From Candidatus Latescibacterota bacterium (GTDB lineage Bacteria > Latescibacterota > UBA2968 > GCA-2709665), in NCBI GenBank assembly GCA_965203805.1, contig OZ241917.1, forward strand, positions 3,040,001-3,104,000: a DNA stretch of 64,000 bases, written 5' to 3'. A model generated the notes under the pieces. The model ran no database searches. It was not told the origin of the DNA and saw only the letters and a list, made by a program, of their open reading frames with translations. Below are positions 1 to 64,000 of this stretch, piece after piece; the first letter of the stretch is position 1; every line of letters starts with the position of its first letter. The position numbers and the translations under genes were made by a program.

Positions 1-466
1 GCGACGGCGGCTGGAGGTGCTCGGCGATTCCGGCGGCGTGCGTGTGGTGAACGACTACGCCCATCATCCGACGGAGGTTCACGCAGTCCTGGAGGCGATC
101 AGGGAGGGGTGGACGGGACGCCTGGTGGCTGTTTTCCAGCCCCATCTGTACTCGAGGACCAGAGATTTCGCGGTTGAATTCGGACAGGCGCTGAGCGAAG
201 CCGACCAGGTCTGGGTGGCCGACGTCTACGCCGCTCGAGAAGAAGCGATTCCCGGTGTGAGCGGTGAGATGGTGGCTCGTCAGGTACGGAACTCCGGCTG
301 TTCCGAAGTATTCTATGTCCCGGCCCTGGACGATCTCGAGCGTCGACTGTCGGAGGCGCTTGCGCCGGACGACCTCGTATTGGTGATGGGCGCCGGCGAC
401 GTGGAGCAGGTTGCCTACGGGCTCATTGACCGGTTGTCCGAGGGAGCACCGCGGGCTGATGCTTGA
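1..466 (+). CDS. murC: UDP-N-acetylmuramate--L-alanine ligase, C-terminal part (runs off window start)
   Basis: DYAHHPTE, VFQPHLYSRT and VMGAGD motifs of the Mur ligase C domain; directly upstream of murB. Confidence 0.95.
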   Translation, partial: RRRLEVLGDSGGVRVVNDYAHHPTEVHAVLEAIREGWTGRLVAVFQPHLYSRTRDFAVEFGQALSEADQVWVADVYAAREEAIPGVSGEMVARQVRNSGCSEVFYVPALDDLERRLSEALAPDDLVLVMGAGDVEQVAYGLIDRLSEGAPRADA

Positions 467-1397
467 CGCTTCAAAACGGACTTCGCTCGCCCGTGAAATC
501 CGAGCGCGCTGCAGGGGCGAACTTCTGGTAGATGAGCCCTTGAAGAAGCACACCCATTTTGGTCTGGGCGGCGGCGCGGATCTGTTTTTCCGCCCCGCGG
601 ATTTGGATGATCTGATTGCCGCGGTGCCACTCGTTCTGGACTCCGGACTGCGGGTGCTGCCCCTCGGCGGCGGAACCAACATGCTGGTGAGCGACGCCGG
701 TTTCAGAGGGCTCGTCATCTGTCTGACCCGCGGACTCGCGGGAATGGCGGTCGAATCGGATCAGGGCGTTGCACAGGCGGGCGCAAGCCTTCAGGTATTT
801 TCCAGACGCTGCCAGCGTGCCGGGCGAGCCGGGATGGAGTTCGGCTGCGGAATTCCGGGCACCGTGGGGGGCGCGATACGCGGCAACGCCGGTGCGTGGG
901 GCGGGCAGATCATGGAGCGTGCGGCGTGGGTGAGAGGTCTGGACCTCCGGTCGGGCCGGGCGGTGGAATTGCAGAAAGAGTCAATATCGTTCTCGTACCG
1001 CCATACGGCACTTCCACCCGGATTCCTGATCGTGGAAGCTGGTTTTCAACTGGAAGAGGACGATCCGGCAATGGTCCAGACACGCATGGACGAGATGCTT
1101 GCCCAGCGAAGGGGCTCCCAGCCCCTGTGGGCGCGAAACGCAGGTTGCATTTTCAAGAATCCACCGGGCACGTCGGCGGGATTGCTCATCGACAGGGCCG
1201 GATGCAAAGGGCTGTCCGTAGGCGACGTCGAAGTGTCGGATGTCCACGCGAATTTCATCGTGAACCGGGGTGGTGGCACCGCTGAGGACGTTCTCTCACT
1301 GGTTCGTACGGTTCAGGAAAGAGTACAGCAGACTTTTGGCATCGAAATGGCTATGGAAGTTCGCATCGTCGGCGAGCGGGGAATCGAGAACGCTTGA
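459..1397 (+). CDS. murB: UDP-N-acetylenolpyruvoylglucosamine reductase
   Basis: GGGTN, GIPGTVGGAIRGNAGA, NAGCIFKNP and HANFIVN motifs; ATG at 459 overlaps the murC end. Confidence 0.95.
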   Translation: MLDASKRTSLAREIRARCRGELLVDEPLKKHTHFGLGGGADLFFRPADLDDLIAAVPLVLDSGLRVLPLGGGTNMLVSDAGFRGLVICLTRGLAGMAVESDQGVAQAGASLQVFSRRCQRAGRAGMEFGCGIPGTVGGAIRGNAGAWGGQIMERAAWVRGLDLRSGRAVELQKESISFSYRHTALPPGFLIVEAGFQLEEDDPAMVQTRMDEMLAQRRGSQPLWARNAGCIFKNPPGTSAGLLIDRAGCKGLSVGDVEVSDVHANFIVNRGGGTAEDVLSLVRTVQERVQQTFGIEMAMEVRIVGERGIENA

Positions 1398-1497
1398 AGC
1401 CGGGTACCGCAACCGGTACGGAATCCCCTGAATATCGTCTTTCGCGAACTCCTCTTGCGCGGGCCCCATGGCCTGTACTCAAATCGACGGAGGTCAT

Positions 1498-2292
1498 ATG
1501 TCCAGCCATCGACCGATCTTTTCCAGAACGCAGGAACGTGAGCGAATTCCTGCCGAGGAGCCGGAAATCCGGGCGCCATCCCGGATATTGCGGTGGATTG
1601 TCCTACTGGCGCTTGTCGGATTGCTGCTTTTCGGGATTCAGAACGCATACTCGGCCCTCACAGATTCCGACCTGTTCCGTCTTGACCGTATTTCCGTGGC
1701 CGGTAACCGGCTCCTTAAGGAGAGCGAGGTCGTGACGCTTTCCGGTCTCGAAATAGGCGTCAACCTGTTTGCGGCCGATCTTAGAGCGGCCACGCGGCGA
1801 CTGGTGGCCGGTCCCGCGATCAGGGATGCATTGCTGTTGAGGCAACCCCCGGGAGGGCTGCTCATTCAACTGACGGAGCGGCGACTTCTTGCACTGGCCA
1901 CCATGTCCGATGGATTGTACGGGTTGGACGAGGAAGGCGTGCTCTTTCCGCTGCCGCAGATGCCGTTAAATCTGCCGATCGTGACAGGTATCGACGCGGT
2001 CGTGGACACTCCGGGGGCCTACCGGTTCTCTCACCTTGTCGCGTTTCTGGAGCAGATTCGATCGAATGCGCCGGCGTTCCTGGATGAGGTTTCCGAGGTA
2101 CACCTGGTGTCTGTCACGGAGGCTCGCGTCTATCTGGTGGGAGATGGGCTGACTCTCAGGATGCGGCTTGAAGACGCGGTCGACCAGATCCGTCGGTTTG
2201 ACACGTATATAAAGTCGGGGGCGCACAGAATCACGACGCCCGCCTACGTCGATCTCCGGTTTTCGAATCAGGTCGTTGTGGGTGCGGGTTGA
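1498..2292 (+). CDS. ftsQ: Cell division protein FtsQ/DivIB
   Basis: Single N-terminal TM helix, POTRA-like segment, C-terminal YVDLRF; sits before ftsA. Confidence 0.9.
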   Translation: MSSHRPIFSRTQERERIPAEEPEIRAPSRILRWIVLLALVGLLLFGIQNAYSALTDSDLFRLDRISVAGNRLLKESEVVTLSGLEIGVNLFAADLRAATRRLVAGPAIRDALLLRQPPGGLLIQLTERRLLALATMSDGLYGLDEEGVLFPLPQMPLNLPIVTGIDAVVDTPGAYRFSHLVAFLEQIRSNAPAFLDEVSEVHLVSVTEARVYLVGDGLTLRMRLEDAVDQIRRFDTYIKSGAHRITTPAYVDLRFSNQVVVGAG

Positions 2293-2349
2293 GGTGTCCG
2301 CGAACCTGTATCCACCACGTGTCCAGCAGCAGTCGGAAAGGAAGCCAGG

Positions 2350-3585
2350 ATGGCCAAAGGGGACCAGATCGTTGGTATGGATATCGGAACGACCAAGATC
2401 TGCGTGGTCGTTGCCGATGCAGGTGAAGACGATCAGCTCAGGATTACGGGCATTGGCACAAGCCCTTCCAACGGGCTGAAGCGCGGCGTTGTGGTGAATG
2501 TTGCACAAACCGTTCAATCCATCCAACGTGCCGTCGAAGAAGCGGAACAGGCTTCCGATGTACGTATAGGGGCCGTTTACGCCGGCATCGCGGGCGATCA
2601 TATTCGCAGCCTCAATTGCCGAGGTGTGATCGCCGTATCCGGAAACGACAACGAAATTACCGCTCAGGATGAGGCGCGCGTGATCGAAACCGCCAAGGCC
2701 GTTTCGATCCCCATGGACCGCGAGATAATACACGTGTTGCCTCAATCATTCGTCGTGGACGACCAACCCGGCGTCAAGAATCCCATTGGAATGTCGGGCG
2801 TGCGTCTCGAGGCCGACGTGCATATGGTAACCGGCGCGGTGACGTCGGCACAGAATATATGCAAGAGCATCCGACGGGCGGGTGTCGAGGTTATGGATCT
2901 CGTGCTGGAACCGCTGGCATCCAGCTACGCCGTTCTGTCGCCCGAAGAAGAGGAGATGGGCGTAACCCTGGTCGACATTGGCGGCGGTACCACCGACGTC
3001 GCTGTATACTACGACGGCAGCATTCGACATACAGCCGTCGTGGGCTTGGGCGGCGAGAACGTAACCAATGACATTTCAATCGGTCTGAGAACGCCGCTGG
3101 TACAGGCGGAACGTATCAAACGCTCGCGCGGCTGTTCGTCGAGTTCGATGGTGGATAAGGACGAGACAATACAGATTCCGGGTATCGGCGGACGGCCCTC
3201 CTACGATGTGCCTCGAGCGGAACTGACGGCGATTATCGAAGCACGAATGGAGGAAATCTTCACCCTGGTCCATCGGGAAATCCGAAGGACGGACTACGCG
3301 GATCTGCTGGCTGCGGGCGTCGTCATTACCGGCGGCGGATCGATGCTCGAGGGGACGGCTGAGCTGGCGGAGGAGGTGTTTGGAATGCCGGTCAGCGTGG
3401 GCATGCCGAACGGCGTTTCCGGCCTTTCGAACGACGCCACCGCCCCCATTTATGCGACCGGCGTCGGCCTCGTGAAATTCGGCCTTCAGCAGCAGCAATT
3501 CGGCGGAACGATGCGTGTTGGAGGCAATGGTTCTATCGGATCCGTATTGGGCAGGATGAAGGCGTGGGTGAAGGATTTTTTCTAG
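2350..3585 (+). CDS. ftsA: Cell division protein FtsA
   Basis: DIGTTKI, DIGGGTTD and VITGGGS actin-fold motifs; C-terminal amphipathic helix. Confidence 0.97.
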   Translation: MAKGDQIVGMDIGTTKICVVVADAGEDDQLRITGIGTSPSNGLKRGVVVNVAQTVQSIQRAVEEAEQASDVRIGAVYAGIAGDHIRSLNCRGVIAVSGNDNEITAQDEARVIETAKAVSIPMDREIIHVLPQSFVVDDQPGVKNPIGMSGVRLEADVHMVTGAVTSAQNICKSIRRAGVEVMDLVLEPLASSYAVLSPEEEEMGVTLVDIGGGTTDVAVYYDGSIRHTAVVGLGGENVTNDISIGLRTPLVQAERIKRSRGCSSSSMVDKDETIQIPGIGGRPSYDVPRAELTAIIEARMEEIFTLVHREIRRTDYADLLAAGVVITGGGSMLEGTAELAEEVFGMPVSVGMPNGVSGLSNDATAPIYATGVGLVKFGLQQQQFGGTMRVGGNGSIGSVLGRMKAWVKDFF

Positions 3586-3649
3586 GAAACGGATGGGGCG
3601 ACCGAACGCGTCCGCACCCTCCACAACGCGATTTGACAGGAGAGACCAG

Positions 3650-4813
3650 ATGGTGACATTTTCGATCGTAGACACGGACAGCCAGGCGAAGATGCGGGTT
3701 GTGGGGGTCGGGGGCGCCGGCGGAAACGCGGTTAACCGGATGATTGCGGCGGACCTCAAGGGCGTGGAGTTTATCGCGGTTAATTCGGATATGCAGGATC
3801 TGGACAAATCCGAGGCATCGAAACGCGTACAGATCGGCCAGTCGATAACAAAAGGACTGGGCGCGGGCGCCAATCCTGAAACCGGACGGCAGGCCATGGA
3901 GGAAGATCGAGGCCACGTCACGGAACTCCTCGCCGGTTCGGATATCGTGTTCGTGACCGCCGGAATGGGGGGAGGAACCGGTACAGGCGCCGCGCCGGTC
4001 GTGGCGGATATCGCAAAGGAAGCCGGAGCGCTGACGGTGGGCATCGTGACCAAGCCGTTCAAAATGGAGGGGGCGCCACGCTTGCGCAACGCGGAGACGG
4101 GTATCGCTCAGTTGAAGGAATCCGTTGACACGCTCATCGTGATTACAAACCAGCGTCTCCTGGACATTTGCTCCAACGAGACCACGCTGCGAGAGGCTTT
4201 CAGACTGGCCGACGACGTGCTGCTGCAGGCGACGCGCGGGATCTCGGATCTGATCGCGATACCCGGCGAAGTGAATCTGGATTTCAACGACGTTCGCACG
4301 GTAATGCAGCAGGGCGGAGATGCGTTGATGGGAACCGGCACGGCAGAGGGGGAAGGCCGCGCGATCCACGCGGCCGAGGCAGCCATCAACAGCCCCCTGC
4401 TGGAGGATCTGTCCATTGACGGCGCAAGGTGCGTCCTTGTGAATATCGCAGCCGGCAGTGATTTGAAGCTGTTCGAAGTGGACGAATCGGTATCTACCGT
4501 AACCAAGGCGGTTGGCCCCGAGGCCAATATTATCTGGGGTACCGTGCTGGATGACGGCCTCAGCGATGAGCTGCGCGTGACGGTGATTGCCACCGGTTTC
4601 GCCAGGGATGAGGATCTCACGGGAAAGAAAGCGCGACGAGTGACTACGGACAACCCCCTCGGCCTGGATGTACCGGCATATTTGCGCAAGGCCGGCGCTG
4701 GCGAGGTCACGGAACCACAGGTCGCACCGGAGGAGAGCGCGGACGTGGACATGTCGCTGGACGACCTTGAGATACCGTCGTTCCTGAGGCGGCGCCTGAG
4801 AGATACAGCCTGA
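3650..4813 (+). CDS. ftsZ: Cell division protein FtsZ
   Basis: GVGGAGGNAV, GMGGGTGTG tubulin signature, C-terminal LEIPSFLRR; AGGAG SD before ATG 3650. Confidence 0.98.
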   Translation: MVTFSIVDTDSQAKMRVVGVGGAGGNAVNRMIAADLKGVEFIAVNSDMQDLDKSEASKRVQIGQSITKGLGAGANPETGRQAMEEDRGHVTELLAGSDIVFVTAGMGGGTGTGAAPVVADIAKEAGALTVGIVTKPFKMEGAPRLRNAETGIAQLKESVDTLIVITNQRLLDICSNETTLREAFRLADDVLLQATRGISDLIAIPGEVNLDFNDVRTVMQQGGDALMGTGTAEGEGRAIHAAEAAINSPLLEDLSIDGARCVLVNIAAGSDLKLFEVDESVSTVTKAVGPEANIIWGTVLDDGLSDELRVTVIATGFARDEDLTGKKARRVTTDNPLGLDVPAYLRKAGAGEVTEPQVAPEESADVDMSLDDLEIPSFLRRRLRDTA

Positions 4814-4871
4814 CGCACGGCAGCGTCTCGCCCCCGCGTGTGTTTTTCGGGGACGATTGAGGATCACGGAT

Positions 4872-5852
4872 ATGGACAGCGTGCGATGGGGCATCGTGGG
4901 ATGCGGCGATGTGACGGAGGTGAAGAGCGGACCCGGATTTCAGAGTGCGGACGGGTCCGCCCTGGCGGCCGTGATGAGGCGGGACGTGGACAAGGCTGCC
5001 GACTACGCGCGCAGACACGGCGTGCCGCGGTTCTACGGTCAGGCGGACGCGCTGATTGAGGATTCCCAGGTCGACGCCGTGTACGTGGCGACCCCGCCTT
5101 CGTCGCATCTCGACGTGGCCCTGAAGGTGGCGGACGCCGGCAAGCCATGCCTTGTGGAAAAACCCATGGCGATGAATCTCAGCGAATGCGAGCAGATGGT
5201 TGCGGCCTTCCGAGAGACAGGACGGCCGCTTTTTGTGGCCTACTACAGGCGGGCGCTGCCTCGATTCCTGCGCGTACGGGAGTTGCTACGGGATGGTGCG
5301 GTCGGCGACCTGAGTTCGGTACATATTACACACTACGATCCGCTCGCGCGGGGCGACGAGGCGAATGGCTGGCGATTCAGGCCGGAGATTTCGGGCGGGG
5401 GGCTGTTTATGGATTTGGGGTCTCACGGCCTGGACCTGCTGGATTTTCTCGTGAGTCCCATCAGGCAGGAATGGGGATGCTCTGCAAACACGGGCGGCAC
5501 GTACGAGGCCGAGGACGTGGTCGCGGCAGGCTTTGAGTTCGAATCGGGGATTGTCGGAACGGGCATCTGGAATTTCAACGCGGATTATTCGGAAGACCGA
5601 ATCACGTTTACCGGATCCGACGGGGAGGTGCAATGTCCGGTTTTTTCGGATTCGGACATCCTGGTCCGGAAAGGCGACGAAACAGCGGCGCTGGAATACA
5701 GGAACCCTCCCCACGTGCATCAGCCGTTGATCCAAACGGTGGTGGATGAACTCCTGGGCAGGGGAAGATGCGAGTCAACCGGCGAGAGTGCCGCCCGGAC
5801 GGCCCGGGTGATGGACAGGTGTTTGAAATCGTACTACGAAGAACGCGATTGA
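4872..5852 (+). CDS. Gfo/Idh/MocA family oxidoreductase
   Basis: WGIVGCG Rossmann start, VEKPMA, GGLFMDLGSH. Confidence 0.9.
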   Translation: MDSVRWGIVGCGDVTEVKSGPGFQSADGSALAAVMRRDVDKAADYARRHGVPRFYGQADALIEDSQVDAVYVATPPSSHLDVALKVADAGKPCLVEKPMAMNLSECEQMVAAFRETGRPLFVAYYRRALPRFLRVRELLRDGAVGDLSSVHITHYDPLARGDEANGWRFRPEISGGGLFMDLGSHGLDLLDFLVSPIRQEWGCSANTGGTYEAEDVVAAGFEFESGIVGTGIWNFNADYSEDRITFTGSDGEVQCPVFSDSDILVRKGDETAALEYRNPPHVHQPLIQTVVDELLGRGRCESTGESAARTARVMDRCLKSYYEERD

Positions 5853-6151
5853 ACGTGCCGGCGTCCTGTCCCGGAAGCAGATTGCCTGGATACGACCGTG
5901 CGAAAGCAGCTTTCAGCCATCAGCGTTCATCAGTCAGCTGGAATCAAAAACGAAAGGCAAACGGCGGAACCCCCACGAATCCGTGAGATTGACCTTTCAG
6001 AAGGACCTTCTGCCCGCCCGGAATGCGATTCCAGTGCGTGTTGTTCCGCCGACAGCCGACCTTGGCAAGGTCCGCGAGAGAGGACAACGCAGTGAGACGG
6101 AATGAATGGGCGGTTGAGCGATACCGCATTGCCGGGACGTGACACGATAGC

Positions 6152-7249
6152 TCAGATTGTCTTCCCCGTACGGAGATACGCCTTGAGCGCGTTCGGGTCC
6201 AACCCGGCGATGCCCAGATCTTGGACGTCTCTCCCGCTGGTCCAGCCGTCCGTTCCGATGACGATCGATCCGATGTCGACCATCGCGCGAATTGTGGGCG
6301 CGGGTACACCGTACTGGGCGCCTACGGAGTGCCAGGCCGCCAGACCGTATGGAACATCCTCAGTAAGCCATCGGCTGTCAAGGGAACCGGGCGCTTTGAG
6401 GCGGGTGAGCATGTAGCTGCCGTTGATGGTTGCCCAGAGGTCCCCTCCCGGTCCGAAGCCGGCCCGATGAAAGGCGACATTCGCCGGGGCCAGGTCATAA
6501 CCGAGTCGCCTGGCGATTGCGCGGCGTTCGTCGTCCACCTGCGTGATCACTCTGGCCACGGCGGGCGTCACCCCCTCTTCGTAAAAGAAGAATTCGCCTC
6601 GGGAATATTCCACGCGGCCTGCATTCAGGAGCACACCGGCGGGATGGACCACGGGATTCATCGCGGCCAGACCGCACGCCAACACGTCGGGATAACCCGT
6701 TACCCCCGGAAAGAGACGGTCCAGACGCGCCCGCACGGGTTCGAATTCACTGGCCGGCAGCACGCCGAGGCCCAGACCCGTGACGATGCCCCAGATGGTG
6801 GCGGTGTCGGGTGTCGTCTTCCGGCAGACGAACGGCGCCGTATCCACTTCGGCGAGTACGACGCCTTCGGCGCCGGCCTCGCGGAGGATGCACGCCCATT
6901 CGAGGGTCCCGAGGGTGCCGGGCATGATGACAACGGTCTGACCCGGCCGCAGGAACGGGGCGCAGACTTCGGCAAACGCCTTGTGAGCGTACGCCGGTAC
7001 GATGAGCAGCACCAGGTCCGGCGATTCAAGCGCCTCCTCGATATCGGTGGTGACGCGGTGGATTCGGGCCGGGCCCTGTCCACCGGCGCCGAGCAGCTGG
7101 ATGATGCCGTCGTCCGCAATCGGATCGAGAGATTCCCTGAATTCGGGAATCTCGTATAACGTGATCTCAAAGCCCTTCAGGCTGAGATTGGCAGCCACGG
7201 CAAACGCCGTGTTTCCGCCGCCGAGAACGGTTACTGTTTTTACATGCAT
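6152..7249 (-). CDS. NAD/NADP octopine/nopaline (opine) dehydrogenase family protein
   Basis: VLGGGN Rossmann, NPVVHP, FYEEGVT, RWLTEDVPYGL motifs. Confidence 0.88.
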   Translation of the reverse strand: MHVKTVTVLGGGNTAFAVAANLSLKGFEITLYEIPEFRESLDPIADDGIIQLLGAGGQGPARIHRVTTDIEEALESPDLVLLIVPAYAHKAFAEVCAPFLRPGQTVVIMPGTLGTLEWACILREAGAEGVVLAEVDTAPFVCRKTTPDTATIWGIVTGLGLGVLPASEFEPVRARLDRLFPGVTGYPDVLACGLAAMNPVVHPAGVLLNAGRVEYSRGEFFFYEEGVTPAVARVITQVDDERRAIARRLGYDLAPANVAFHRAGFGPGGDLWATINGSYMLTRLKAPGSLDSRWLTEDVPYGLAAWHSVGAQYGVPAPTIRAMVDIGSIVIGTDGWTSGRDVQDLGIAGLDPNALKAYLRTGKTI

Positions 7250-7536
7250 GGAATACGCCTCAGCATGATGTGGAAAATCGCTATGCAGAAAAGGAATACC
7301 GCCGGTTCGCGATTGGACTCGCGAACCGGCTTCAGGTCATTGCAGGCACAAATATAAACCCGGCGCATCGGCGGGACAAGGACCGATTCGTTGAGAGCCG
7401 CTGTCGTTCCCGCGGCCGAGCTGACCGGTTCATCCGCGCACTCCGGCCGGAATTCAGGTGGGATTTCCCTGTAGACGAGCATCAGCCGGCACGATGACCC
7501 ATTCACGTCCGACAGTCCAACAGGAGGAGGAACCCG

Positions 7537-8046
7537 TTGCCCTACGAAGACCACAAGAAACAGGCGCAGGGCGCCGTCAATTGCGCCGTACTCACGATCA
7601 GCGACACGAGGACGGAAGCCGACGACAAGAGCGGCAGAATCATCAGAGATCTGCTCGAAACCGGTGGTCACACAACAGGATTTTATCAGGTTGTCCCGGA
7701 CGATCCGGCCCGTATTCGGGAGCTGGTCATCGGAATAACCGGCAGAGGGGATTGCCAGGCGATCCTGACCAGCGGCGGCACGGGCATCGCTGCCCGGGAT
7801 ACCACGTACGAAGCCGTGGTCGGTCTGCTCGAGAAACGGCTGGACGGCTTCGGGGAACTCTTCCGATTCCTGAGCTGGGATGATATCGGCTCCGGCGCCA
7901 TGCTCTCGCGCGCCGTCGCCGGCGTCTACCGCGACACGATGATTTTCTGCATGCCCGGCTCTTCCGGCGCTGTACGCCTCGCCATGGAAAAACTGATCGT
8001 TCCCGAACTCTCGCACCTTGTCTGGGAAATCTGGCGGCAGAAGTAA
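7537..8046 (+). CDS. moaB: Molybdenum cofactor biosynthesis protein MoaB/MogA
   Basis: TISDTR, DKSG, SGGTGIAARDTT, PGSSGA; TTG start after an AGGAGG SD. Confidence 0.9.
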   Translation: MPYEDHKKQAQGAVNCAVLTISDTRTEADDKSGRIIRDLLETGGHTTGFYQVVPDDPARIRELVIGITGRGDCQAILTSGGTGIAARDTTYEAVVGLLEKRLDGFGELFRFLSWDDIGSGAMLSRAVAGVYRDTMIFCMPGSSGAVRLAMEKLIVPELSHLVWEIWRQK

Positions 8047-8237
8047 CCCCGGGGTGCGGCGGATTCCCGGGCATCCTGACAAAGCCCATTGGTCTTCAGG
8101 TCCGCGCTCCGGAACCAAGGGACCGTTACGCCCGGCAGATCACGCCCGCGTTCGGACAGCGTGGGGCAGGTCCTGACTCCAGGGACTCCGTCCGGGACTC
8201 TTTGACTCATACCTCCGGGTTTTGGTCGGGGTACACC

Positions 8238-8639
8238 ATGCCAACCCGTTCGATACACATCCTTGTGTTTTCTTTCGTCCTCAGCTGCGCCGGCCTCGAC
8301 CTCGACCTTCAGGGGCACGACCACAGATATGGACGCGGTTCGAATCTCCTCCCCGGCGCCATTGCCCGCAACCGGAATGAGGGCACCGTCTACGTCGTCT
8401 CCGTGAGCGGTCCCAAACAGTACACACTCACGTCAAAACGGTGGTGGCGGCTGGCCGCCGAGAACACCCGTTTGTATCAGACGATTACCGTGGACGGAGA
8501 CACCCTGCGTTACGAAGCCCGGACCGCCGCGTCCGACCGACCTCGCGGACCGGGGACGGGACTGGCCGAGCACCCAATTCTCGGGAGGGATGATGCCACG
8601 GGTGGGGCTGATCGCGCATCCCGATTTTTCGCGGCATGA
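8238..8639 (+). pseudogene. Remnant of a secreted purple-acid-phosphatase-like metallophosphoesterase (signal peptide fused to C-terminal fragment)
   Basis: Signal-like MPTRSIHILVFSFVLSCAG joined directly to DLDLQGHDHRYGR...GTVYVVSVSGPK...LRYEART; the other metal motifs are absent. Confidence 0.65.
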
Positions 8640-9543
8640 TACCGGCCATGGGCACCCGGAACGTCCTGAACGGCTCCAGGCCATCCAGAACCGGCTGGAC
8701 GAGACCGGTCTCAGGGAACGGCTCATCGACGTTGCGCCGAGAATCGTTGGCGTCGACTGGCTGGAAAGCGTCCACACTCCCCGCCATGTCGCGGATGTTC
8801 AGCGTCGCTGCGAACGGAACATGCCCCTCATGGACGCGGGGGACACGTTCATTTGTCCTGAATCCTTCAACGTTGGACGTCTTGCGGCGGGGGCGGCCTG
8901 TGAGGCGGTCGATGCGGTCATGGACGACCGTGCAGACGCCGTGTTTTGCGCCACACGGCCGCCGGGTCACCACGCGGAACGCGACAGGGCCATGGGCTTC
9001 TGCCTGTTCAACAACGTGGCGGTCGCCGCGCGGTACGTTCAGTCCGCCCACGGTCTTGGACGTGTGCTCATCGTCGACTGGGACGTGCATCACGGAAACG
9101 GTACCCAGCACATCTTCGAAGAAGACCCCGATGTGTTTTATTTCAGCACCCATCAGTACCCCCATTATCCCTGGTTCAGCGGAAGCAGCGGCGAAACGGG
9201 CATTGGCGCCGGTGAGGGAGCGAACCGGAACGCGCCTGTGCCGGCCGGCGCCGGCGACGAACAATTCCTTCACGCGTTCGACGAACTCCTGTCCCCCGCA
9301 ATGGCACGCTTCCGCCCCGACTTCGTCATCGTCTCCGCGGGGTTCGACGGGCACGTCAGCGACCCCCTTTCCGGCACGCGTGTCACTGAAGACGGATTCG
9401 CCGAAATGACGCGCCGGGTACGTCAGATAGCAGGGACGTACGCCAACGATCGTCTCATTTCGGTCCTGGAAGGCGGCTACGACCTCAACGGCCTCTCCCG
9501 TTGCGTCGAAGCCCACCTGAACGCCCTGTTGGAGAGTAGCTAG
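8590..9543 (+). CDS. Histone deacetylase family (acetylpolyamine amidohydrolase-like) protein
   Basis: HPERPER, RPPGHHA, GFCLFNN, DWDVHHGNGT, SAGFD, LEGGY. Confidence 0.95.
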   Translation: MMPRVGLIAHPDFSRHDTGHGHPERPERLQAIQNRLDETGLRERLIDVAPRIVGVDWLESVHTPRHVADVQRRCERNMPLMDAGDTFICPESFNVGRLAAGAACEAVDAVMDDRADAVFCATRPPGHHAERDRAMGFCLFNNVAVAARYVQSAHGLGRVLIVDWDVHHGNGTQHIFEEDPDVFYFSTHQYPHYPWFSGSSGETGIGAGEGANRNAPVPAGAGDEQFLHAFDELLSPAMARFRPDFVIVSAGFDGHVSDPLSGTRVTEDGFAEMTRRVRQIAGTYANDRLISVLEGGYDLNGLSRCVEAHLNALLESS

Positions 9544-9675
9544 CACACGCAGGCGATCCTGAATCCGATCGCACGCAGACGGAACCATACCCTCGATCCG
9601 GTCGTCTGTTACTTCGACTTCTCGAAATTCGGCCGCTACCGTTTTTTTTTTATCGGAACCATTATCGGAGGCTCA

Positions 9676-10545
9676 GTGAGCACTAACGAAGCCGTTGTCG
9701 CATTCCAGGGTGAAATGGGCGCGTTCAGCGAAATGGCCGCCCGCAGTTATTTCTTCGAAAACGTGCGCGTGGTCCCGCAGCCCGATTTCCAGGGTCTGTT
9801 CGGCGCGGTCTCCGGCGGCGAATGCACGCACGGCGTGGTGCCCATTGAGAATTCCCTCATGGGAAGCATTCACGAAAACTACGATCTGCTCCTCCAGCAG
9901 GATCTCTACATCGTTGGTGAAATCAAGCTGCGCATCGTGCACAACCTCATCGTGAATCCCGGCGTCAGGATGGAAGACGTCAAACAGATTTACTCACAAG
10001 CGCCCGCCCTGGCGCAATGTACCGAGTTCATCCGATCCACCGAAGGCGTCGAAGCGGTGGTTGCACAAGACACGGCAGGCGCCGTCAGACGGATCAAGAG
10101 AGAAAAAGCGAGAAATGCCGCAGCCATCGCCAGCGCACAGGCTGCGATCGACTACGACCTGGAAATCCTCCGGGAGGGTCTTGAAAACGACCACCGGAAT
10201 TATACCCGGTTTCTGGTCGTAGCCTCCAATGCGGCTGAACCCGTCGACCCCGCAAAAACCACGGTCGTCTATGCCCTGGATCACATTCCCGGCGCGCTGT
10301 TCAAGAGTCTGGGTGTATTCGCAATGCGGGATATCAATCTGTTGAAAATCGAATCGCGCCCCTTAAGCGGCAGGCCCTGGGAGTACGTCTTCTATCTGGA
10401 TTTTGAAGGCCACCTGGCCAGCGATCGATGTCAACAGGCGGTTGAACACCTCGAACAGATGGCCAGCTTCCTCAAAATCCTCGGCTCCTACACGCAGGGC
10501 AAGACTGTCGAAGGCAGTCTGCGCGAAAAAAGGGCGGTCCCATGA
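9676..10545 (+). CDS. pheA: Prephenate dehydratase with ACT domain
   Basis: VPIENS, NYTRF, LKIESRP motifs; GTG start after GGAGG. Confidence 0.93.
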   Translation: MSTNEAVVAFQGEMGAFSEMAARSYFFENVRVVPQPDFQGLFGAVSGGECTHGVVPIENSLMGSIHENYDLLLQQDLYIVGEIKLRIVHNLIVNPGVRMEDVKQIYSQAPALAQCTEFIRSTEGVEAVVAQDTAGAVRRIKREKARNAAAIASAQAAIDYDLEILREGLENDHRNYTRFLVVASNAAEPVDPAKTTVVYALDHIPGALFKSLGVFAMRDINLLKIESRPLSGRPWEYVFYLDFEGHLASDRCQQAVEHLEQMASFLKILGSYTQGKTVEGSLREKRAVP

Positions 10546-11711
10546 ACCTGGCGGGAAGAATGGCGCAGCTTGGAACGGAATCCGCATTCGAAGTCCTCGT
10601 CAAAGCGCGAAACCTCGAAGACCAGGGTCAGGACGTGGTCCACCTCGAAATCGGCGAGCCGGATTTCGATACACCGGCTCATATCGTCAACGCCGCCCAA
10701 CAGGCGCTTCAATCGGGATATACCCACTACGGTCCCCCGGTGGGTCTGCCGGAACTCCGCGAGGCCATCGCAACCGACGTCTCGCGGTTCCGCGGCATCC
10801 CGGTCGATCCGGATCAGGTTGTGGTCACACCGGGCGCTAAACCGATTATGTTCTATGCCATTCTGGCCCTTGCGCAGCCGGGAGACGAGGTGATCTATCC
10901 CGATCCCGGATTTCCCATCTACGAGTCGGTCATCAGGTTTGCGGGCGCACTGCCGGTCCCGATCGCGCTAGCCGAGGAACGCGGCTTCAGTCTCGACGTC
11001 AACGAACTTTCGGACCTGATCACGGACCGCACCCGGCTCCTCATCATCAATTCCCCCCAAAACCCCACCAGTGGGATCATTCCGCCGGAAGACCTCAAGG
11101 CGATCGCGGAAATCGTCGTCGACAAGGGGATTCCGGTACTTGCCGACGAGATCTATTCCAGGATCCTGTACGAAGGCGCCTTCCATAGCATTTCCGTTTA
11201 CGAGGGGATGGCGGACCAGACCATTATTCTGGACGGTTTCTCCAAGACCTACGCGATGACGGGATGGCGCATCGGGTACGGGGTGATGCCGCGACACCTG
11301 GCGGAAGCGTTCGGACTCCTGATGGTCAACAGCAATTCGTGCACCGCGTCGTTCACCCAGCGCGCAGCGCTGGCTGCCCTCCAGGGGCCGCAGGACGACG
11401 TCCACTCAATGGTGGCTGAATTCAGACGCCGGCGGGACATCTTTGTCGCGGGACTCCGCGAAATTCCGGGCATTCGCTGCCCGTTGCCCGGCGGCGCATT
11501 CTACCTGTTTCCGAATATCGCGGACCTGGGTCTCTCCTCCCAGGAATTCGCCGACTTCCTCCTGTACGAAGGAAATGTCGCGGCCCTGTCGGGACATGGA
11601 TTCGGCGCCCATGGCGAAGGCCACCTTCGGTTCTCCTACGCCAATTCGGTCCAGAATATCCGGAGAGCGCTGGACCGCATCGCGGACTGCGTTCGGAAAA
11701 TCAGTGGATAA
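10542..11711 (+). CDS. Class I/II PLP-dependent aminotransferase (aspartate/prephenate aminotransferase-like)
   Basis: IGEPDF, NSPQNPT, DEIY, SKTYAMTGWRIG; ATGA-coupled to pheA. Confidence 0.93.
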   Translation: MNLAGRMAQLGTESAFEVLVKARNLEDQGQDVVHLEIGEPDFDTPAHIVNAAQQALQSGYTHYGPPVGLPELREAIATDVSRFRGIPVDPDQVVVTPGAKPIMFYAILALAQPGDEVIYPDPGFPIYESVIRFAGALPVPIALAEERGFSLDVNELSDLITDRTRLLIINSPQNPTSGIIPPEDLKAIAEIVVDKGIPVLADEIYSRILYEGAFHSISVYEGMADQTIILDGFSKTYAMTGWRIGYGVMPRHLAEAFGLLMVNSNSCTASFTQRAALAALQGPQDDVHSMVAEFRRRRDIFVAGLREIPGIRCPLPGGAFYLFPNIADLGLSSQEFADFLLYEGNVAALSGHGFGAHGEGHLRFSYANSVQNIRRALDRIADCVRKISG

Positions 11712-11754
11712 CACGACGTTTCAACATGGGATGGCCGGTTGACGGTGTTGCGTT

Positions 11755-13869
11755 TTACCACATCACACGGAACGTCGTCGCACTGCTCGCCTCCTGACGG
11801 CTGTTCAGGTCCAGCACGTTCACCCGGAATTCCCTGGGACCGGGAAACATCTCCAGGTTCAACACCTGGTAAATCGGCTCCCACGCCTGCGATCCCTTGT
11901 GGGTATAGGAAACCGCCGTGGTCCATTCCGGCTCCGCGGCCGCTGCGTCTTGCTTTACGGTTCGGATCTGGTAGGTCACCTGATAGTTGGTGGCGCCGAA
12001 ACGGTCTTTCTGCAAGTTGTAGATTTCATAGTAGAAATACGCCTGTGCGCCCTGCTGATACTGTTTGAGCGGATTGGGCAGAATGAGGTACCGCTCGCGA
12101 CCGTACGGCGCCTGATCCCGCTCGACAATCCGGCGCGCAAGCAGCATATCGCTCACACTCAGCGAATCGTACCCGAATGTCTCAACGTGAAGTACGCTTC
12201 TGAACGTACCAATCGATTTTGTCTTCCGGTCCTCTGCCTCCGCCGCGATGAAATATTTCCCCGGCGCCAGCATCAGCTTCTCGCTGGCGAACAGATATCC
12301 GTCCCGGTTGGCGCCATATTGTACCCAGGGCATCACCTCCACCCTTCCGACGTCCTTCCGCAACGTATCCCAATTCGCGTCGAACAGAAACAGCCCCTGG
12401 CGCATTGCGACGGATTGCGCCCCGGTTTGCGCCTTCTTGCGCTGCACTTCCTCTCCGGGCAACGCGTAATAAACTTCCACCCTGGCCGTGTCGCCATCGC
12501 CTCGAAACCGGGCCATCTGGTAAGGCGCATCGTACCGCTCCCATTTGTACGGATCCTTGTAGTACTCCGGCACCTTTCTCGTCAGCGCGTCGAAATCCAC
12601 GGGCTGCCTCCCGACCCAGCCCACCCTGTAACGCCAGGTATCCCTGGTATCCGTATTGGCGAAAACCAGGCGGATCCCGCCATAGTCCCACATTTCCAGA
12701 CGGGGACGGTGTTTGTACGGCACCGATCCCTGCTGATTCAACCAGTACAGGTGATCCTGGTACCACACCGGCTCATCCAGACCGGTATCGACCTCGGGCG
12801 GCCGGACGCTTCTCGCCTCAGGCCGTCCGTAACGGATATATGCCTGCCCCTTGTCTGTCGACCAACCCCCAATGCCCCGTTCCGGATCTCCGAAGCGCAG
12901 GTTTGCATAGGCCACGCGCCCACAGTGTTCCATCAGGCGTTCGTTAACCGGTGTCAGAAACAGCGGATCGCGACCGGTCCAGAATGCACGCAGCGCCTCC
13001 TCATCCGGCAGGTCCCGGCCTGCCTCCATACTGTCTTTTCCGACCAGCATGAAGACAGACATCATGAACTGCTGCTCACGGAACGACATCCGCTGCAGTC
13101 CGTTCACATATGCCGGATACGCGCGCTTGAGTTCGTCCTGCGCCTGGAGTGCCAGCCCCAGGAAGAAATAGGCGTCCGGGTCATCCGGGCGGCGAACCAG
13201 ATATTCCTGAAAAAGCGCCGCCATTTTTGCCGGCATTTGTGCTTCGTAATACACCAGGCCCAGCAGAAGCAGCGAAGGCCTGTGGTCCGAATCGACCGTC
13301 AGCGCCCTGGTCAGGTATCCGATCGCCTGATCCCGATCTTCCTCGCCGAATCTCTCCAGACTGAACGAACGCACCCGCTGATAACCCCGGTCGTCGTACT
13401 GATAGTCGATCCGCTCGCCCTCGAGGTACCGCGACATCTGCCAGGCCGCGTACCGGCCGGCCAGGTAGAGACCGCCGACGTGGTTCGGGTCCAGGTCTAT
13501 GGCCTGCTTTGCGTTCTTGTAGGCGTGACCCCGCCTGCCGAGCGCCCAAAGGACTTTTGCATATGCAATGCGAAAGTCCATGTTCTTCCTGTCTTTCCGC
13601 ATCGCCCGCTGCAGCCACGTGGATGCCTGACGACGCGAACCCGGCGTTTTCTCGTCGCTATACAGTTCGGCCAGATCGTGCATTGCCCAGCCGGAATCGT
13701 CATCCCGGATTGCCTTCTTGATCAGCCGCACCCGTTTCTCGTATTCCATTGTCGTGTCGGATGCGGCCGAAAGGAGGGAATCCACCCGCGAGGAAACCGC
13801 TCTCGCGCCATCGGCGGACGCCGTGCAGCCCAGAACGGCCCCCACAATAATGTAAGCCAATGACCGCAT
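11755..13869 (-). CDS. GWxTD domain-containing TPR protein, exported
   Basis: Signal peptide, TPR-like repeats, GWSTDKGQAYIRYG motif; AGGAGG SD before ATG 13869. Confidence 0.85.
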   Translation of the reverse strand: MRSLAYIIVGAVLGCTASADGARAVSSRVDSLLSAASDTTMEYEKRVRLIKKAIRDDDSGWAMHDLAELYSDEKTPGSRRQASTWLQRAMRKDRKNMDFRIAYAKVLWALGRRGHAYKNAKQAIDLDPNHVGGLYLAGRYAAWQMSRYLEGERIDYQYDDRGYQRVRSFSLERFGEEDRDQAIGYLTRALTVDSDHRPSLLLLGLVYYEAQMPAKMAALFQEYLVRRPDDPDAYFFLGLALQAQDELKRAYPAYVNGLQRMSFREQQFMMSVFMLVGKDSMEAGRDLPDEEALRAFWTGRDPLFLTPVNERLMEHCGRVAYANLRFGDPERGIGGWSTDKGQAYIRYGRPEARSVRPPEVDTGLDEPVWYQDHLYWLNQQGSVPYKHRPRLEMWDYGGIRLVFANTDTRDTWRYRVGWVGRQPVDFDALTRKVPEYYKDPYKWERYDAPYQMARFRGDGDTARVEVYYALPGEEVQRKKAQTGAQSVAMRQGLFLFDANWDTLRKDVGRVEVMPWVQYGANRDGYLFASEKLMLAPGKYFIAAEAEDRKTKSIGTFRSVLHVETFGYDSLSVSDMLLARRIVERDQAPYGRERYLILPNPLKQYQQGAQAYFYYEIYNLQKDRFGATNYQVTYQIRTVKQDAAAAEPEWTTAVSYTHKGSQAWEPIYQVLNLEMFPGPREFRVNVLDLNSRQEASSATTFRVMW

Positions 13870-13933
13870 TCGACCTCCTGTTGCGCGCGGCTTCCGATGT
13901 TGAGAAACCATTGAAAACGCAATAAATGGCAGT

Positions 13934-13962
13934 TTGACAATGAAATGAATCCCCGCTATCAT
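13934..13962 (+). promoter_or_regulatory. Sigma70-type promoter for the 14.1-23.9 kb gene run
   Basis: TTGACA-N17-TATCAT in an AT-rich intergenic region. Confidence 0.65.
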
Positions 13963-14106
13963 GTATACGAACCATCCGTTGAAAAGTTCTCTGCCAATGC
14001 CGCCGGATCAGCGCATAAATTCGGAAGTGAGCGACGTTTTGGCGTCCAGTCCGCGGGAACCGGTAATTGCGGGCGATGACACGGGCCGGCCGCATAACAA
14101 TACAGA

Positions 14107-15204
14107 GTGTACTTCCCGGAGACAGCCATGTCCAATCCCTACCGCCAGCCCACGGAGGTTGTGAATCGCTGGATCAACGACCGCCAGCGGTTGCTTCGAA
14201 ACGAATCCGAAGAATATCTTCGCAACGAAGTCCTGAACTACGGCCCGCGGCAGGCGGCGCAATGGAATCGGGACTACACGTCGGTTGAAGCCTTCCAAGA
14301 GTCCGTTGAAGCCAACCGTCGCTGCTGGCAGAAGACAATCGGCATCTTCGAGGACGACGGCACCCCCCTCGAGCCGGTACTGGATCCATGGTACGAAAAC
14401 GACAGGTTCACGGCCTGGTGGCTGACCATCGGATTGTCGGGCAACCTCAGAGGCCGCGGCATACTCGCCCTTCCCCGGGGCAGGAACAGTCCCGCCCCAC
14501 TCGTTATCGCCCAGCACGGCATCGGATCGTCACCGGAAAAGGTCTTCGGACTGGGGGATCCGGACGACACGTACAAATCCTATGGTCGACGCCTGGCCGA
14601 AGAGGGATTCGCCGTCATCGCCCCCATGAATATATCGGGCGGCGCGCCTCGAGCCCGGCAGGAACGCCTCTGCAAGCTCCTGGGCAAAACCCTGTGGGGC
14701 CTTGAAATCCTCCGCACACGGCGCCTTCTGGACTACCTGGAGACACGTCCTGAAATCGACATCGAACGCACGGCCATGTATGGGATCAGCCTCGGCGGCG
14801 CCTACACCATGTTCACGACGCCGGTCGAACCCCGAATCAGAGCCGCCGTGGTATGCGCCTGGTTCAACCACAGGCGCAACAAGATGGCCGTTGACGACCC
14901 CCGGTACAGCTGTTTTCTTTCCGTCAACGAAGAGCACGTATGGATACCCGGCTGGCTCAGCGCGTTTACCGACAGCGACCTGGTTTCGCTCATCTGTCCC
15001 CGTCCCCTGCTTGTGGAGCAGGGCAAGGCCGACGGCATCGCCTGGTGGCCGATGATGCTCGAAGAGTATCACGTGGCCTGCGAACACTACGCCGGACTCG
15101 GATTATCCGACAATATCGAAATCGATCTTCACGAAGGCGGGCATGAGATTCGGCTCGATAAGAGTCTTCAGTTCTTGAGGAAATGGTTGAAGCCTCAGCA
15201 ATAG
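14107..15204 (+). CDS. Alpha/beta hydrolase (dienelactone hydrolase/acetylxylan esterase-like)
   Basis: VIAQHG, nucleophile elbow GISLGG, C-terminal GGHE; start could be ATG 14128. Confidence 0.8.
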   Translation: MYFPETAMSNPYRQPTEVVNRWINDRQRLLRNESEEYLRNEVLNYGPRQAAQWNRDYTSVEAFQESVEANRRCWQKTIGIFEDDGTPLEPVLDPWYENDRFTAWWLTIGLSGNLRGRGILALPRGRNSPAPLVIAQHGIGSSPEKVFGLGDPDDTYKSYGRRLAEEGFAVIAPMNISGGAPRARQERLCKLLGKTLWGLEILRTRRLLDYLETRPEIDIERTAMYGISLGGAYTMFTTPVEPRIRAAVVCAWFNHRRNKMAVDDPRYSCFLSVNEEHVWIPGWLSAFTDSDLVSLICPRPLLVEQGKADGIAWWPMMLEEYHVACEHYAGLGLSDNIEIDLHEGGHEIRLDKSLQFLRKWLKPQQ

Positions 15205-15291
15205 CCGTTCCCAATCGGGTTGCCGGATTGCGTTCCGAATTCTGAGGGTTGTACCGGACATTCCATAATACGAAACACAAAGGAAAAAACC

Positions 15292-16290
15292 ATGGTTAAA
15301 CTCGGTGTCTTCGGCTGCGCGGGCATTGCGACCCATCAACTGAATTCCGTCTGGGAAGACAAGCGGTTCGAACTGGTGGCCGGCGCGGACGTCCGTCCGG
15401 CTCAACTCGACGTCTTCCGGGAAAGATTCGGCATGCGGCACGGGTACGCCGACTATCGGCATCTGCTTGCCGAGGCCGATATCGAAGCCGTCATGATCTG
15501 CACGCCCACCTTCCTCCACCCGGAAATGGCCGTCGCAGCCGCGGAAGCCGGGAAACAGATCTTCTGCCAGAAACCCATGGCGATGAGTTCGTACGACTGT
15601 TATCGCATGATTCAGGCCTGCCAGAGACACGATGTCGGCCTCCAGATCGGTTTCGTCCGGCGCTTCGACAACGATTGGGGCACGGTGAAGAGGATCGTCG
15701 AATCCGGCCGGCTCGGAAGCCCGCTTCTCTGGCGCCAGACCTCGGGGGGCCCACCGCCGGGCAGCCCGTTCTTTATGGACCGCTTTCAGGGAGGCGGGCC
15801 GATGATCGACGGTATGGTCCACAACTACGACTTCGCCGTGCATTGTTTCGGCGAACCCGTGGAAGTCAAGTCGATGCCGATGAAGATCCACCACTCGTCG
15901 ACCGCCTGGGACACGGGCACCGTCCTCGTCCGCTTCGAACGGGGCGACGCCATCATGTGTTCATGGACCTGGGGCATGCCGGCCGGCGTTCGCGCCGGAG
16001 GCGGCACCGACATCATCGGTCCCAACGGGGTGCTCCGGTTTCCCGGCAACTGCGATCCGAAGAAGGTCGAAGGCAAATTCAATTCCGACACCCATGGCGC
16101 CTACCTCCTGACGCTCGCGGACGGCGAAGAGGAAGTCATCACCTTCGAAAAGAAGAACATGTTCCGGGATGAGATGTTGCATTTCGCCGATTGGGTGGAA
16201 AACGGCGCCGAACCCCGCGTTACGGGCGAGGACGGGCTGCGCGCCACCCGGATCGCGGAACTTGCCCTCAACGGGGGTGGGCTGTGTTAA
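15292..16290 (+). CDS. Gfo/Idh/MocA family oxidoreductase
   Basis: GVFGCAG, CQKPMA, GGPMIDGMVH. Confidence 0.88.
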   Translation: MVKLGVFGCAGIATHQLNSVWEDKRFELVAGADVRPAQLDVFRERFGMRHGYADYRHLLAEADIEAVMICTPTFLHPEMAVAAAEAGKQIFCQKPMAMSSYDCYRMIQACQRHDVGLQIGFVRRFDNDWGTVKRIVESGRLGSPLLWRQTSGGPPPGSPFFMDRFQGGGPMIDGMVHNYDFAVHCFGEPVEVKSMPMKIHHSSTAWDTGTVLVRFERGDAIMCSWTWGMPAGVRAGGGTDIIGPNGVLRFPGNCDPKKVEGKFNSDTHGAYLLTLADGEEEVITFEKKNMFRDEMLHFADWVENGAEPRVTGEDGLRATRIAELALNGGGLC

Positions 16291-16323
16291 CCTGGGAAGA
16301 GAGCCGTCGAAAAGCCTGAACGT

Positions 16324-17232
16324 ATGTCCCGGCATGAGGAAATCAATATGGCCCAGTTACGTATCGCTCTGGCGCAGACGCGCCAGAGCGCCGATCGAGA
16401 GGACAACCGCCGGGCTGTTCTCGATGCGATCGACCATGCGGCCTCACGGGACGTACAAATCCTGTGTTTTCCCGAGACACAGACGATCGGCTATCGGGTC
16501 GACATTGCTTCGGCCGACGCACCCGTGCCCGTCGATTGGCTCAATGAGGTCCACGCCGAGGTTTCGGCGCGATGCGCGAAGCACGGAATGGCATGCATCC
16601 TGGGTACGGAGACGCCGTCGGGCAGCGGTAAGCCGTACAACTCCGCCCTTGTGATCGACAGGGATGGGAACGTCCTGGGTAGGCACCACAAGACCATGCT
16701 GACGCCGCTGGACGCCATGGCCTACGAACGGGGAAACGCGCAGCATACGTTCGATGTTTCCGGCGTGCGCATCGGCGTGGTCATCTGCTTCGAGGCGTTG
16801 CGCTTCTCGGAGACGACGGCCGAATGCGTTCGGCGCGGCGCGCAGGTCGTCTTCCATCCGCAGAACAACACGACCCGTCCGAACGACTGGAAGATCCCAA
16901 TCCACCACGCCATGATTGTCACTCGCGCCGCCGAGAATACCGTCTGGTTCGCTTCCTGCAACGCCTGCCTGCCGCACCAGAACAGCCGCAGCCTGATCGT
17001 CGCCCCCGACGGACGAATACAAGGGCAAACGGCGCTGGGACAGGAGGAATTGCTGGTACGCGACATCGACATCCGGATGGCAACGCGCGCCATGTTCCGC
17101 CTGGGAGAAGACGGCCCGGCCACGGGGGCCCTGGAACAAAGCGCAAGCCTGCTGTTCGCCGACACGGTGGAGGCGGAAGAATACGCAACCGCAATCGAGG
17201 CGGAGAAGCCCCTGGCCAGAGCATCGCAATGA
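16324..17232 (+). CDS. Carbon-nitrogen hydrolase (nitrilase superfamily)
   Basis: E-K-C triad context: FPE, HHK, VICFE. Confidence 0.88.
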   Translation: MSRHEEINMAQLRIALAQTRQSADREDNRRAVLDAIDHAASRDVQILCFPETQTIGYRVDIASADAPVPVDWLNEVHAEVSARCAKHGMACILGTETPSGSGKPYNSALVIDRDGNVLGRHHKTMLTPLDAMAYERGNAQHTFDVSGVRIGVVICFEALRFSETTAECVRRGAQVVFHPQNNTTRPNDWKIPIHHAMIVTRAAENTVWFASCNACLPHQNSRSLIVAPDGRIQGQTALGQEELLVRDIDIRMATRAMFRLGEDGPATGALEQSASLLFADTVEAEEYATAIEAEKPLARASQ

Positions 17233-19274
17233 CCGCTCGAACCGTCCTAATATTGGCCGTGTTCCTCTGCACGGCTCCAACGCTGTATGCGCAGGGCAGC
17301 GATACGCCGCCGGAAGCCGACTTCAACGCCGACGGCAACGTCGACTTCCGGGATTTTATCCTGTTGGCGCAAGCCTTCGGCACCGGACAGGCCCTATTCG
17401 ACCTGAACCGCGACGGCGTTGTCGGCTTCGGCGACTTTCTGCTGTTCGCCCGGTCGTTCGGCCGGACCGGCGCCCCGGGTCCCCGGGTCCGCGATATCGG
17501 CATCCCGGTACGCTCCGTCAACTGGGTCCGGCTCCATCCCGGCCGGGACGGTGAGGGCCGCCCCCGCGTGAACGTCACCATGGGACAACAGGCCGACAAC
17601 CTGTTCGTCCTGCAGGTCGACCCGGAAACCGGCGCGTTCCGGCAGTTCGTCTCCGAGGTACCGAGATCCAACTACCCTACCGCCACGTTGATGAGCCGCT
17701 CGGGCCGCCTCTACATCGGGTCCGCGTACGCCGGCCACCTCCTCTGCTTCGATCCCGGCCTGAACGCGCTTCTGGACCTCGGCGCCATCAACCCGAAGGC
17801 CGCCACCTTCCCGTGCCGGATGGACGAGGACGAGGACGGTCGTATCTGGATCGGCAGCTATCCGGGGGCCGACCTGACCGTTTACGACCCGAAAACCGGC
17901 GAGTTCACGCGCTACGGCCGCATGTCCGACGTTGATCTGTACAACTATCCCCTGGTTGCCCCGGACGGCAAGATCGCCTGCCTGATCCGGCAGACACGGC
18001 CCCACGTCGTCGTTTTTGATCCAGATACGCGGAAACGGTATCTCGCCGGTCCGATCACGTTCAAGGGACAGGGCACGCTGAATCTGGAGAGAAGGCGGGA
18101 CGGCAACCTCTACGTCATCACGTCGGATTACGGCAACTTCCTGATTTCCGGGAACGAAGGAATCGCCGTTGCGACGCTACCGGGCCGCGTGCCGCGGCCG
18201 ACGCTTCCCGACGGCAGCACGTTCGTTTTTTCCGACGCCGCGGAACAGATCTATCGTACCCTCAGCGTCCGCCGTTCCTTCGGCAGCGTCCGCACGTTCG
18301 AACTCGATTACGAGGCCAGCGGCACTGACATTTTCTACATTCACACGGGCCCGGACGAGCTGATCTACGGCTCCAGCATCCTGCCGTTGCACCTCTTCAG
18401 ATTCAATCCGGCCTCCAGTGAACTGGTCGATCTGGGGAGATGTTCCCGCTCCACCGGGGAAGCCTATTCCATGGCGAACCTGGACGGCCGGCTTTATATC
18501 TCGTCCTATCCCGCCGCCCGCATTTCAGTCTACAACCCTTCACTTCCGTATCACTACGGCACGGCTCCGGAAGATAATCCCCGCGACCTGGGCCGGCTGG
18601 ACGATATCTCCTACCGGCCCCGATCCACGCTCGCGGGTCCAATGGGCAGGGTCTGGATCGCGTCCGTACCCGACTACGGCCGTTGGGGCGGCCCCCTCGC
18701 CTACTACGATCCCGCGACGGGAGAGAGGAAGTCCTACAAACGTATCGTGGACGACGCGAGTTGCTATACCCTGGCCCACCTGGAATCGCAGAAACTCATT
18801 GCCGTGGGCACAACGATCAACGGCGGCAGCGGCACCCGGCCCCGCGTCAGCGAAGCCACGCTCTTCCTCTGGGACTACCAGGCCGAATCGAAGGCCTGGG
18901 AGGGCACGATCGAGCGTGGAAGCGCGCCCGCATCGGTCTTCAATGCGTTGCTCACGGGGCCCGACGGCCTGCTCTATGGCACGGTTCGGGGCCGCGGTCT
19001 CGAAGAGCTCTTTGTGTTCGATCCCGACACCCGCACCTTCACCCACCGGATCTCACTGCCAGACGGACGCCCCCTGGACCTGGGCCTTCAGAACGGTCCG
19101 GACGGCAAGATCTACGGCTTCACGACGGCCTTCGTGTACCGTCTCGATCCCGCCACGCTTCAGGTTGAGGAAGTCCTTCGCGTGGACGACGGGATCCGGA
19201 TCGCCGGTCCGATTCTGGGCAACGAAATATACTTCGGCACCGGCGCCGTCCTTCGTTCGGCTACCATATTCTGA
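17229..19274 (+). CDS. Secreted protein: N-terminal dockerin/EF-hand-like pair plus beta-propeller
   Basis: Signal peptide, DFNADGNVDFRDF and DLNRDGVVGFGDF repeats, repeated xxxPDGxxY/FDP blades; ATGA overlap with the upstream gene. Confidence 0.75.
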   Translation: MTARTVLILAVFLCTAPTLYAQGSDTPPEADFNADGNVDFRDFILLAQAFGTGQALFDLNRDGVVGFGDFLLFARSFGRTGAPGPRVRDIGIPVRSVNWVRLHPGRDGEGRPRVNVTMGQQADNLFVLQVDPETGAFRQFVSEVPRSNYPTATLMSRSGRLYIGSAYAGHLLCFDPGLNALLDLGAINPKAATFPCRMDEDEDGRIWIGSYPGADLTVYDPKTGEFTRYGRMSDVDLYNYPLVAPDGKIACLIRQTRPHVVVFDPDTRKRYLAGPITFKGQGTLNLERRRDGNLYVITSDYGNFLISGNEGIAVATLPGRVPRPTLPDGSTFVFSDAAEQIYRTLSVRRSFGSVRTFELDYEASGTDIFYIHTGPDELIYGSSILPLHLFRFNPASSELVDLGRCSRSTGEAYSMANLDGRLYISSYPAARISVYNPSLPYHYGTAPEDNPRDLGRLDDISYRPRSTLAGPMGRVWIASVPDYGRWGGPLAYYDPATGERKSYKRIVDDASCYTLAHLESQKLIAVGTTINGGSGTRPRVSEATLFLWDYQAESKAWEGTIERGSAPASVFNALLTGPDGLLYGTVRGRGLEELFVFDPDTRTFTHRISLPDGRPLDLGLQNGPDGKIYGFTTAFVYRLDPATLQVEEVLRVDDGIRIAGPILGNEIYFGTGAVLRSATIF

Positions 19275-19299
19275 CCCGCGGCCAGGGGAGGCACACTGA

Positions 19300-20367
19300 A
19301 TGGCCAGAACAGCCGCCAACAGCAGGCTCCGCATCGCCTTCATCGGCGCAGGAGGCATCGCGGGCACCCACATGCGCTGTTTCAAGGAGATGGACGACGT
19401 CGAAATGGTCGCCCTGGCGGACATTTCGGAGGCGGCGCTCGAAAGCCGTTCGAAGGAATACGATATCGAGAATTGCTTTTCGGACTACGAGACCATGCTG
19501 GGCAGCGTCAGGCCCGATGCCGTCAGCGTCTGCACGCCGAACGGCATCCACGCGCCCGCCGCCATTGCCGCGCTGGATGCGGGCGCTCACGTCATCGTTG
19601 AAAAACCCCTGGCCATGAACGCACGCGAAGGAAAAGCCATGCTCGACGCGGCCGGAAACCGCGGCCGCAAGCTCGTCATCGGCTTCCAGCAGCGCTTCGA
19701 CCCGAGAACCCAATTCATCAAGAAAGCCATCGACAGCGGCAGATTGGGGAGGATACTGTTCGCCCGTTTGCAGGCCCTGCGCAGGCGCGGCATTCCGAAC
19801 TGGGGAGTTTTCGGCCGGAAAGAGCTCCAGGGAGGCGGTCCGCTGGTGGACATCGGCGTACACGTGCTGGAAGCCGTCCACTACCTCATGGGTTCACCCA
19901 GACCCGTTGCGGCCAGTGGAAACGTCTTTACGTACCTCGGCGACAGGAAGTCGGAAGCGGCCTGCAGATGGCAGGACTGGGACTATAAGAACTACACCGT
20001 TGAAGACCTTGCGGTGGGCCAGGTCCGTTTTGAAGACGGCGCCGTCATTCACATCGAGTCCAGTTTTGCCGCCCACATCCGCTCCGACGTATGGAACTTT
20101 CAGCTCATGGGCGAAAAAGGCGGCGCTACCTGGGATCCTCTCTCGATCGCACGGGATGACAACGGATACATGGTAAATACCGAACCGGGCTGGTTGCCCA
20201 AATCCGACTTCGGATCCGCTTTCGGGGCGAAATTACGCAATTTCGTCGACCACGTCCTCTACGACAGACCAACGCTCGCGCCGGCCGAACACGGGCTGAT
20301 GGTGCAGAAGATGATGGATGCGATTTACCTGTCGGCCGAAAAAGGTCGGGAAATGGAAATCGAGTAA
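19300..20367 (+). CDS. Gfo/Idh/MocA family oxidoreductase
   Basis: FIGAGGIA, VEKPLA, GGPLVDIGVH. Confidence 0.9.
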   Translation: MARTAANSRLRIAFIGAGGIAGTHMRCFKEMDDVEMVALADISEAALESRSKEYDIENCFSDYETMLGSVRPDAVSVCTPNGIHAPAAIAALDAGAHVIVEKPLAMNAREGKAMLDAAGNRGRKLVIGFQQRFDPRTQFIKKAIDSGRLGRILFARLQALRRRGIPNWGVFGRKELQGGGPLVDIGVHVLEAVHYLMGSPRPVAASGNVFTYLGDRKSEAACRWQDWDYKNYTVEDLAVGQVRFEDGAVIHIESSFAAHIRSDVWNFQLMGEKGGATWDPLSIARDDNGYMVNTEPGWLPKSDFGSAFGAKLRNFVDHVLYDRPTLAPAEHGLMVQKMMDAIYLSAEKGREMEIE

Positions 20368-20400
20368 ATACCAGGTTTTCCTGTCTCCCCGGGAAACGGC

Positions 20401-21804
20401 ATGAAAGAATCGATCGATACCGAAGTCCTCGTTTCCGAATCGCGTCACCTGTGGCAGAACTATTTCCCCGGCGCAAAACCGGAACAAGAGCCAACCGCGA
20501 TTACCCGCGGCGATGGCCTCTATATTTATGATGCCGAGGGAAACGAATACCTGGACACCTTCGCCTCGCTGCTTACGACCCTGTGCGGGCACGGCCGCAC
20601 CGAAGTCGTCGACGCGGTCAGGAACCAGATGGAGAAACTGGCGTACTTTCCCGGCGGCCAGGACGTCCTGATCGAACCTGCCGTCAGGCTGGCGGCGAAG
20701 CTTGCCGAAATCGCACCTGGGCGACTCTCGGTCTCATTCCTTGTCAACGACGGCTCGGAAGCAAACGAGGCGGCCATCAAACTGGCGCGCAGCTATCACT
20801 GGGCCAAGGGCGAGAAAAACCGCTACAAGGTACTATTTCGAAGGGGCTCATATCACGGGGCCACACTCGGCGCGCTCTCCGCGACCGGCCTGGCAGGGAC
20901 TCGCGAGCCCTATGAACCCCTGTTGCCCGGGTTTACCCACGCGATGCCCGCGAACTGTTATCGCTGTGAACTCAGCCTGGATCCCAGAACCTGCGCGCTG
21001 GCCTGCCGCCAGAATCTGGCGTCCATCCTGGAATGGGAGGGGCCCCGGTCGGTCGCCGCCGTCATCCTGGACCCCATCCCCGGGTCCAACACGGGATTTC
21101 CCCTTCCCCCGGACGGTTATCTGCAGAGCGTGCGGGATCTCTGCGACGCGCATGGCGTCCTGCTCATCTTCGACGAAATCCAGACCGGCTTCGGTCGCAC
21201 GGGAAAGATGTTCGCGTGTGAAAACTGGGACGTTACCCCCGATATCTTAACCGTCGCCAAGGGTTTCTCCGGGGGTTATCTGCCCATTGGCGCCGCGATT
21301 GCAACCGAGGAAATTGCCGAGACCATTCAAAGGGCGGGTACGGGATTCCGGCACATCCACACCTTTTCCGGCCATGCGGCCGCCTGCGCCGCCGCACTCG
21401 CCCATATCAAAATCATCCAGAACGAGAACCTCGCGGCGCGCGCCGCAGACCTGGGTGTCTATCTTCAGGAAAAACTGAACGAACTTCACCGGTATCCCAT
21501 CGTGGGAAATGTGCGCGGCCTCGGCACGCTCTGGGCCGTCGAACTCGTTGGCAACCGCGAAACAAAAGCGCCCTTGAATCCTCCCGACAAGGCCGGCGGC
21601 TTTATTTCCGATTTCTGCCGGAAAGCCGGCATGATCCTGCGCAACAACGGCGACATCCTCGTCCTGGCTCCTGCTCTCGTGATGACATTCGAACAGGCAG
21701 ACCGGATGCTCAACCTGCTGCACACCGCCATCGAACAGGCGCTGAGCCATTGCGAACAAAAAAACGACGTCTTTCAGTGGACCGACGAGTCGTCCGAGAA
21801 ATAG
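20401..21804 (+). CDS. Class III PLP-dependent aminotransferase
   Basis: GSEANE, SYHGAT, FDEIQTGFGRTG, TVAKG. Confidence 0.92.
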   Translation: MKESIDTEVLVSESRHLWQNYFPGAKPEQEPTAITRGDGLYIYDAEGNEYLDTFASLLTTLCGHGRTEVVDAVRNQMEKLAYFPGGQDVLIEPAVRLAAKLAEIAPGRLSVSFLVNDGSEANEAAIKLARSYHWAKGEKNRYKVLFRRGSYHGATLGALSATGLAGTREPYEPLLPGFTHAMPANCYRCELSLDPRTCALACRQNLASILEWEGPRSVAAVILDPIPGSNTGFPLPPDGYLQSVRDLCDAHGVLLIFDEIQTGFGRTGKMFACENWDVTPDILTVAKGFSGGYLPIGAAIATEEIAETIQRAGTGFRHIHTFSGHAAACAAALAHIKIIQNENLAARAADLGVYLQEKLNELHRYPIVGNVRGLGTLWAVELVGNRETKAPLNPPDKAGGFISDFCRKAGMILRNNGDILVLAPALVMTFEQADRMLNLLHTAIEQALSHCEQKNDVFQWTDESSEK

Positions 21805-21868
21805 GTCCGGACCGCCGCCGGACGCCAGGTAACGCCGCCGCCAGCTTCTCTACCTGTGAGAAAAACCA

Positions 21869-22867
21869 ATGATGCCGGAAAAGGAAAAGTGCCTCGACAT
21901 GCTCCGACGGATGTACCGCATCCGCGCTTTCGAAGCGCAGGTAAGGGACCACTACGACTACACCAGCTACCTTCGCGACAATCCCGAAAGCGAAGGGGCC
22001 ATTTCCGGTGCGGCCCATCTGGCCATCGGGCAGGAGGCAGCCGAAGTCGGCGTCTGCGCCGCCCTTGAGCCGGATGACTCAGTGGCCAGTACGCACAGGG
22101 GTCACGGTCACGCCATCGCAAAAGGGGCGGACCTCAAGCCGATGATGGCGGAGCTGATGGGGCGGAAACAGGGGTACAGCGGCGGATGCGGCGGCTCTAT
22201 GCACATCTTCAGTCCCGAACTCGGACTGATCGGGGGCAACGGCATCGTGGGGGCTCAGATTCCCATCGCCACCGGCGCCGCTTTCTCCGCCAAATACCGC
22301 GGCACGCGGCAGGTGGCCGTCGCTTTCTTCAGCGAGGGGGCCGCCAACCAGGGCGCTTTTCACGAAGCCCTGAACATGGCCGCGCTCTGGGACCTCCCCG
22401 CGATCTACGTCTGCGAAAACAACCTCTACGCCGCCACAACGCCAGCTTCTATCACGCTTTCGCCCCCCGACGTCGCCGCTAAGGCCGCAGCGTATGACAT
22501 GCCCGGATTCATCGTGGATGGTCAGGACATCCTCGAGGTGCACCAGGTCGCTTCCGAGTCTGTCGCCAGGGCGCGCGCCGGAAACGGACCCACGCTTATC
22601 GAATGCAAGACCTACCGCTTTGTGAGCCACGCGGGCGGAGGCAAAGGCGACCACAACAATCCTGAGGAGCTTGAGACCTGGAAACGCAAGGACCCGATCG
22701 GCCTATTCGAACGCAAGCTCTTCAAGGCCGGATACCTGACCGAAGAAGAGAGACAATCCATCGTTTCCGAAGCCGCAGCGGCCGCCGAAGAGGCCGTCGC
22801 CTACGGCAAGCGATCTCCGTATCCTGATTTCGAAGCGTTGCCCGTTTCCTCAGGTGTCGCGCTCTAG
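21869..22867 (+). CDS. TPP-dependent dehydrogenase E1 alpha subunit (pyruvate/acetoin DH-like)
   Basis: GQEA, STHRGHGH, GGSMH, SEGAANQG...ENN TPP motif variant. Confidence 0.9.
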   Translation: MMPEKEKCLDMLRRMYRIRAFEAQVRDHYDYTSYLRDNPESEGAISGAAHLAIGQEAAEVGVCAALEPDDSVASTHRGHGHAIAKGADLKPMMAELMGRKQGYSGGCGGSMHIFSPELGLIGGNGIVGAQIPIATGAAFSAKYRGTRQVAVAFFSEGAANQGAFHEALNMAALWDLPAIYVCENNLYAATTPASITLSPPDVAAKAAAYDMPGFIVDGQDILEVHQVASESVARARAGNGPTLIECKTYRFVSHAGGGKGDHNNPEELETWKRKDPIGLFERKLFKAGYLTEEERQSIVSEAAAAAEEAVAYGKRSPYPDFEALPVSSGVAL

Positions 22868-22933
22868 CCTGATGGAATGTACCCTTCCGAATCGGCCGGA
22901 TTTACCGTATTGAATTCATTGGGAGACCATTCA

Positions 22934-23896
22934 TTGCCCCACGTTACCTACGCCCAGGCCATCAGCGACGCCATCCGGGAGGAAACCGCCCGCGACGAGC
23001 GCGTCTTCACCATCGGCGAGGACATCGGTCCGGTCCGCGATCCGGAGCAACTCTGGGACCGGTTCCGGGAACGCCGCACGTGGCAGACCCCCATTTCCGA
23101 ATCGGGCTTCGTTGGACTGGCGGTCGGCGCCGCCATGACCGGCCTGCGCCCGGTTGCGGTCATCATGTATTGCGACTTCGTGACCGTCTGCATGGACCCC
23201 ATTGTCAACCAGGCCGCGAAGATTCATCTGATGTCCGGCGGCAACGTCGACGTCCCGCTGGTGATCCGCACGCCCGGCGGCGCCGGTACGCGCGAGGCCG
23301 GCCATCACAGCCAGAGCCTCGAGAGCTGGTTCGTCCATACGCCGGGTCTGAAAGTGGTGATGCCGGCCACTGCCGCCGACGCCAAGGGCCTGATGAAGGC
23401 CAGCATCCGGGACGACGGCCCGGTCGTTTTCATCCAGCATAGACTGCTGGGCGATATCGAAGAAGCCGTACCGGACGGCGATCACGTCGTTCCGTTAGGC
23501 ACGGCCGACGTCAAGCGCGAGGGCGCCGACGTGACCGTCGTCGCCGTCTCCTACGCGCTGCCGAAGACGCTTCAGGCGGCTGAATCCCTGGAACCCGAGA
23601 TCGGCGTGGAAGTGATCGATCCCCGTACACTCGTCCCGCTCGACGCGGGCACCATCCTTCGCTCGGTCAGGAAAACCGGCCGCCTCCTGGTCGTACACGA
23701 AGCACCCACGCGCGGCGGTTTCGGCGCCGAAATCGTACGGCAGGTTACCGAACGGGGATTCGACCACCTTCGCGTACCCCCTCGCGTCCTCGGCGGCCTC
23801 AATACGCCCATGCCATACAGCGCCCCGCTCGAAGACGCCTGTCTTCCTCAGACCGAAGATATCGCCGCAGCCATCAGGAGCTGCGTCCGCGCCTGA
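22934..23896 (+). CDS. TPP-dependent dehydrogenase E1 beta subunit
   Basis: GEDIG, TPISESG, HHSQS, IDPRTLVPLD; probable TTG start after GGGAG. Confidence 0.9.
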   Translation: MPHVTYAQAISDAIREETARDERVFTIGEDIGPVRDPEQLWDRFRERRTWQTPISESGFVGLAVGAAMTGLRPVAVIMYCDFVTVCMDPIVNQAAKIHLMSGGNVDVPLVIRTPGGAGTREAGHHSQSLESWFVHTPGLKVVMPATAADAKGLMKASIRDDGPVVFIQHRLLGDIEEAVPDGDHVVPLGTADVKREGADVTVVAVSYALPKTLQAAESLEPEIGVEVIDPRTLVPLDAGTILRSVRKTGRLLVVHEAPTRGGFGAEIVRQVTERGFDHLRVPPRVLGGLNTPMPYSAPLEDACLPQTEDIAAAIRSCVRA

Positions 23897-23918
23897 CCCT
23901 GCCTCCTTAGGAAGCCCG

Positions 23919-24164
23919 CTACTCCCCCCGTTTCCCCCGCCCCTTGATTCTGCGCCGCTGGTTCCTGACCAGGGTCACGATTTCCTGCGTGGAGACGTCC
24001 GCCCGGATCGACGGAACGTCCATCGGCGATCCGGAGGGCGGTTCCGGCACGAGTGCGTAGGTCCTGCCGTCTTTGCGACGAATGAGAACCTTGCCCGTCG
24101 CCTCGGCTTTGTCGAGTACGGTAGAGAAATTCTGCCTGGCTTCCGAGTAGGTATATACGTCCAT
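23919..24164 (-). CDS. Phd/YefM family antitoxin
   Basis: YTYSEARQNFSTVLDKA...VLIRRKDG N-terminal DNA-binding signature. Confidence 0.85.
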   Translation of the reverse strand: MDVYTYSEARQNFSTVLDKAEATGKVLIRRKDGRTYALVPEPPSGSPMDVPSIRADVSTQEIVTLVRNQRRRIKGRGKRGE

Positions 24165-24165
24165 C

Positions 24166-24564
24166 CTACACCCCCAAACTGACGAGCTTGATACCCAATA
24201 AGCCTGCGGCCCGTCCAAGCGTTCGATCCAGCGTCAACAGCGGCGCACCATGTCGCAGAGCGCAGTCCAGAAAGTACGCGTCGTAAGCGTATGCGTTCAC
24301 CTGCGCCGAGATCGACAAGACATTTGACATGTCGACGTTTACGTATTGAAGCGGAATGCTCTCCAGAATCTCCATGCCGCGCTGGGCATCCGCGACGCGA
24401 ACGCGGCGTTGCTTGATCATTGCCGAGAAGGCATTGCCAACTTCCCAGGGAATGGATCCGGGTCCGATAAGCGTATTCCCCGATGTGACTGCGACAATCG
24501 CATCTCTTTCCGGTTCTGCTACGATTACCGCGATGATTGCTGACGTGTCGATGACCATGTTCAC
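24166..24564 (-). CDS. vapC: PIN-domain (VapC) toxin
   Basis: VIDTSA, E, YDAY, LLTLD acidic PIN residues. Confidence 0.88.
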   Translation of the reverse strand: MNMVIDTSAIIAVIVAEPERDAIVAVTSGNTLIGPGSIPWEVGNAFSAMIKQRRVRVADAQRGMEILESIPLQYVNVDMSNVLSISAQVNAYAYDAYFLDCALRHGAPLLTLDRTLGRAAGLLGIKLVSLGV

Positions 24565-24586
24565 GATTATATCTCCAGGATACGAT

Positions 24587-24616
24587 CAATTGTACAATTG
24601 TCAGGACAGATGTCAA
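24587..24616 (-). promoter_or_regulatory. TA promoter with palindromic operator
   Basis: Minus-strand TTGACA-N16-TACAAT; perfect 14-bp palindrome CAATTGTACAATTG (24587-24600) covers the -10. Confidence 0.7.
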
Positions 24617-24695
24617 GGGGAAAACATCGATTCGCGGAAAAGCGGAGAGACGGGGAGAAAATCAGCTAACGGCTTTCAAAAGCCGCTGTGAGGGC

Positions 24696-24720
24696 GGGGC
24701 GGACATTCCTGTCTGCCCGC
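24696..24720. repeat. REP-like palindrome GGGCGGACATTCCTGTCTGCCC
   Basis: Imperfect hairpin in an intergenic region. Confidence 0.45.
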
Positions 24721-24940
24721 GTGCGCTGGACCTGTCTGTCAACACGGATCTCGCGTTTGACATATGCGCCGGCTTGGAACCGGACGAATCACAATGTCGT
24801 TGCGAGCATTTTCCATCGAAACCCGAAAGCGGACTTGCGTTTTTCGTATATCAGGGTACAATAGGGGTACAGAACAGAGGAGAAGCAGTCCGGTATTGCT
24901 TCCGAGTCGTTCCCTCTACACCCTTCATCCGGAGAATGAG

Positions 24941-26677
24941 ATGAGCGCTGGTGTCCGCAAGTTCATTGTCTTTGCCATTGCCCTGGCCGTATCCTGGATC
25001 GTCGGGATCAACGTGGCCCCGACCTGGACCGTCGAGCAGATCGCCCTCGATGCTCACGTCGACAGAGACGGAAATCTCTACTACATATATCGGGGAGAGC
25101 CGGCCTATTTTCACCCCGTACCCATTGAGGAGGCGCTGCTCAACCCCGAGCGAATGGAAGGCTCGCGCGAGACCCCGGAAGTGAAGAAGGAGTTTGTCTC
25201 CGTGGTCAGGATGGAGGAGGGGGAGCCAAGGACCCTATACTATCAGCTGCTGGCCAAGCACCACTGGGGCTTCTGGTCCCTGCTGCCCGCGGTGGTCGCC
25301 GTGCTCCTGTGCTGGCTCACCCGGGAGCCGGTTACCTCGCTCATTGGCGGCATCCTGTCGGGAGCCCTGGTGCTTACCCGCTACGACTTCACCGGCGAAG
25401 TCCTGATACCCTCGCTGGCCACGACCAGCTCCGCCGGCGTCCTGCTCCTCTACCTGTGGCTGCTGGGCGGGCTGATGGGGATCTGGTCCCGGACGGGCGC
25501 CGCGCAGGCGTTCGCCGAGTTAATGACCGAGCGCTTCGTGCGCGGTCCGCGAAGCGCGAAGCTCGTCTCCTGGATGCTCGGCGTCATCTTCTTCCAGGGG
25601 GGCACGGTCAGCACCGTGCTGGTCGGCACCACGGTCAAGCCGATCGCCGATACAGAAAAGGTCAGCCACGAAGAGCTCGCCTATATCGTCGACTCGACCG
25701 CCTCGCCGATCGCTTCCCAGCTCGCTTTCAACGCCTGGCCCGGATATGTACAGGCTTTCATCTTCGTCTCCGGGGTCGGATTCCTCGCCACCGAGACGGA
25801 CCGCATCGCCTTCTTCTTCCGGAGCGTGCCGTTCTGCTTCTACGCGATCTTCGCCGTGCTCGGCACCTTTCTCCTCAGCATCGAGAGGCCCCTGTTCCTC
25901 GGCAAGCGGCTCAAGGCGGCGATGGAGCGCTCCCGCGCGACCGGCCAGCTCGACGCCGAGGGAGCGAACCCCCTCAGCGCGAAGGAGCTGCAGGGAAGCA
26001 ACGTTCCCGAGGGCTATACCCCCCACGTGATGGAGTTCTTCCTGCCTTTGATTTCCCTCATCGGCATCGCCGTCGGCACCTTCATCGTCAGCGGCTCTCC
26101 CAACGTGCAGTGGGCCTTCGGAACGGCCCTGGTGCTCGCCGCGGGGATGGCTCTGGCCAAGGGGATGTCGCTGAAGGATCTTGTGGCGGGATTCCACGAC
26201 GGCCTCAAGGGGGTGGTGCTCGGTTCCGTCATTCTCCTGCTCGCCATCACCATCGGAGGGATAAACAAGGAGACGGGGGGCGGCATCTTTCTGGTCGAGC
26301 AACTCGGGGAGGCAATTCCCTACTTCCTGCTGCCGGTGCTGTTGCAGATCATGACCATGGTCATCGCCTTCTCCACGGGGACGAGCTGGGGCACGTACGC
26401 GGTGGCCTTCCCGCTGGCCATGCCGCTGGCCTGGGCGGTGGCAGGGGCTCACGGGCTTTCACATCCTGAGCTCTTCATGACGCTCTGCTTCGCCGCGGTC
26501 ATGGACGGCAGCGTGTACGGCGACCAGTGCTCGCCGATCTCCGACACCACCGTGCTCAGCTCGATGTGCACCGGCTGCGACCTGATGGACCACGTCAAGA
26601 CTCAGATCCCCCAGGCGTCCATCGCGGCCTTCCTGGCGGCGATCTGCTGGACCGTCGTCGCCTTCTTCACCGCCTGA
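24941..26677 (+). CDS. NhaC family Na+/H+ antiporter-like transporter
   Basis: Many TM helices, AYIVDSTASP, FSTGTSWGT, GDQCSPISDTT. Confidence 0.88.
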   Translation: MSAGVRKFIVFAIALAVSWIVGINVAPTWTVEQIALDAHVDRDGNLYYIYRGEPAYFHPVPIEEALLNPERMEGSRETPEVKKEFVSVVRMEEGEPRTLYYQLLAKHHWGFWSLLPAVVAVLLCWLTREPVTSLIGGILSGALVLTRYDFTGEVLIPSLATTSSAGVLLLYLWLLGGLMGIWSRTGAAQAFAELMTERFVRGPRSAKLVSWMLGVIFFQGGTVSTVLVGTTVKPIADTEKVSHEELAYIVDSTASPIASQLAFNAWPGYVQAFIFVSGVGFLATETDRIAFFFRSVPFCFYAIFAVLGTFLLSIERPLFLGKRLKAAMERSRATGQLDAEGANPLSAKELQGSNVPEGYTPHVMEFFLPLISLIGIAVGTFIVSGSPNVQWAFGTALVLAAGMALAKGMSLKDLVAGFHDGLKGVVLGSVILLLAITIGGINKETGGGIFLVEQLGEAIPYFLLPVLLQIMTMVIAFSTGTSWGTYAVAFPLAMPLAWAVAGAHGLSHPELFMTLCFAAVMDGSVYGDQCSPISDTTVLSSMCTGCDLMDHVKTQIPQASIAAFLAAICWTVVAFFTA

Positions 26678-26718
26678 GAGGAAGTGGGCCCGGCAGGCGG
26701 ACAGGTGGGCGCCGCTAT

Positions 26719-29622
26719 TCACGGGTCCGTCTTTTTTTTAGGTGAACGCCCTGGCCGCGTTTCCGGAACCCTCCGCGTATATTTGCAGTCGGGCCAATTC
26801 GAACAACCGATAAACCGTCCATATTTTCCACGCTTCTCGTGCAGCCATCCAAAGCACGCCGGACATCCCTCAACGGCCTGCCTGCAGTCCCGGCAACGGT
26901 AGTTCTCATCGGCCTTCGCCAGCAATCCGGTCCTGCAATGGGGACATCCGGGCTGTCGATACTCGCAATATGGCCAATGCGAACAACCGTAGAATATCCC
27001 CCCGTCCTTGGCGCTACGTCTACGCTGCATCCTTCCATGGATGCATTTGGGGCACGGAACATCCCGTTCGGGTCGCTTTCCGTGGACCTCAACGTCATAG
27101 CCGCCCTTCATCAACTCCTCGACGAAAGCCGAAGGCGTTCCCGCATCGATGACGAGATAGACGCCGCGCCGGGCGCGTGTGACCGCGACATAGAACAGTC
27201 GGCGCTCCTCGGCGTTTGGATGTGCTTCCGGCTCAGCCAGAACGAGGTCCAGTAGCGGGTCGTCGTCGATCTCGGAGGGGAAGCCGTACTTTCCGGAGTA
27301 CATGCCGAGCACCACCACATAGTCGGCCTCAAGGCCCTTGGAGCCATGTGCCGTCATGAAAGTGAGTTTGAGATTGAAATGCGCGCGCGCCAACGCGTCC
27401 ATATTCTGAGGCCTGGTGTGCCTGTACCGGCCCAGCAACAGAACCGTAGCGTGCTCGTCGTCCTCGGCGGCATGAGCGGCAATTGCGTTCAACGCCTCCG
27501 CCACGGGATCGGGAGACGTGTCCCGGGCGAACAATAAGTGCACGCATGGTTCGTCTGCATTGAAGATGGACGTAACACGCTTACGGATCTGTGCGGGGTT
27601 GCTGAGGACGAATCGGGTTGCGAGATCGGCGATACGATCCGCGCACCTGAACGTCGTTTCCAGTTTGACGCGTTCGCCCTCGCCGAAGCGCGCAGTGAAC
27701 TCTCGCATGATGGCGATGTCCGAACCCGCAAATCGGAAGATGGCCTGCCAGTCGTCGCCGACCGCGAACAACTGCGAGGTGTTCAATGTGTCCAGCAACG
27801 CCTTCAGCAGACGCGCTCTCCCGTCCGAGATATCCTGAAACTCATCGACGAGGATGTAACCGTACCGGTTGCGGTAACGCCCGCTCCGCACGTGTTCCGT
27901 CGCGTTGGTGATCATGTCGTGGAAATCGATCTGCCGCTTCCGAGCAAGCGATTCCTGGTAACGCTCATATACAGGAATGAAGACGGTCAGGAACGCCTCG
28001 GCCCGAAGACGGTTTCGAGCCCTGGCAGCCCTGCGGGCCACGTCGTCTGCGGAAAGTTGCGCACCCTTGTAGTGATGGAGAAACGTTGCAACCAGACGCG
28101 TGAAAGGTTCGATTCGACCCTGCTGTTCGAGGACGGAGAAGGTATTCCGGGATGGGATCGGAGACAGCTTTATCCCATGGACGGCCAGTTTTTCCGCCAG
28201 GTTCCCGGTCAGTCTGCCCGCGTCCTTTTCGTGGCTATAGGTTTCCACGAGAACCGTGCCATGTTCCGCATGCAGCCGTCTCTTCCAGTCCAATGACCTG
28301 AGATATTCGTCGCGATCGATAAAAGGAGGTGTATCGTTCGATTCCGAGAGTGCGAAATGCTCAATGTAAATCCCCGTGCCAGGGAGGGTGAAGTCGGGCT
28401 GGTACTGCCTCTTGACCGACGTGGCGGTGTCGTGTTCGTAGTCGCGTTCGTACTCATAGGACACACCGTTGAGGTAAAGGAAGTTGGCAATCTCGCATTC
28501 TTCGAAACTCTTGAGCTTCTCGCCTTGCAGAGACCGGACCTCGTTGTCCCGGAGATAGGCCCAATACTCTCCCTGAGTCCGGAATTCGAACTCGCTTCGG
28601 TACGGAGCAAAATGCCCTGCGAACCATCCGAGCATGTCGTCGGCGTACCTGGGATCGGCGACGAGGTCGCCAACGATGCCCTTCAGCAGGTCGAACAGGG
28701 CATGGTCATCTACCGCAGCCTTTGCCACGGCCGGGCGTCTGCGTTCCACCTCGCCGATGATCGACATGCCCAGGCTATGGAACGTTCGAACCGTGAGCCC
28801 GGCGCCCAGCCGAACGCCAAGGCGTTTTCGGATCCTTTCCTTCATTTCTTCCTGGGCATCTTTGGCAAATGCAAGCAGAAGCAGTTCCGATGGACGCCGG
28901 TACCCCTTCTGAATGAGCCAGCCCGCCTTGGCAACGATGACTGACGTCTTGCCGCTTCCGGCGGCTGCGACGACCAGGTTGCGGTCGTCATCGACGACAA
29001 CCGCTCTGCGCTGCTCGTCCGTGAGCGGCCTGGCCTCGATCCTTTCGAAGAAATCCCTGGATCGGACCAGCTCTTTGGCCACGAACGTCTCGCAAGCTCT
29101 CACCCGAAAACCTTCTGAATCGTCCGAGAAGGCCTGAATCGCCTTCAGCATTCGGCTTTCTGCGATGCCGGAGAGCTGTTCGGGCCACCGAGATGGGAAC
29201 CGGGCAACCAGATCTTTAGCATCTTGTTCGATCGGGGAAAAGACGGTACGCGCCACATACCGCGGCGGATCGGTAAACTGTGCAAGGCGTTCGTAGACGG
29301 ATTTAATCGTACGAGCATGTGAATCCAGGGCGCCTCGCCACCAGTCGACTCTCGCGCTCATGAGTGCGTCGCCGAACACCCGGGCGTCCGCCTTCGACAA
29401 TCCGGATACCGTTGCCTCGCCGGAGGCGTAACATATCTGCAGTCCTCCCCAGAACCACCCCTGCGCCACCTCCGCGGTCTCGATTTCCCGAAAGGGGATG
29501 TCGAACGACCGGGACGGGTATTCCAGGATCAAAGTATCACTGTTCAACGTGACCGCCCCGGCATGTCCCCGGCGAAGGACCGGGAACACGTACGTGGCCA
29601 GGCCGGATCGTCCGACGCGCAT
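26719..29622 (-). CDS. helD: UvrD/Rep family DNA helicase IV with C-terminal topoisomerase-type Zn ribbons
   Basis: AAAGSGKT, VDEFQD, VGDDWQAIF, HGSKGLE, EERRLFYVAVTRA; CxxC clusters and FYGCSHWP/FIGCSNWP. Confidence 0.88.
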   Translation of the reverse strand: MRVGRSGLATYVFPVLRRGHAGAVTLNSDTLILEYPSRSFDIPFREIETAEVAQGWFWGGLQICYASGEATVSGLSKADARVFGDALMSARVDWWRGALDSHARTIKSVYERLAQFTDPPRYVARTVFSPIEQDAKDLVARFPSRWPEQLSGIAESRMLKAIQAFSDDSEGFRVRACETFVAKELVRSRDFFERIEARPLTDEQRRAVVVDDDRNLVVAAAGSGKTSVIVAKAGWLIQKGYRRPSELLLLAFAKDAQEEMKERIRKRLGVRLGAGLTVRTFHSLGMSIIGEVERRRPAVAKAAVDDHALFDLLKGIVGDLVADPRYADDMLGWFAGHFAPYRSEFEFRTQGEYWAYLRDNEVRSLQGEKLKSFEECEIANFLYLNGVSYEYERDYEHDTATSVKRQYQPDFTLPGTGIYIEHFALSESNDTPPFIDRDEYLRSLDWKRRLHAEHGTVLVETYSHEKDAGRLTGNLAEKLAVHGIKLSPIPSRNTFSVLEQQGRIEPFTRLVATFLHHYKGAQLSADDVARRAARARNRLRAEAFLTVFIPVYERYQESLARKRQIDFHDMITNATEHVRSGRYRNRYGYILVDEFQDISDGRARLLKALLDTLNTSQLFAVGDDWQAIFRFAGSDIAIMREFTARFGEGERVKLETTFRCADRIADLATRFVLSNPAQIRKRVTSIFNADEPCVHLLFARDTSPDPVAEALNAIAAHAAEDDEHATVLLLGRYRHTRPQNMDALARAHFNLKLTFMTAHGSKGLEADYVVVLGMYSGKYGFPSEIDDDPLLDLVLAEPEAHPNAEERRLFYVAVTRARRGVYLVIDAGTPSAFVEELMKGGYDVEVHGKRPERDVPCPKCIHGRMQRRRSAKDGGIFYGCSHWPYCEYRQPGCPHCRTGLLAKADENYRCRDCRQAVEGCPACFGWLHEKRGKYGRFIGCSNWPDCKYTRRVPETRPGRSPKKKTDP

Positions 29623-30012
29623 AGATCCCCCCGGGCCCGATACCCTGTCTGATTCAAGATGACGAGTTTTACTGCAAATCGTACGCCAGGCCGATCGGAC
29701 ATCGACTGAAAAGCCGGTCGTGCATGGGGTCGCTGCACTGACTCATGGATCCGCCCTATCGACTGCCGCGCCCGCGTCAATACCTGTCCCGAAGAGGGTT
29801 TTACGGCAATCCGCCTTGAATTCCGCCGCTGTTTTCCGTTGACACGCTCCTGCAATGCCGCTTTCTTTCGCCTTCCTGTACGTGGCGATTCGTTTTGGAC
29901 GGAATGGGTACACATTGTTCTCCAATGTCCCGGAACGGATGGCGTGCCTCTGCAGAAAATGTTACATTTCCTCTCAATGCAGTGAAAGCAATTGTAAACG
30001 GGATCCAACGCC

Positions 30013-30025
30013 GGATTGACAATCC
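30013..30025. promoter_or_regulatory. Possible operator palindrome overlapping a TTGACA hexamer
   Basis: GGATTG-A-CAATCC about 50 bp upstream of the 30077 CDS. Confidence 0.35.
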
Positions 30026-30076
30026 ATTCTTTTCCCATCCCGCGGGACCTTTTTCTTGAAGGGCAAAGGATACCCC

Positions 30077-30877
30077 ATGGAAACCGTACGTGACAGGCTC
30101 TGGATCTTCACGTGTGTGGCCGGATCGGACAACGACTCGCTCACTTACGCCGGGTACACGCAGGGGTCGCGGATGACGCCGGCCGAAGGCGCGTTGTTTC
30201 TGGACGTACCCAACCTCCATATGATCCGGTGGCGCGGCCTGCCCGCGTATCCGTACGAACAGTACGCCGTTACCTTTTCCTCTCTGAAGCAGGTCACCTG
30301 GTCCATCGTGGGCAGCGGCGGACAGGTGGAAGGGGACGAACTCCAGCGAGTGCTCGATCTGGCCGAGCGGCATCCCAATATCACCGGGGTCTATCTGGAC
30401 GACTTCATGCGAAAGGACGGCAAAGGCGCCCTCAGCGTGGACGACCTCGCCGGAATCCGTCCGCGACTGAACGTTGCAGGCAGCAGGCTGGACCTCTGGG
30501 TGGTCCTGTACATCAGGCAACTCAACCTGCCCGTCACGCCGTACCTGGAACACTGCGACGTGGTTAACCTCTGGACCTGGAACTCCGACGAACTGGCAGA
30601 CCTCGAACGGAACATGGAACGACTCGAAGCCGTCAACCCCGGCGGTCGGGTCTCCCTGGGATGTTATCTCTGGGACTACCACAACCGGCGCGCTGTGTCG
30701 ATCTCGCAGATGGAGCACCAGTGCAATCTGGGTCTCCGGTGGCTCCGGGAAGGCCGAATCGAGAGCATCGTCTTTCTCGGCAACACCTGCTGCGACATCG
30801 GCATCGAGTCCGCCCCGTGGGCGCAGGCGTGGATCAGGGAGGTGGGCGATATCCCGCTGAACGCGGTCGACGAGTGA
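30077..30877 (+). CDS. Hypothetical protein, possible TIM-barrel/glycoside-hydrolase-like
   Basis: ORF with coding-like bias, GVYLDDF motif; no family firmly recognised. Confidence 0.6.
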   Translation: METVRDRLWIFTCVAGSDNDSLTYAGYTQGSRMTPAEGALFLDVPNLHMIRWRGLPAYPYEQYAVTFSSLKQVTWSIVGSGGQVEGDELQRVLDLAERHPNITGVYLDDFMRKDGKGALSVDDLAGIRPRLNVAGSRLDLWVVLYIRQLNLPVTPYLEHCDVVNLWTWNSDELADLERNMERLEAVNPGGRVSLGCYLWDYHNRRAVSISQMEHQCNLGLRWLREGRIESIVFLGNTCCDIGIESAPWAQAWIREVGDIPLNAVDE

Positions 30878-30962
30878 ACCAAGCGCGGGAGACAATAACC
30901 ACAAAGGCACAAAACGGGTAAAGCAGCGCGACTATGTAAAGCGACGTGAGGAGACGATCGAT

Positions 30963-32231
30963 ATGGAGAACCGGGAAGGGATCGGAAACAACCTCGACAA
31001 GAACACGTATATACCCAGCGACGGCCACCATGCGTTTTACGCATCGGGACAGACGTATACGGGCGCGACCGGCGAACGCATCGTTGAAACGGTGACCTCC
31101 GAATGCCTCCAGTGGGTGACTCACGATGACGGACGCACAACGTTGGACGCCTGTTACGACGGCACCTGGCTCAGGATTTCCCAAGACAACGGAACACACT
31201 GGACGGATTGGGGACCGAGGGTGAGGTTCGACATTGGGATCAAGGAAGAACAGCTGATGCCGGCGGGATTCAGCCTGGATGCGAAGAACGACACCCTGGT
31301 GCGGTTCTTCCGTGGGCAGAAGGCCGATAAGAGCTGCTACGGATACATCAACCAGGGCGCTTACCGGGCGTATACCAGCATTTCCGGAGACCAGGGAGCA
31401 ACCTGGAGCGAGCCGGAGCAGATCATCTCCCGGGGTGACGGTTTTGACGCGGAACGCTGGGGTCCCGGCTTCGAATACGGCGTCCGAGGCGGGATCCTCA
31501 ACGGGAACCACTGCATCTGGCTGGAGGACGGGTCGGTGCTGGCGCCCTTCACGGAATACGAACGACTGGACGGTACCAGACCCTGGTGCTTCAGGGTGGT
31601 CTGCGCAAGGGGAAACTGGAAGGACGATATGAGCGGGCTTGACTGGGAGTTCGGGGACTTTATCGAGGTGCCGCTTGAGAAGTCCCGCATCGGATGCTGC
31701 GAGCCCTCGATCACGCCGCTGGAATCGGGTGCGCTGTTCGTCACGATGCGGTGTCAGGGGAATGAGGCCGAGGGCTCTTATACCCTACCGTATACCGCCG
31801 TTTCGGAGGATGGCGGAATGAGCTGGACGCCGCCGGAGCCGCTGACCTACGACGACGGTACGAACGTATGGACGCCCGCCTCGTGTACAGCTTTTTATGA
31901 TTCCTCCGTGACGGGAAAGACCTATTGGATTGCCAATATCCTGGACGGCCCCGTCTACGGCCAGATTCCTCGATATCCATTGCAGATCGCCGAATTCGAC
32001 ACGGTCAATGCGTGTATCGTAAAGGACTCGGTACGGCTCATTCAGGACCGGCCCGATGACGCGCACGAAAACGTGAGATATACCAACTTCGGGTGGTACG
32101 AAGACAGAAGAACGGGTCGGTTGATTATCACGCTTCCCGAGCAGTATCGCCGCATGGGCTGGGACGACATGGAGAAGCCCGAGGACTTCGCGGCGGATTG
32201 CGTGAAATACACGGTGGATATAGGCGGGTAG
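30963..32231 (+). CDS. Sialidase/BNR (Asp-box) beta-propeller protein
   Basis: Asp boxes SQDNGTHW, SGDQGATW, SEDGGMSW. Confidence 0.8.
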   Translation: MENREGIGNNLDKNTYIPSDGHHAFYASGQTYTGATGERIVETVTSECLQWVTHDDGRTTLDACYDGTWLRISQDNGTHWTDWGPRVRFDIGIKEEQLMPAGFSLDAKNDTLVRFFRGQKADKSCYGYINQGAYRAYTSISGDQGATWSEPEQIISRGDGFDAERWGPGFEYGVRGGILNGNHCIWLEDGSVLAPFTEYERLDGTRPWCFRVVCARGNWKDDMSGLDWEFGDFIEVPLEKSRIGCCEPSITPLESGALFVTMRCQGNEAEGSYTLPYTAVSEDGGMSWTPPEPLTYDDGTNVWTPASCTAFYDSSVTGKTYWIANILDGPVYGQIPRYPLQIAEFDTVNACIVKDSVRLIQDRPDDAHENVRYTNFGWYEDRRTGRLIITLPEQYRRMGWDDMEKPEDFAADCVKYTVDIGG

Positions 32232-32303
32232 ACGGGAGAGGGGAGATAATCAGAAAAACAGCTCACACAATGACCATCCTTTTTGCGCCGGCCCCAAGCC
32301 GCT

Positions 32304-32407
32304 CCCTGAGCTTGCGTTGCCCTGAGCCTGTCGAAGGGTCGGCGAAGGGTGGTTGAGCCAGTCGAAGAGTAGCCGAGTGCGGGCATTTCGACAAGCTCAA
32401 TGACCAC
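32304..32407. repeat. REP-like cluster (CTGAGCCTGTCGAAG / TTCGACAAGCTCA) between convergent genes
   Basis: Several direct and inverted copies of the TGAGCYNGTCGAA unit; related copy at 60913-60926. Confidence 0.65.
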
Positions 32408-32487
32408 GCTTTGACAGGTCGTTCCGACAAGAATATCGCAGGCACACCATACCCCTTTTGACGGAGCAGTCTTAAGACAACGCGAAA

Positions 32488-34182
32488 TCAGGACTCCACA
32501 TACCTGGAGATGAGGTCCGCAGTGGCCGCATCTCCTTTTTTCTGCGCCCAGGCCAGGGGCGCCGACCACTCGGCGCCGGCAAGCGTCGGGTCGGCGCCGC
32601 GTTCCAGATAGAGCTGCGCGAGATCGTACTTGCCCCACCGGACCGCCCAGCCCAGCGGCGTGGACTGCAGGAGATCGTCGATCACGTTCAGATCGGCGCC
32701 GTGGTCGAGGAGGATGGTGGCAAAGGCGATCCGCTCGGGCTCTGTCATAATCGGCTCTCCCCAGACGATGCCGCAGGCCGCCAGGTGATGCGCGAGCCGG
32801 TACCCGAATCGCCCCACCAGGTTCGGGCTGACGCCGTGGTCCAGAATCATGCGGAAGATTTCCGGATAGACCGTGCGGTCGAAGTCGCGGAATTTGCGGT
32901 GGGGATTCGTGCGCCAGAGCCGGAGGGGCTGTTCGAGCAGGCCGAACCAGCGGTTGTCATCGGGTTCCCAGTCAAGTTGCCGCAGGCACATCCCCACGAT
33001 ATTCGGGTCGCCGCCGCATCCCGCGGCCCAGAGCAGCTTCTCGGCGATCGACGGGTCGTTGTGGAGGGCGACGGCAGCGGCCGACGTCTCGGCTTCGAGT
33101 CCGGCGGTAATGTGATCCAGAATCCCGCCGTATCGAAACAGCAGTCCCTTCATCCTGTCGTCCCGGTTGTTGTACGCCGCGGCCACGGGATTCCCGCTGG
33201 CATAGATGCTGGCGTTGGGATCCGCACCGCTCTCGAGCAGGAGTTCGGCAATTTCATGGCGGGAATTGCCCGCCGCATTGGCCAGGGGTTCGCCCCACGA
33301 ATACGGCCTGGATTCGTAGTGGTGCAGCTGATGCCGGTCGTCCGGGTGCAGACCCAGGTCGAGCAGCAGGCGTACCATGTCGATATCGTCGTTCCGGACG
33401 GCGATCTGCAATAGGCCGTCCCTCTCGCTGTCGTTGGACCGGAAGCGTTCGGGATGTTTTTTTGCGAACGTGCGAACGAAGTCGAAATCGCCAAGCGCGA
33501 CCGCGGATTCGATCGATTGTTCGCATCCCGCCTGCAGCAGGATGCCGGCGCAGATCAGACACCCTTCGTTGAGCGGCCTGTTGCGCCCGCGTACATTGAG
33601 GACCGCGCCGTCCAGAGGCGATTGGCCCTCGGGCGTGAGGTGGGTGATATCGGCGCCGCGATCGAGCAGTTCGCGAACCAGCCGGTAACGGCCGTGCGAC
33701 GCGGCCGCGTGGATCACGCTGCCGCCGTTGCGATGACAGGCATCCAGCAGGTCGGACTGACGATCCAGGATGTCGAGCGCGGCCTGCTCCCGCCCCTCCC
33801 CGACGGCCTCGAACAGCGCGTCGTTCTCGTCGGTTATCGTGATATTCTTGCAGGCGGCCAGCTTGCGTTTTTCGTCTTCTTCCCTGATCACGTGGACGAT
33901 GTCGTCCAGGCCGCGTTCCCGCGCCATCGTAAACGCGCCGGTGGCGTCGCGGTGGGGGTAGATGCCCGAGTTGTGGTCCGCACCCGCTTCCATGAGAGCG
34001 CGGACCGCATCGATGCGCCGGTTCATCACCGCGTAGTGAATCGCGCGGTGCTCGTTGTTTTCGGCCATGTGGACGTTCACCAGATCGGGCTGCTCGCCAA
34101 GGATCTGTCTAATCCGCGAGACATCGCCGCTGCCTGCCGCCTCACATAGATCCGCGACCCTGTAGGATCCGTTGCCGGCCAT
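32488..34182 (-). CDS. Ankyrin-repeat protein
   Basis: Repeated ANK motifs (AIHYAV..GAD, VIHAAA..GAD, TPLGWAV..GAD). Confidence 0.88.
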   Translation of the reverse strand: MAGNGSYRVADLCEAAGSGDVSRIRQILGEQPDLVNVHMAENNEHRAIHYAVMNRRIDAVRALMEAGADHNSGIYPHRDATGAFTMARERGLDDIVHVIREEDEKRKLAACKNITITDENDALFEAVGEGREQAALDILDRQSDLLDACHRNGGSVIHAAASHGRYRLVRELLDRGADITHLTPEGQSPLDGAVLNVRGRNRPLNEGCLICAGILLQAGCEQSIESAVALGDFDFVRTFAKKHPERFRSNDSERDGLLQIAVRNDDIDMVRLLLDLGLHPDDRHQLHHYESRPYSWGEPLANAAGNSRHEIAELLLESGADPNASIYASGNPVAAAYNNRDDRMKGLLFRYGGILDHITAGLEAETSAAAVALHNDPSIAEKLLWAAGCGGDPNIVGMCLRQLDWEPDDNRWFGLLEQPLRLWRTNPHRKFRDFDRTVYPEIFRMILDHGVSPNLVGRFGYRLAHHLAACGIVWGEPIMTEPERIAFATILLDHGADLNVIDDLLQSTPLGWAVRWGKYDLAQLYLERGADPTLAGAEWSAPLAWAQKKGDAATADLISRYVES

Positions 34183-34293
34183 CTCTGTTCCTTTCCGGGT
34201 TTGCCCGTCACCCGATTTCGCCAGCGAAGGCTTCGCCGCTTGCGCATAACCTGAACTCGAATTTCCGAAACCGCAGGCCCCACCGTAAACAGC

Positions 34294-34851
34294 TCAAAGG
34301 CCGTACTCGAAGCTGAGTTCTCTCTTCACATCCGTTTTCTCGACGCTCCGTTTGATATCCTCCATCAAGTCCAGCCACCTGTGTTCCCTGAATTTCTCGA
34401 AGTCGAGGACGAATCCCGGTAGCGCCCTGCTCTCGATCCGGCCGGCCGGCTCCTGCCCGAGCACCTCGAATTTCCCGCCTCGAAGCTGGTACCACGTCGC
34501 CGGTTTGCCATTTTCCACGAACAACGCCTCCTGGACGCCGGAAGCTTCGTAAATCTGGCGTTTCTTTCCCAGATCCGTAAATCCGTGCTTGGACTCGATT
34601 TCAAGCACGAAATTCGGCGGCCCCTCGTAGACCTGATGATCGTGGTTCTTGTGGCAGATTTGCCGGGGTCCGTTTCTTCGCACGATAACGCCCACGTTCG
34701 GATAGACCATAACATCCGTCTTTCCGGCATAGCTGAGCCGTACCGGAGGGAAGAGGACCACGTCCATACCTGTAGCAATCATACGGTAGTAATTGATCAC
34801 GGTAAGCACGTCCGCATGAAATCGCGACACGTTCGCGTCGGGTATCCACAT
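34294..34851 (-). CDS. Uma2 family PD-(D/E)xK putative endonuclease
   Basis: EGPPNFVLEI, DLGKKRQIYEASGVQE, SRALPGF. Confidence 0.75.
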   Translation of the reverse strand: MWIPDANVSRFHADVLTVINYYRMIATGMDVVLFPPVRLSYAGKTDVMVYPNVGVIVRRNGPRQICHKNHDHQVYEGPPNFVLEIESKHGFTDLGKKRQIYEASGVQEALFVENGKPATWYQLRGGKFEVLGQEPAGRIESRALPGFVLDFEKFREHRWLDLMEDIKRSVEKTDVKRELSFEYGL

Positions 34852-34932
34852 GATTATCCTCCCTACGGTTCGATTCCGTTCGATGTCATCCCAATTGCTG
34901 TCTCAATTCGTCCTTAGCGTGGCTGGACGCAT

Positions 34933-37326
34933 TTATTCGCGGCGCAGAGCCTCTATGGGATTGGCGCTTGAGGCTCTAAAGCACTGGAATCCGACAACCA
35001 GCAACGTGCCGAGAACAGATCCCACCGCAGTGACAACAAAGGGGAACAGGCCCAGGTCCGCGCGATAGGCGAAATCCTGCAGCCAGTCCTGCATGAGGAC
35101 ATAAGCAAACGGCCATGCGATGAGATTGGCGATAAGCACCAGCCTGGTGAATTCGGCGCCCAACAGGAGCGCGATTCTGCCGAAGGATGCGCCGAAGACT
35201 CTGCGAATGCCAATCTCCTTGCGGCGGCGTTCGCCCGTGTGGGCGGCGAGACCAAGCAGGCCGATAGAGGCGATGAGAAACGAGACTCCGAATCCAACGG
35301 CAAATATGCGCTGGAAGCGCAGGTATTTTCCGTAATTGACCTCCAGCCGGTCATCGAGAAACGCATACCTGAATGGACGAACCGGGATGAAGGTCTTCCA
35401 GATTTCTTCGAGGCCATGCATGGTCTCGCCGATGTTTCCGGCTGCGAGTCGCAAGTTGACCACGCGAAAGGAACGCGGGCGCAAAACAAAGGCATTGGCG
35501 TGAAGTTTTTCAGTCAGCCGGCGCATGTGAAAGTCTTCTACGACGCCAATGATCCAGCCTTCATTATCCTGAAGTTTGAACGGTTTTCCAACGGGATTTT
35601 CAAGCCCGAGTTTCTCCACCGCTGTCTCGTTGAGAATATAGGCACGTTCGAAATCGCTTTTGATGCCAACGGAGAAATTGCGTCCCGCAAGGAGGTCCAC
35701 GCCAATCATGGGGAACAGATCTTCGTCAATGCTGTATTGCCGTATGTCGAACGCAGCGCCCGATGGATCGAGGACCATTTCCTTTCTGCTTGTCCAGCCT
35801 TCGCCCGGGAGGCTTGCGGATGCTGTTGCCGCCAGCACATCGGGGTGTTCGAGAAAGCGCCGCTTCACTTCGTTGTAGGTTTTCCTCAGCGATCCATCGA
35901 CGTCAAAGATGCGGAGCGCGAGGATGTTTTCTTTCTTGAATCCCAGGTCTTTATTCAGGACATAGTCGAGTTGGACAAAGGCGACAAGAGCGACAAAGAC
36001 GAGAAAGATGGAGATGGCGAACTGGATGATCACGAGAACCTTGCGGGGAAATGATCCGGTGGACCCCGAAGCGGTTTGGCTGTGCAATGCGGCAACAGGG
36101 GAAAATCGGCTGAGGAGAAAGGCTGGATAAATGCCCGAGAACAGACCGACCAGAACCGTTGCAGCCAGGAGTACAATCGCCATGTCCGGCTCCAGAAAGG
36201 CAGAGAGTGGTTCCGTCTGTCCAACGATTTGTTGCCAGTAAGGCCGGGTCATGCCCGTGAGGACGAGACACAAGGGCAGCGCGAGAAACGTGAGTAATAC
36301 AGACTCGAGAAGGAATTGGAGTGCCAACTGTCGATGGCCCGCGCCAACGACCTTTCGCATACCCACTTCTTTGGCCCGAAGGGCCGCACGCGCGGTCGAG
36401 AGATTGACAAAATTGATACTGGCGACGAATAAGACGAGCATGCCGATGGCGGTCAGGGCGCGAACCACTTTGAGATCGCCGGCGGCAATGCCGGTTCCCG
36501 GACCGCTGATGCCTTCGGGGAAATCTTCAAGGCCATGGAGACGCATTCGCAAGAGCGGTTGCAGGCGGTGGCTGGTTGTGTTTTCCGCGTTTTCTTCGGG
36601 TATCGCCAGCGCACGCAATTGCTGCTCGGTTCGCGCCGGATCTGCATCCGTGCGCAGGCGGATGAAGGTCTGCACCCACCGAAATGAGGTGCGGAATTCC
36701 CAGTTGGACCAGGCAGTGCGAACGCCTGCCGGAAGGGTGGCGGTTACAAAGTAAGGATTGAAATGCGTGTTCCGGGGTTGCTCGTCCAGAATTCCGGTGA
36801 CAATGTAATCGCCCCACTGACATTCGAGTACTTTGCCCATGGGGTCTTCCCCGGTCGGGAAGAATTCGTCAACTGCTTCTTGCGAGATAACCACACCGCC
36901 GGATCGTTTGAGCGCCTGGCTGCGATCGCCACGTTTTAGTTTGATCCCCCAGAATGCGAGATAGTTGGGATCGGCATACCAGAAAGCACGTCGTTGGGCA
37001 AACCGGCGATATCGCACCCATCGATGGCCGGGACGGATGCGGCTCGCCGATTCAATTGCGGCAATGGATTCGATCATTTCGGGAGTGAGCGCAGCGTGGG
37101 TGTCGACCTGGAAATCCATCTTGTACGGCGTGGTCAATTGCCGCAATACCCGGTACGTGCGATCGGCCCCGGGGCGAAACGTATCGAAGCTGGTTTCGTG
37201 AGCGACGTAGAGCCACGTCAGGAGCATGCACGTGAGACCAACGCTCAGGCCGAAGAGGTTGGCCAGCGTAACCCATCGCTGGCGAATGATGTGCCGGCAG
37301 GCGACTGTGAGAATATTGCGTAGAAT
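34933..37326 (-). CDS. MacB/FtsX-like ABC transporter permease (duplicated domain type); probable ATT start
   Basis: SINFVNLSTAR, KEVGMRKVVGA, KEIGIRRVFGA, NPIEALRRE; family-like N-terminus ILRNILTVACRH extends to 37326. Confidence 0.88.
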   Translation of the reverse strand: MLRNILTVACRHIIRQRWVTLANLFGLSVGLTCMLLTWLYVAHETSFDTFRPGADRTYRVLRQLTTPYKMDFQVDTHAALTPEMIESIAAIESASRIRPGHRWVRYRRFAQRRAFWYADPNYLAFWGIKLKRGDRSQALKRSGGVVISQEAVDEFFPTGEDPMGKVLECQWGDYIVTGILDEQPRNTHFNPYFVTATLPAGVRTAWSNWEFRTSFRWVQTFIRLRTDADPARTEQQLRALAIPEENAENTTSHRLQPLLRMRLHGLEDFPEGISGPGTGIAAGDLKVVRALTAIGMLVLFVASINFVNLSTARAALRAKEVGMRKVVGAGHRQLALQFLLESVLLTFLALPLCLVLTGMTRPYWQQIVGQTEPLSAFLEPDMAIVLLAATVLVGLFSGIYPAFLLSRFSPVAALHSQTASGSTGSFPRKVLVIIQFAISIFLVFVALVAFVQLDYVLNKDLGFKKENILALRIFDVDGSLRKTYNEVKRRFLEHPDVLAATASASLPGEGWTSRKEMVLDPSGAAFDIRQYSIDEDLFPMIGVDLLAGRNFSVGIKSDFERAYILNETAVEKLGLENPVGKPFKLQDNEGWIIGVVEDFHMRRLTEKLHANAFVLRPRSFRVVNLRLAAGNIGETMHGLEEIWKTFIPVRPFRYAFLDDRLEVNYGKYLRFQRIFAVGFGVSFLIASIGLLGLAAHTGERRRKEIGIRRVFGASFGRIALLLGAEFTRLVLIANLIAWPFAYVLMQDWLQDFAYRADLGLFPFVVTAVGSVLGTLLVVGFQCFRASSANPIEALRRE

Positions 37327-37329
37327 GAA

Positions 37330-39705
37330 TTATTCCTGGCTCAGGACGTCGACGGGGTTGGCACGGGCCGCGTTCCGGGCAAGATGAGCCACCGTCCCGG
37401 CGGCGATAAGGAGGGTGATGGACAGACTCAGGAGGAACGGCCAGACTGTGAGATCGATACGGTATGCAAAATTCCGCAGCCAGTCCTGTGTCAACAGATA
37501 GGCAACGGGACAGGCAACCGCCCCGGCCAGAAGGGCCAGTACCGGGAATTCCCGGGCAACCCGAAGCATGAGATGCCCCTCGGAAGCGCCCACGGCTTTG
37601 CGGATCGCGATCTCGCGGGTTCGCCGTTGTGCCGCAAATGCGGCGAGGCCCACCGTGCCCAGACACGCCAGGAGCACGGCGACGACGGCAGACCGGAATG
37701 CGAGCGCCCCCTGGCGGTGCTCATGACCGTACTTGGATTCCACGTAGTCTTCGATGAAGAAGCTCTCGAAAGGGACCGTCGGGACCAATTGAGACCAGAG
37801 CTCGTCAATGTCTGAAAGCGCTACCCGCTCACGATGGCGTTTGATCTTCAGATGCAGATATTTCAGATTCGGTCCCGCTGCCGACAACACCAGCGGGACC
37901 ATGGGTTCTCTCAGCGAGCGTACGTGAAAGTCCCGGATCACCCCCACGACCCGTACGGGTCGCCCATTGAGCAGGAACGCCTGTCCCACGGGCCGGGTCC
38001 AGCCGAATTTCTCCGCCGCCGTCTCGTTTATCATTACTTCGGTCACGTCGTCCCAACCGGTTGTCCGTTCGGCGTAAGCCTGCGAAAAACCCCTTCCCGA
38101 CAGAATCGGAATCTCATAACAATCGAGGAAATCTTCATTCGCTCGAAAAACCCGCGCTTCAAACTCTCGATCCGGCGAATCCACAGGCGATACAAACCTT
38201 CGTTTGGGCCAGCTGTGCCCCGGCAGGTCCAGGCTCGCGGCGGCCGATATGATATCGGGATGGTCCAGAAACCGCCGTTTGACCGCGTTATAGCGGCTGT
38301 TCAAGGGCAGTCGCTCGGCATCGGGTCCGAAAATCTTTACGACAACCACCCCTTCCCGCCGAAACCCCAGATCCCGCGTCCGCACCAGGTCCATCTGCAG
38401 ATAGACGACGAACGTGATCGCAATGAGGACTGTGGATGCCGCGAACTGCATAATCACCAGAAATCTGCGCACCCAGAGATCTCTCGGGAGTCCCCTGCGC
38501 AGGCCCCTGAATATATCCACCGGCTGGTGGGCCGACATGTAAAGACCGGGATAGATTCCGGATACGAGGCCGGTGATCGCGGTTACGGCGAGAATCCAGT
38601 GAATCTGTTCGACGACGTTGAAAACAAGCGGCTCGCCCATCAACGTCGAATACTGGGGCAGGAGGGCCCAGGTCAATCCGATGGATACCGGAAGCGCGGC
38701 AATGGTGAACAGAAGGGACTCACACAGGAATTGACCGACCACGTCACGGCGACGTGCGCCGGCGACCCTGCGAAGACCTGCCTCGCGGGCGCGAAGGGCC
38801 GACCTTGCGGTGGCCAGATTCATGAAGTTGATGCACGCGATGATGAGGATGCTCAGACCGAGGACCGATAACGGATAGAGATCGCGAACGTCGCCGTACA
38901 ACATCCCCGAGTCGCCCTTGAAACCCTCCAGGTCGATTTTGGAGTACAGGTGGATGCGCGGCATGGGCTGGAGCCGGTACGTCGCACGGCCGGAATCCGT
39001 GGGAAACCGGGCGGCAAGCGCCCGCTCCACCGCCGCGGTGTCCGCGTCCGGCCGCAGGCGGATGAAGATCGGCGCCGCCCGGATCGCCCAGTTGCCCGAC
39101 GTGAAATGCGTAACGCTGTCGAACTCGAAACGTGTATTGGTGGGAAGATTCTCCATGACGGCGATAACATTGAATGCCTGAACATGGGTTTCCCGCTGTA
39201 CCTCCACCGACCTGCCCACGGGATCCGCATCGCCGAACAACTTTCCTGCAAGGCTCCTCGTCAGCACTATGGACGCGTCACGGCGGGAAAGCGAGGCAGC
39301 ATCGCCGTGAACAACGTCGAGCCCGAAAAAGCCCAGGGCGTCGCCGTCGACGGGACAGAGGCGCTGGCGAAATATCCGGCCTTCCGCGCGAAACCAGGAG
39401 CTGATCTGGCGGTACTGGACCACATCCTCCACCTGGGGATGGTCATTGCGCAGACTCACGGCGACCTTCGCCGGCAGCGCGCTCTGCCATCGGATGCGGC
39501 CGCGCTGGTCGATGTTCTTTCTCATCACGCGGTAGACGCGATCCGCATGGGGACGAAAGTCGTCGTAGCTCATCTCATAGCGGATATACAGCATGATGAG
39601 CACGGCGCAGGTCAATCCGATCACCAGGCTGGCAACGCTGATCGCGGTGTACGTCCTGTTCCGGACCGCGTTGCGAATCGCGACTGTGAGGAAGTTGTAT
39701 AGAAT
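37330..39705 (-). CDS. MacB/FtsX-like ABC transporter permease; probable non-ATG start
   Basis: ACINFMNLATAR, REIAIRKAVGA, NPVDVLSQE; N-terminus ILYNFLTVAIRN extends to 39705. Confidence 0.88.
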   Translation of the reverse strand: MLYNFLTVAIRNAVRNRTYTAISVASLVIGLTCAVLIMLYIRYEMSYDDFRPHADRVYRVMRKNIDQRGRIRWQSALPAKVAVSLRNDHPQVEDVVQYRQISSWFRAEGRIFRQRLCPVDGDALGFFGLDVVHGDAASLSRRDASIVLTRSLAGKLFGDADPVGRSVEVQRETHVQAFNVIAVMENLPTNTRFEFDSVTHFTSGNWAIRAAPIFIRLRPDADTAAVERALAARFPTDSGRATYRLQPMPRIHLYSKIDLEGFKGDSGMLYGDVRDLYPLSVLGLSILIIACINFMNLATARSALRAREAGLRRVAGARRRDVVGQFLCESLLFTIAALPVSIGLTWALLPQYSTLMGEPLVFNVVEQIHWILAVTAITGLVSGIYPGLYMSAHQPVDIFRGLRRGLPRDLWVRRFLVIMQFAASTVLIAITFVVYLQMDLVRTRDLGFRREGVVVVKIFGPDAERLPLNSRYNAVKRRFLDHPDIISAAASLDLPGHSWPKRRFVSPVDSPDREFEARVFRANEDFLDCYEIPILSGRGFSQAYAERTTGWDDVTEVMINETAAEKFGWTRPVGQAFLLNGRPVRVVGVIRDFHVRSLREPMVPLVLSAAGPNLKYLHLKIKRHRERVALSDIDELWSQLVPTVPFESFFIEDYVESKYGHEHRQGALAFRSAVVAVLLACLGTVGLAAFAAQRRTREIAIRKAVGASEGHLMLRVAREFPVLALLAGAVACPVAYLLTQDWLRNFAYRIDLTVWPFLLSLSITLLIAAGTVAHLARNAARANPVDVLSQE

Positions 39706-39759
39706 CGTCGAACTCAGTGTTGCGCGTTCAGCGCCCGCTTGCGAAGTTCCTCGGCGGTT

Positions 39760-40548
39760 TCAGGATTCCCAAACGTACACTTTTTTACGGTAGACGGTCT
39801 CGAAACCATTGCGTTTCAGGTTGCCCAGCGAGGTCTTCAGCATCGCGAGGGTCTCGCTGCACGCCACCCGGCACCCCAGTTCCGCGGCGCGATTCAGGCG
39901 CGCCCTGATAAGCGCGTTCTGTCCGCCCTTCTTTCTGTGCGCCTCGGCGGTCCCCGCCCATCCGAGATAGGCGAAGTCGCCATCGCAGGCGAGGATGGCC
40001 GCGCTGACGGGCGCGCCGGCCTCGTACGCCATGAAATGCTCGAATCCGGCCTGCTCGATACTCTCGAAGAAAAACGAACTCGGCCAGGGCTCGAAGATGC
40101 GGACAACCGCATCCCTGTTCTCCTCGACCTCGCCGCGCGAAACGCGGCGCACTTCGAGAGGTGTCTGAAAGGGCGACCCGGGTTCAACGGTACGAATCAG
40201 CGTGGGATACGTGGTCCCCTTGAATGGCGTGAGACCGTTGTCCTGCAGCCACCCGCCGATCTCTTCTTCCTGTGGATTCGGGCTCAGCCAGAAGAAAAAC
40301 CGTTCGACCTCCGAATCCCTGAATACGCTCAGTATTTCCAATAAATCGGTCCGCGAAACCTTGCCCCCGCATCCGAAAAAATACACGCCGTTCCGGTTCG
40401 CTGATGGAAAAGGCGATGACGCGGAAGAAGGATCCAAAGTAACGATCGCGCTTTCGATTTGTACCTGCATCCTCGAATCGTGCGGGACGCAATCGAGTTC
40501 CTTTTGCCGGATCGCCATCAATCGTCGCGCAATTTCATCGGGTCTCAT
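39760..40548 (-). CDS. GNAT family acetyltransferase
   Basis: C-terminal GTAEAHRKKGGQ (motif A) and SLGNLKRNGF. Confidence 0.75.
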   Translation of the reverse strand: MRPDEIARRLMAIRQKELDCVPHDSRMQVQIESAIVTLDPSSASSPFPSANRNGVYFFGCGGKVSRTDLLEILSVFRDSEVERFFFWLSPNPQEEEIGGWLQDNGLTPFKGTTYPTLIRTVEPGSPFQTPLEVRRVSRGEVEENRDAVVRIFEPWPSSFFFESIEQAGFEHFMAYEAGAPVSAAILACDGDFAYLGWAGTAEAHRKKGGQNALIRARLNRAAELGCRVACSETLAMLKTSLGNLKRNGFETVYRKKVYVWES

Positions 40549-40600
40549 GTCGGTGGTCGCAGTGATGACGTGCGGTCTATGGTGATTCGATTCACTATCG

Positions 40601-40670
40601 TTACTCGTTTTCTCGTGCTTTTGTCGCGCTTATTGGTTTTCCTCGTTTTCTCGTGCCTTTCTCGTGCTTT
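40601..40670. repeat. Degenerate TTCTCGT(G/T) repeat tract just downstream of uvrA
   Basis: Several TTTCTCGTGC / CTCGTTTT units. Confidence 0.55.
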
Positions 40671-43592
40671 TTAATTCTCATCCTGTCTATCCATGTAAGT
40701 TCGGGTTTTGAATGAGCGAGTCTGGTTTTTCTCCAGGAGCGGTTTCAGGAACTGTCCCGTGTACGACTGCCCTGCCGCGGCCACCGTCTCGGGCGGGCCC
40801 GCGGCAATCAGATCCCCTCCGTTGTGTCCGCCCTCCGGGCCGAGGTCGATCACGTGGTCGGCGGTTTTGATCACGTCCAGATGGTGCTCGATGACCACAA
40901 CCGTGTGACCGGCGTCGACCAGACCGTTGAGCGCGTCGAGCAGCTTCTGGATGTCGGCCAGGTGCAATCCCGTGGTCGGCTCATCCAGGATGTAGAGATT
41001 GTGTCTGCCGCGTTTGATCTTGCCGAGTTCGCTGGCGAGTTTGACACGCTGCGCCTCCCCGCCGGAGAGGATGGTCGCCGGATGGCCGATCTTCAGGTAA
41101 CCCAGCCCGAGGTTTTCGAGCACGGAAAGCTTGTGAGAAATGAGTCTGTTCCCATCGAAAAACGCGACGCCTTCTTCAATGGACATGTCGAGGACGTCGG
41201 CAATGGTCCGGTCCCGGTAGGTAACCTCCAGCGTCTCGTCGTTGTATCGTGCGCCCTTGCACGTGGGACAGGGGACGGCAACATCGGGCATGAAGGCGAA
41301 GCTGGTCTTGATCTCGCCTTCGCCCGAACATTCCTCGCAGCGGCCGCCCTTGACATTGAAGCTGAACCGGGAGGCCGTGTAACCGCGTGCGACGGCTTCA
41401 CCGGTGGACGCGAAACACTTGCGGATATTGTCGTAGAAGCCAATGTACGTCGCGGGATTGGATCGGGGAGACCGGCCGATGGCGGACTGATCGATGTTGA
41501 CCACGTCCGCCACGTGTTCATGGCCCGAGAGGTCGTCATGATCGCCGGAGAAGACGCGGCTGTCGTGAAACAGGTTGTAGAGTTTCTTGTACAGGATTTC
41601 GTGAATGAGGGTACTCTTGCCCGAACCGGACGCGCCGGTGATGCAGGTAAAGATGCCCAGGGGAATCTCCACGTCGATGTTGTTGAGATTGTTCGCACGC
41701 GCACCTCTGATGCGGATCGCCCTGGCGTTTTTCTCGCGTCGCCGGGCGGGAACGGCGATCGCTCTGGCACCGTTCAGGTATTGCGCCGTGGGCGACTGCC
41801 TGCACTTGAGTACCTCGCCCACCGGGCCCGTTGCAACGACGTGCCCGCCATGCACACCGGGGCCGGGTCCCATTTCGATGATGTGATCGGCGGCGCGTAT
41901 GGTCTCCTCGTCGTGTTCGACGACGATGACCGTGTTGCCAATGTCGCGAAGACGCCGCATGGTGCTGATCATCTTCTCATTGTCTTTGGGGTGCAGACCG
42001 ATGCTGGGCTCATCCAGAACGTATAACATACCCATGAGGCCGGATCCGATCTGCGTTGAGAGGCGAATGCGCTGGGACTCGCCGCCGGAGAGCGTACCGG
42101 TCGGGCGATTGAGGTTGAGATAGTCGAGGCCGATGCCGATCAGGAGTTCGAGGCGGGCCGAGATTTCGTGGATGATCTGCGAGGCGACTTCCTTCCGTTT
42201 CGGCGGCAGGGTCAATTCCGTAAGAAAGGTCGACAGTTCCGGCAGATGCATTTCGCCCAGGCTGTGGATGTTGCGACCGTCGACGGTGACCCGGAGACGC
42301 TGCTTCTTCAACCGCTCGCCGCCGCAGTCCGGACACAGATTCTCAACCATGACCTTGCGCAGATAGTCTTCCATGCCGCCGTGGGCCGTACCCTTTTGCC
42401 TGTATCGGCGGTACTGGCGTTCGATCTGGTTGATCACACCGTCGTAACGGAACTCGCGCCCGATGTATTTGGCGCCGACCTTGGCGTCCGGAGGCTGCTC
42501 GATGACGACCCGTTCGCCCCGCGTGCCGTACAGCAGCAGGTCACGGACGTCGTCGGAAAGGTCCTTGTAGGGAGTATCCAGGTCGAAGTCGTACTTCCTG
42601 GAAAGGCTGTAGAGGATCCGGCCGCCCCAGGTGTTGACATCGTACTTGAGCGCTTCCTTGACAAATGCCCCTTCGCGCAGACTGCGGTCCTTGTCGGGGG
42701 CGACCAGGTCGGGGTGGGCCTTGAGATAGGTGCCCAGACCGGAACATGTGATGCAGGCCCCGGCGGGATCGTTGAACGTAAACATCCCATGATGCATGCG
42801 ACCGGCGACCACATGCGCGGACGAAGCCCCGAGTTTTCGGTGGAATGTCTCGGCCGCCGCCTCGCCGACGTCGGTGAGAACGCGAAAACTCAGAAACCCT
42901 TCCCCGATGACCTCGAGACCGTGCGTCAACGACGTCACAATCTGTTTGTCGAGGCCCTCGCGGACCACAAAGCGATCCACGATCACTTCGATCCGGTAGT
43001 CTTCGTCTTCATCGAGTTCGATTTCCTCGCCCAGGTCGTGGACCGTTTCGTCGATGCGCACCCGGCGGTACCCCTTGGTGCGAATGTCGTCGAACAGGTA
43101 GGCGTAATCTTCGCCATAGATCTTGAGCACCGGTGCGCGAACCTCGACTTCCGCGCCGCCGGGCAGGGCCAGAAGGTGTTCCATCATCTGATGAGGCGTC
43201 CAGACGCTGACTTCCTCCCCCGTGACGGGGCAGCGCGGCTGTCCGATACTTGCGAACAGCATTCGCAGATAGTCATTGAGGTCCGTCATCGTCCCAACAG
43301 TCGAGCGGGGATTCTTCATCACGGTCTTCTGTTCGATGGAGACGACCGGGGACAGGCCGTTCACGAAGTCCACATCGGGCTTCTTCAACTGAGAGACGAA
43401 CCGCCTGGCAAAGGTGGAAAGCGATTCCATGAATCGCCGCTGACCTTCGGCATATACCGTGTCGAACGCGAGGGAGGACTTTCCGGAACCGCTCACGCCG
43501 GTGACAACGACCAGCTTGTCGCGCGGGATTTCGAGGTGGATGTTCCGCAGGTTGTTCTCGCGGGCGCCTTTGACTTCAATCGTCGATCTCAT
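40671..43592 (-). CDS. uvrA: Excinuclease ABC subunit A
   Basis: [16 protein letters not shown], two LSGGE signatures, LDEPSIGLH and LDEPTTGLH, Zn fingers. Confidence 0.95.
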
Positions 43593-43602
43593 CGACAATC
43601 CC

Positions 43603-43682
43603 ATCGGGAAAACGGGGGAACGAAACTGCGAGGGAACGAGGGAACGAGAAAACGAGAGAACGAGGGAACGAGGGAACGAGAA
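43603..43682 (+). repeat. Degenerate 8-bp tandem array, consensus AACGAGRR (~10 units)
   Basis: atcgggaa|aacggggg|aacgaaac|tgcgaggg|aacgaggg|aacgagaa|aacgagag|aacgaggg|aacgaggg|aacgagaa. Confidence 0.85.
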
Positions 43683-43703
43683 TACGCATCTTCGCCTTCG
43701 CGC

Positions 43704-44144
43704 CTATTTGTTCTTTTCGCTATCCTTCCTTGACCGAAGCTGTGTAAGAAGAAGAGCTATTATTTCATCCAAGATGGCACTTCTGTCTATCAGATGGTCG
43801 CAGGATAGTAGATGCCGACCGCGAATGTACCATCCTTTCGTTTCGCGCGCGGAACCTACAGCAAATCTCAGAAACTGGGATCTTTCCTTTCCGCGGAAGC
43901 CGCGGCCGTAGCCCTCCTCAATATTGGCGCTGATTGAGCCTGCGCTTCTGATCAACTGGCGAGCAACCGCTTTCCCGCGAAAATCCACTTGAAGTCGATC
44001 ACAATCGTTCCACGCCAAGTCGTAAAGGAAGAGTGCCTTTCGATAGCCGGCGAACGCCCATACCGGCTCTCGTTTTGTGGTACTTGGAATGCTTCGTTCC
44101 CATTCATCATATCCTTTTTTCTCCACTGGCCAGGCCCCCTGCAT
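43704..44144 (-). CDS. Four helix bundle protein (23S rRNA IVS-protein-like family)
   Basis: [19 protein letters not shown]...[12 protein letters not shown] signature. Confidence 0.9.
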
Positions 44145-44153
44145 GTCCGCCCT

Positions 44154-44198
44154 TCGTCTTCTCGTCTTCTCGTCTTCTCGTCTTCTCGTCTTCTCGTC
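44154..44198 (+). repeat. Perfect 8-bp tandem array (TCGTCTTC)x5.6
   Basis: Five exact copies plus TCGTC, abutting the TAG stop of the 44199-45167 gene. Confidence 0.95.
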
Positions 44199-45167
44199 CT
44201 ACAGAAGTTCGACGCTGTCTCCGTCGTAATAGTAAGCGGGCTCTTCGACTTCAATCCGGCTCTTCTCGGTCAGGTGGATGGGACTCGACAGTTTCTGAAT
44301 GATCTCCTGTGTGACGAGCCATTCACAGGCCGCTTCGAGGCCTCCGCCCTGGATTTTCTTTTCGAAATAATCGCTGATTTCCGAGAGTTTGCGCACCTCA
44401 GACGACTCCGAGAGATAGTCCAGAAGCGGGCGAAAGAGGTCCGGAGCCCATTGTTCGAGACTGCGGTTCACCAGATTGAGTACACGCTTGACGGTTTCCT
44501 GAGTCTTGGGCTGGTTCACGAAATCCGTGTAGATGGCGTTGAATAACCGGGGGTTGTATTTGAGCGCCTGATGGACAACTTCCCGCCCGGGCGCTTCGTT
44601 GTGCAGGAGAACCTGGATCGAGGCAAGTTCGCGTACGACCTGCATGAGCCACCAGAAGCTGTATTCGAAGTCCTTTTTAAGGTAGAAGTATTTTTCCGCC
44701 TTGTAGAGCGACGGTATCAGAAAGGCTGAGTATCTCAATAGCTGAAATGCCCGGTCCCGCGTTCCGATGCGATCGATGGTATCGTACCATTTCGCCACGG
44801 AATCGTCCTTCGTAAACACAAGGGTGCTCTTCGAAAACGTAAAGTCCAGCCAACCGCCGCCGAGACCGCCTTCGATCCGGCGTTTGAAGACGCTGCGGGG
44901 AATGCGCTGCGCCTGGATGTTGACGTCTTCTTCACAGAGCGTGACGTGACCTTCTTTCACCCCATCCTGCATGATGATCCACAGATCGATGTCCGAATTC
45001 ACCCAGACTTCATCGTAAGACAGACTGCCAAACAGAATGGCAGCGAGTACCGTCCGGTCGCTTTCGAGTTTTCCGACCAGAGATGACAGCGCATCCCGGT
45101 AGCGCCTCTGGATTTCATCCGCCGTGGCAGGAGACATTGATAACTCCATCATCGCTATGTTAACCAT
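44199..45167 (-). CDS. Pol-beta-type nucleotidyltransferase domain protein
   Basis: LFGS...SDID motif followed by helical domain. Confidence 0.78.
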   Translation of the reverse strand: MVNIAMMELSMSPATADEIQRRYRDALSSLVGKLESDRTVLAAILFGSLSYDEVWVNSDIDLWIIMQDGVKEGHVTLCEEDVNIQAQRIPRSVFKRRIEGGLGGGWLDFTFSKSTLVFTKDDSVAKWYDTIDRIGTRDRAFQLLRYSAFLIPSLYKAEKYFYLKKDFEYSFWWLMQVVRELASIQVLLHNEAPGREVVHQALKYNPRLFNAIYTDFVNQPKTQETVKRVLNLVNRSLEQWAPDLFRPLLDYLSESSEVRKLSEISDYFEKKIQGGGLEAACEWLVTQEIIQKLSSPIHLTEKSRIEVEEPAYYYDGDSVELL

Positions 45168-45231
45168 AATTCGACAAAAACAGCAGCGCGGCGCCGCGAC
45201 AAAACCTTCCGAATCGGGCCGAACAGGTCGT

Positions 45232-45350
45232 CTGAAAGGACGAATTTTCCGTTCACGTCCAGTGCCTGAAGGTTCGTGGAAATCCGACGTTTAATCGCCT
45301 CTGTCAACTTGCGTATATTTGATTTAACGTCACCGAAAAAGAACGAATTA
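45232..45350 (-). repeat. ~118-bp dispersed structured element, copy A
   Basis: About 86% identical by manual alignment to 59952-60071 in inverted orientation. Confidence 0.85.
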
Positions 45351-45642
45351 TTGTTAATGAACGCGATGAAGCACATGATATAAACAGGTTCAAATCAGGT
45401 GTCAAGGTCAATTCAATGAAAACGCACGCATCCGTCCCGGGAAGGAAAAACCGCTTGAAGACAAGGTGGCGGACAATCAACCGGAATATCATATTTCTGT
45501 AACTCAGGGCTTACAGACCGGGGCATTCCGACACGCCGTTGTAACCTTAATGAGATATCTTATCCTCTAAGAAACGTGGTACGGTTTCCAGTGTTCTGCA
45601 AACGCACCAGGCCGCTTTCCACCATATCCGACGGAGGAACCA

Positions 45643-48600
45643 ATGGTCTATCAAACCCAGTCGTGGGGTCCGACTGTCGTCCTGTTGATCTGTCTGCTTA
45701 CGGCATCCGGCGCAGCATACGCCCGGAGCGACCTTCAGTTCAAGTTGCTGGGCGTCCATCATACGGGAGTCTACGATGAAGGCGCTGCGGAGATTTCCGC
45801 GTACGACCCGACGACCCATCGCCTGTTCGTTGTCAATGCCGACGCGGCGACAATCGACATCGTCGATATCAGTAAGCCGTCAGACCCGAGACTTTTCAAA
45901 TCAATCGGCGTCTCCGGTTACGGCGCCGGCGTGAACAGCGTCGCGGTCGGGAACGGAATCGTGGCGGTTGCGGTGGAAGCCGAACGCGTTCAGGACCCCG
46001 GCCGGGTCGTTTTCTTCGACGCCGACGGCACCGTTCTCAATAGTGTGCAGGTGGGTGTCCTGCCGGACATGCTCACCTTTTCTCCGGACGGTACGCGGGT
46101 TCTGGTGGCCAACGAAGGCCAGCCCGGGCCGGACTATGCGATCGATCCGGAAGGAAGCGTGAGTATCATTGATCTGTCCGGCGGACCGGGGGCCGCCTCG
46201 GTCACCCACGTTACATTTGCCTCCTTCAACGGACAGGAGTCCCGGCTTCGCAGTCAGGGTGTGCGTATTTTCGGCCCGGGCGCAAACGCCGCCCAGGACC
46301 TGGAACCGGAATACATCGCCGTCGCTCCCGACGGTTCCACCGCGTATGTTGCTTTGCAGGAGAACAACGCCCTGGCTGTCGTGGACGTCGCCGCGGCGTC
46401 CGTATCCGCGATCATACCGCTTGGCTTCAAGGACCACGGCACGCCCGACAACGCGCTCGATGCCAGCAATAGAGATGACGGCATCCGGATTCGAGAGTGG
46501 CCGGTTTTCGGCATGTACCAGCCGGACGCGATCGCCTCGTTTGAATCCGAAGGGCAGACATTTGTCATTTCGGCGAACGAGGGGGACTCGCGGGACTACA
46601 ACGGCTTCAGCGAGGAGGCCCGCGTTGCCGACCTCACGCTGGATGCCGCGGCGTTTCCCAACGCCGCAAGTTTGCAGGATGACGCGCACCTGGGCAGGCT
46701 GAAGACCACCACGAGCCTGGGTGACACCGACGGAGACGGCGACCACGATCGGCTGTACGCCTACGGCGGCCGTTCATTTTCCATCTGGGATCGCAGAGGA
46801 AATCTCGTATTCGACAGTGGAGACGACTTCGAACGCCGTCTGGCGGATCTGGTTCCCGAAGACTTCAACGCCGACAACGATGAGAACGGGTCGTTCGACA
46901 GCCGCAGCGACGACAAGGGCCCCGAACCTGAAGCCGTGGTAACGGGAACCATCGACAACCGCGTCTACGCCTTCATTGGCCTGGAGCGGGTCGGCGGCGT
47001 CATGGTATACGATATCTCCCTGCCTTCCGCGCCCTCGTTCGTCACTTACGTCAACAACAGGGATTTCTCGGTCCGTTTCGGCCCGGATGACGTCTCCCGC
47101 GGCGACCTTGTCCGCACCGGGGATCTGGGCCCCGAAGGTCTCATCTTCATACCCGCCGCGGACAGCCCGACAGGGGAGCACCTGCTGGTCGTCTCCAACG
47201 AGGTGAGCGGATCGGTATCCATCTTTCGAATTGTGACGCCCGCGACGCCGGCCGGCGAGTTTACACTCACCATCCTGCACAACAATGACGGCGAATCCCA
47301 ATTGATTAACGCCGGAGAAGGACTGGAGGACTTTGGCGGCGTGGACCGATTCAAGGCGCTGGTGGATCGGCTTAAGTCCGAGGCGCGGATGGACGGCGGC
47401 GTGATCATGGTCTCGTCGGGGGATAACTTTCTCGCCGGCCCGGAGTTCAACGTCAGCCTCCGGCGCCCCGAATCCGCTCCCTTCTACGACGCCCTGGCGA
47501 TGGATCTGATCGGGTACGATGCCGTATGCATCGGCAACCACGACTTCGACTTCGGACCGGACCTCCTGGCCAGATTCATTTCCGGTTACAGCCTCACCCG
47601 CCCGCCATATCTCAGCGCCAACCTCGACTTCGGTGACGAACCTAAACTGGCCGATCTCGTCGCTTCCGGCCGGATTTCCGGAAGCAGGATCGTCAGAGTC
47701 GACGGCGAACATATCGGCATCGTGGGCGCCACCACACCCGACCTGGCGTTCATCTCCAGTCCACGCAACGTGAGGGTGGACGGCCGGCTTCGGGAAGCCA
47801 TCCAGGCCGAAGTGAACGGGCTGGCGCTACGCGGCGTGAACACCGTCGTTCTGATCAGCCACCTCCAGTCCATCAACAACGATCTGGAACTCGCCCGGCA
47901 ATTGCGAGGCGTGGACGTGGTAATCGCGGGTGGCGGCGACGACATCCTGGCGAATCCCGGCACGCGCCTTATTCCCGGCGACGAAGGCGGGATTTCCGGA
48001 CCGTACCCGATTCTCGAAAAGGACGCTGATGGAAACGACGTCCGCGTTGTCACCACTGCGGGGAATTATCGTTACGTGGGACGGTTCGTTGCCCGATTCA
48101 ATGATGCCGGCGTGATTACGTCAGTCGACCGGAACGCCAGCGGCCCTGTGCGGGTGGCCGGCGGCGATCAGCCGGATGCAGTAGCGCCCGACGCGGAGGT
48201 CCGGTACCGGGTCGTCGCCCCGGTCATCGATGCCCTTGCTTCCCTCGTTTCCAATCCGGTGGGAACGTCGAGCGTCGTGCTCGACGGCGTGAAGCGTAGT
48301 ATTCGGACCCGGGAGACCAACGAAGGCAACCTGGTGGCCGACGCCCTCCGATGGCAAAGCGCACAGCTTGCCTCGTCTTTCGGCGTTCCCGTTCCACAGG
48401 TCGGCATCGTGAACGGAGGGGGAATACGCAACGCCGGCGAGATTCCCGCCGGTGTAATATCCGAACTCACGACCTTCGATATGCTGCCATTTCCCAACTT
48501 CGTCACCATTGTGCCCGCCGTTCCCGCGGCACAATTCAGGGAAATCATGGAGAACGCGGTCTCGAAGGTGGAAGACGCCTCCGGGCGATTCGCCCACATT

Positions 48601-49578
48601 TCGGGCTTCACGATGGTCTGGAATCCCGATGGCGTCGCCCAGGAACTGGATGAGAGCGGAAACGTCACGCGGCGCGGCGGCCGGATCGTGGACATTACCC
48701 TCGACACGGGCGCCGGCATCGTCGAAAACGGAAACGTCGTATCCGGAGCGCCCGACGTTCACGTGGCAACCGTCGACTTTCTCGCCAAGGGCGGCGACCA
48801 GTACCCCTTTCGGGGCGCCCGCTTCACGGGTCTGGGCGTGACCTACCAGCAGGCGCTTGTCAACTTCATCGGGGAAGCCCTCGACGGCCGCATCACGGCG
48901 GCGGCTTATCCGGCAGGGGGACAGGGCCGGATTACCACCGGGCAACCCGCGCCGGCGGACCGCCCGAACGTCCACAGTCGTTCTGTCGTACACGTCTTCC
49001 TTACGGGAGACGGCGGGCCGGTACCGGACGCCCGGGTCGAGTTTTCCCGTTCCATCTCCGGCCGCGCGAGGAACTACCGGTGGATGGGAACGACCGATGC
49101 CGAAGGCCGCACCACAATAGAAATCCAACCTGAAAGCCGTCGGAGTGTCTCGGGCTACTACGCGGTCCGGGCGGTGGATATCAAGGGCAGTACGTTCTCC
49201 AAATGGGAGAGCGTACCCATCAATAGCGGGCGGGAGATCACACTGCTCCTGCCGGTGGGTGGCGTCGCGCGCGTGGAGGAGGAACGACCGCTGGCCGCGA
49301 AGGCCCTGGCGCTTTACCCGAACGCCCCCAACCCATTCAACCCTTCCACCCGGATTGCTTACCGGATCCCGGAGCCCGGGCAGGTCGACCTTACGATTTA
49401 CAACCTGCTGGGCCAGCAGGTCCGGGTTCTGGTAAGGGATCACCGGAGCACGGGCCGGTACGAGGTCCCGTGGGACGGAAGGGACGGGTTCGGGCGTTAC
49501 GTTTCGAGCGGCGTCTATATCTATCGCCTGGCGCATCCGGGCGGCACACTCACCAATCGCATGCTCCTGATCAAGTAG
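45643..49578 (+). CDS. Large secreted phosphatase: choice-of-anchor-I beta-propeller + 5'-nucleotidase + FlgD-Ig/secretion-type C-terminal domain
   Basis: Signal peptide; ANEG, DLEPEYI, SRSDDKGPEPE; SSGDNF, IGNHDFD, NGGGIR; NAPNPFNPST...SSGVYIYRL tail. Confidence 0.85.
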   Translation: MVYQTQSWGPTVVLLICLLTASGAAYARSDLQFKLLGVHHTGVYDEGAAEISAYDPTTHRLFVVNADAATIDIVDISKPSDPRLFKSIGVSGYGAGVNSVAVGNGIVAVAVEAERVQDPGRVVFFDADGTVLNSVQVGVLPDMLTFSPDGTRVLVANEGQPGPDYAIDPEGSVSIIDLSGGPGAASVTHVTFASFNGQESRLRSQGVRIFGPGANAAQDLEPEYIAVAPDGSTAYVALQENNALAVVDVAAASVSAIIPLGFKDHGTPDNALDASNRDDGIRIREWPVFGMYQPDAIASFESEGQTFVISANEGDSRDYNGFSEEARVADLTLDAAAFPNAASLQDDAHLGRLKTTTSLGDTDGDGDHDRLYAYGGRSFSIWDRRGNLVFDSGDDFERRLADLVPEDFNADNDENGSFDSRSDDKGPEPEAVVTGTIDNRVYAFIGLERVGGVMVYDISLPSAPSFVTYVNNRDFSVRFGPDDVSRGDLVRTGDLGPEGLIFIPAADSPTGEHLLVVSNEVSGSVSIFRIVTPATPAGEFTLTILHNNDGESQLINAGEGLEDFGGVDRFKALVDRLKSEARMDGGVIMVSSGDNFLAGPEFNVSLRRPESAPFYDALAMDLIGYDAVCIGNHDFDFGPDLLARFISGYSLTRPPYLSANLDFGDEPKLADLVASGRISGSRIVRVDGEHIGIVGATTPDLAFISSPRNVRVDGRLREAIQAEVNGLALRGVNTVVLISHLQSINNDLELARQLRGVDVVIAGGGDDILANPGTRLIPGDEGGISGPYPILEKDADGNDVRVVTTAGNYRYVGRFVARFNDAGVITSVDRNASGPVRVAGGDQPDAVAPDAEVRYRVVAPVIDALASLVSNPVGTSSVVLDGVKRSIRTRETNEGNLVADALRWQSAQLASSFGVPVPQVGIVNGGGIRNAGEIPAGVISELTTFDMLPFPNFVTIVPAVPAAQFREIMENAVSKVEDASGRFAHISGFTMVWNPDGVAQELDESGNVTRRGGRIVDITLDTGAGIVENGNVVSGAPDVHVATVDFLAKGGDQYPFRGARFTGLGVTYQQALVNFIGEALDGRITAAAYPAGGQGRITTGQPAPADRPNVHSRSVVHVFLTGDGGPVPDARVEFSRSISGRARNYRWMGTTDAEGRTTIEIQPESRRSVSGYYAVRAVDIKGSTFSKWESVPINSGREITLLLPVGGVARVEEERPLAAKALALYPNAPNPFNPSTRIAYRIPEPGQVDLTIYNLLGQQVRVLVRDHRSTGRYEVPWDGRDGFGRYVSSGVYIYRLAHPGGTLTNRMLLIK

Positions 49579-49609
49579 CGATCGGCACAGACCTGGCGCA
49601 CAGTCAAAA

Positions 49610-49641
49610 AACCGGGCGATCGACATACCGATCGCCCGGTT
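49610..49641. terminator. 13-bp stem-loop, likely terminator
   Basis: AACCGGGCGATCG-acatac-CGATCGCCCGGTT after the stop codon, with an A-tract on the 5' side. Confidence 0.65.
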
Positions 49642-49762
49642 CAATCTGCATAGACCACGCGGACCGGTTTGCCACGGGCATCTCCCGGGCTGGATGTGAA
49701 CGCCGGGCGGCCCTCATGCGCACCAGGTCGGCCCGTCGGCTTCTTTTCGGACTTCTGCCCAC

Positions 49763-49791
49763 TTGACGCCGCCAGCCATTTCCGGTATATT
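49763..49791 (+). promoter_or_regulatory. Sigma70 promoter of the RAPP leader / lipoprotein / TBDR operon
   Basis: TTGACG-N17-TATATT. Confidence 0.65.
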
Positions 49792-49836
49792 TTCGTTCTA
49801 TCCAAGTTCGTTTTGCGCTCAACTGGAGACCGCAGG

Positions 49837-50130
49837 ATGTTTTTTTCCTCCGGACGGATTCATCCGGTTGTTCTTTTAGTGGTGGCGATATTCGCGGCCT
49901 ACCTCGCGGTATTCCTGCTTGCCGCCTTTCCCGAACACGATCACGATGAACAATGTCACGATCAACACCAGTGTACTGTCTGCGCATGGTTCAATAGCCT
50001 CACCGTCGTTTTGCCGGGAATACTGGCGGTGCAACTTTGCTTCCTTTATTTCCGCCAGTTGTTTCCCTCGTGTCGCGCACCGCGCATCTCCTTCCTTCTT
50101 CCCGTTGGACGCGCACCTCCAGCGTCCTGA
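49837..50130 (+). CDS. DUF2946/CruR-like small membrane protein with HxH...CxxC and C-terminal RAPP arrest motif
   Basis: 97 aa: hydrophobic N-terminus, EHDHDEQCHDQHQCTVC, ends GRAPPAS; GGAG SD upstream. Confidence 0.8.
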   Translation: MFFSSGRIHPVVLLVVAIFAAYLAVFLLAAFPEHDHDEQCHDQHQCTVCAWFNSLTVVLPGILAVQLCFLYFRQLFPSCRAPRISFLLPVGRAPPAS

Positions 50131-50459
50131 TCCATCCTCACGTGTCGTAAGAGACACGTCCTTCGACGTTACAGGATACATTCCATACTGGTAACTCCGG
50201 CCTGGGACTTTGTGCGAATCCGTACGAGCAGGAAAGCGGGACTTTCCCGCGCCACGGCGGGCCTCAGTCTGCCGGGATCGGCATCGTGCCATCCCCCGCT
50301 CTCACCGCAGGGCGTCTGCTGCAGCAACGGCAGGGCTGCCGCCTGAGGCATCGGCATGGCAACAGTATGTCCTCAGATCGGGGTCAGGTCATGCACGCAG
50401 GCGGCTGCCCATGCGAGGTACGGGGTGCGATAAAACAGCTATTATACAGGAGAAAATCG

Positions 50460-51710
50460 ATGTTCAGCACGCTGAAAACAAAAATACCACATCACTGGAT
50501 CGCAGCGGCGGCTGTCGCGATCATTCTGGCCGGTTGCGGCAAGGAAGAACCCCTGACGACGCAGGAAGAGCACTTTGAAGCCGAAGGCCTCGTGCTCGTC
50601 GACGCCGGCCAGAGGTTCTTCCGCTACTTCCAGGGCAGGATTGACTCGGGAGACGGCCGGGCGGATGCCCTGGAGGTCACTCACGGCGAAGTCACCAGCA
50701 AGTGGAGCATCCGTTTCCTGGACAAAGACGGAAACGAAATGGCGCCTCCCACCGGCGAGGGCTTCAGTTTCACGTGGGAGATTGCGGACACGTCGATCGT
50801 GGAGGTCGTCCAGGACGAGGGGGAAGCGGGCATGTTCGTCTTCGCCCTGCGCGGTCTGGAAGACGGCGAAACCACCATCAAGCTTCAGGTCTCCCACGAA
50901 GGCCACGTGGATTTCACCACGCGGGACATTCCGGTCCACGTGGGAGAAGAGTTCGAGGCGGAAGGGCTTGTCATCATCGAATCCGGCTTTCGTTTCTTCC
51001 GCTATTTCCAGGGCGAGATCGACTCTGAAGACGGTCGGGTGTCGGAACTCACGGCGCCGATCGGAATGACGCCTCACTGGCGCATCAAGTTCCTGGACGA
51101 AAACGGCGAAGAAATAGACCCGCCGGAGGATCCCGAATTCACGTTTGCCTGGACCATTGCCGATCCCGACATCGTCGAAGTCGTCCAGGACGAGGGGGAC
51201 GAGGGTTCGTTCGAATTCCACCTGAACGGCTTGCACGAGGGCGAAACCACCATTGTGCTTAAGGTCGAGCACGACGGACACACGGACTTCAGCACCCAGC
51301 CCATCCCCGTGCACGTGGAATCACAGGAGGGGCAACACGGGGAACCCGTCGGGGTTCGACTGAAAGAAGAAGACAGCGGCGACGTGCTGGTCGAGGCGCC
51401 CGTGGCGGGCGAAGGCACAGCCAACGCCGCGCTCTCGGTCGCTGCCGGAGATTCAACCGACCACATCGCGACCGTCTTCTTTGACGAACACGACGTCGAA
51501 TTCCAGCCCGAAGCGCCCGACCATACGCTGGGCATTGCGGTGGCCGACACCTCGCTGCTCGGTATCGACCCGCCTGTAGCGCCCGAATACTGGGCCTTCA
51601 GACTCATCGGAAAAAAGGCCGGCACGACCGCCATCACGCTTTCCATTCTCCACGACGGAGAGGCCGAGGACGAATTCGCGCCGATTTCCGTGACCATCAC
51701 CGCACCGTAG
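50460..51710 (+). CDS. Acidic lipoprotein with tandem ~125-aa repeats carrying His motifs (putative metal-binding)
   Basis: Lipobox ILAG-C; repeats FEAEGLV..RFFRYFQG..HEGHVDF and ..HDGHTDF plus a degenerate third unit; AGGAG SD. Confidence 0.8.
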   Translation: MFSTLKTKIPHHWIAAAAVAIILAGCGKEEPLTTQEEHFEAEGLVLVDAGQRFFRYFQGRIDSGDGRADALEVTHGEVTSKWSIRFLDKDGNEMAPPTGEGFSFTWEIADTSIVEVVQDEGEAGMFVFALRGLEDGETTIKLQVSHEGHVDFTTRDIPVHVGEEFEAEGLVIIESGFRFFRYFQGEIDSEDGRVSELTAPIGMTPHWRIKFLDENGEEIDPPEDPEFTFAWTIADPDIVEVVQDEGDEGSFEFHLNGLHEGETTIVLKVEHDGHTDFSTQPIPVHVESQEGQHGEPVGVRLKEEDSGDVLVEAPVAGEGTANAALSVAAGDSTDHIATVFFDEHDVEFQPEAPDHTLGIAVADTSLLGIDPPVAPEYWAFRLIGKKAGTTAITLSILHDGEAEDEFAPISVTITAP

Positions 51711-51720
51711 AATGAAACGC

Positions 51721-51749
51721 GGCGGGAGGGTTCTTCTCGCCCTCCCGCC
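51721..51749. terminator. GC-rich hairpin between lipoprotein and TBDR genes
   Basis: GGCGGGAGGG-ttcttctcg-CCCTCCCGCC with no U-tract; could be a stabiliser or attenuator. Confidence 0.45.
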
Positions 51750-51907
51750 CCTCTCCGGGTCAGGACACGTCCGCATAGGCGGGTAACCGACCCGGCGATT
51801 TGGCATTTCGCCGGCATGTCCGCAAATCCGAAGTTCGTCCGCCGCGCAGGCGGTCGCTCACGCGGAATTCGGGGCGAAGTGAGATTTCCATATCCAGGAG
51901 GACATTA

Positions 51908-54154
51908 ATGTCCAGCACGCCGAAAGCGAAAACACCCAGTCCTTGGATAGCCACGGCAGGGGTTCTTGCCGTGTTCCTGTCCGTGGCCTGTCTGGCCGGT
52001 TTCAGCTCGGCCGCTCAGGCGGTGTTGATCGAAGGGTATATCTTCGACAGCGAGTCCGGACTGCCCATCCGGAACGTGAACGTCCAGCCCGCGGATCACG
52101 CCGCGGGCGCCTCTACGGACGAAAAAGGCCGGTTCGTGCTTCACCTGTCTCCCGGTGTCTATCGGCTGTCCTTTACGCACGTCGGCTATCAGGAAATGCG
52201 CCGCGAACTGAACATCTCGGGGACGAAGCATCCCGTTGTCTATCTGGAACTGGCGCGACTGGATCTCAAGCTGGATCCCATGGACGTCGTGGCCAGGCGC
52301 ACCGAAACCCGGTTTGACGAACTCAAGCAGGCCACCCGCGTGCTTTCGGGCGACGAACTCAGGAAGAAATACAGCATGACGTTGGCCGAGACCATGAAAA
52401 ACGAACTCGGCGTGGCCATCCGCAGCATGGGTCCGGCGCCCGCCCGTCCGGTCATCCGCGGCCTCAGCGGGGACCGCGTCCAGATCAACGTCGACGGCAT
52501 CGAGTCCCAGGACCTCTCATCCACGTCCGCGGACCACGCGGTCACGGTGGAGACGTTCAACGCGGAACGCCTGGAAATCATCCGCGGGCCCCGCACGCTG
52601 CTCCACACGGCCACGGCCGGCGGCGGCGTCATCAACGTCGTCAAGCACAAGATTCCGGAAGCGCGACCACGGCGATTTTTCGGGAGCGTCGGCGCCTATG
52701 GAGAGACGGTAAACCGGGGTTATTTCTCGTCCGCCGCCCTCACCGCGCCCCTCGGGCCGCTGGCGCTTTATGCCGAATCCACGTACCGGGATACCAGGGA
52801 CATCCAGACCCCGGTCGGCAGACTCGCCAATACCCCCATCAACACCAGTACCTATACACTCGGCATGTCCTATGCGGGCGACCGGGGCTACATCGGCGGG
52901 TCGTTTGATCAGTTCGAAACTCAGTACGGCATTCCGGGCGGATTCATCGGCGCCCATCCCAACGGCGCGGATCTGGATATCGAGCGGCGGGTCTTCGAAG
53001 GGAAGGCGGTCTATCGGTTCGACGGCCTTGCGATAGACAGGGCCGAGGTGGGATTCGCCAAGGCCTATTACTACCACGTCGAGTATGAGTCAAGCGGCCT
53101 CATCGGCTCCGAGTTCCTCTTTCATGACTACAGTGGAAATCTCAAACTCTACCTGAACACGGATAGCCAGGAGCAGAACACCGTTCTCACGTCCGGTTTT
53201 CAACAACGAGACCTGCAACTGGGCGGTTTTGTCTTCACCCCTCCCACGCGAAAGCAGGACCTCAACGTCGGGTTGTATCACGAGACAATCTACCGCAATA
53301 TCGAACTTCAGGCTGCCGCCCGGTACAACTACGCCGCCTTCGACCCGCGCCTCACCGCGTTCTCCAACACGAGCCTGGACGTAGACCGCACCTTCCACAC
53401 ATGGTCCGCGGCCTTCAGCCCGCTCGTGCCGGTCACCGACCAGCTGACAGCGGGCATCAGCCTCAGTCGTTCCCAGCGCGCTCCCACCATCGAGGAACTC
53501 TACAACGAGGGACCGCACCTGGCCGCATACACCTTTGAGATTGGCAATATAGAACTCAATGCAGAACGCAGTTTCGGCCTGGAGGCCTTCCTCCACTTTC
53601 TGCGACCGGGTTTCGACCTGGTCGTCACGGGTTTCTGGAACGAGTTCGGCAATTACATCGTGCCTCGAAATACGGGAGAAATCTACTATGCAAAACTCCT
53701 CCCCATCTACGCCGCCGACGGTATCGACGCGAGAATGCTGGGCGTGGAAAGCCACATGAAGTGGCGTCCCGATGCGCGCCTCGAGCTGGAAATGAACCTG
53801 AGCCACGTGCGCGGCGAAAACCGGGACGGACGCGTTCCCCTTCCCGAAATACCGCCCCTGAAGTTCGTGGGAAGCGCGACCTATCGGCACCCGTGGTTAA
53901 CCGCGGGAGGAACCGTGGAATGGGCGGCCGGCCAGAAGCGCGTGGATACGTTCGAAGACACCACCGCCGGATATTCCGTCTTCGGCGTTTACATACAGCG
54001 CGACGTCCTCGCGAGTCAGGTGCGGCACAGCGTTATCCTTTCCCTCGAGAATCTTCTCGACACGGAATACCGGAACCACCTGTCGCGCCTCCGTTCCGTG
54101 ATGCCCGAAACCGGCCGAAGCCTGAAATTGCACTACAGGATGTTTTTCTTTTAG
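51908..54154 (+). CDS. TonB-dependent receptor with N-terminal carboxypeptidase-regulatory-like domain (ZnuD-like)
   Basis: ARPVIRGLSGDRV, SADHAV plug motif, IIRGP, RAPTIEELY..GPH, C-terminal F. Confidence 0.9.
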   Translation: MSSTPKAKTPSPWIATAGVLAVFLSVACLAGFSSAAQAVLIEGYIFDSESGLPIRNVNVQPADHAAGASTDEKGRFVLHLSPGVYRLSFTHVGYQEMRRELNISGTKHPVVYLELARLDLKLDPMDVVARRTETRFDELKQATRVLSGDELRKKYSMTLAETMKNELGVAIRSMGPAPARPVIRGLSGDRVQINVDGIESQDLSSTSADHAVTVETFNAERLEIIRGPRTLLHTATAGGGVINVVKHKIPEARPRRFFGSVGAYGETVNRGYFSSAALTAPLGPLALYAESTYRDTRDIQTPVGRLANTPINTSTYTLGMSYAGDRGYIGGSFDQFETQYGIPGGFIGAHPNGADLDIERRVFEGKAVYRFDGLAIDRAEVGFAKAYYYHVEYESSGLIGSEFLFHDYSGNLKLYLNTDSQEQNTVLTSGFQQRDLQLGGFVFTPPTRKQDLNVGLYHETIYRNIELQAAARYNYAAFDPRLTAFSNTSLDVDRTFHTWSAAFSPLVPVTDQLTAGISLSRSQRAPTIEELYNEGPHLAAYTFEIGNIELNAERSFGLEAFLHFLRPGFDLVVTGFWNEFGNYIVPRNTGEIYYAKLLPIYAADGIDARMLGVESHMKWRPDARLELEMNLSHVRGENRDGRVPLPEIPPLKFVGSATYRHPWLTAGGTVEWAAGQKRVDTFEDTTAGYSVFGVYIQRDVLASQVRHSVILSLENLLDTEYRNHLSRLRSVMPETGRSLKLHYRMFFF

Positions 54155-54231
54155 TTTCGAACGGGCAACTGCAGCGATTGCGCGCGCCACTCCCTCCGAT
54201 CATGGCAGAGTGATATTCCCCTGCAACGCAG

Positions 54232-54271
54232 AGCCCCGGATCCAAACGCCGATCCGGGGCTTGCACTTTTT
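54232..54271 (+). terminator. Intrinsic terminator after the TBDR gene
   Basis: AGCCCCGGATC/GATCCGGGGCT stem followed by a T-tract. Confidence 0.65.
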
Positions 54272-54363
54272 GATGCCACGCTTTATCTTTTGGATACTGG
54301 AAATCGTGACAATTACGATTCAGTAGGTACTCACCATTCCATCGAAAACACTCAAGGTACTCT

Positions 54364-54606
54364 ATGGCTGAATCAATGATTGATAAAGATGGCCACCTCA
54401 TGTTGCCCAAGGAAGTCCGGGAGCACCTGCATTTGAATCCAGGAGATCGGCTCAATCTTGTCATTCAAGACAATGGAGACGTGGTCATAAAACCAAATAT
54501 GCGAGACGTTCGAGATTTGAAGGGAATTCTGGCTCCGGCTTCGCAGTCAGTCACCATTGAGGATATGAATCGGGCTATTCGGCAACGAGGCAGCCATACA
54601 CAATGA
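54364..54606 (+). CDS. AbrB/MazE/SpoVT family antitoxin
   Basis: IDKDGHLMLPKEVREHLHLNPGD swapped-hairpin signature. Confidence 0.88.
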   Translation: MAESMIDKDGHLMLPKEVREHLHLNPGDRLNLVIQDNGDVVIKPNMRDVRDLKGILAPASQSVTIEDMNRAIRQRGSHTQ

Positions 54607-54989
54607 TTGAGCTGGATACAAACGTACTGGTTCGTTATCTAACACAAGATGACCCGGAACAGTCGAGAATTGCAACACGAGAAATCGAAACGAGTGACGA
54701 GTCTTTTTTCATCACAGCGACTGGATTGTGCGAGCTCGTTTGGGTCTTGGAAACGGCCTATGGATTTAACCGATCGGCAATTTCGCACACACTGAGCGTA
54801 ATACTTCAAACACGTCAATTCGTATTTGACGATAAATTATCACTGGAAAACGCGCTGGACGAATATCAACATGAAAAGGGTGATTTTTCGGACTACGTAC
54901 TCGGCCACAAGAGCAAACTGGCTGGATGCGACAGGACACTTACGTTCGACCGTGCCTTGAAAAATCACGCGCTTTTTGAATTATTGTGA
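54603..54989 (+). CDS. vapC: PIN-domain (VapC) toxin
   Basis: LDTNVLVR, CELVWVL, DFSD, TFD; ATGA-coupled to the antitoxin; locally low GC. Confidence 0.9.
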   Translation: MIELDTNVLVRYLTQDDPEQSRIATREIETSDESFFITATGLCELVWVLETAYGFNRSAISHTLSVILQTRQFVFDDKLSLENALDEYQHEKGDFSDYVLGHKSKLAGCDRTLTFDRALKNHALFELL

Positions 54990-55123
54990 AGTTGGCATCC
55001 TGCTGCCTTTCATTTGAGTCCACATCAAACTCAGCTTCGCCCTCCAGAATGACGTGACGGATCAACCTGAACTATAGCGAAACCCTGTTTCCTCGATAAC
55101 GCCTGACTGAGCTCAGCCAGCCA

Positions 55124-55882
55124 CTAATCCCACCCTTCGGTTCCGTCCAACATCGCTCGTCGCATAATCGCCTCCGCGGTTCGCGGACACCACTTCCCCA
55201 GGAAGGCCGCCGCGTGATTCCCGACGCCCGGAATGACGCGGCGTTTTTTCTTTTTCATCCCCGTGAGTATCTTCTCCGCCAGTTCTTCGGGCGGCATACG
55301 TTTCTCTTCCCTCGAATTGTCCGGGCTGAATCTCCGGGCATGGTCGGTGCGTGTCGGGCCGGGGAACACCGTCAGGACGTGTATGCCGCACGCCGAGAGC
55401 GCGACCGAGAGACTTCGCGCATAAGACGCCAGCCCGCTCTTGGTTGCCGCGTACGCCGAGGCTCCCGGATAGCTTACATAGTGAGAAAGCGAGGAGACGA
55501 ATACAAGGGATCCGCCGTGCACAATGCGATCGGCATTCAACAACACAGCCGTCAACACCATGGGCGCATAGAGGTTGACGGCGATCACCCGCTCCTGCAT
55601 TTCGAGACTCACCCGTGAAAACGGGCCGACGGCGTTGATGCCGGCGTTGTGGATCAACACGTCGATCGGGTCCGTCGCGCTCAGTTGATCGTGGACGCGC
55701 GCGATACCGTTATCGGTACTCAGATCTGCCACGACGAACCGGGCCCCGAGTTCCCTCTCGAGCCCGGCCGCGCCCCTCGCATCCACGTCCACGCCGGTCA
55801 CGGAATATCCCGCACGAACAAGCCGGCGGGCGAGCGCCTCGCCAATGCCATTCGCCGCGCCCGTTATGACCGCGTGTTTCAT
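55124..55882 (-). CDS. Short-chain dehydrogenase/reductase
   Basis: ITGAANGIG, HNAG, YAATK. Confidence 0.9.
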   Translation of the reverse strand: MKHAVITGAANGIGEALARRLVRAGYSVTGVDVDARGAAGLERELGARFVVADLSTDNGIARVHDQLSATDPIDVLIHNAGINAVGPFSRVSLEMQERVIAVNLYAPMVLTAVLLNADRIVHGGSLVFVSSLSHYVSYPGASAYAATKSGLASYARSLSVALSACGIHVLTVFPGPTRTDHARRFSPDNSREEKRMPPEELAEKILTGMKKKKRRVIPGVGNHAAAFLGKWCPRTAEAIMRRAMLDGTEGWD

Positions 55883-56619
55883 CGTAGCCGCCGTCGCATC
55901 AGGGATTCGATTGCTCCATTGCAATAACGCCCTAAGAACCTCAACGACTTGTTCCTCAATCCAATGGTCGCCACTGACCGCCGCCCGTCGATCGCTCGTG
56001 CGATCTGCCCGGCGATCCGATCTGCCGGCGGAAACGCTCTCGAACGCTCGTTCCGCCACCCCGATTTCCGGTGGATGCCGGTTTGCATCGCCCCCGGATG
56101 GATGACCTGGACGTTCACATCGCGCTCCGCGCGCAGATTGCGCCCCAGAACATCGAGCGCCTCTTTAGTGGCCGCATACACCGCGAAATCCGGACACGGA
56201 AACGCGTGAGCGATGGACCCGATAAGTACGTGTTTGCCATTCGCATTTCTTACACGCGGAACCAGAGCTTGCGTCAGGCGCAGCGGCGCAAGAAGATTGA
56301 CCGCGACGATCTCTCGAATGCTTGCGCCGCTCTGGTCCGCGACGGACCCGTAGTATCCCGTTGCCGCGTTTTGAATGGCCAGATCCAATGAATCTATCTC
56401 CCGCTCGCTCAGAAACAAACTCACTCTGTCCGCGCAATCCGGCTCCGACAGGTCCGCCTCGCAATAGGTCTCTTCGCTGAAGAGTCCGCCTTTGAGCGAG
56501 TCCAGCGCGCGCCTCCCCACCAGCACGAGCCGATCACCACGCGCGCGATAGATGTCCGCAAGCGCCCGGCCGATCCCGTCCGTCGCCCCGGTGATCAGAA
56601 CCGTTTTTCCCCTGCACAT
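55879..56619 (-). CDS. Short-chain dehydrogenase/reductase
   Basis: ITGATDGIG, QNAA, YAATK; ATGA-coupled to the downstream SDR. Confidence 0.9.
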   Translation of the reverse strand: MCRGKTVLITGATDGIGRALADIYRARGDRLVLVGRRALDSLKGGLFSEETYCEADLSEPDCADRVSLFLSEREIDSLDLAIQNAATGYYGSVADQSGASIREIVAVNLLAPLRLTQALVPRVRNANGKHVLIGSIAHAFPCPDFAVYAATKEALDVLGRNLRAERDVNVQVIHPGAMQTGIHRKSGWRNERSRAFPPADRIAGQIARAIDGRRSVATIGLRNKSLRFLGRYCNGAIESLMRRRLR

Positions 56620-56790
56620 TTTAGATTCACCATCCTTCATGGCCGCAACGGCTGTCGCATCCAGGGCTTGCTCATCAACGGGTGAAACCCTATCTTTGGA
56701 CGGACTCCCCTTACAAGCGGCGCAATACACACCCGACGGGACCTACCGGCCAACCCGGGACGAACAGACACGACAAGGAAGGTTTCGCAG

Positions 56791-57729
56791 ATGTTGTCAC
56801 ACGGAGTTTCTAACGAACAGGCCTGGCGGACGGGCAGTATCGACGATTCCGCAGCCTGGTACTACCCGCTGTCCGAGGATTGTCTCTCCAACCTCAGGCG
56901 CATCATCCGCGATGCACGGGGGCACAACCTGCCGATCACGGAAATTTCTCTGCCGGACGTATCGTCCAACGGCTGCGGAGAATGCCTTCAGCCGGCACGT
57001 GACGCGCTGAGTTCGGGACGGGGGTTTGCGATCGTTGAGCGGGCGCCTTGTGATGTCGATGATGCGCTCGCGATGTACTGGACGGTCGGTAACTTCCTCG
57101 GAAGCCCAATGGCGCAGAATATCGAAGGAACGCTGCTGTACGACGTGCGGGACACGGGCAAGAATGTGGCGCAGGGAGCCAGGTTTTCAGTGACCAACGC
57201 AGAGAGCACGTTCCACAACGACAATGCCTTCGGCAAGCCACTGCCCGACGTCGTGGGACTGCTCTGCGTGCGCGCGGCAATTTCCGGCGGACAGAGTCAA
57301 CTGATCAGCGGCTACGCCCTCCACAACGAGCTGTTGGAGAATCACGCTGACGTCCTTGAAATCCTGTATCGACAGTTCTATTTTGATCGTCGAGGACAGT
57401 TCGAAGCAGGGGAATCACCAACGTCTGAATTCCCCGTTTTTCAGTGGCGCGGAGGGGAATTGACGCTCCGGTATTTGCACTACTACATCCAGGTGGGTCA
57501 CGAGCGCGCGGGCAAATCACTGACCGCGGATCAAAGAAGAGCGCTGGGTGTTGTGGAAGCGTTGCTGCGCCGCGAGGACTTCAGGGTGGAGTTCAATCTG
57601 CATCCGGGTCAGATGCTGTTCACGAACAACCGCTGGATCCTGCACAATCGAACCGCATTCGAGGACGATCCCGACCCGAAACGCCGCCGACATTATGTGC
57701 GGCTCTGGCTGCGCCGCCGCGGCCTGTAA
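56791..57729 (+). CDS. TauD/TfdA family Fe(II)/2-oxoglutarate dioxygenase
   Basis: FHND (HxD), GGQS, NNRWILHNRT, RHYVRLW. Confidence 0.88.
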   Translation: MLSHGVSNEQAWRTGSIDDSAAWYYPLSEDCLSNLRRIIRDARGHNLPITEISLPDVSSNGCGECLQPARDALSSGRGFAIVERAPCDVDDALAMYWTVGNFLGSPMAQNIEGTLLYDVRDTGKNVAQGARFSVTNAESTFHNDNAFGKPLPDVVGLLCVRAAISGGQSQLISGYALHNELLENHADVLEILYRQFYFDRRGQFEAGESPTSEFPVFQWRGGELTLRYLHYYIQVGHERAGKSLTADQRRALGVVEALLRREDFRVEFNLHPGQMLFTNNRWILHNRTAFEDDPDPKRRRHYVRLWLRRRGL

Positions 57730-57755
57730 TCGAGAACATGGAACGCACCCGGCGC

Positions 57756-58214
57756 TTACCCGTCCACAACCTCATAAACGCCCGAATTGTACATATTCTC
57801 CCGGGTCTCCACCCGGAATACCCAGCAACGTCCATCGGTCTTCTCGCGGATCATCCGGTCTGCATAGTCGAACGCATATTTGGAGGAAGCCTCCATCCCT
57901 ACGTTCGGCATCACGCGCAGATCCACAATCCCCCTCCGGTGCATTTCCTCGAACAGTTCCCGCTCCGGGTCGTCTTCGTTGATCAGCATCGTGTGGTCGA
58001 ACATGTGCTCCAGCCAGGCCTTCAGATCCTTGAGTTTGCCGAAATCCACCACAAAGTGATTTTCGTCCAGCTCGTTGCACGTAAAGTGGAACGTGATGAC
58101 GCGGTTGTAGCCGTGGATGAACTGACAGTGACCGTCGTGATGCGCCTGTCGGTGTGAACACGGTAGATTGTGAAATGTCTTGGTGGACGAAAACCGTCCT
58201 TCCGCTCTGGCCAT
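57756..58214 (-). CDS. queD: 6-carboxytetrahydropterin synthase (PTPS/QueD family)
   Basis: SHR, CQFIHGY, VDFG, FDH, VGME, RE motifs. Confidence 0.85.
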   Translation of the reverse strand: MARAEGRFSSTKTFHNLPCSHRQAHHDGHCQFIHGYNRVITFHFTCNELDENHFVVDFGKLKDLKAWLEHMFDHTMLINEDDPERELFEEMHRRGIVDLRVMPNVGMEASSKYAFDYADRMIREKTDGRCWVFRVETRENMYNSGVYEVVDG

Positions 58215-58310
58215 AACTCCCTTCTCTCTTCGCGGTCAATCACTTGGAAGATACGCATTCCACCCTTTCTGTCAAGGCTTCCGCATCGTAATGAAACAAG
58301 GAGAGCGCCG

Positions 58311-59153
58311 ATGATCATCGACACCCATACCCATTTCTACAATCCCGGCCGTCCGGAAGGGGTGCCCTGGCCGCCGCAGGACGACGCCCTGCTCTACCGC
58401 CGCGTGCTTCCAGAAGACTACAAGGCAGTTGCGGTTCCGGAGGGCGTGACCGGCACCGTGGTCGTGGAGGCCAGCGAGTGGTTCGAAGACAATCGCTGGA
58501 TCCTCGATCTTGCCGAAAAAGAGCCCTTCATCGTGGGCTTTGTCGGCAACCTCGACCCGGACGCCGATGCCTTTCAGGACCGGCTTGCGAGCCTGGCGGG
58601 CAACCCGCTTTTCCGGGGCATCCGCCTTCACAGGAGCGAGGTCCGGACCGTCGACGACCTGCTGTTTTCCAGACTCGAACTGCTGGCGCGGCACGACCTC
58701 TCCCTCGATCTGCTGATCGACGTCGAGCAGCTTCACAGTGCCGTCCGCATCGCCGGGCGCCTGCCGGACCTGCGCATTGTCCTCAACCACGTCATCCACG
58801 TACCCATCGACGGCAAAACGCCGGACCCCGAGTGGATCGACGGCCTGCACAACGTCGCGCAGTTCCCAAACATCTACTGCAAGGTGTCCGGCCTCGTCGA
58901 AACCGCCCGGCAAAGACCCGCGCCTCCGGAGTTGATTTACTACGCGCCGACGCTGGACCACCTCTGGGAGATTCTCGGTGCGGACCGGCTCATCTACGCC
59001 AGCAACTGGCCCGTGTGCGAACACGGCGCAGGCTACGCCGCTGTGCAGCGCATCCCCATGGAGTATTTCAGAGCCATTGGAGAGGAAGCGGTCGAAAGGG
59101 TATTCTGGAAGAACGCAAAAGCGGCTTACAGGTGGCCCGATCGCAAGCAATAG
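58311..59153 (+). CDS. Amidohydrolase_2 family (L-fuconolactonase-like) protein
   Basis: IIDTHTH, VLNH, CKVSG, YASNWP. Confidence 0.85.
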   Translation: MIIDTHTHFYNPGRPEGVPWPPQDDALLYRRVLPEDYKAVAVPEGVTGTVVVEASEWFEDNRWILDLAEKEPFIVGFVGNLDPDADAFQDRLASLAGNPLFRGIRLHRSEVRTVDDLLFSRLELLARHDLSLDLLIDVEQLHSAVRIAGRLPDLRIVLNHVIHVPIDGKTPDPEWIDGLHNVAQFPNIYCKVSGLVETARQRPAPPELIYYAPTLDHLWEILGADRLIYASNWPVCEHGAGYAAVQRIPMEYFRAIGEEAVERVFWKNAKAAYRWPDRKQ

Positions 59154-59204
59154 GAATTCACCGGGTGACGGGAGCGCGCCGCACGGACAATTCCGGGAGA
59201 GACG

Positions 59205-59561
59205 TTATCGTTGCCGGGAGAGCATGGGCCCGAGCGGACGTCCGCCAAGCAGATGCATGTGCAGGTGGTAGACTTCCTGGCCGCCGTGGTCCCGACAATT
59301 CACGATCAACCGGTACCCGTCATCGGAAAGCCCCTCCTCTTCCGCGAGACGGGCCGCCACCGTAAACAACCGGCCAAGCGCGGCCTCATCTTTGGAGGAT
59401 ACATCGCTGACGGTGGGTATCGCCTTGTTTGGAACAATCAGAATGTGAGTCGGCGCTTGCGGATTGATATCTCGAAACGCAGTCACCAACTCATCCTGAT
59501 ACGTGATTTCAGACGGTATCTCCTTCCGTATGATCTTGCTGAAGATTGTCTCGTCCGCCAT
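59205..59561 (-). CDS. hinT: Histidine triad nucleotide-binding protein
   Basis: [31 protein letters not shown]. Confidence 0.93.
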
Positions 59562-59694
59562 GAATTCTCCTTTCGGCAATTATCTCTATATGCTATCTTC
59601 TGCGGCCAATGCTGAACAAAAAAACAACGCGGAAATCACAAATCAAGGCATTCTTTAACCTGACCAGCTGTTATCCCGGAGAGAAGGCCGGAAC

Positions 59695-60012
59695 ATGCTT
59701 TCTATCCTCGATCGACTTCTGGCCGCATCAGCGACAGTTCTTCTGCGGTTCTACCGGTTATTTGTCTCTCCTTTCTTTCATTTCGTTTTCGGTCCCGGCA
59801 GCGGGTGCCGGTTTCATCCAACGTGCTCCCGGTACGCGCGTGATTGTTTTCGGCAACATTCCGTTCCGGCCGCCCTGTATCTGTCGGTCTCGCGAGTGCT
59901 GAAATGTCATCCCTTTCACCCCGGGGGAATTGATCCCGTCCCGCCTAACCTTGATTCGTCGCTCTTCGGTCACGTTAAATCGAATATACGCAAGTTAATA
60001 AAGGCGATTTAA
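59695..60012 (+). CDS. yidD: Membrane protein insertion efficiency factor YidD
   Basis: CRFHPTCSRY and RVLKCHPFHPGGIDPVP; the C-terminal tail is encoded by the repeat element. Confidence 0.88.
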   Translation: MLSILDRLLAASATVLLRFYRLFVSPFFHFVFGPGSGCRFHPTCSRYARDCFRQHSVPAALYLSVSRVLKCHPFHPGGIDPVPPNLDSSLFGHVKSNIRKLIKAI

Positions 60013-60071
60013 CGGCGGATTTCCAGGAACCTTCAGGTCACTGGACGTGAACGGAAAAAGCGTCCATTCAG
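59952..60071 (+). repeat. ~118-bp dispersed structured element, copy B
   Basis: Inverted near-copy of 45232-45350; internal IR CGTTAAATCG/CGATTTAACG. Confidence 0.85.
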
Positions 60072-60215
60072 GCCTCCCCATCCCTTCGCCTGCTGCGGCC
60101 AGCGATGCATTACCCCCGCCTTCTGATACGGCGCCCCTTATCCGAGCGCCGGAGGACGTCACCCTACCCGACCCGGACGCTGTCCGGCACACGCTACCCA
60201 ACCTCCGCCAACCTC

Positions 60216-60246
60216 TTGACGCAATATCGATAAATCATTATCATTA
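60216..60246 (+). promoter_or_regulatory. Sigma70 promoter P1 with overlapping Fur/Zur-like box
   Basis: TTGACG-N17-TATCAT; CGATAAATCATTATCA overlaps the spacer and -10. Confidence 0.65.
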
Positions 60247-60298
60247 CGGTAGAGATACTCAGGTCCACTTTCTGCGCCTGTGGCCGTGGGCGACCCTC

Positions 60299-60328
60299 TT
60301 GACTCGTTAATGATAATACATTATCATT
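60299..60328 (+). promoter_or_regulatory. Sigma70 promoter P2 with perfect Fur/Zur-like palindrome
   Basis: TTGACT-N17-TATCAT; AATGATAAT-AC-ATTATCATT at 60309-60328. Confidence 0.75.
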
Positions 60329-60547
60329 TTGATCGAGACGCTCCCGCCCTCTTTCTGCTCCTGCCGGGGGCGCGACGCCATCGGCATCGCGCGGAAGCGC
60401 GGGCGTACACAAACCGGAATGTCAGGCATACATGACGCAACGACACATTTGCGATGTCCGAAGTCCCTCCGCGTGAGCATTCCGGGGCGAGTGCCGCCAT
60501 CCGATCCCATCTTCGGTCTCGCCGTTTCCCAGGGAGAAGAGAGAGTA

Positions 60548-60855
60548 TGATGATCAACACGTCACGACGACGCCCGAACCTCGAACGGGTTCGACGCATC
60601 AAAAAGGCATTGCGCGAAGCGCTGAGACTCTCCAATGACGCGACGGTTACGGTCACGGAACTGGCTTGTCTCGAAGAAGGCTGCGCACCCGTCGAAACCG
60701 TGATCGGCCTGCTTCGGCCCGATGCGCCACAGCTTCAGTACAAGCTGCACAAACCCATGGACGCCGTTGACGCCAAGGACCTGGTCCAGGTCTGCAAGGC
60801 ATGGGGATTCGACGTCCGAATGCCCATACTCGCACATCTGCTCCGGGAGAACTAG
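60548..60855 (+). CDS. Small hypothetical protein with ELACLEEGCAPVET (CxxxxC) motif, upstream of CobW
   Basis: ATG after GGAGAAGAGAG; Cys motif typical of small proteins near CobW genes (recognition from memory). Confidence 0.65.
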
Positions 60856-61070
60856 TGTTCTGTCCCGGAAATAAGTTGCCTGAATTCGGCCGTCGAGTCG
60901 CCCGGCTCGCATCCTTCGACAGGCTCTGGACCCAGCGCCAGAGCGCAGGCGACCTGGCCAGGTCGGCGAGCGATGGCAACGCTGCGAGACGGGATGAATC
61001 GGCCTGCCTGCAGCGCAGGGCACTGCGCAGGCAGGCGGAAGAATGGTGAGGTATTTTTGGGACAGGACAC
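60855..61070. mobile_element. ~216-bp MITE-like element
   Basis: 19-bp terminal IRs GTGTTCTGTCCCGGAAATA / TATTTTTGGGACAGGACAC (16/19 match); CTAG-like flanks; non-coding; internal hairpins. Confidence 0.7.
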
Positions 61071-61073
61071 CAG

Positions 61074-61460
61074 ATGAACACGCCGCGAAAAGTACCTGTT
61101 TCCATCCTCACCGGCTTCCTCGGCTCCGGCAAGACGACCCTGCTCAACCGGATCTTAAGTGAGGAGCACGGCAAGCGCATGGCCGTGATCGAGAGGGACG
61201 GCGACGTCGATCCCAACAGGCTCAACGCCTGGCTTGCCATACTGCTCGGTGAGCGCGGTGTGGACATCTTCCGAATGAAGGGCTTTATCAGCCTCGCAGG
61301 CGAGTCACGTCGCTTCGTCTTCCAGGGGGTACACATGCTCTTTGACGGCCAGCCGGATCGCGAATGGGGGGACGCGCCCCGCCGCAATCAGCTCGTCTTC
61401 ATCGGCCGCAACCTCGATGAGCAGAGCATGCGGCAGGGGTTCGAAGCATGTCTGATTTGA
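61074..61460 (+). pseudogene. CobW/COG0523 metallochaperone GTPase with large in-frame internal deletion
   Basis: [14 protein letters not shown] fused directly to CobW_C ([17 protein letters not shown]); NEFG, CxCC, Walker B and NKxD absent; only 128 aa. Confidence 0.85.
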
Positions 61461-62488
61461 ATTTCGACAGGCCGAGGGGCGTTCTTCGCCGGGGCTGGTC
61501 CGCGGCGGTCGGCGACTACGCTATCGCCGGGGGTTGGTGCCTGCGCGGTGAGGCGCTGATGGTCGGTGACGCTGCGGGTGGCGTTTATGCATTCGACGGC
61601 AAATCCGGCGCGATCGCCTGGGAGCGGAGGGGGGTTCATGACGGCGGTGTGCTCGCGGTGGCGGTCCACCCGGACGGAACCGCGGTCGCTACGGCCGGCC
61701 AGGACGGCCGAATCTTGATCTGGAGCGCCGCCGATGGTCAGGTACGCGCGGCTGTCGACGTCGGAAGCGGTTGGGTAGAAAACGCGGCGTGGTCGCCGGA
61801 CGGACAGTGGTTGGCGGCCTCCTGCTCCCGGCAGGTTCGCGCGTATGGTGCGGATGGAGTGGAAGTCTGGCGATCTGATGATCATCCCAGCACCGTCAGC
61901 GCGATCGCGTGGTCGAGCGCAGGGGAGCTGGCGACGGCCTGTTACGGTCGAGTGACGTTCTTCGACGCGGCCACCGGCGAGCCACGCCAGAAGCTGGAGT
62001 GGCAGGGCTCCCTGGTGTCAATGGTACTGAGTTCGGACTGTGATATCGTGGCCTGCGGCAGCCAGGACAATTCGGTTCACTTCTGGCGTCGCTCCACGGA
62101 GCTGGACTCGACGATGTCAGGATACCCTGCCAAGCCGTCGGCCCTGGCTTTCGATGACACCGGCACCCTCCTGGCCACCGGCGGCGGGGAGGCGGTGACG
62201 GTCTGGAGCTTCCGCGGACGTGGCCCCGAAGGCACGCGGCCCGGCGTTCTGGAGCTTCATGTTCAACCCGTCACAACGCTTGCCTTCGCTCGCCGCGCGA
62301 TGCGCCTGGCATCGGGAGGCCGCGACCGTGCCGTGGTTGTGTGGTCGCTTCAGAGAGATGGAGAAGGCAGTCCGATAGGGGTCGCGGTTGTGGGGGGCGC
62401 ACTGGCCGAATTGTACTGGCGGCCAGACGGCCGCGCGCTTGCCGCGCTCGACGCGCTGGGTGGCGTGACGGTTTGGCGGATAGGATGA
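61448..62488 (+). CDS. WD40-repeat protein
   Basis: HPDG..ATAGQDG..IW, WSPDG, ASGGRD..VW repeats; overlaps the cobW end. Confidence 0.88.
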
Positions 62489-62767
62489 ACAGAGGCCGGA
62501 ATTGCCCTGCCCAAACATCTCCAACTCGATCCTGGAGCTCAAGACGCATTCGCCGCCGGCGCAACGCCTCTCCTTTTTCTACTGAAAATAGTACTTGCCC
62601 CTGAGAAAAAGTATCACATGATTCTAAGGGAAACAACTGAAACGATATCTGAATCAATTTCTCGCAGGTATGGTAGAGCATCTTCTGAATCGCCGCTGTA
62701 CACTTTGTGCTTTTTGCAGCCGACCTGACGGATATCTTTTTCGAATTGAGGATAATCGGAGACTGCG

Positions 62768-63430
62768 ATGTCACTTCTGACAGTCGCGAACCTCGAAAAG
62801 GCTTATGCTTCACCTGATGGTTCACAGAGCCGCATCATCGATGTTCCCCATTTTGAGATAGACGCTGGAAAACAGATTGCGCTCAGAGGGAGCAGTGGTG
62901 CTGGAAAAACGACGTTTCTGAATCTGATCTCCGGGATTCTACAAGCCGATAACGGAAGCATTGTGCTCGCTGACGTGGAGATGACTGCTCTCTCAGAATC
63001 CGAGCGGGACAGGTTACGTGCCCACTGCATCGGGTATATTTTCCAAACCTTCAATCTACTGGCTGGCTACACAGCTTTAGAGAACGTTATGCTCGGAACG
63101 CTGTTCGGAAAAGGAACCGACGCCAATTTCGCCCAACATCTGCTTGAACGGGTCGGACTTGGCGATCGAATGCAGTATCGCCCTTCGCAGCTATCGGTCG
63201 GGCAGCAACAACGTGTTGCGGTTGCCCGCGCCGTAGCCAATCGACCCCGGCTCGTACTCGCCGATGAACCGACCGGCAATCTGGATTATCATCATGCCAA
63301 CGAAGCGGTAACTCTCATCCGTGAAATCTGCGACGAAAACAGTGCAGCGCTGCTTATCGTCAGCCACGACTCGAGTGTTCTGGGCCAATTTGAGGAGGCA
63401 ATGGATTTCGCACAGGTAAATCGCGTATAA
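62768..63430 (+). CDS. ABC transporter ATP-binding protein (LolD/MacB-like)
   Basis: GSSGAGKTT, LSVGQQQRVA, LADEPTGNLD, VSHD. Confidence 0.93.
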   Translation: MSLLTVANLEKAYASPDGSQSRIIDVPHFEIDAGKQIALRGSSGAGKTTFLNLISGILQADNGSIVLADVEMTALSESERDRLRAHCIGYIFQTFNLLAGYTALENVMLGTLFGKGTDANFAQHLLERVGLGDRMQYRPSQLSVGQQQRVAVARAVANRPRLVLADEPTGNLDYHHANEAVTLIREICDENSAALLIVSHDSSVLGQFEEAMDFAQVNRV

Positions 63431-63540
63431 CGTAAGGAGAACCCGCCCGCAACCCGGTTTCTGTTGCACGGGTTTGAGACATGAGTTCCGTTGTATCAAG
63501 CATCAATACAAACGGTCACCTGTGTAAGAAATGGAGAAAT

Positions 63541-64000
63541 GTGTTTGAGTCGAAAATGAAAAAACGGATCGGGTTGTTATTCATCGTTCAACGCAGTCTT
63601 CGACAACACGCGCTTTCGACCGTCATCACAACATTGTCAATCGCGCTCGGTACGGGACTGGTGATGGCGGTTATCGCCATCAGAGCGCAATCCGTCTCGG
63701 CATTCACGGGCGGTCCGATTGGGTTCGATGCGGTCCTGGGGGCACGCGGCAGTCCGTTGCAATTGGTGCTGAACACCGTATTTCATCTCGAAACCTCGCC
63801 GGGGAATATCCCCTGGACGATGTATCAAGCGGTGAAAAACGATCCGCGTGTCGAGCTCGCCATACCTTACGCGCTTGGAGACAATTATTACGGATTCCGT
63901 ATCGTCGGTACGACGGTGGAGTTGTTCACGGAGTTTGAATACCGCAAAGGGGTACGATTTCGGACGCGTGGGGATGGACGTTTCTTCGATCCCAACCGGC
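63541..64000 (+). CDS. ABC transporter permease, N-terminal part (runs off window end)
   Basis: Translated manually from GTG 63541/ATG 63556: ..RSLRQHALSTVIT..FDAVLGARGSPLQLVLNTVFH..ALGDNYYGFRIVGT. Confidence 0.85.
   Translation, partial: MFESKMKKRIGLLFIVQRSLRQHALSTVITTLSIALGTGLVMAVIAIRAQSVSAFTGGPIGFDAVLGARGSPLQLVLNTVFHLETSPGNIPWTMYQAVKNDPRVELAIPYALGDNYYGFRIVGTTVELFTEFEYRKGVRFRTRGDGRFFDPNR

Follow-up and report, generated by a model that had tools for sequence, protein, structure and literature searches.

A divergent DUF2946-like putative arrest leader ahead of a lipoprotein and ZnuD-like receptor operon in Latescibacterota

The window (a 64,000-nucleotide stretch of a Candidatus Latescibacterota genome) contained a small gene whose product is probably a cis-acting, metal-sensing arrest leader of the CruR/CutF kind that keeps the uptake genes downstream of it switched on. 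The promoter, the 97-residue ORF with its export or transmembrane segment and second hydrophobic stretch, the lipoprotein and the ZnuD-like receptor, all described in a sequence-only reading of the window, were recovered at the positions in Table 1. The leader comprised a hydrophobic segment with a Kyte-Doolittle 19-residue peak of 3.04 (residues 11-29), an acidic loop (residues 32-49, net charge -5) holding four His and three Cys and closed by CTVC at 46-49, a second hydrophobic segment peaking at 1.98 (residues 54-72), and a basic C-terminal tail (net +4) carrying RAPP at residues 92-95. RAPP had been called terminal; it does lie near the C-terminus, but Ala-Ser stands between it and the stop codon. 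Across the 49 longest non-overlapping ORFs of the window (19,398 residues), RAPP occurred once, inside this leader, and RGPP, RSPP and RAGP did not occur.

Table 1. Features of the leader operon (positions in the window).
Feature	Position	Strand	Remarks
Sigma-70-like promoter TTGACG, 17 nt, TATATT	49763..49791	+	10/12 positions match
Leader ribosome-binding site GGAGAC (core GGAGA 49825-49829)	49825..49830	+	Column block conserved in upstream alignment
Leader ORF, 97 aa (ATG 49837, stop 50128-50130)	49837..50130	+	Divergent DUF2946/CruR-like putative arrest peptide; 21 homologues, 60-99% identity
Hydrophobic segment 1 codons (residues 10-31)	49864..49929	+	Likely N-in signal anchor
Acidic His/Cys sensor loop codons (residues 32-49)	49930..49983	+	CxxC at end
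Hydrophobic segment 2 codons (residues 50-72)	49984..50052	+	
C-rich, G-poor stretch over leader 3' end	50021..50202	+	Candidate Rho-loading site
RAPP codons CGC GCA CCT CCA	50110..50121	+	Predicted arrest site; in 28/28 intact copies
Leader-lipoprotein intergenic region, 329 nt	50131..50459	+	Many local hairpins
7-bp hairpin	50140..50159	+	Starts 10 nt past leader stop
~166-nt conserved element, divergent copy	50314..50461	+	Ends at lipoprotein start codon; nhmmer 73.8 bits, E 5e-22
Lipoprotein, 416 aa	50460..51710	+	Three tandem Ig-like beta-sandwich domains, conserved His/Asp motifs
GC-rich hairpin past lipoprotein stop, without U-run	51721..51749	+	88-97% identical in 9 loci
~166-nt conserved element, full copy	51744..51909	+	Ends at receptor start codon; nhmmer 154.6 bits
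TonB-dependent receptor, 748 aa, ZnuD/haem-receptor clade	51908..54154	+	Plug, barrel, N-terminal CarboxypepD_reg-like domain
Intrinsic terminator closing operon	54231..54272	+	12-bp stem, 8 GC pairs, then T-run

The 28 intact leader copies that were compared came from the window itself and from 22 genome loci labelled Latescibacterota or Gemmatimonadota. The ORF is a genuine gene, conserved and under protein-level selection: RAPP, CxxC and a 42-residue spacing between them were each found in all 28 copies, and the RAPP codons differed synonymously (three, four, three and four codons at the four positions). Counting one frameshifted copy, in L002, RAPP was retained in 28 of 29. Residues H34, H36, C46, C49, W51, F52, R92, A93, P94 and P95 were invariant among the 21 homologues, and the sensor loop, with the motif HxHx3CxxC, was made of one to three HDHDQQC-like units, varying among copies. 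In the same loci the leader was the least conserved of the three proteins overall (50-87% identity, against 68-86% for the lipoprotein and 64-92% for the receptor), which fits a peptide in which motifs and length alone matter. Synteny bore out the proposed arrangement, with homologous loci retaining the ORF, RAPP, CxxC and the leader-lipoprotein-receptor order; a lipoprotein gene followed the leader in 21 of the 22 loci and a receptor gene in 20. Six operons (L002, L004, L008, L009, L012 and L016) had a second leader immediately upstream of the following gene, and these internal leaders lacked a promoter, which points to an effect in cis on the cistron behind them and not to a protein working in trans.

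The leader appears to be a divergent CruR/CutF-type (DUF2946-like) protein, related remotely. An HMM comparison with DUF2946, proposed in the sequence-only reading, favoured the relationship, though below threshold for the window protein itself: the window protein scored 7.8 bits (E 7.4), under the 23.7-bit Pfam gathering cut-off, with residues 33-95 aligned to profile positions 51-117 of 117, whereas 18 of 22 family members gave weak matches (E<10, best E 0.0072) running from the sensor loop and CxxC to RAPP at the profile end. A profile of the leader family found a bridging relative, P0025 (E 9e-5), that clears the DUF2946 cut-off (25.5 against 23.7 bits) and has the canonical 45-residue spacing; in a family profile search of 1.84 billion representatives, no canonical DUF2946 protein was reached at E<=0.001. 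In the Atlas, DUF2946 was the named cluster nearest to the leader (0.92). CruR (Bp2923 of Bordetella pertussis, PF11162) is described as a leader of the DUF2946 family that carries CXXC and RAPP and acts through Rho to control a TonB-dependent transporter; copper control requires CXXC, expression requires RAPP, a C>G region lies inside the ORF, and the intergenic region is long (PMC9426467). Later in vitro work showed arrest at its RAPP with the P and A sites occupied by the two Pro codons (PMC12992588), and the account of CruR and RAPP given earlier for this window was accurate as far as these two reports describe them. Judged by what they report, both systems begin with a small first gene and have a TonB-dependent transporter downstream; both leaders begin with an export or anchor segment, keep CxxC invariant, and carry RAPP two to three residues before the stop behind a fixed spacer of ~45 residues; each has a C-rich stretch in the ORF, after which comes a long, G+C-rich intergenic region. 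The window leader differs in falling under the Pfam cut-off, in its length (97 rather than 145 residues) and spacer (42 rather than 45), and in its invariant HxH, the one to three repeat units that precede CxxC and the hydrophobic character of its second segment. Here, too, an Ig-like lipoprotein rather than the transporter is the first regulated gene, there is no PepSY_TM gene, leaders can repeat inside an operon, and the phylum is Latescibacterota in place of Proteobacteria.

The near-consensus promoter was the only match of its quality in 49400-54400, where shuffled sequences give 1.5, and its CTTGAC/TATA(T/C)T pair aligned upstream of 22 of the 28 intact leaders, the other six all being internal second leaders. 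The earlier remark that it has no Fur/Zur-like box held to the extent that no conserved operator-like palindrome was seen in the alignment of 28 upstream regions, a look made by eye alone. Within 49761-51996, the strongest C>G stretch covered the final ~70 nt of the leader, with its peak at 50060-50137 (C 44%, G 19%), and most of the 28 copies had their maximum at the same place (-66 to +11 relative to the stop). C/G at these maxima ranged from 2.2 to 3.7, the 99th percentile of the window being 2.14, a comparison subject to a selection effect because each maximum was chosen among ~450 overlapping windows per copy; G depletion at third codon positions was no stronger in the last 25 leader codons than in those before them. 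A pattern scan found no intrinsic terminator in the leader-lipoprotein intergenic region. The ~166-nt conserved element stood before each regulated gene, with 30 copies over the window and 19 loci.

The lipoprotein, whose lipobox ends in Cys26, carried H-x-G-H-x-D-F twice (H146-F152 and H271-F277) with a degenerate third module, and was modelled with a mean pLDDT of 87.1; H38, H271, H274 and D276 were invariant among 39 sequences. It had been described as unrecognised, and our Pfam search of the window protein indeed did not report PF26181, but its homologues bear that label in precomputed annotation. The best NCBIfam match of the receptor was ZnuD (199.6 bits, cut-off 950), and the nearest solved structure was that of ZnuD, the Neisseria zinc receptor (4rdr, E 1e-36). 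Assuming a numbering offset of 14, D209, H210 and H537 align to ZnuD positions fitting Asp-99, His-100 and His-499, three of the four zinc ligands; the fourth, Glu-340, lay outside the aligned stretches, and the two facing histidines of ZnuD are also found in haem receptors (PMC4557270). The window receptor further differs from ZnuD in its extra N-terminal domain and in following a leader, ZnuD being under the repressor Zur.

In the mechanism we propose, one constitutive-looking promoter would give a single transcript of the leader, lipoprotein and receptor genes. A ribosome translating the leader would arrest once the first Pro codon of its RAPP occupies the P site; the 42-residue spacer would then fill the exit tunnel, and the HxHx3CxxC loop would lie immediately beyond the tunnel or, behind the N-in membrane anchor, within the translocon. 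Under metal scarcity the arrest would persist, and the stalled ribosome would cover the C-rich, G-poor end of the ORF and most likely exclude Rho, permitting transcription and translation of the lipoprotein and receptor genes. Available metal would bind the His2Cys2-type loop on the nascent chain, and the folding or pulling force may free the arrest, whereupon the ribosome would terminate and the transcript end early within the long intergenic region. Rho-type attenuation is thus the downstream step that we favour. The lipoprotein, with its His/Asp sites, may serve as a metal-capturing partner of the ZnuD-like outer-membrane importer.

Zinc could well be the metal sensed, although we hold this tentatively; another ligand (Ni, Co or haem) seems rather unlikely and copper more unlikely still, and the earlier suggestion of Zn/Ni/Co rather than Cu is plausible. 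Zinc-dependent folding of a Cys2His2 domain has been reported to release an arrest peptide in vitro, a precedent for our reading, but only with tethers of about 20-30 residues and not 45 (PMC4571824), which counts against it. Also against our reading is the CxxC-to-RAPP spacing of 42, since the range given for the family is 45 plus or minus 1-2. A copper-specific system like CruR, in which the receptor imports copper and the His-rich stretch merely supplements a CxxC copper site, is an unlikely alternative to which the sole tested uptake example of the family, copper-responsive via its CXXC (PMC9426467), lends weight, as do weak similarities of the receptor to OprC (E about 1e-8) and the TonB-copper model (59.5 bits). 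ZnuD is nevertheless a far better match than either, the invariant HxH beside CxxC makes a His2Cys2 set, and no gene for copper handling (PCuAC, YcnI, CopC or PepSY) was found in the operon or its flanks.

Retaining the arrest leader but wiring it translationally, as in CutF, SecM or MifM, would have the stalled ribosome expose the next ribosome-binding site without Rho, and the translocating loop could then sense metal in the periplasm. CutF, likewise assigned to DUF2946, is reported to operate translationally (PMC9973294; bioRxiv 10.1101/2025.02.05.636593), and the leader combines an N-in anchor with an acidic loop expected to be exported. The MFE fold of 50095-50475 pairs CUCC of the Pro codons with GGAG of the lipoprotein ribosome-binding site, and a 3-bp UCC/GGA pairing over the ribosome-binding site recurs in the ~166-nt element. 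That complementarity is just 4 bp, however, and comes automatically with Pro-Pro codons; the pairing is missing from the centroid structure, and the intergenic fold (MFE -152.4 kcal/mol) is no better than shuffles (z-score just -1.66). Stem-loop melting is limited to short spacers according to the CutF authors (PMC9973294), whereas the spacer measures 329 nt in the window and about 310-850 nt at the other loci, and a hairpin with a GTGTC/GACAC core and at least 5 bp at the post-stop position is not universal, occurring in only 15 of 28 copies. We regard this wiring as improbable. Least probable of all is that the product is a stable inner-membrane protein of two helices, with a His/Cys metal site in the periplasm, acting in trans as a chaperone, sensor or uptake accessory, with RAPP kept for a non-regulatory reason. 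Both hydrophobic segments do exceed the usual threshold of 1.6, the charges (+1, -5, +4) obey the positive-inside rule, the second segment and basic tail suit such a protein, and CutF was originally proposed as a copper chaperone (PMC9426467). The structure model is a helical hairpin (helices at residues 10-30 and 46-79), but of low confidence (mean pLDDT 62). RAPP is reported to be among the most avoided tetrapeptides of bacterial proteomes and to arrest ribosomes in many sequence contexts (PMC12992588), in keeping with its single occurrence in the window ORFs. A mature protein hardly explains a fixed 42-residue ruler to CxxC with RAPP two residues from the stop, nor would a trans-acting factor be expected to have diverged second copies before each cistron.

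The cis-acting arrest leader that we favour has relatives in a wide class. The CutF-like set is described as 5,334 proteins in 29 clusters, some with His-only motifs, with TonB-like neighbours, His-/Cys-rich motifs and clusters thought to serve Ni/Co (PMC9973294), and the window leader has the properties given there for the set: fewer than 150 residues, PP in the last 15, a signal at the N-terminus and a neighbouring gene on the same strand no more than 1,000 nt away. Supplementary text of that study, three files of 8,054 characters, has no Latescibacter, Gemmatimonad or Verrucomicrob entry. CutF itself, in Rhodobacter capsulatus, is described as turning on a detoxifying oxidase in response to copper by melting a stem-loop across a short spacer, whereas here the cargo is an uptake system behind a 329-nt spacer. 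ApdA, ApdP and other RAPP monitoring substrates share the C-terminal arrest core and N-terminal localisation signal, but are reported to monitor the protein-export machinery and precede sec or yidC genes (PMC7897499, PMC10951233, PMC12992588), whereas the window leader bears a metal-ligand motif and precedes metal-uptake genes. RAPP uORFs ahead of TonB receptors are known across Gram-negatives, and since the RAPP/CutF-like class is already known to be broad, the finding is less novel than first thought. The conserved homologous loci and detectable DUF2946 relationship support, as far as comparison of sequences goes, the reading of the locus as a probable post-transcriptional metal-uptake switch. 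The variant features of this family are its HxHx3CxxC repeat-unit sensor, the tandem leaders within operons and the ~166-nt element before each regulated gene.

The sequence-only reading had placed a promoter ahead of a small ORF with an export or transmembrane segment and RAPP near its end, and this layout was borne out (see the table of features below). Residues 11-29 of the leader formed a hydrophobic segment (Kyte-Doolittle peak of 3.04) preceded by Arg7 and followed by an acidic loop, which by hydropathy fits a signal peptide or an N-in/C-out membrane segment. The loop (residues 32-49, net charge of -5) held four His and three Cys and carried CTVC at its end, in agreement with the His-rich sensor that had been proposed, and the second hydrophobic stretch claimed for the leader lay at residues 54-72 (peak of 1.98). 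A basic tail (net charge of +4) ended in the order RAPP-Ala-Ser-stop, with RAPP at residues 92-95 of 97. A structural model of low confidence (mean pLDDT of 62) placed one helix at residues 10-30 and another at 46-79 and left the tail disordered.

Features of the leader operon in the window
Feature	Position or length	Strand	Basis
Sigma-70-like promoter, TTGACG/17 nt/TATATT	49763-49791	+	sequence pattern scan
Ribosome-binding site GGAGA	before leader ORF	+	sequence
Leader ORF, 97 codons	49837-50130	+	ORF
Spacer, leader to lipoprotein gene	329 nt	+	sequence
Lipoprotein gene	50460-51710	+	ORF
Spacer, lipoprotein to receptor gene	197 nt	+	sequence
TonB-dependent receptor gene	51908-54154	+	ORF
Strong intrinsic terminator	54231-54262	+	pattern scan

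The small leader ORF is a real, conserved gene. A word-indexed search (30 candidates scored) returned 21 homologues of 91-104 aa with 60-99% identity, and H34, H36, C46, C49, W51, F52, and R92-A93-P94-P95 were invariant in all 22 aligned sequences. A genome scan with this alignment recovered 22 loci, all in genomes labelled Candidatus Latescibacterota or Gemmatimonadota, in which leader identity to the window copy was 50-87%. Together with the window, these loci provided 28 intact leader copies and one frameshifted copy; RAPP was kept in 28 of the 29, the frameshifted copy being the exception, in a set gathered by a pattern that required RAPP; independent tblastn matches likewise revealed no exception other than that copy, in locus L002. 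Conservation in homologous loci had been named as a check on the leader, and it held: all 28 intact copies retained RAPP and CxxC, the two always separated by exactly 42 residues, and the four RAPP positions used 3, 4, 3, and 4 synonymous codons with zero amino-acid changes. The minimal sensor comprised two His and two Cys, to which longer leaders added one or two HDHDQQC-like units, for as many as 8 His and two additional Cys. Among the window's 49 longest nonoverlapping ORFs (19,398 aa), RAPP occurred once, in the leader, and RGPP, RSPP, and RAGP did not occur; the other seven RAPPs of the six-frame translation fell in short or noncoding frames. Within RAPP, Ala was encoded by GCA and the first Pro by CCT (50113-50118), codons that made up ~11% and ~10% of the Ala and Pro codons, respectively, in the window's long ORFs, and CCT was the first Pro codon in 25 of the 28 leader copies. 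CruR's RAPP motif is said to use frequent codons. At ~5777-6060 of L002, the RAPP region of one leader was 2 nt shorter than that of its relatives, read RASR..., and ran on, either through a real frameshift or through an assembly error.

The leader stood first in its operon, with a promoter before it and genes of a metal-homeostasis type downstream. Synteny of leader, lipoprotein, and receptor, a further check that had been named, also held by tblastn: a lipoprotein homologue followed the leader in 21 of 22 loci (exception, L004) and a receptor in 20 (exceptions, L011, which stops at a contig edge, and L013, with a reverse-strand ORF after the lipoprotein gene), with the loci having been found via the leader, so that these counts are silent on lipoprotein-receptor pairs without leaders. 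Identity to the window copies was 68-86% for the lipoprotein and 64-92% for the receptor. Six loci had a second leader within the operon, in the order leader-lipoprotein-leader-lipoprotein-receptor (L002 and L008), leader-lipoprotein-leader-receptor (L009, L012, and L016), or leader-leader-receptor (L004). A CTTGAC / TATA(T/C)T promoter aligned upstream of 22 of the 28 leader copies, and the six without it were exactly the internal, second leaders. First and second leaders differed in the number of HDHDQQC-like units, for example three versus two in L008 (leaders at 5797-6108 and 8001-8303). Six genomes each carried two paralogous loci (L002/L013, L004/L015, L012/L019, L008/L017, L009/L020, and L011/L016), one with a short, single-unit leader of 91-93 aa and the other with longer multiunit leaders, often in tandem, which suggests two systems tuned differently. 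The receptor homologue of L015 (9997-12182) was matched in two pieces meeting at about residue 413, which may reflect a split or frameshifted gene in that record.

Around the operon, the window encoded UvrA, a secreted protein resembling nucleotidases, a MazE/PIN pair, and dehydrogenases, none of them metal-related. The gene immediately upstream (45643-49578, same strand) encodes a 1,311-aa secreted protein with choice-of-anchor I, 5'-nucleotidase C-terminal, and FlgD-Ig-like C-terminal domains, and directly after the operon terminator (54364-54989) were genes for a MazE-type antitoxin and a PIN-domain toxin with overlapping stop and start. Several related loci had a 128-aa ORF after the receptor gene.

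Nascent-chain leaders are a class that is already known and recognized as widespread. In the Bordetella pertussis study (PMC9426467), CruR is a DUF2946 protein whose gene comes first in an operon that has a TonB-dependent transporter; mutation of RAPP abolished downstream expression, mutation of CXXC abolished copper control, the 45-residue spacing tolerated changes of 1-2 residues but not of +5, the signal peptide was dispensable, and control ran via Rho, with a loading site coarsely mapped to a C>G region in the ORF and a 162-nt G+C-rich spacer. A second report describes in vitro arrest by CruR in which the P and A sites hold RAPP's two Pro codons, lists RAPP and RGPP among the most avoided tetrapeptides in proteomes, and places RAPP/RGPP uORFs upstream of TonB-dependent receptors across Gram-negative bacteria (PMC12992588). 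In the CutF work (PMC9973294), the CutF-like set comprises 5,334 proteins in 29 clusters, some with histidine-only motifs and Ni/Co gene neighbors, and TonB-like proteins frequently neighbor its members; a 2025 preprint assigned CutF to DUF2946 (bioRxiv 10.1101/2025.02.05.636593). The leader shares with CruR the CXXC, RAPP near the C terminus, the N-terminal segment, and the operon-first position, but its spacing is 42 residues in 28 of 28 copies rather than 45 within one or two residues. It also fits the rule-based filters for CutF-like proteins (fewer than 150 aa, PP in the last 15, an N-terminal signal, and a same-strand neighbor within 1,000 nt), as it has 97 aa, PP at 94-95, an N terminus that is hydrophobic, and a spacer of 329 nt. 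RAPP monitoring substrates of the ApdA/ApdP type precede a gene of the Sec or YidC pathway, the activity of which relieves their arrest, whereas the leader precedes a lipoprotein and a receptor.

The DUF2946 check suggested at the outset gave scores below the cutoff for the leader and its family members and one above it for a bridging relative, P0025. Pfam gave no match at E≤1; at E≤10, leader residues 33-95 aligned to positions 51-117 of the 117 in the DUF2946 profile (PF11162) with 7.8 bits (E of 7.4), under the gathering score of 23.7. Matches at E<10 were obtained for 18 of 22 family members (best E of 0.0072), all of them below 23.7 bits. We also searched the leader-family profile against 1.84 billion representatives and retained 6 proteins at E≤0.001, including two clusters of the leader's own family (P0007 and P0022) and two repeat proteins that were taken as spurious. 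The relative P0025 (107 aa) starts with a hydrophobic segment, followed by HDCQIC, a further hydrophobic stretch, and, three residues before its C terminus, RAPP, and P0026 (96 aa) shares this layout with CRVC and RSPP instead of RAPP; by count, the spacing from CxxC to the RAPP position is 45 in P0025 and 42 in P0026. As P0025 passes the DUF2946 cutoff (25.5 bits versus 23.7) with a spacing of 45, the leader family is, judged by sequence, a remote branch of DUF2946 or very close to it. In a language-model Atlas, the leader lay beside unnamed Verrucomicrobiota clusters of ~105-113 aa and DUF2946 was its nearest named family (0.92), a placement we take as a lead only. In searches for canonical DUF2946 sequences, P0025 as query retrieved itself as the sole match and tblastn against plasmids found none. 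The DUF2946 and synteny checks support the reading of this ORF as a probable divergent, metal-sensing RAPP leader of the CruR kind. It differs from the known class in its sensor chemistry and the length of its ruler, in its second hydrophobic segment and its deployment in tandem, and in cargo and phylum. The CruR supplement and the available part of the CutF lists contained no Latescibacter, Gemmatimonad, or Verrucomicrob entries (PMC9426467 and PMC9973294), and no paper among those listed by our literature search tied Latescibacter to arrest peptides, uORFs, DUF2946, CruR, or CutF.

Once the P site holds RAPP's first Pro codon, the nascent leader chain would be 94 residues long. As the ribosome exit tunnel is filled by ~30 or more residues of a nascent chain, the 42-residue spacer would put the HxHx3CxxC loop at the exit or just past it, the same geometry of sensor loop and tunnel exit as in CruR. 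We favor a CruR-type logic for the leader and infer arrest and all later steps: arrest would shield the transcript from Rho and keep the uptake genes on, and metal bound to the nascent loop would release the arrest and let transcription terminate. CutF is described as working with the opposite sign to CruR, via a stem-loop on the next ribosome-binding site (PMC9973294); arrest on and metal off is the physiologically sensible sign for an importer. Within 49761-51996, the strongest C-rich, G-poor stretch was 50021-50202, peaking at 50060-50137 (C 44%, G 19%, 24 YC dimers), where it spans the last ~70 nt of the leader, RAPP and stop included. The per-copy C/G maximum was 2.2-3.7 and in most leader copies lay at -66 to +11 of the stop, compared with a 99th percentile of 2.14 for single windows across the 64-kb window; with each per-copy maximum picked from many windows, the C>G stretch over the leader 3' end is suggestive only as a sign of a Rho site. 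Third-codon-position composition was dropped as an indicator of Rho-site constraint, as G3 was low along the whole leader and not specifically at its 3' end.

The 329-nt spacer contained many local hairpins, and its fold was no better than that of shuffled sequence (z of -1.66). A pattern scan found no intrinsic terminator between the leader and the lipoprotein gene. Long-range pairing between the RAPP codons and the next ribosome-binding site was present in a single minimum-free-energy fold, was absent from the centroid, and was rejected as unsupported. A 7-bp hairpin (ACGTGTC / GACACGT, 50140-50159) begins 10 nt past the leader stop; 15 of 28 leader copies had a hairpin with this core at an identical offset, and the others had unrelated C-rich sequence there.

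The receptor start codon is preceded by a 166-nt sequence (51744-51909) that recurred before nearly every lipoprotein or receptor gene in the loci. Using nhmmer, we found 30 copies of this ~166-nt element in the window and 19 of the 22 loci: those at 51744-51909 and, in divergent form, before the lipoprotein gene at 50314-50461, with no others in the window, and 28 further copies in L001-L017, L019, and L020. The element ends at the start codon of its gene, with a mean column identity of 75%. An Rfam scan of 49400-52100 at E≤1 returned no known RNA family, its only two matches being sub-threshold and at chance level (20.5 and 20.1 bits; gathering scores, 46 and 39). Its consensus structure was weak (-5.3 kcal/mol on 28 copies and -13.2 on 19) and covariation slight, with double changes in only two to three pairs; RNAalifold with ribosum scoring gave a larger putative structure (-65.7), and we do not claim an RNA structure. 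A sigma-54-like GG-N10-GC motif noted by eye inside the element was absent from the subgroup with TTGCC at that place and was dropped. As it is situated between each leader and its gene, the element is a candidate output module of the switch. In the window it stands before the receptor gene though no leader precedes that gene.

The lipoprotein had 56 homologues at E≤0.001, many of which carry the precomputed label PF26181, a label not reported by the Pfam copy we used. In its model (mean pLDDT of 87.1), a disordered, lipidated N terminus leads into three beta-sandwich domains in tandem; shorter relatives of ~280-290 aa appear to consist of a single module of the invariant-residue kind and the C-terminal domain. 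Against PDB folds, the model matched nothing beyond generic arrays of tandem Ig-like domains, S-layer proteins, invasin, and cadherins among them, and the profile had one chance-level match to PDB sequences, neither giving a functional lead. H38, H271, H274, and D276 were invariant in 39 aligned sequences, and these residues, together with genetic linkage, point to a putative role in metal capture. A 10-bp GC-rich hairpin with no U-run lies right after the lipoprotein stop (51721-51749), overlapping the start of the ~166-nt element; this stretch had 88-97% identity after the lipoprotein genes of nine other loci, and the hairpin may represent a partial terminator or else a signal for processing or stability.

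The receptor had been called ZnuD-like, and the comparisons agreed: the ZnuD model NF038289 was its best (199.6 bits, under the 950-bit cutoff), ahead of haem-receptor (134 bits) and TonB-copper (59.5 bits) models, and ZnuD was also its best solved relative (E of 1e-36, versus ~1e-8 for OprC). These matches support its placement in a ZnuD-like clade rather than as ZnuD itself. If the chain index equals published numbering +14, D209, H210, and H537 face ZnuD residues fitting Asp-99, His-100, and His-499; the zinc ligand Glu-340 of ZnuD was unaligned, and the two facing histidines of ZnuD are common to haem receptors (PMC4557270). An arrest peptide can be released when a His2Cys2 domain folds in a zinc-dependent manner, but only at tethers of ~20-30 residues (PMC4571824). 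We tentatively regard zinc as the leading candidate for the leader's metal. A ligand other than zinc or copper seems less likely, and copper, the metal of CruR, we rate slightly lower again.

A broader reading would make the leader a non-copper, probably zinc-reading branch of nascent-chain metal switches, in which a His2Cys2 loop of expandable HDHDQQC units would set sensitivity, one switch before each cistron would provide tandem attenuators within an operon, the ~166-nt RNA or DNA element would be the true output module, as a termination, pause, or translation-control site, and the lipoprotein would represent a new surface metal-capture family, with His3Asp on an Ig-like scaffold, that would feed the ZnuD-like receptor. 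Taken jointly with all its parts, we consider this reading improbable; if true, it would place a bipartite receptor-plus-lipoprotein metal-piracy system outside host-adapted Proteobacteria. To our knowledge, nascent-chain leaders for transition metals have been tested only twice, the cases being CruR and CutF, each of them a copper sensor from Proteobacteria. The leader locus adds an example from an uncultured phylum that is compact and strongly conserved, with a zinc-like ligand set and cargo resembling ZnuD. Its 91-104-codon ORFs score under the Pfam threshold and are easily overlooked or labelled "hypothetical" in annotation. The locus also draws attention to the His-site Ig-like lipoproteins as an uncharacterized family and to an unexplained ~166-nt element conserved before every regulated gene. 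If confirmed, it would extend nascent-chain control to another metal and offer a natural series for studying what determines sensitivity and output, in which sensor units number one to three, the ruler is fixed at 42 residues, and each operon has one or two leaders.
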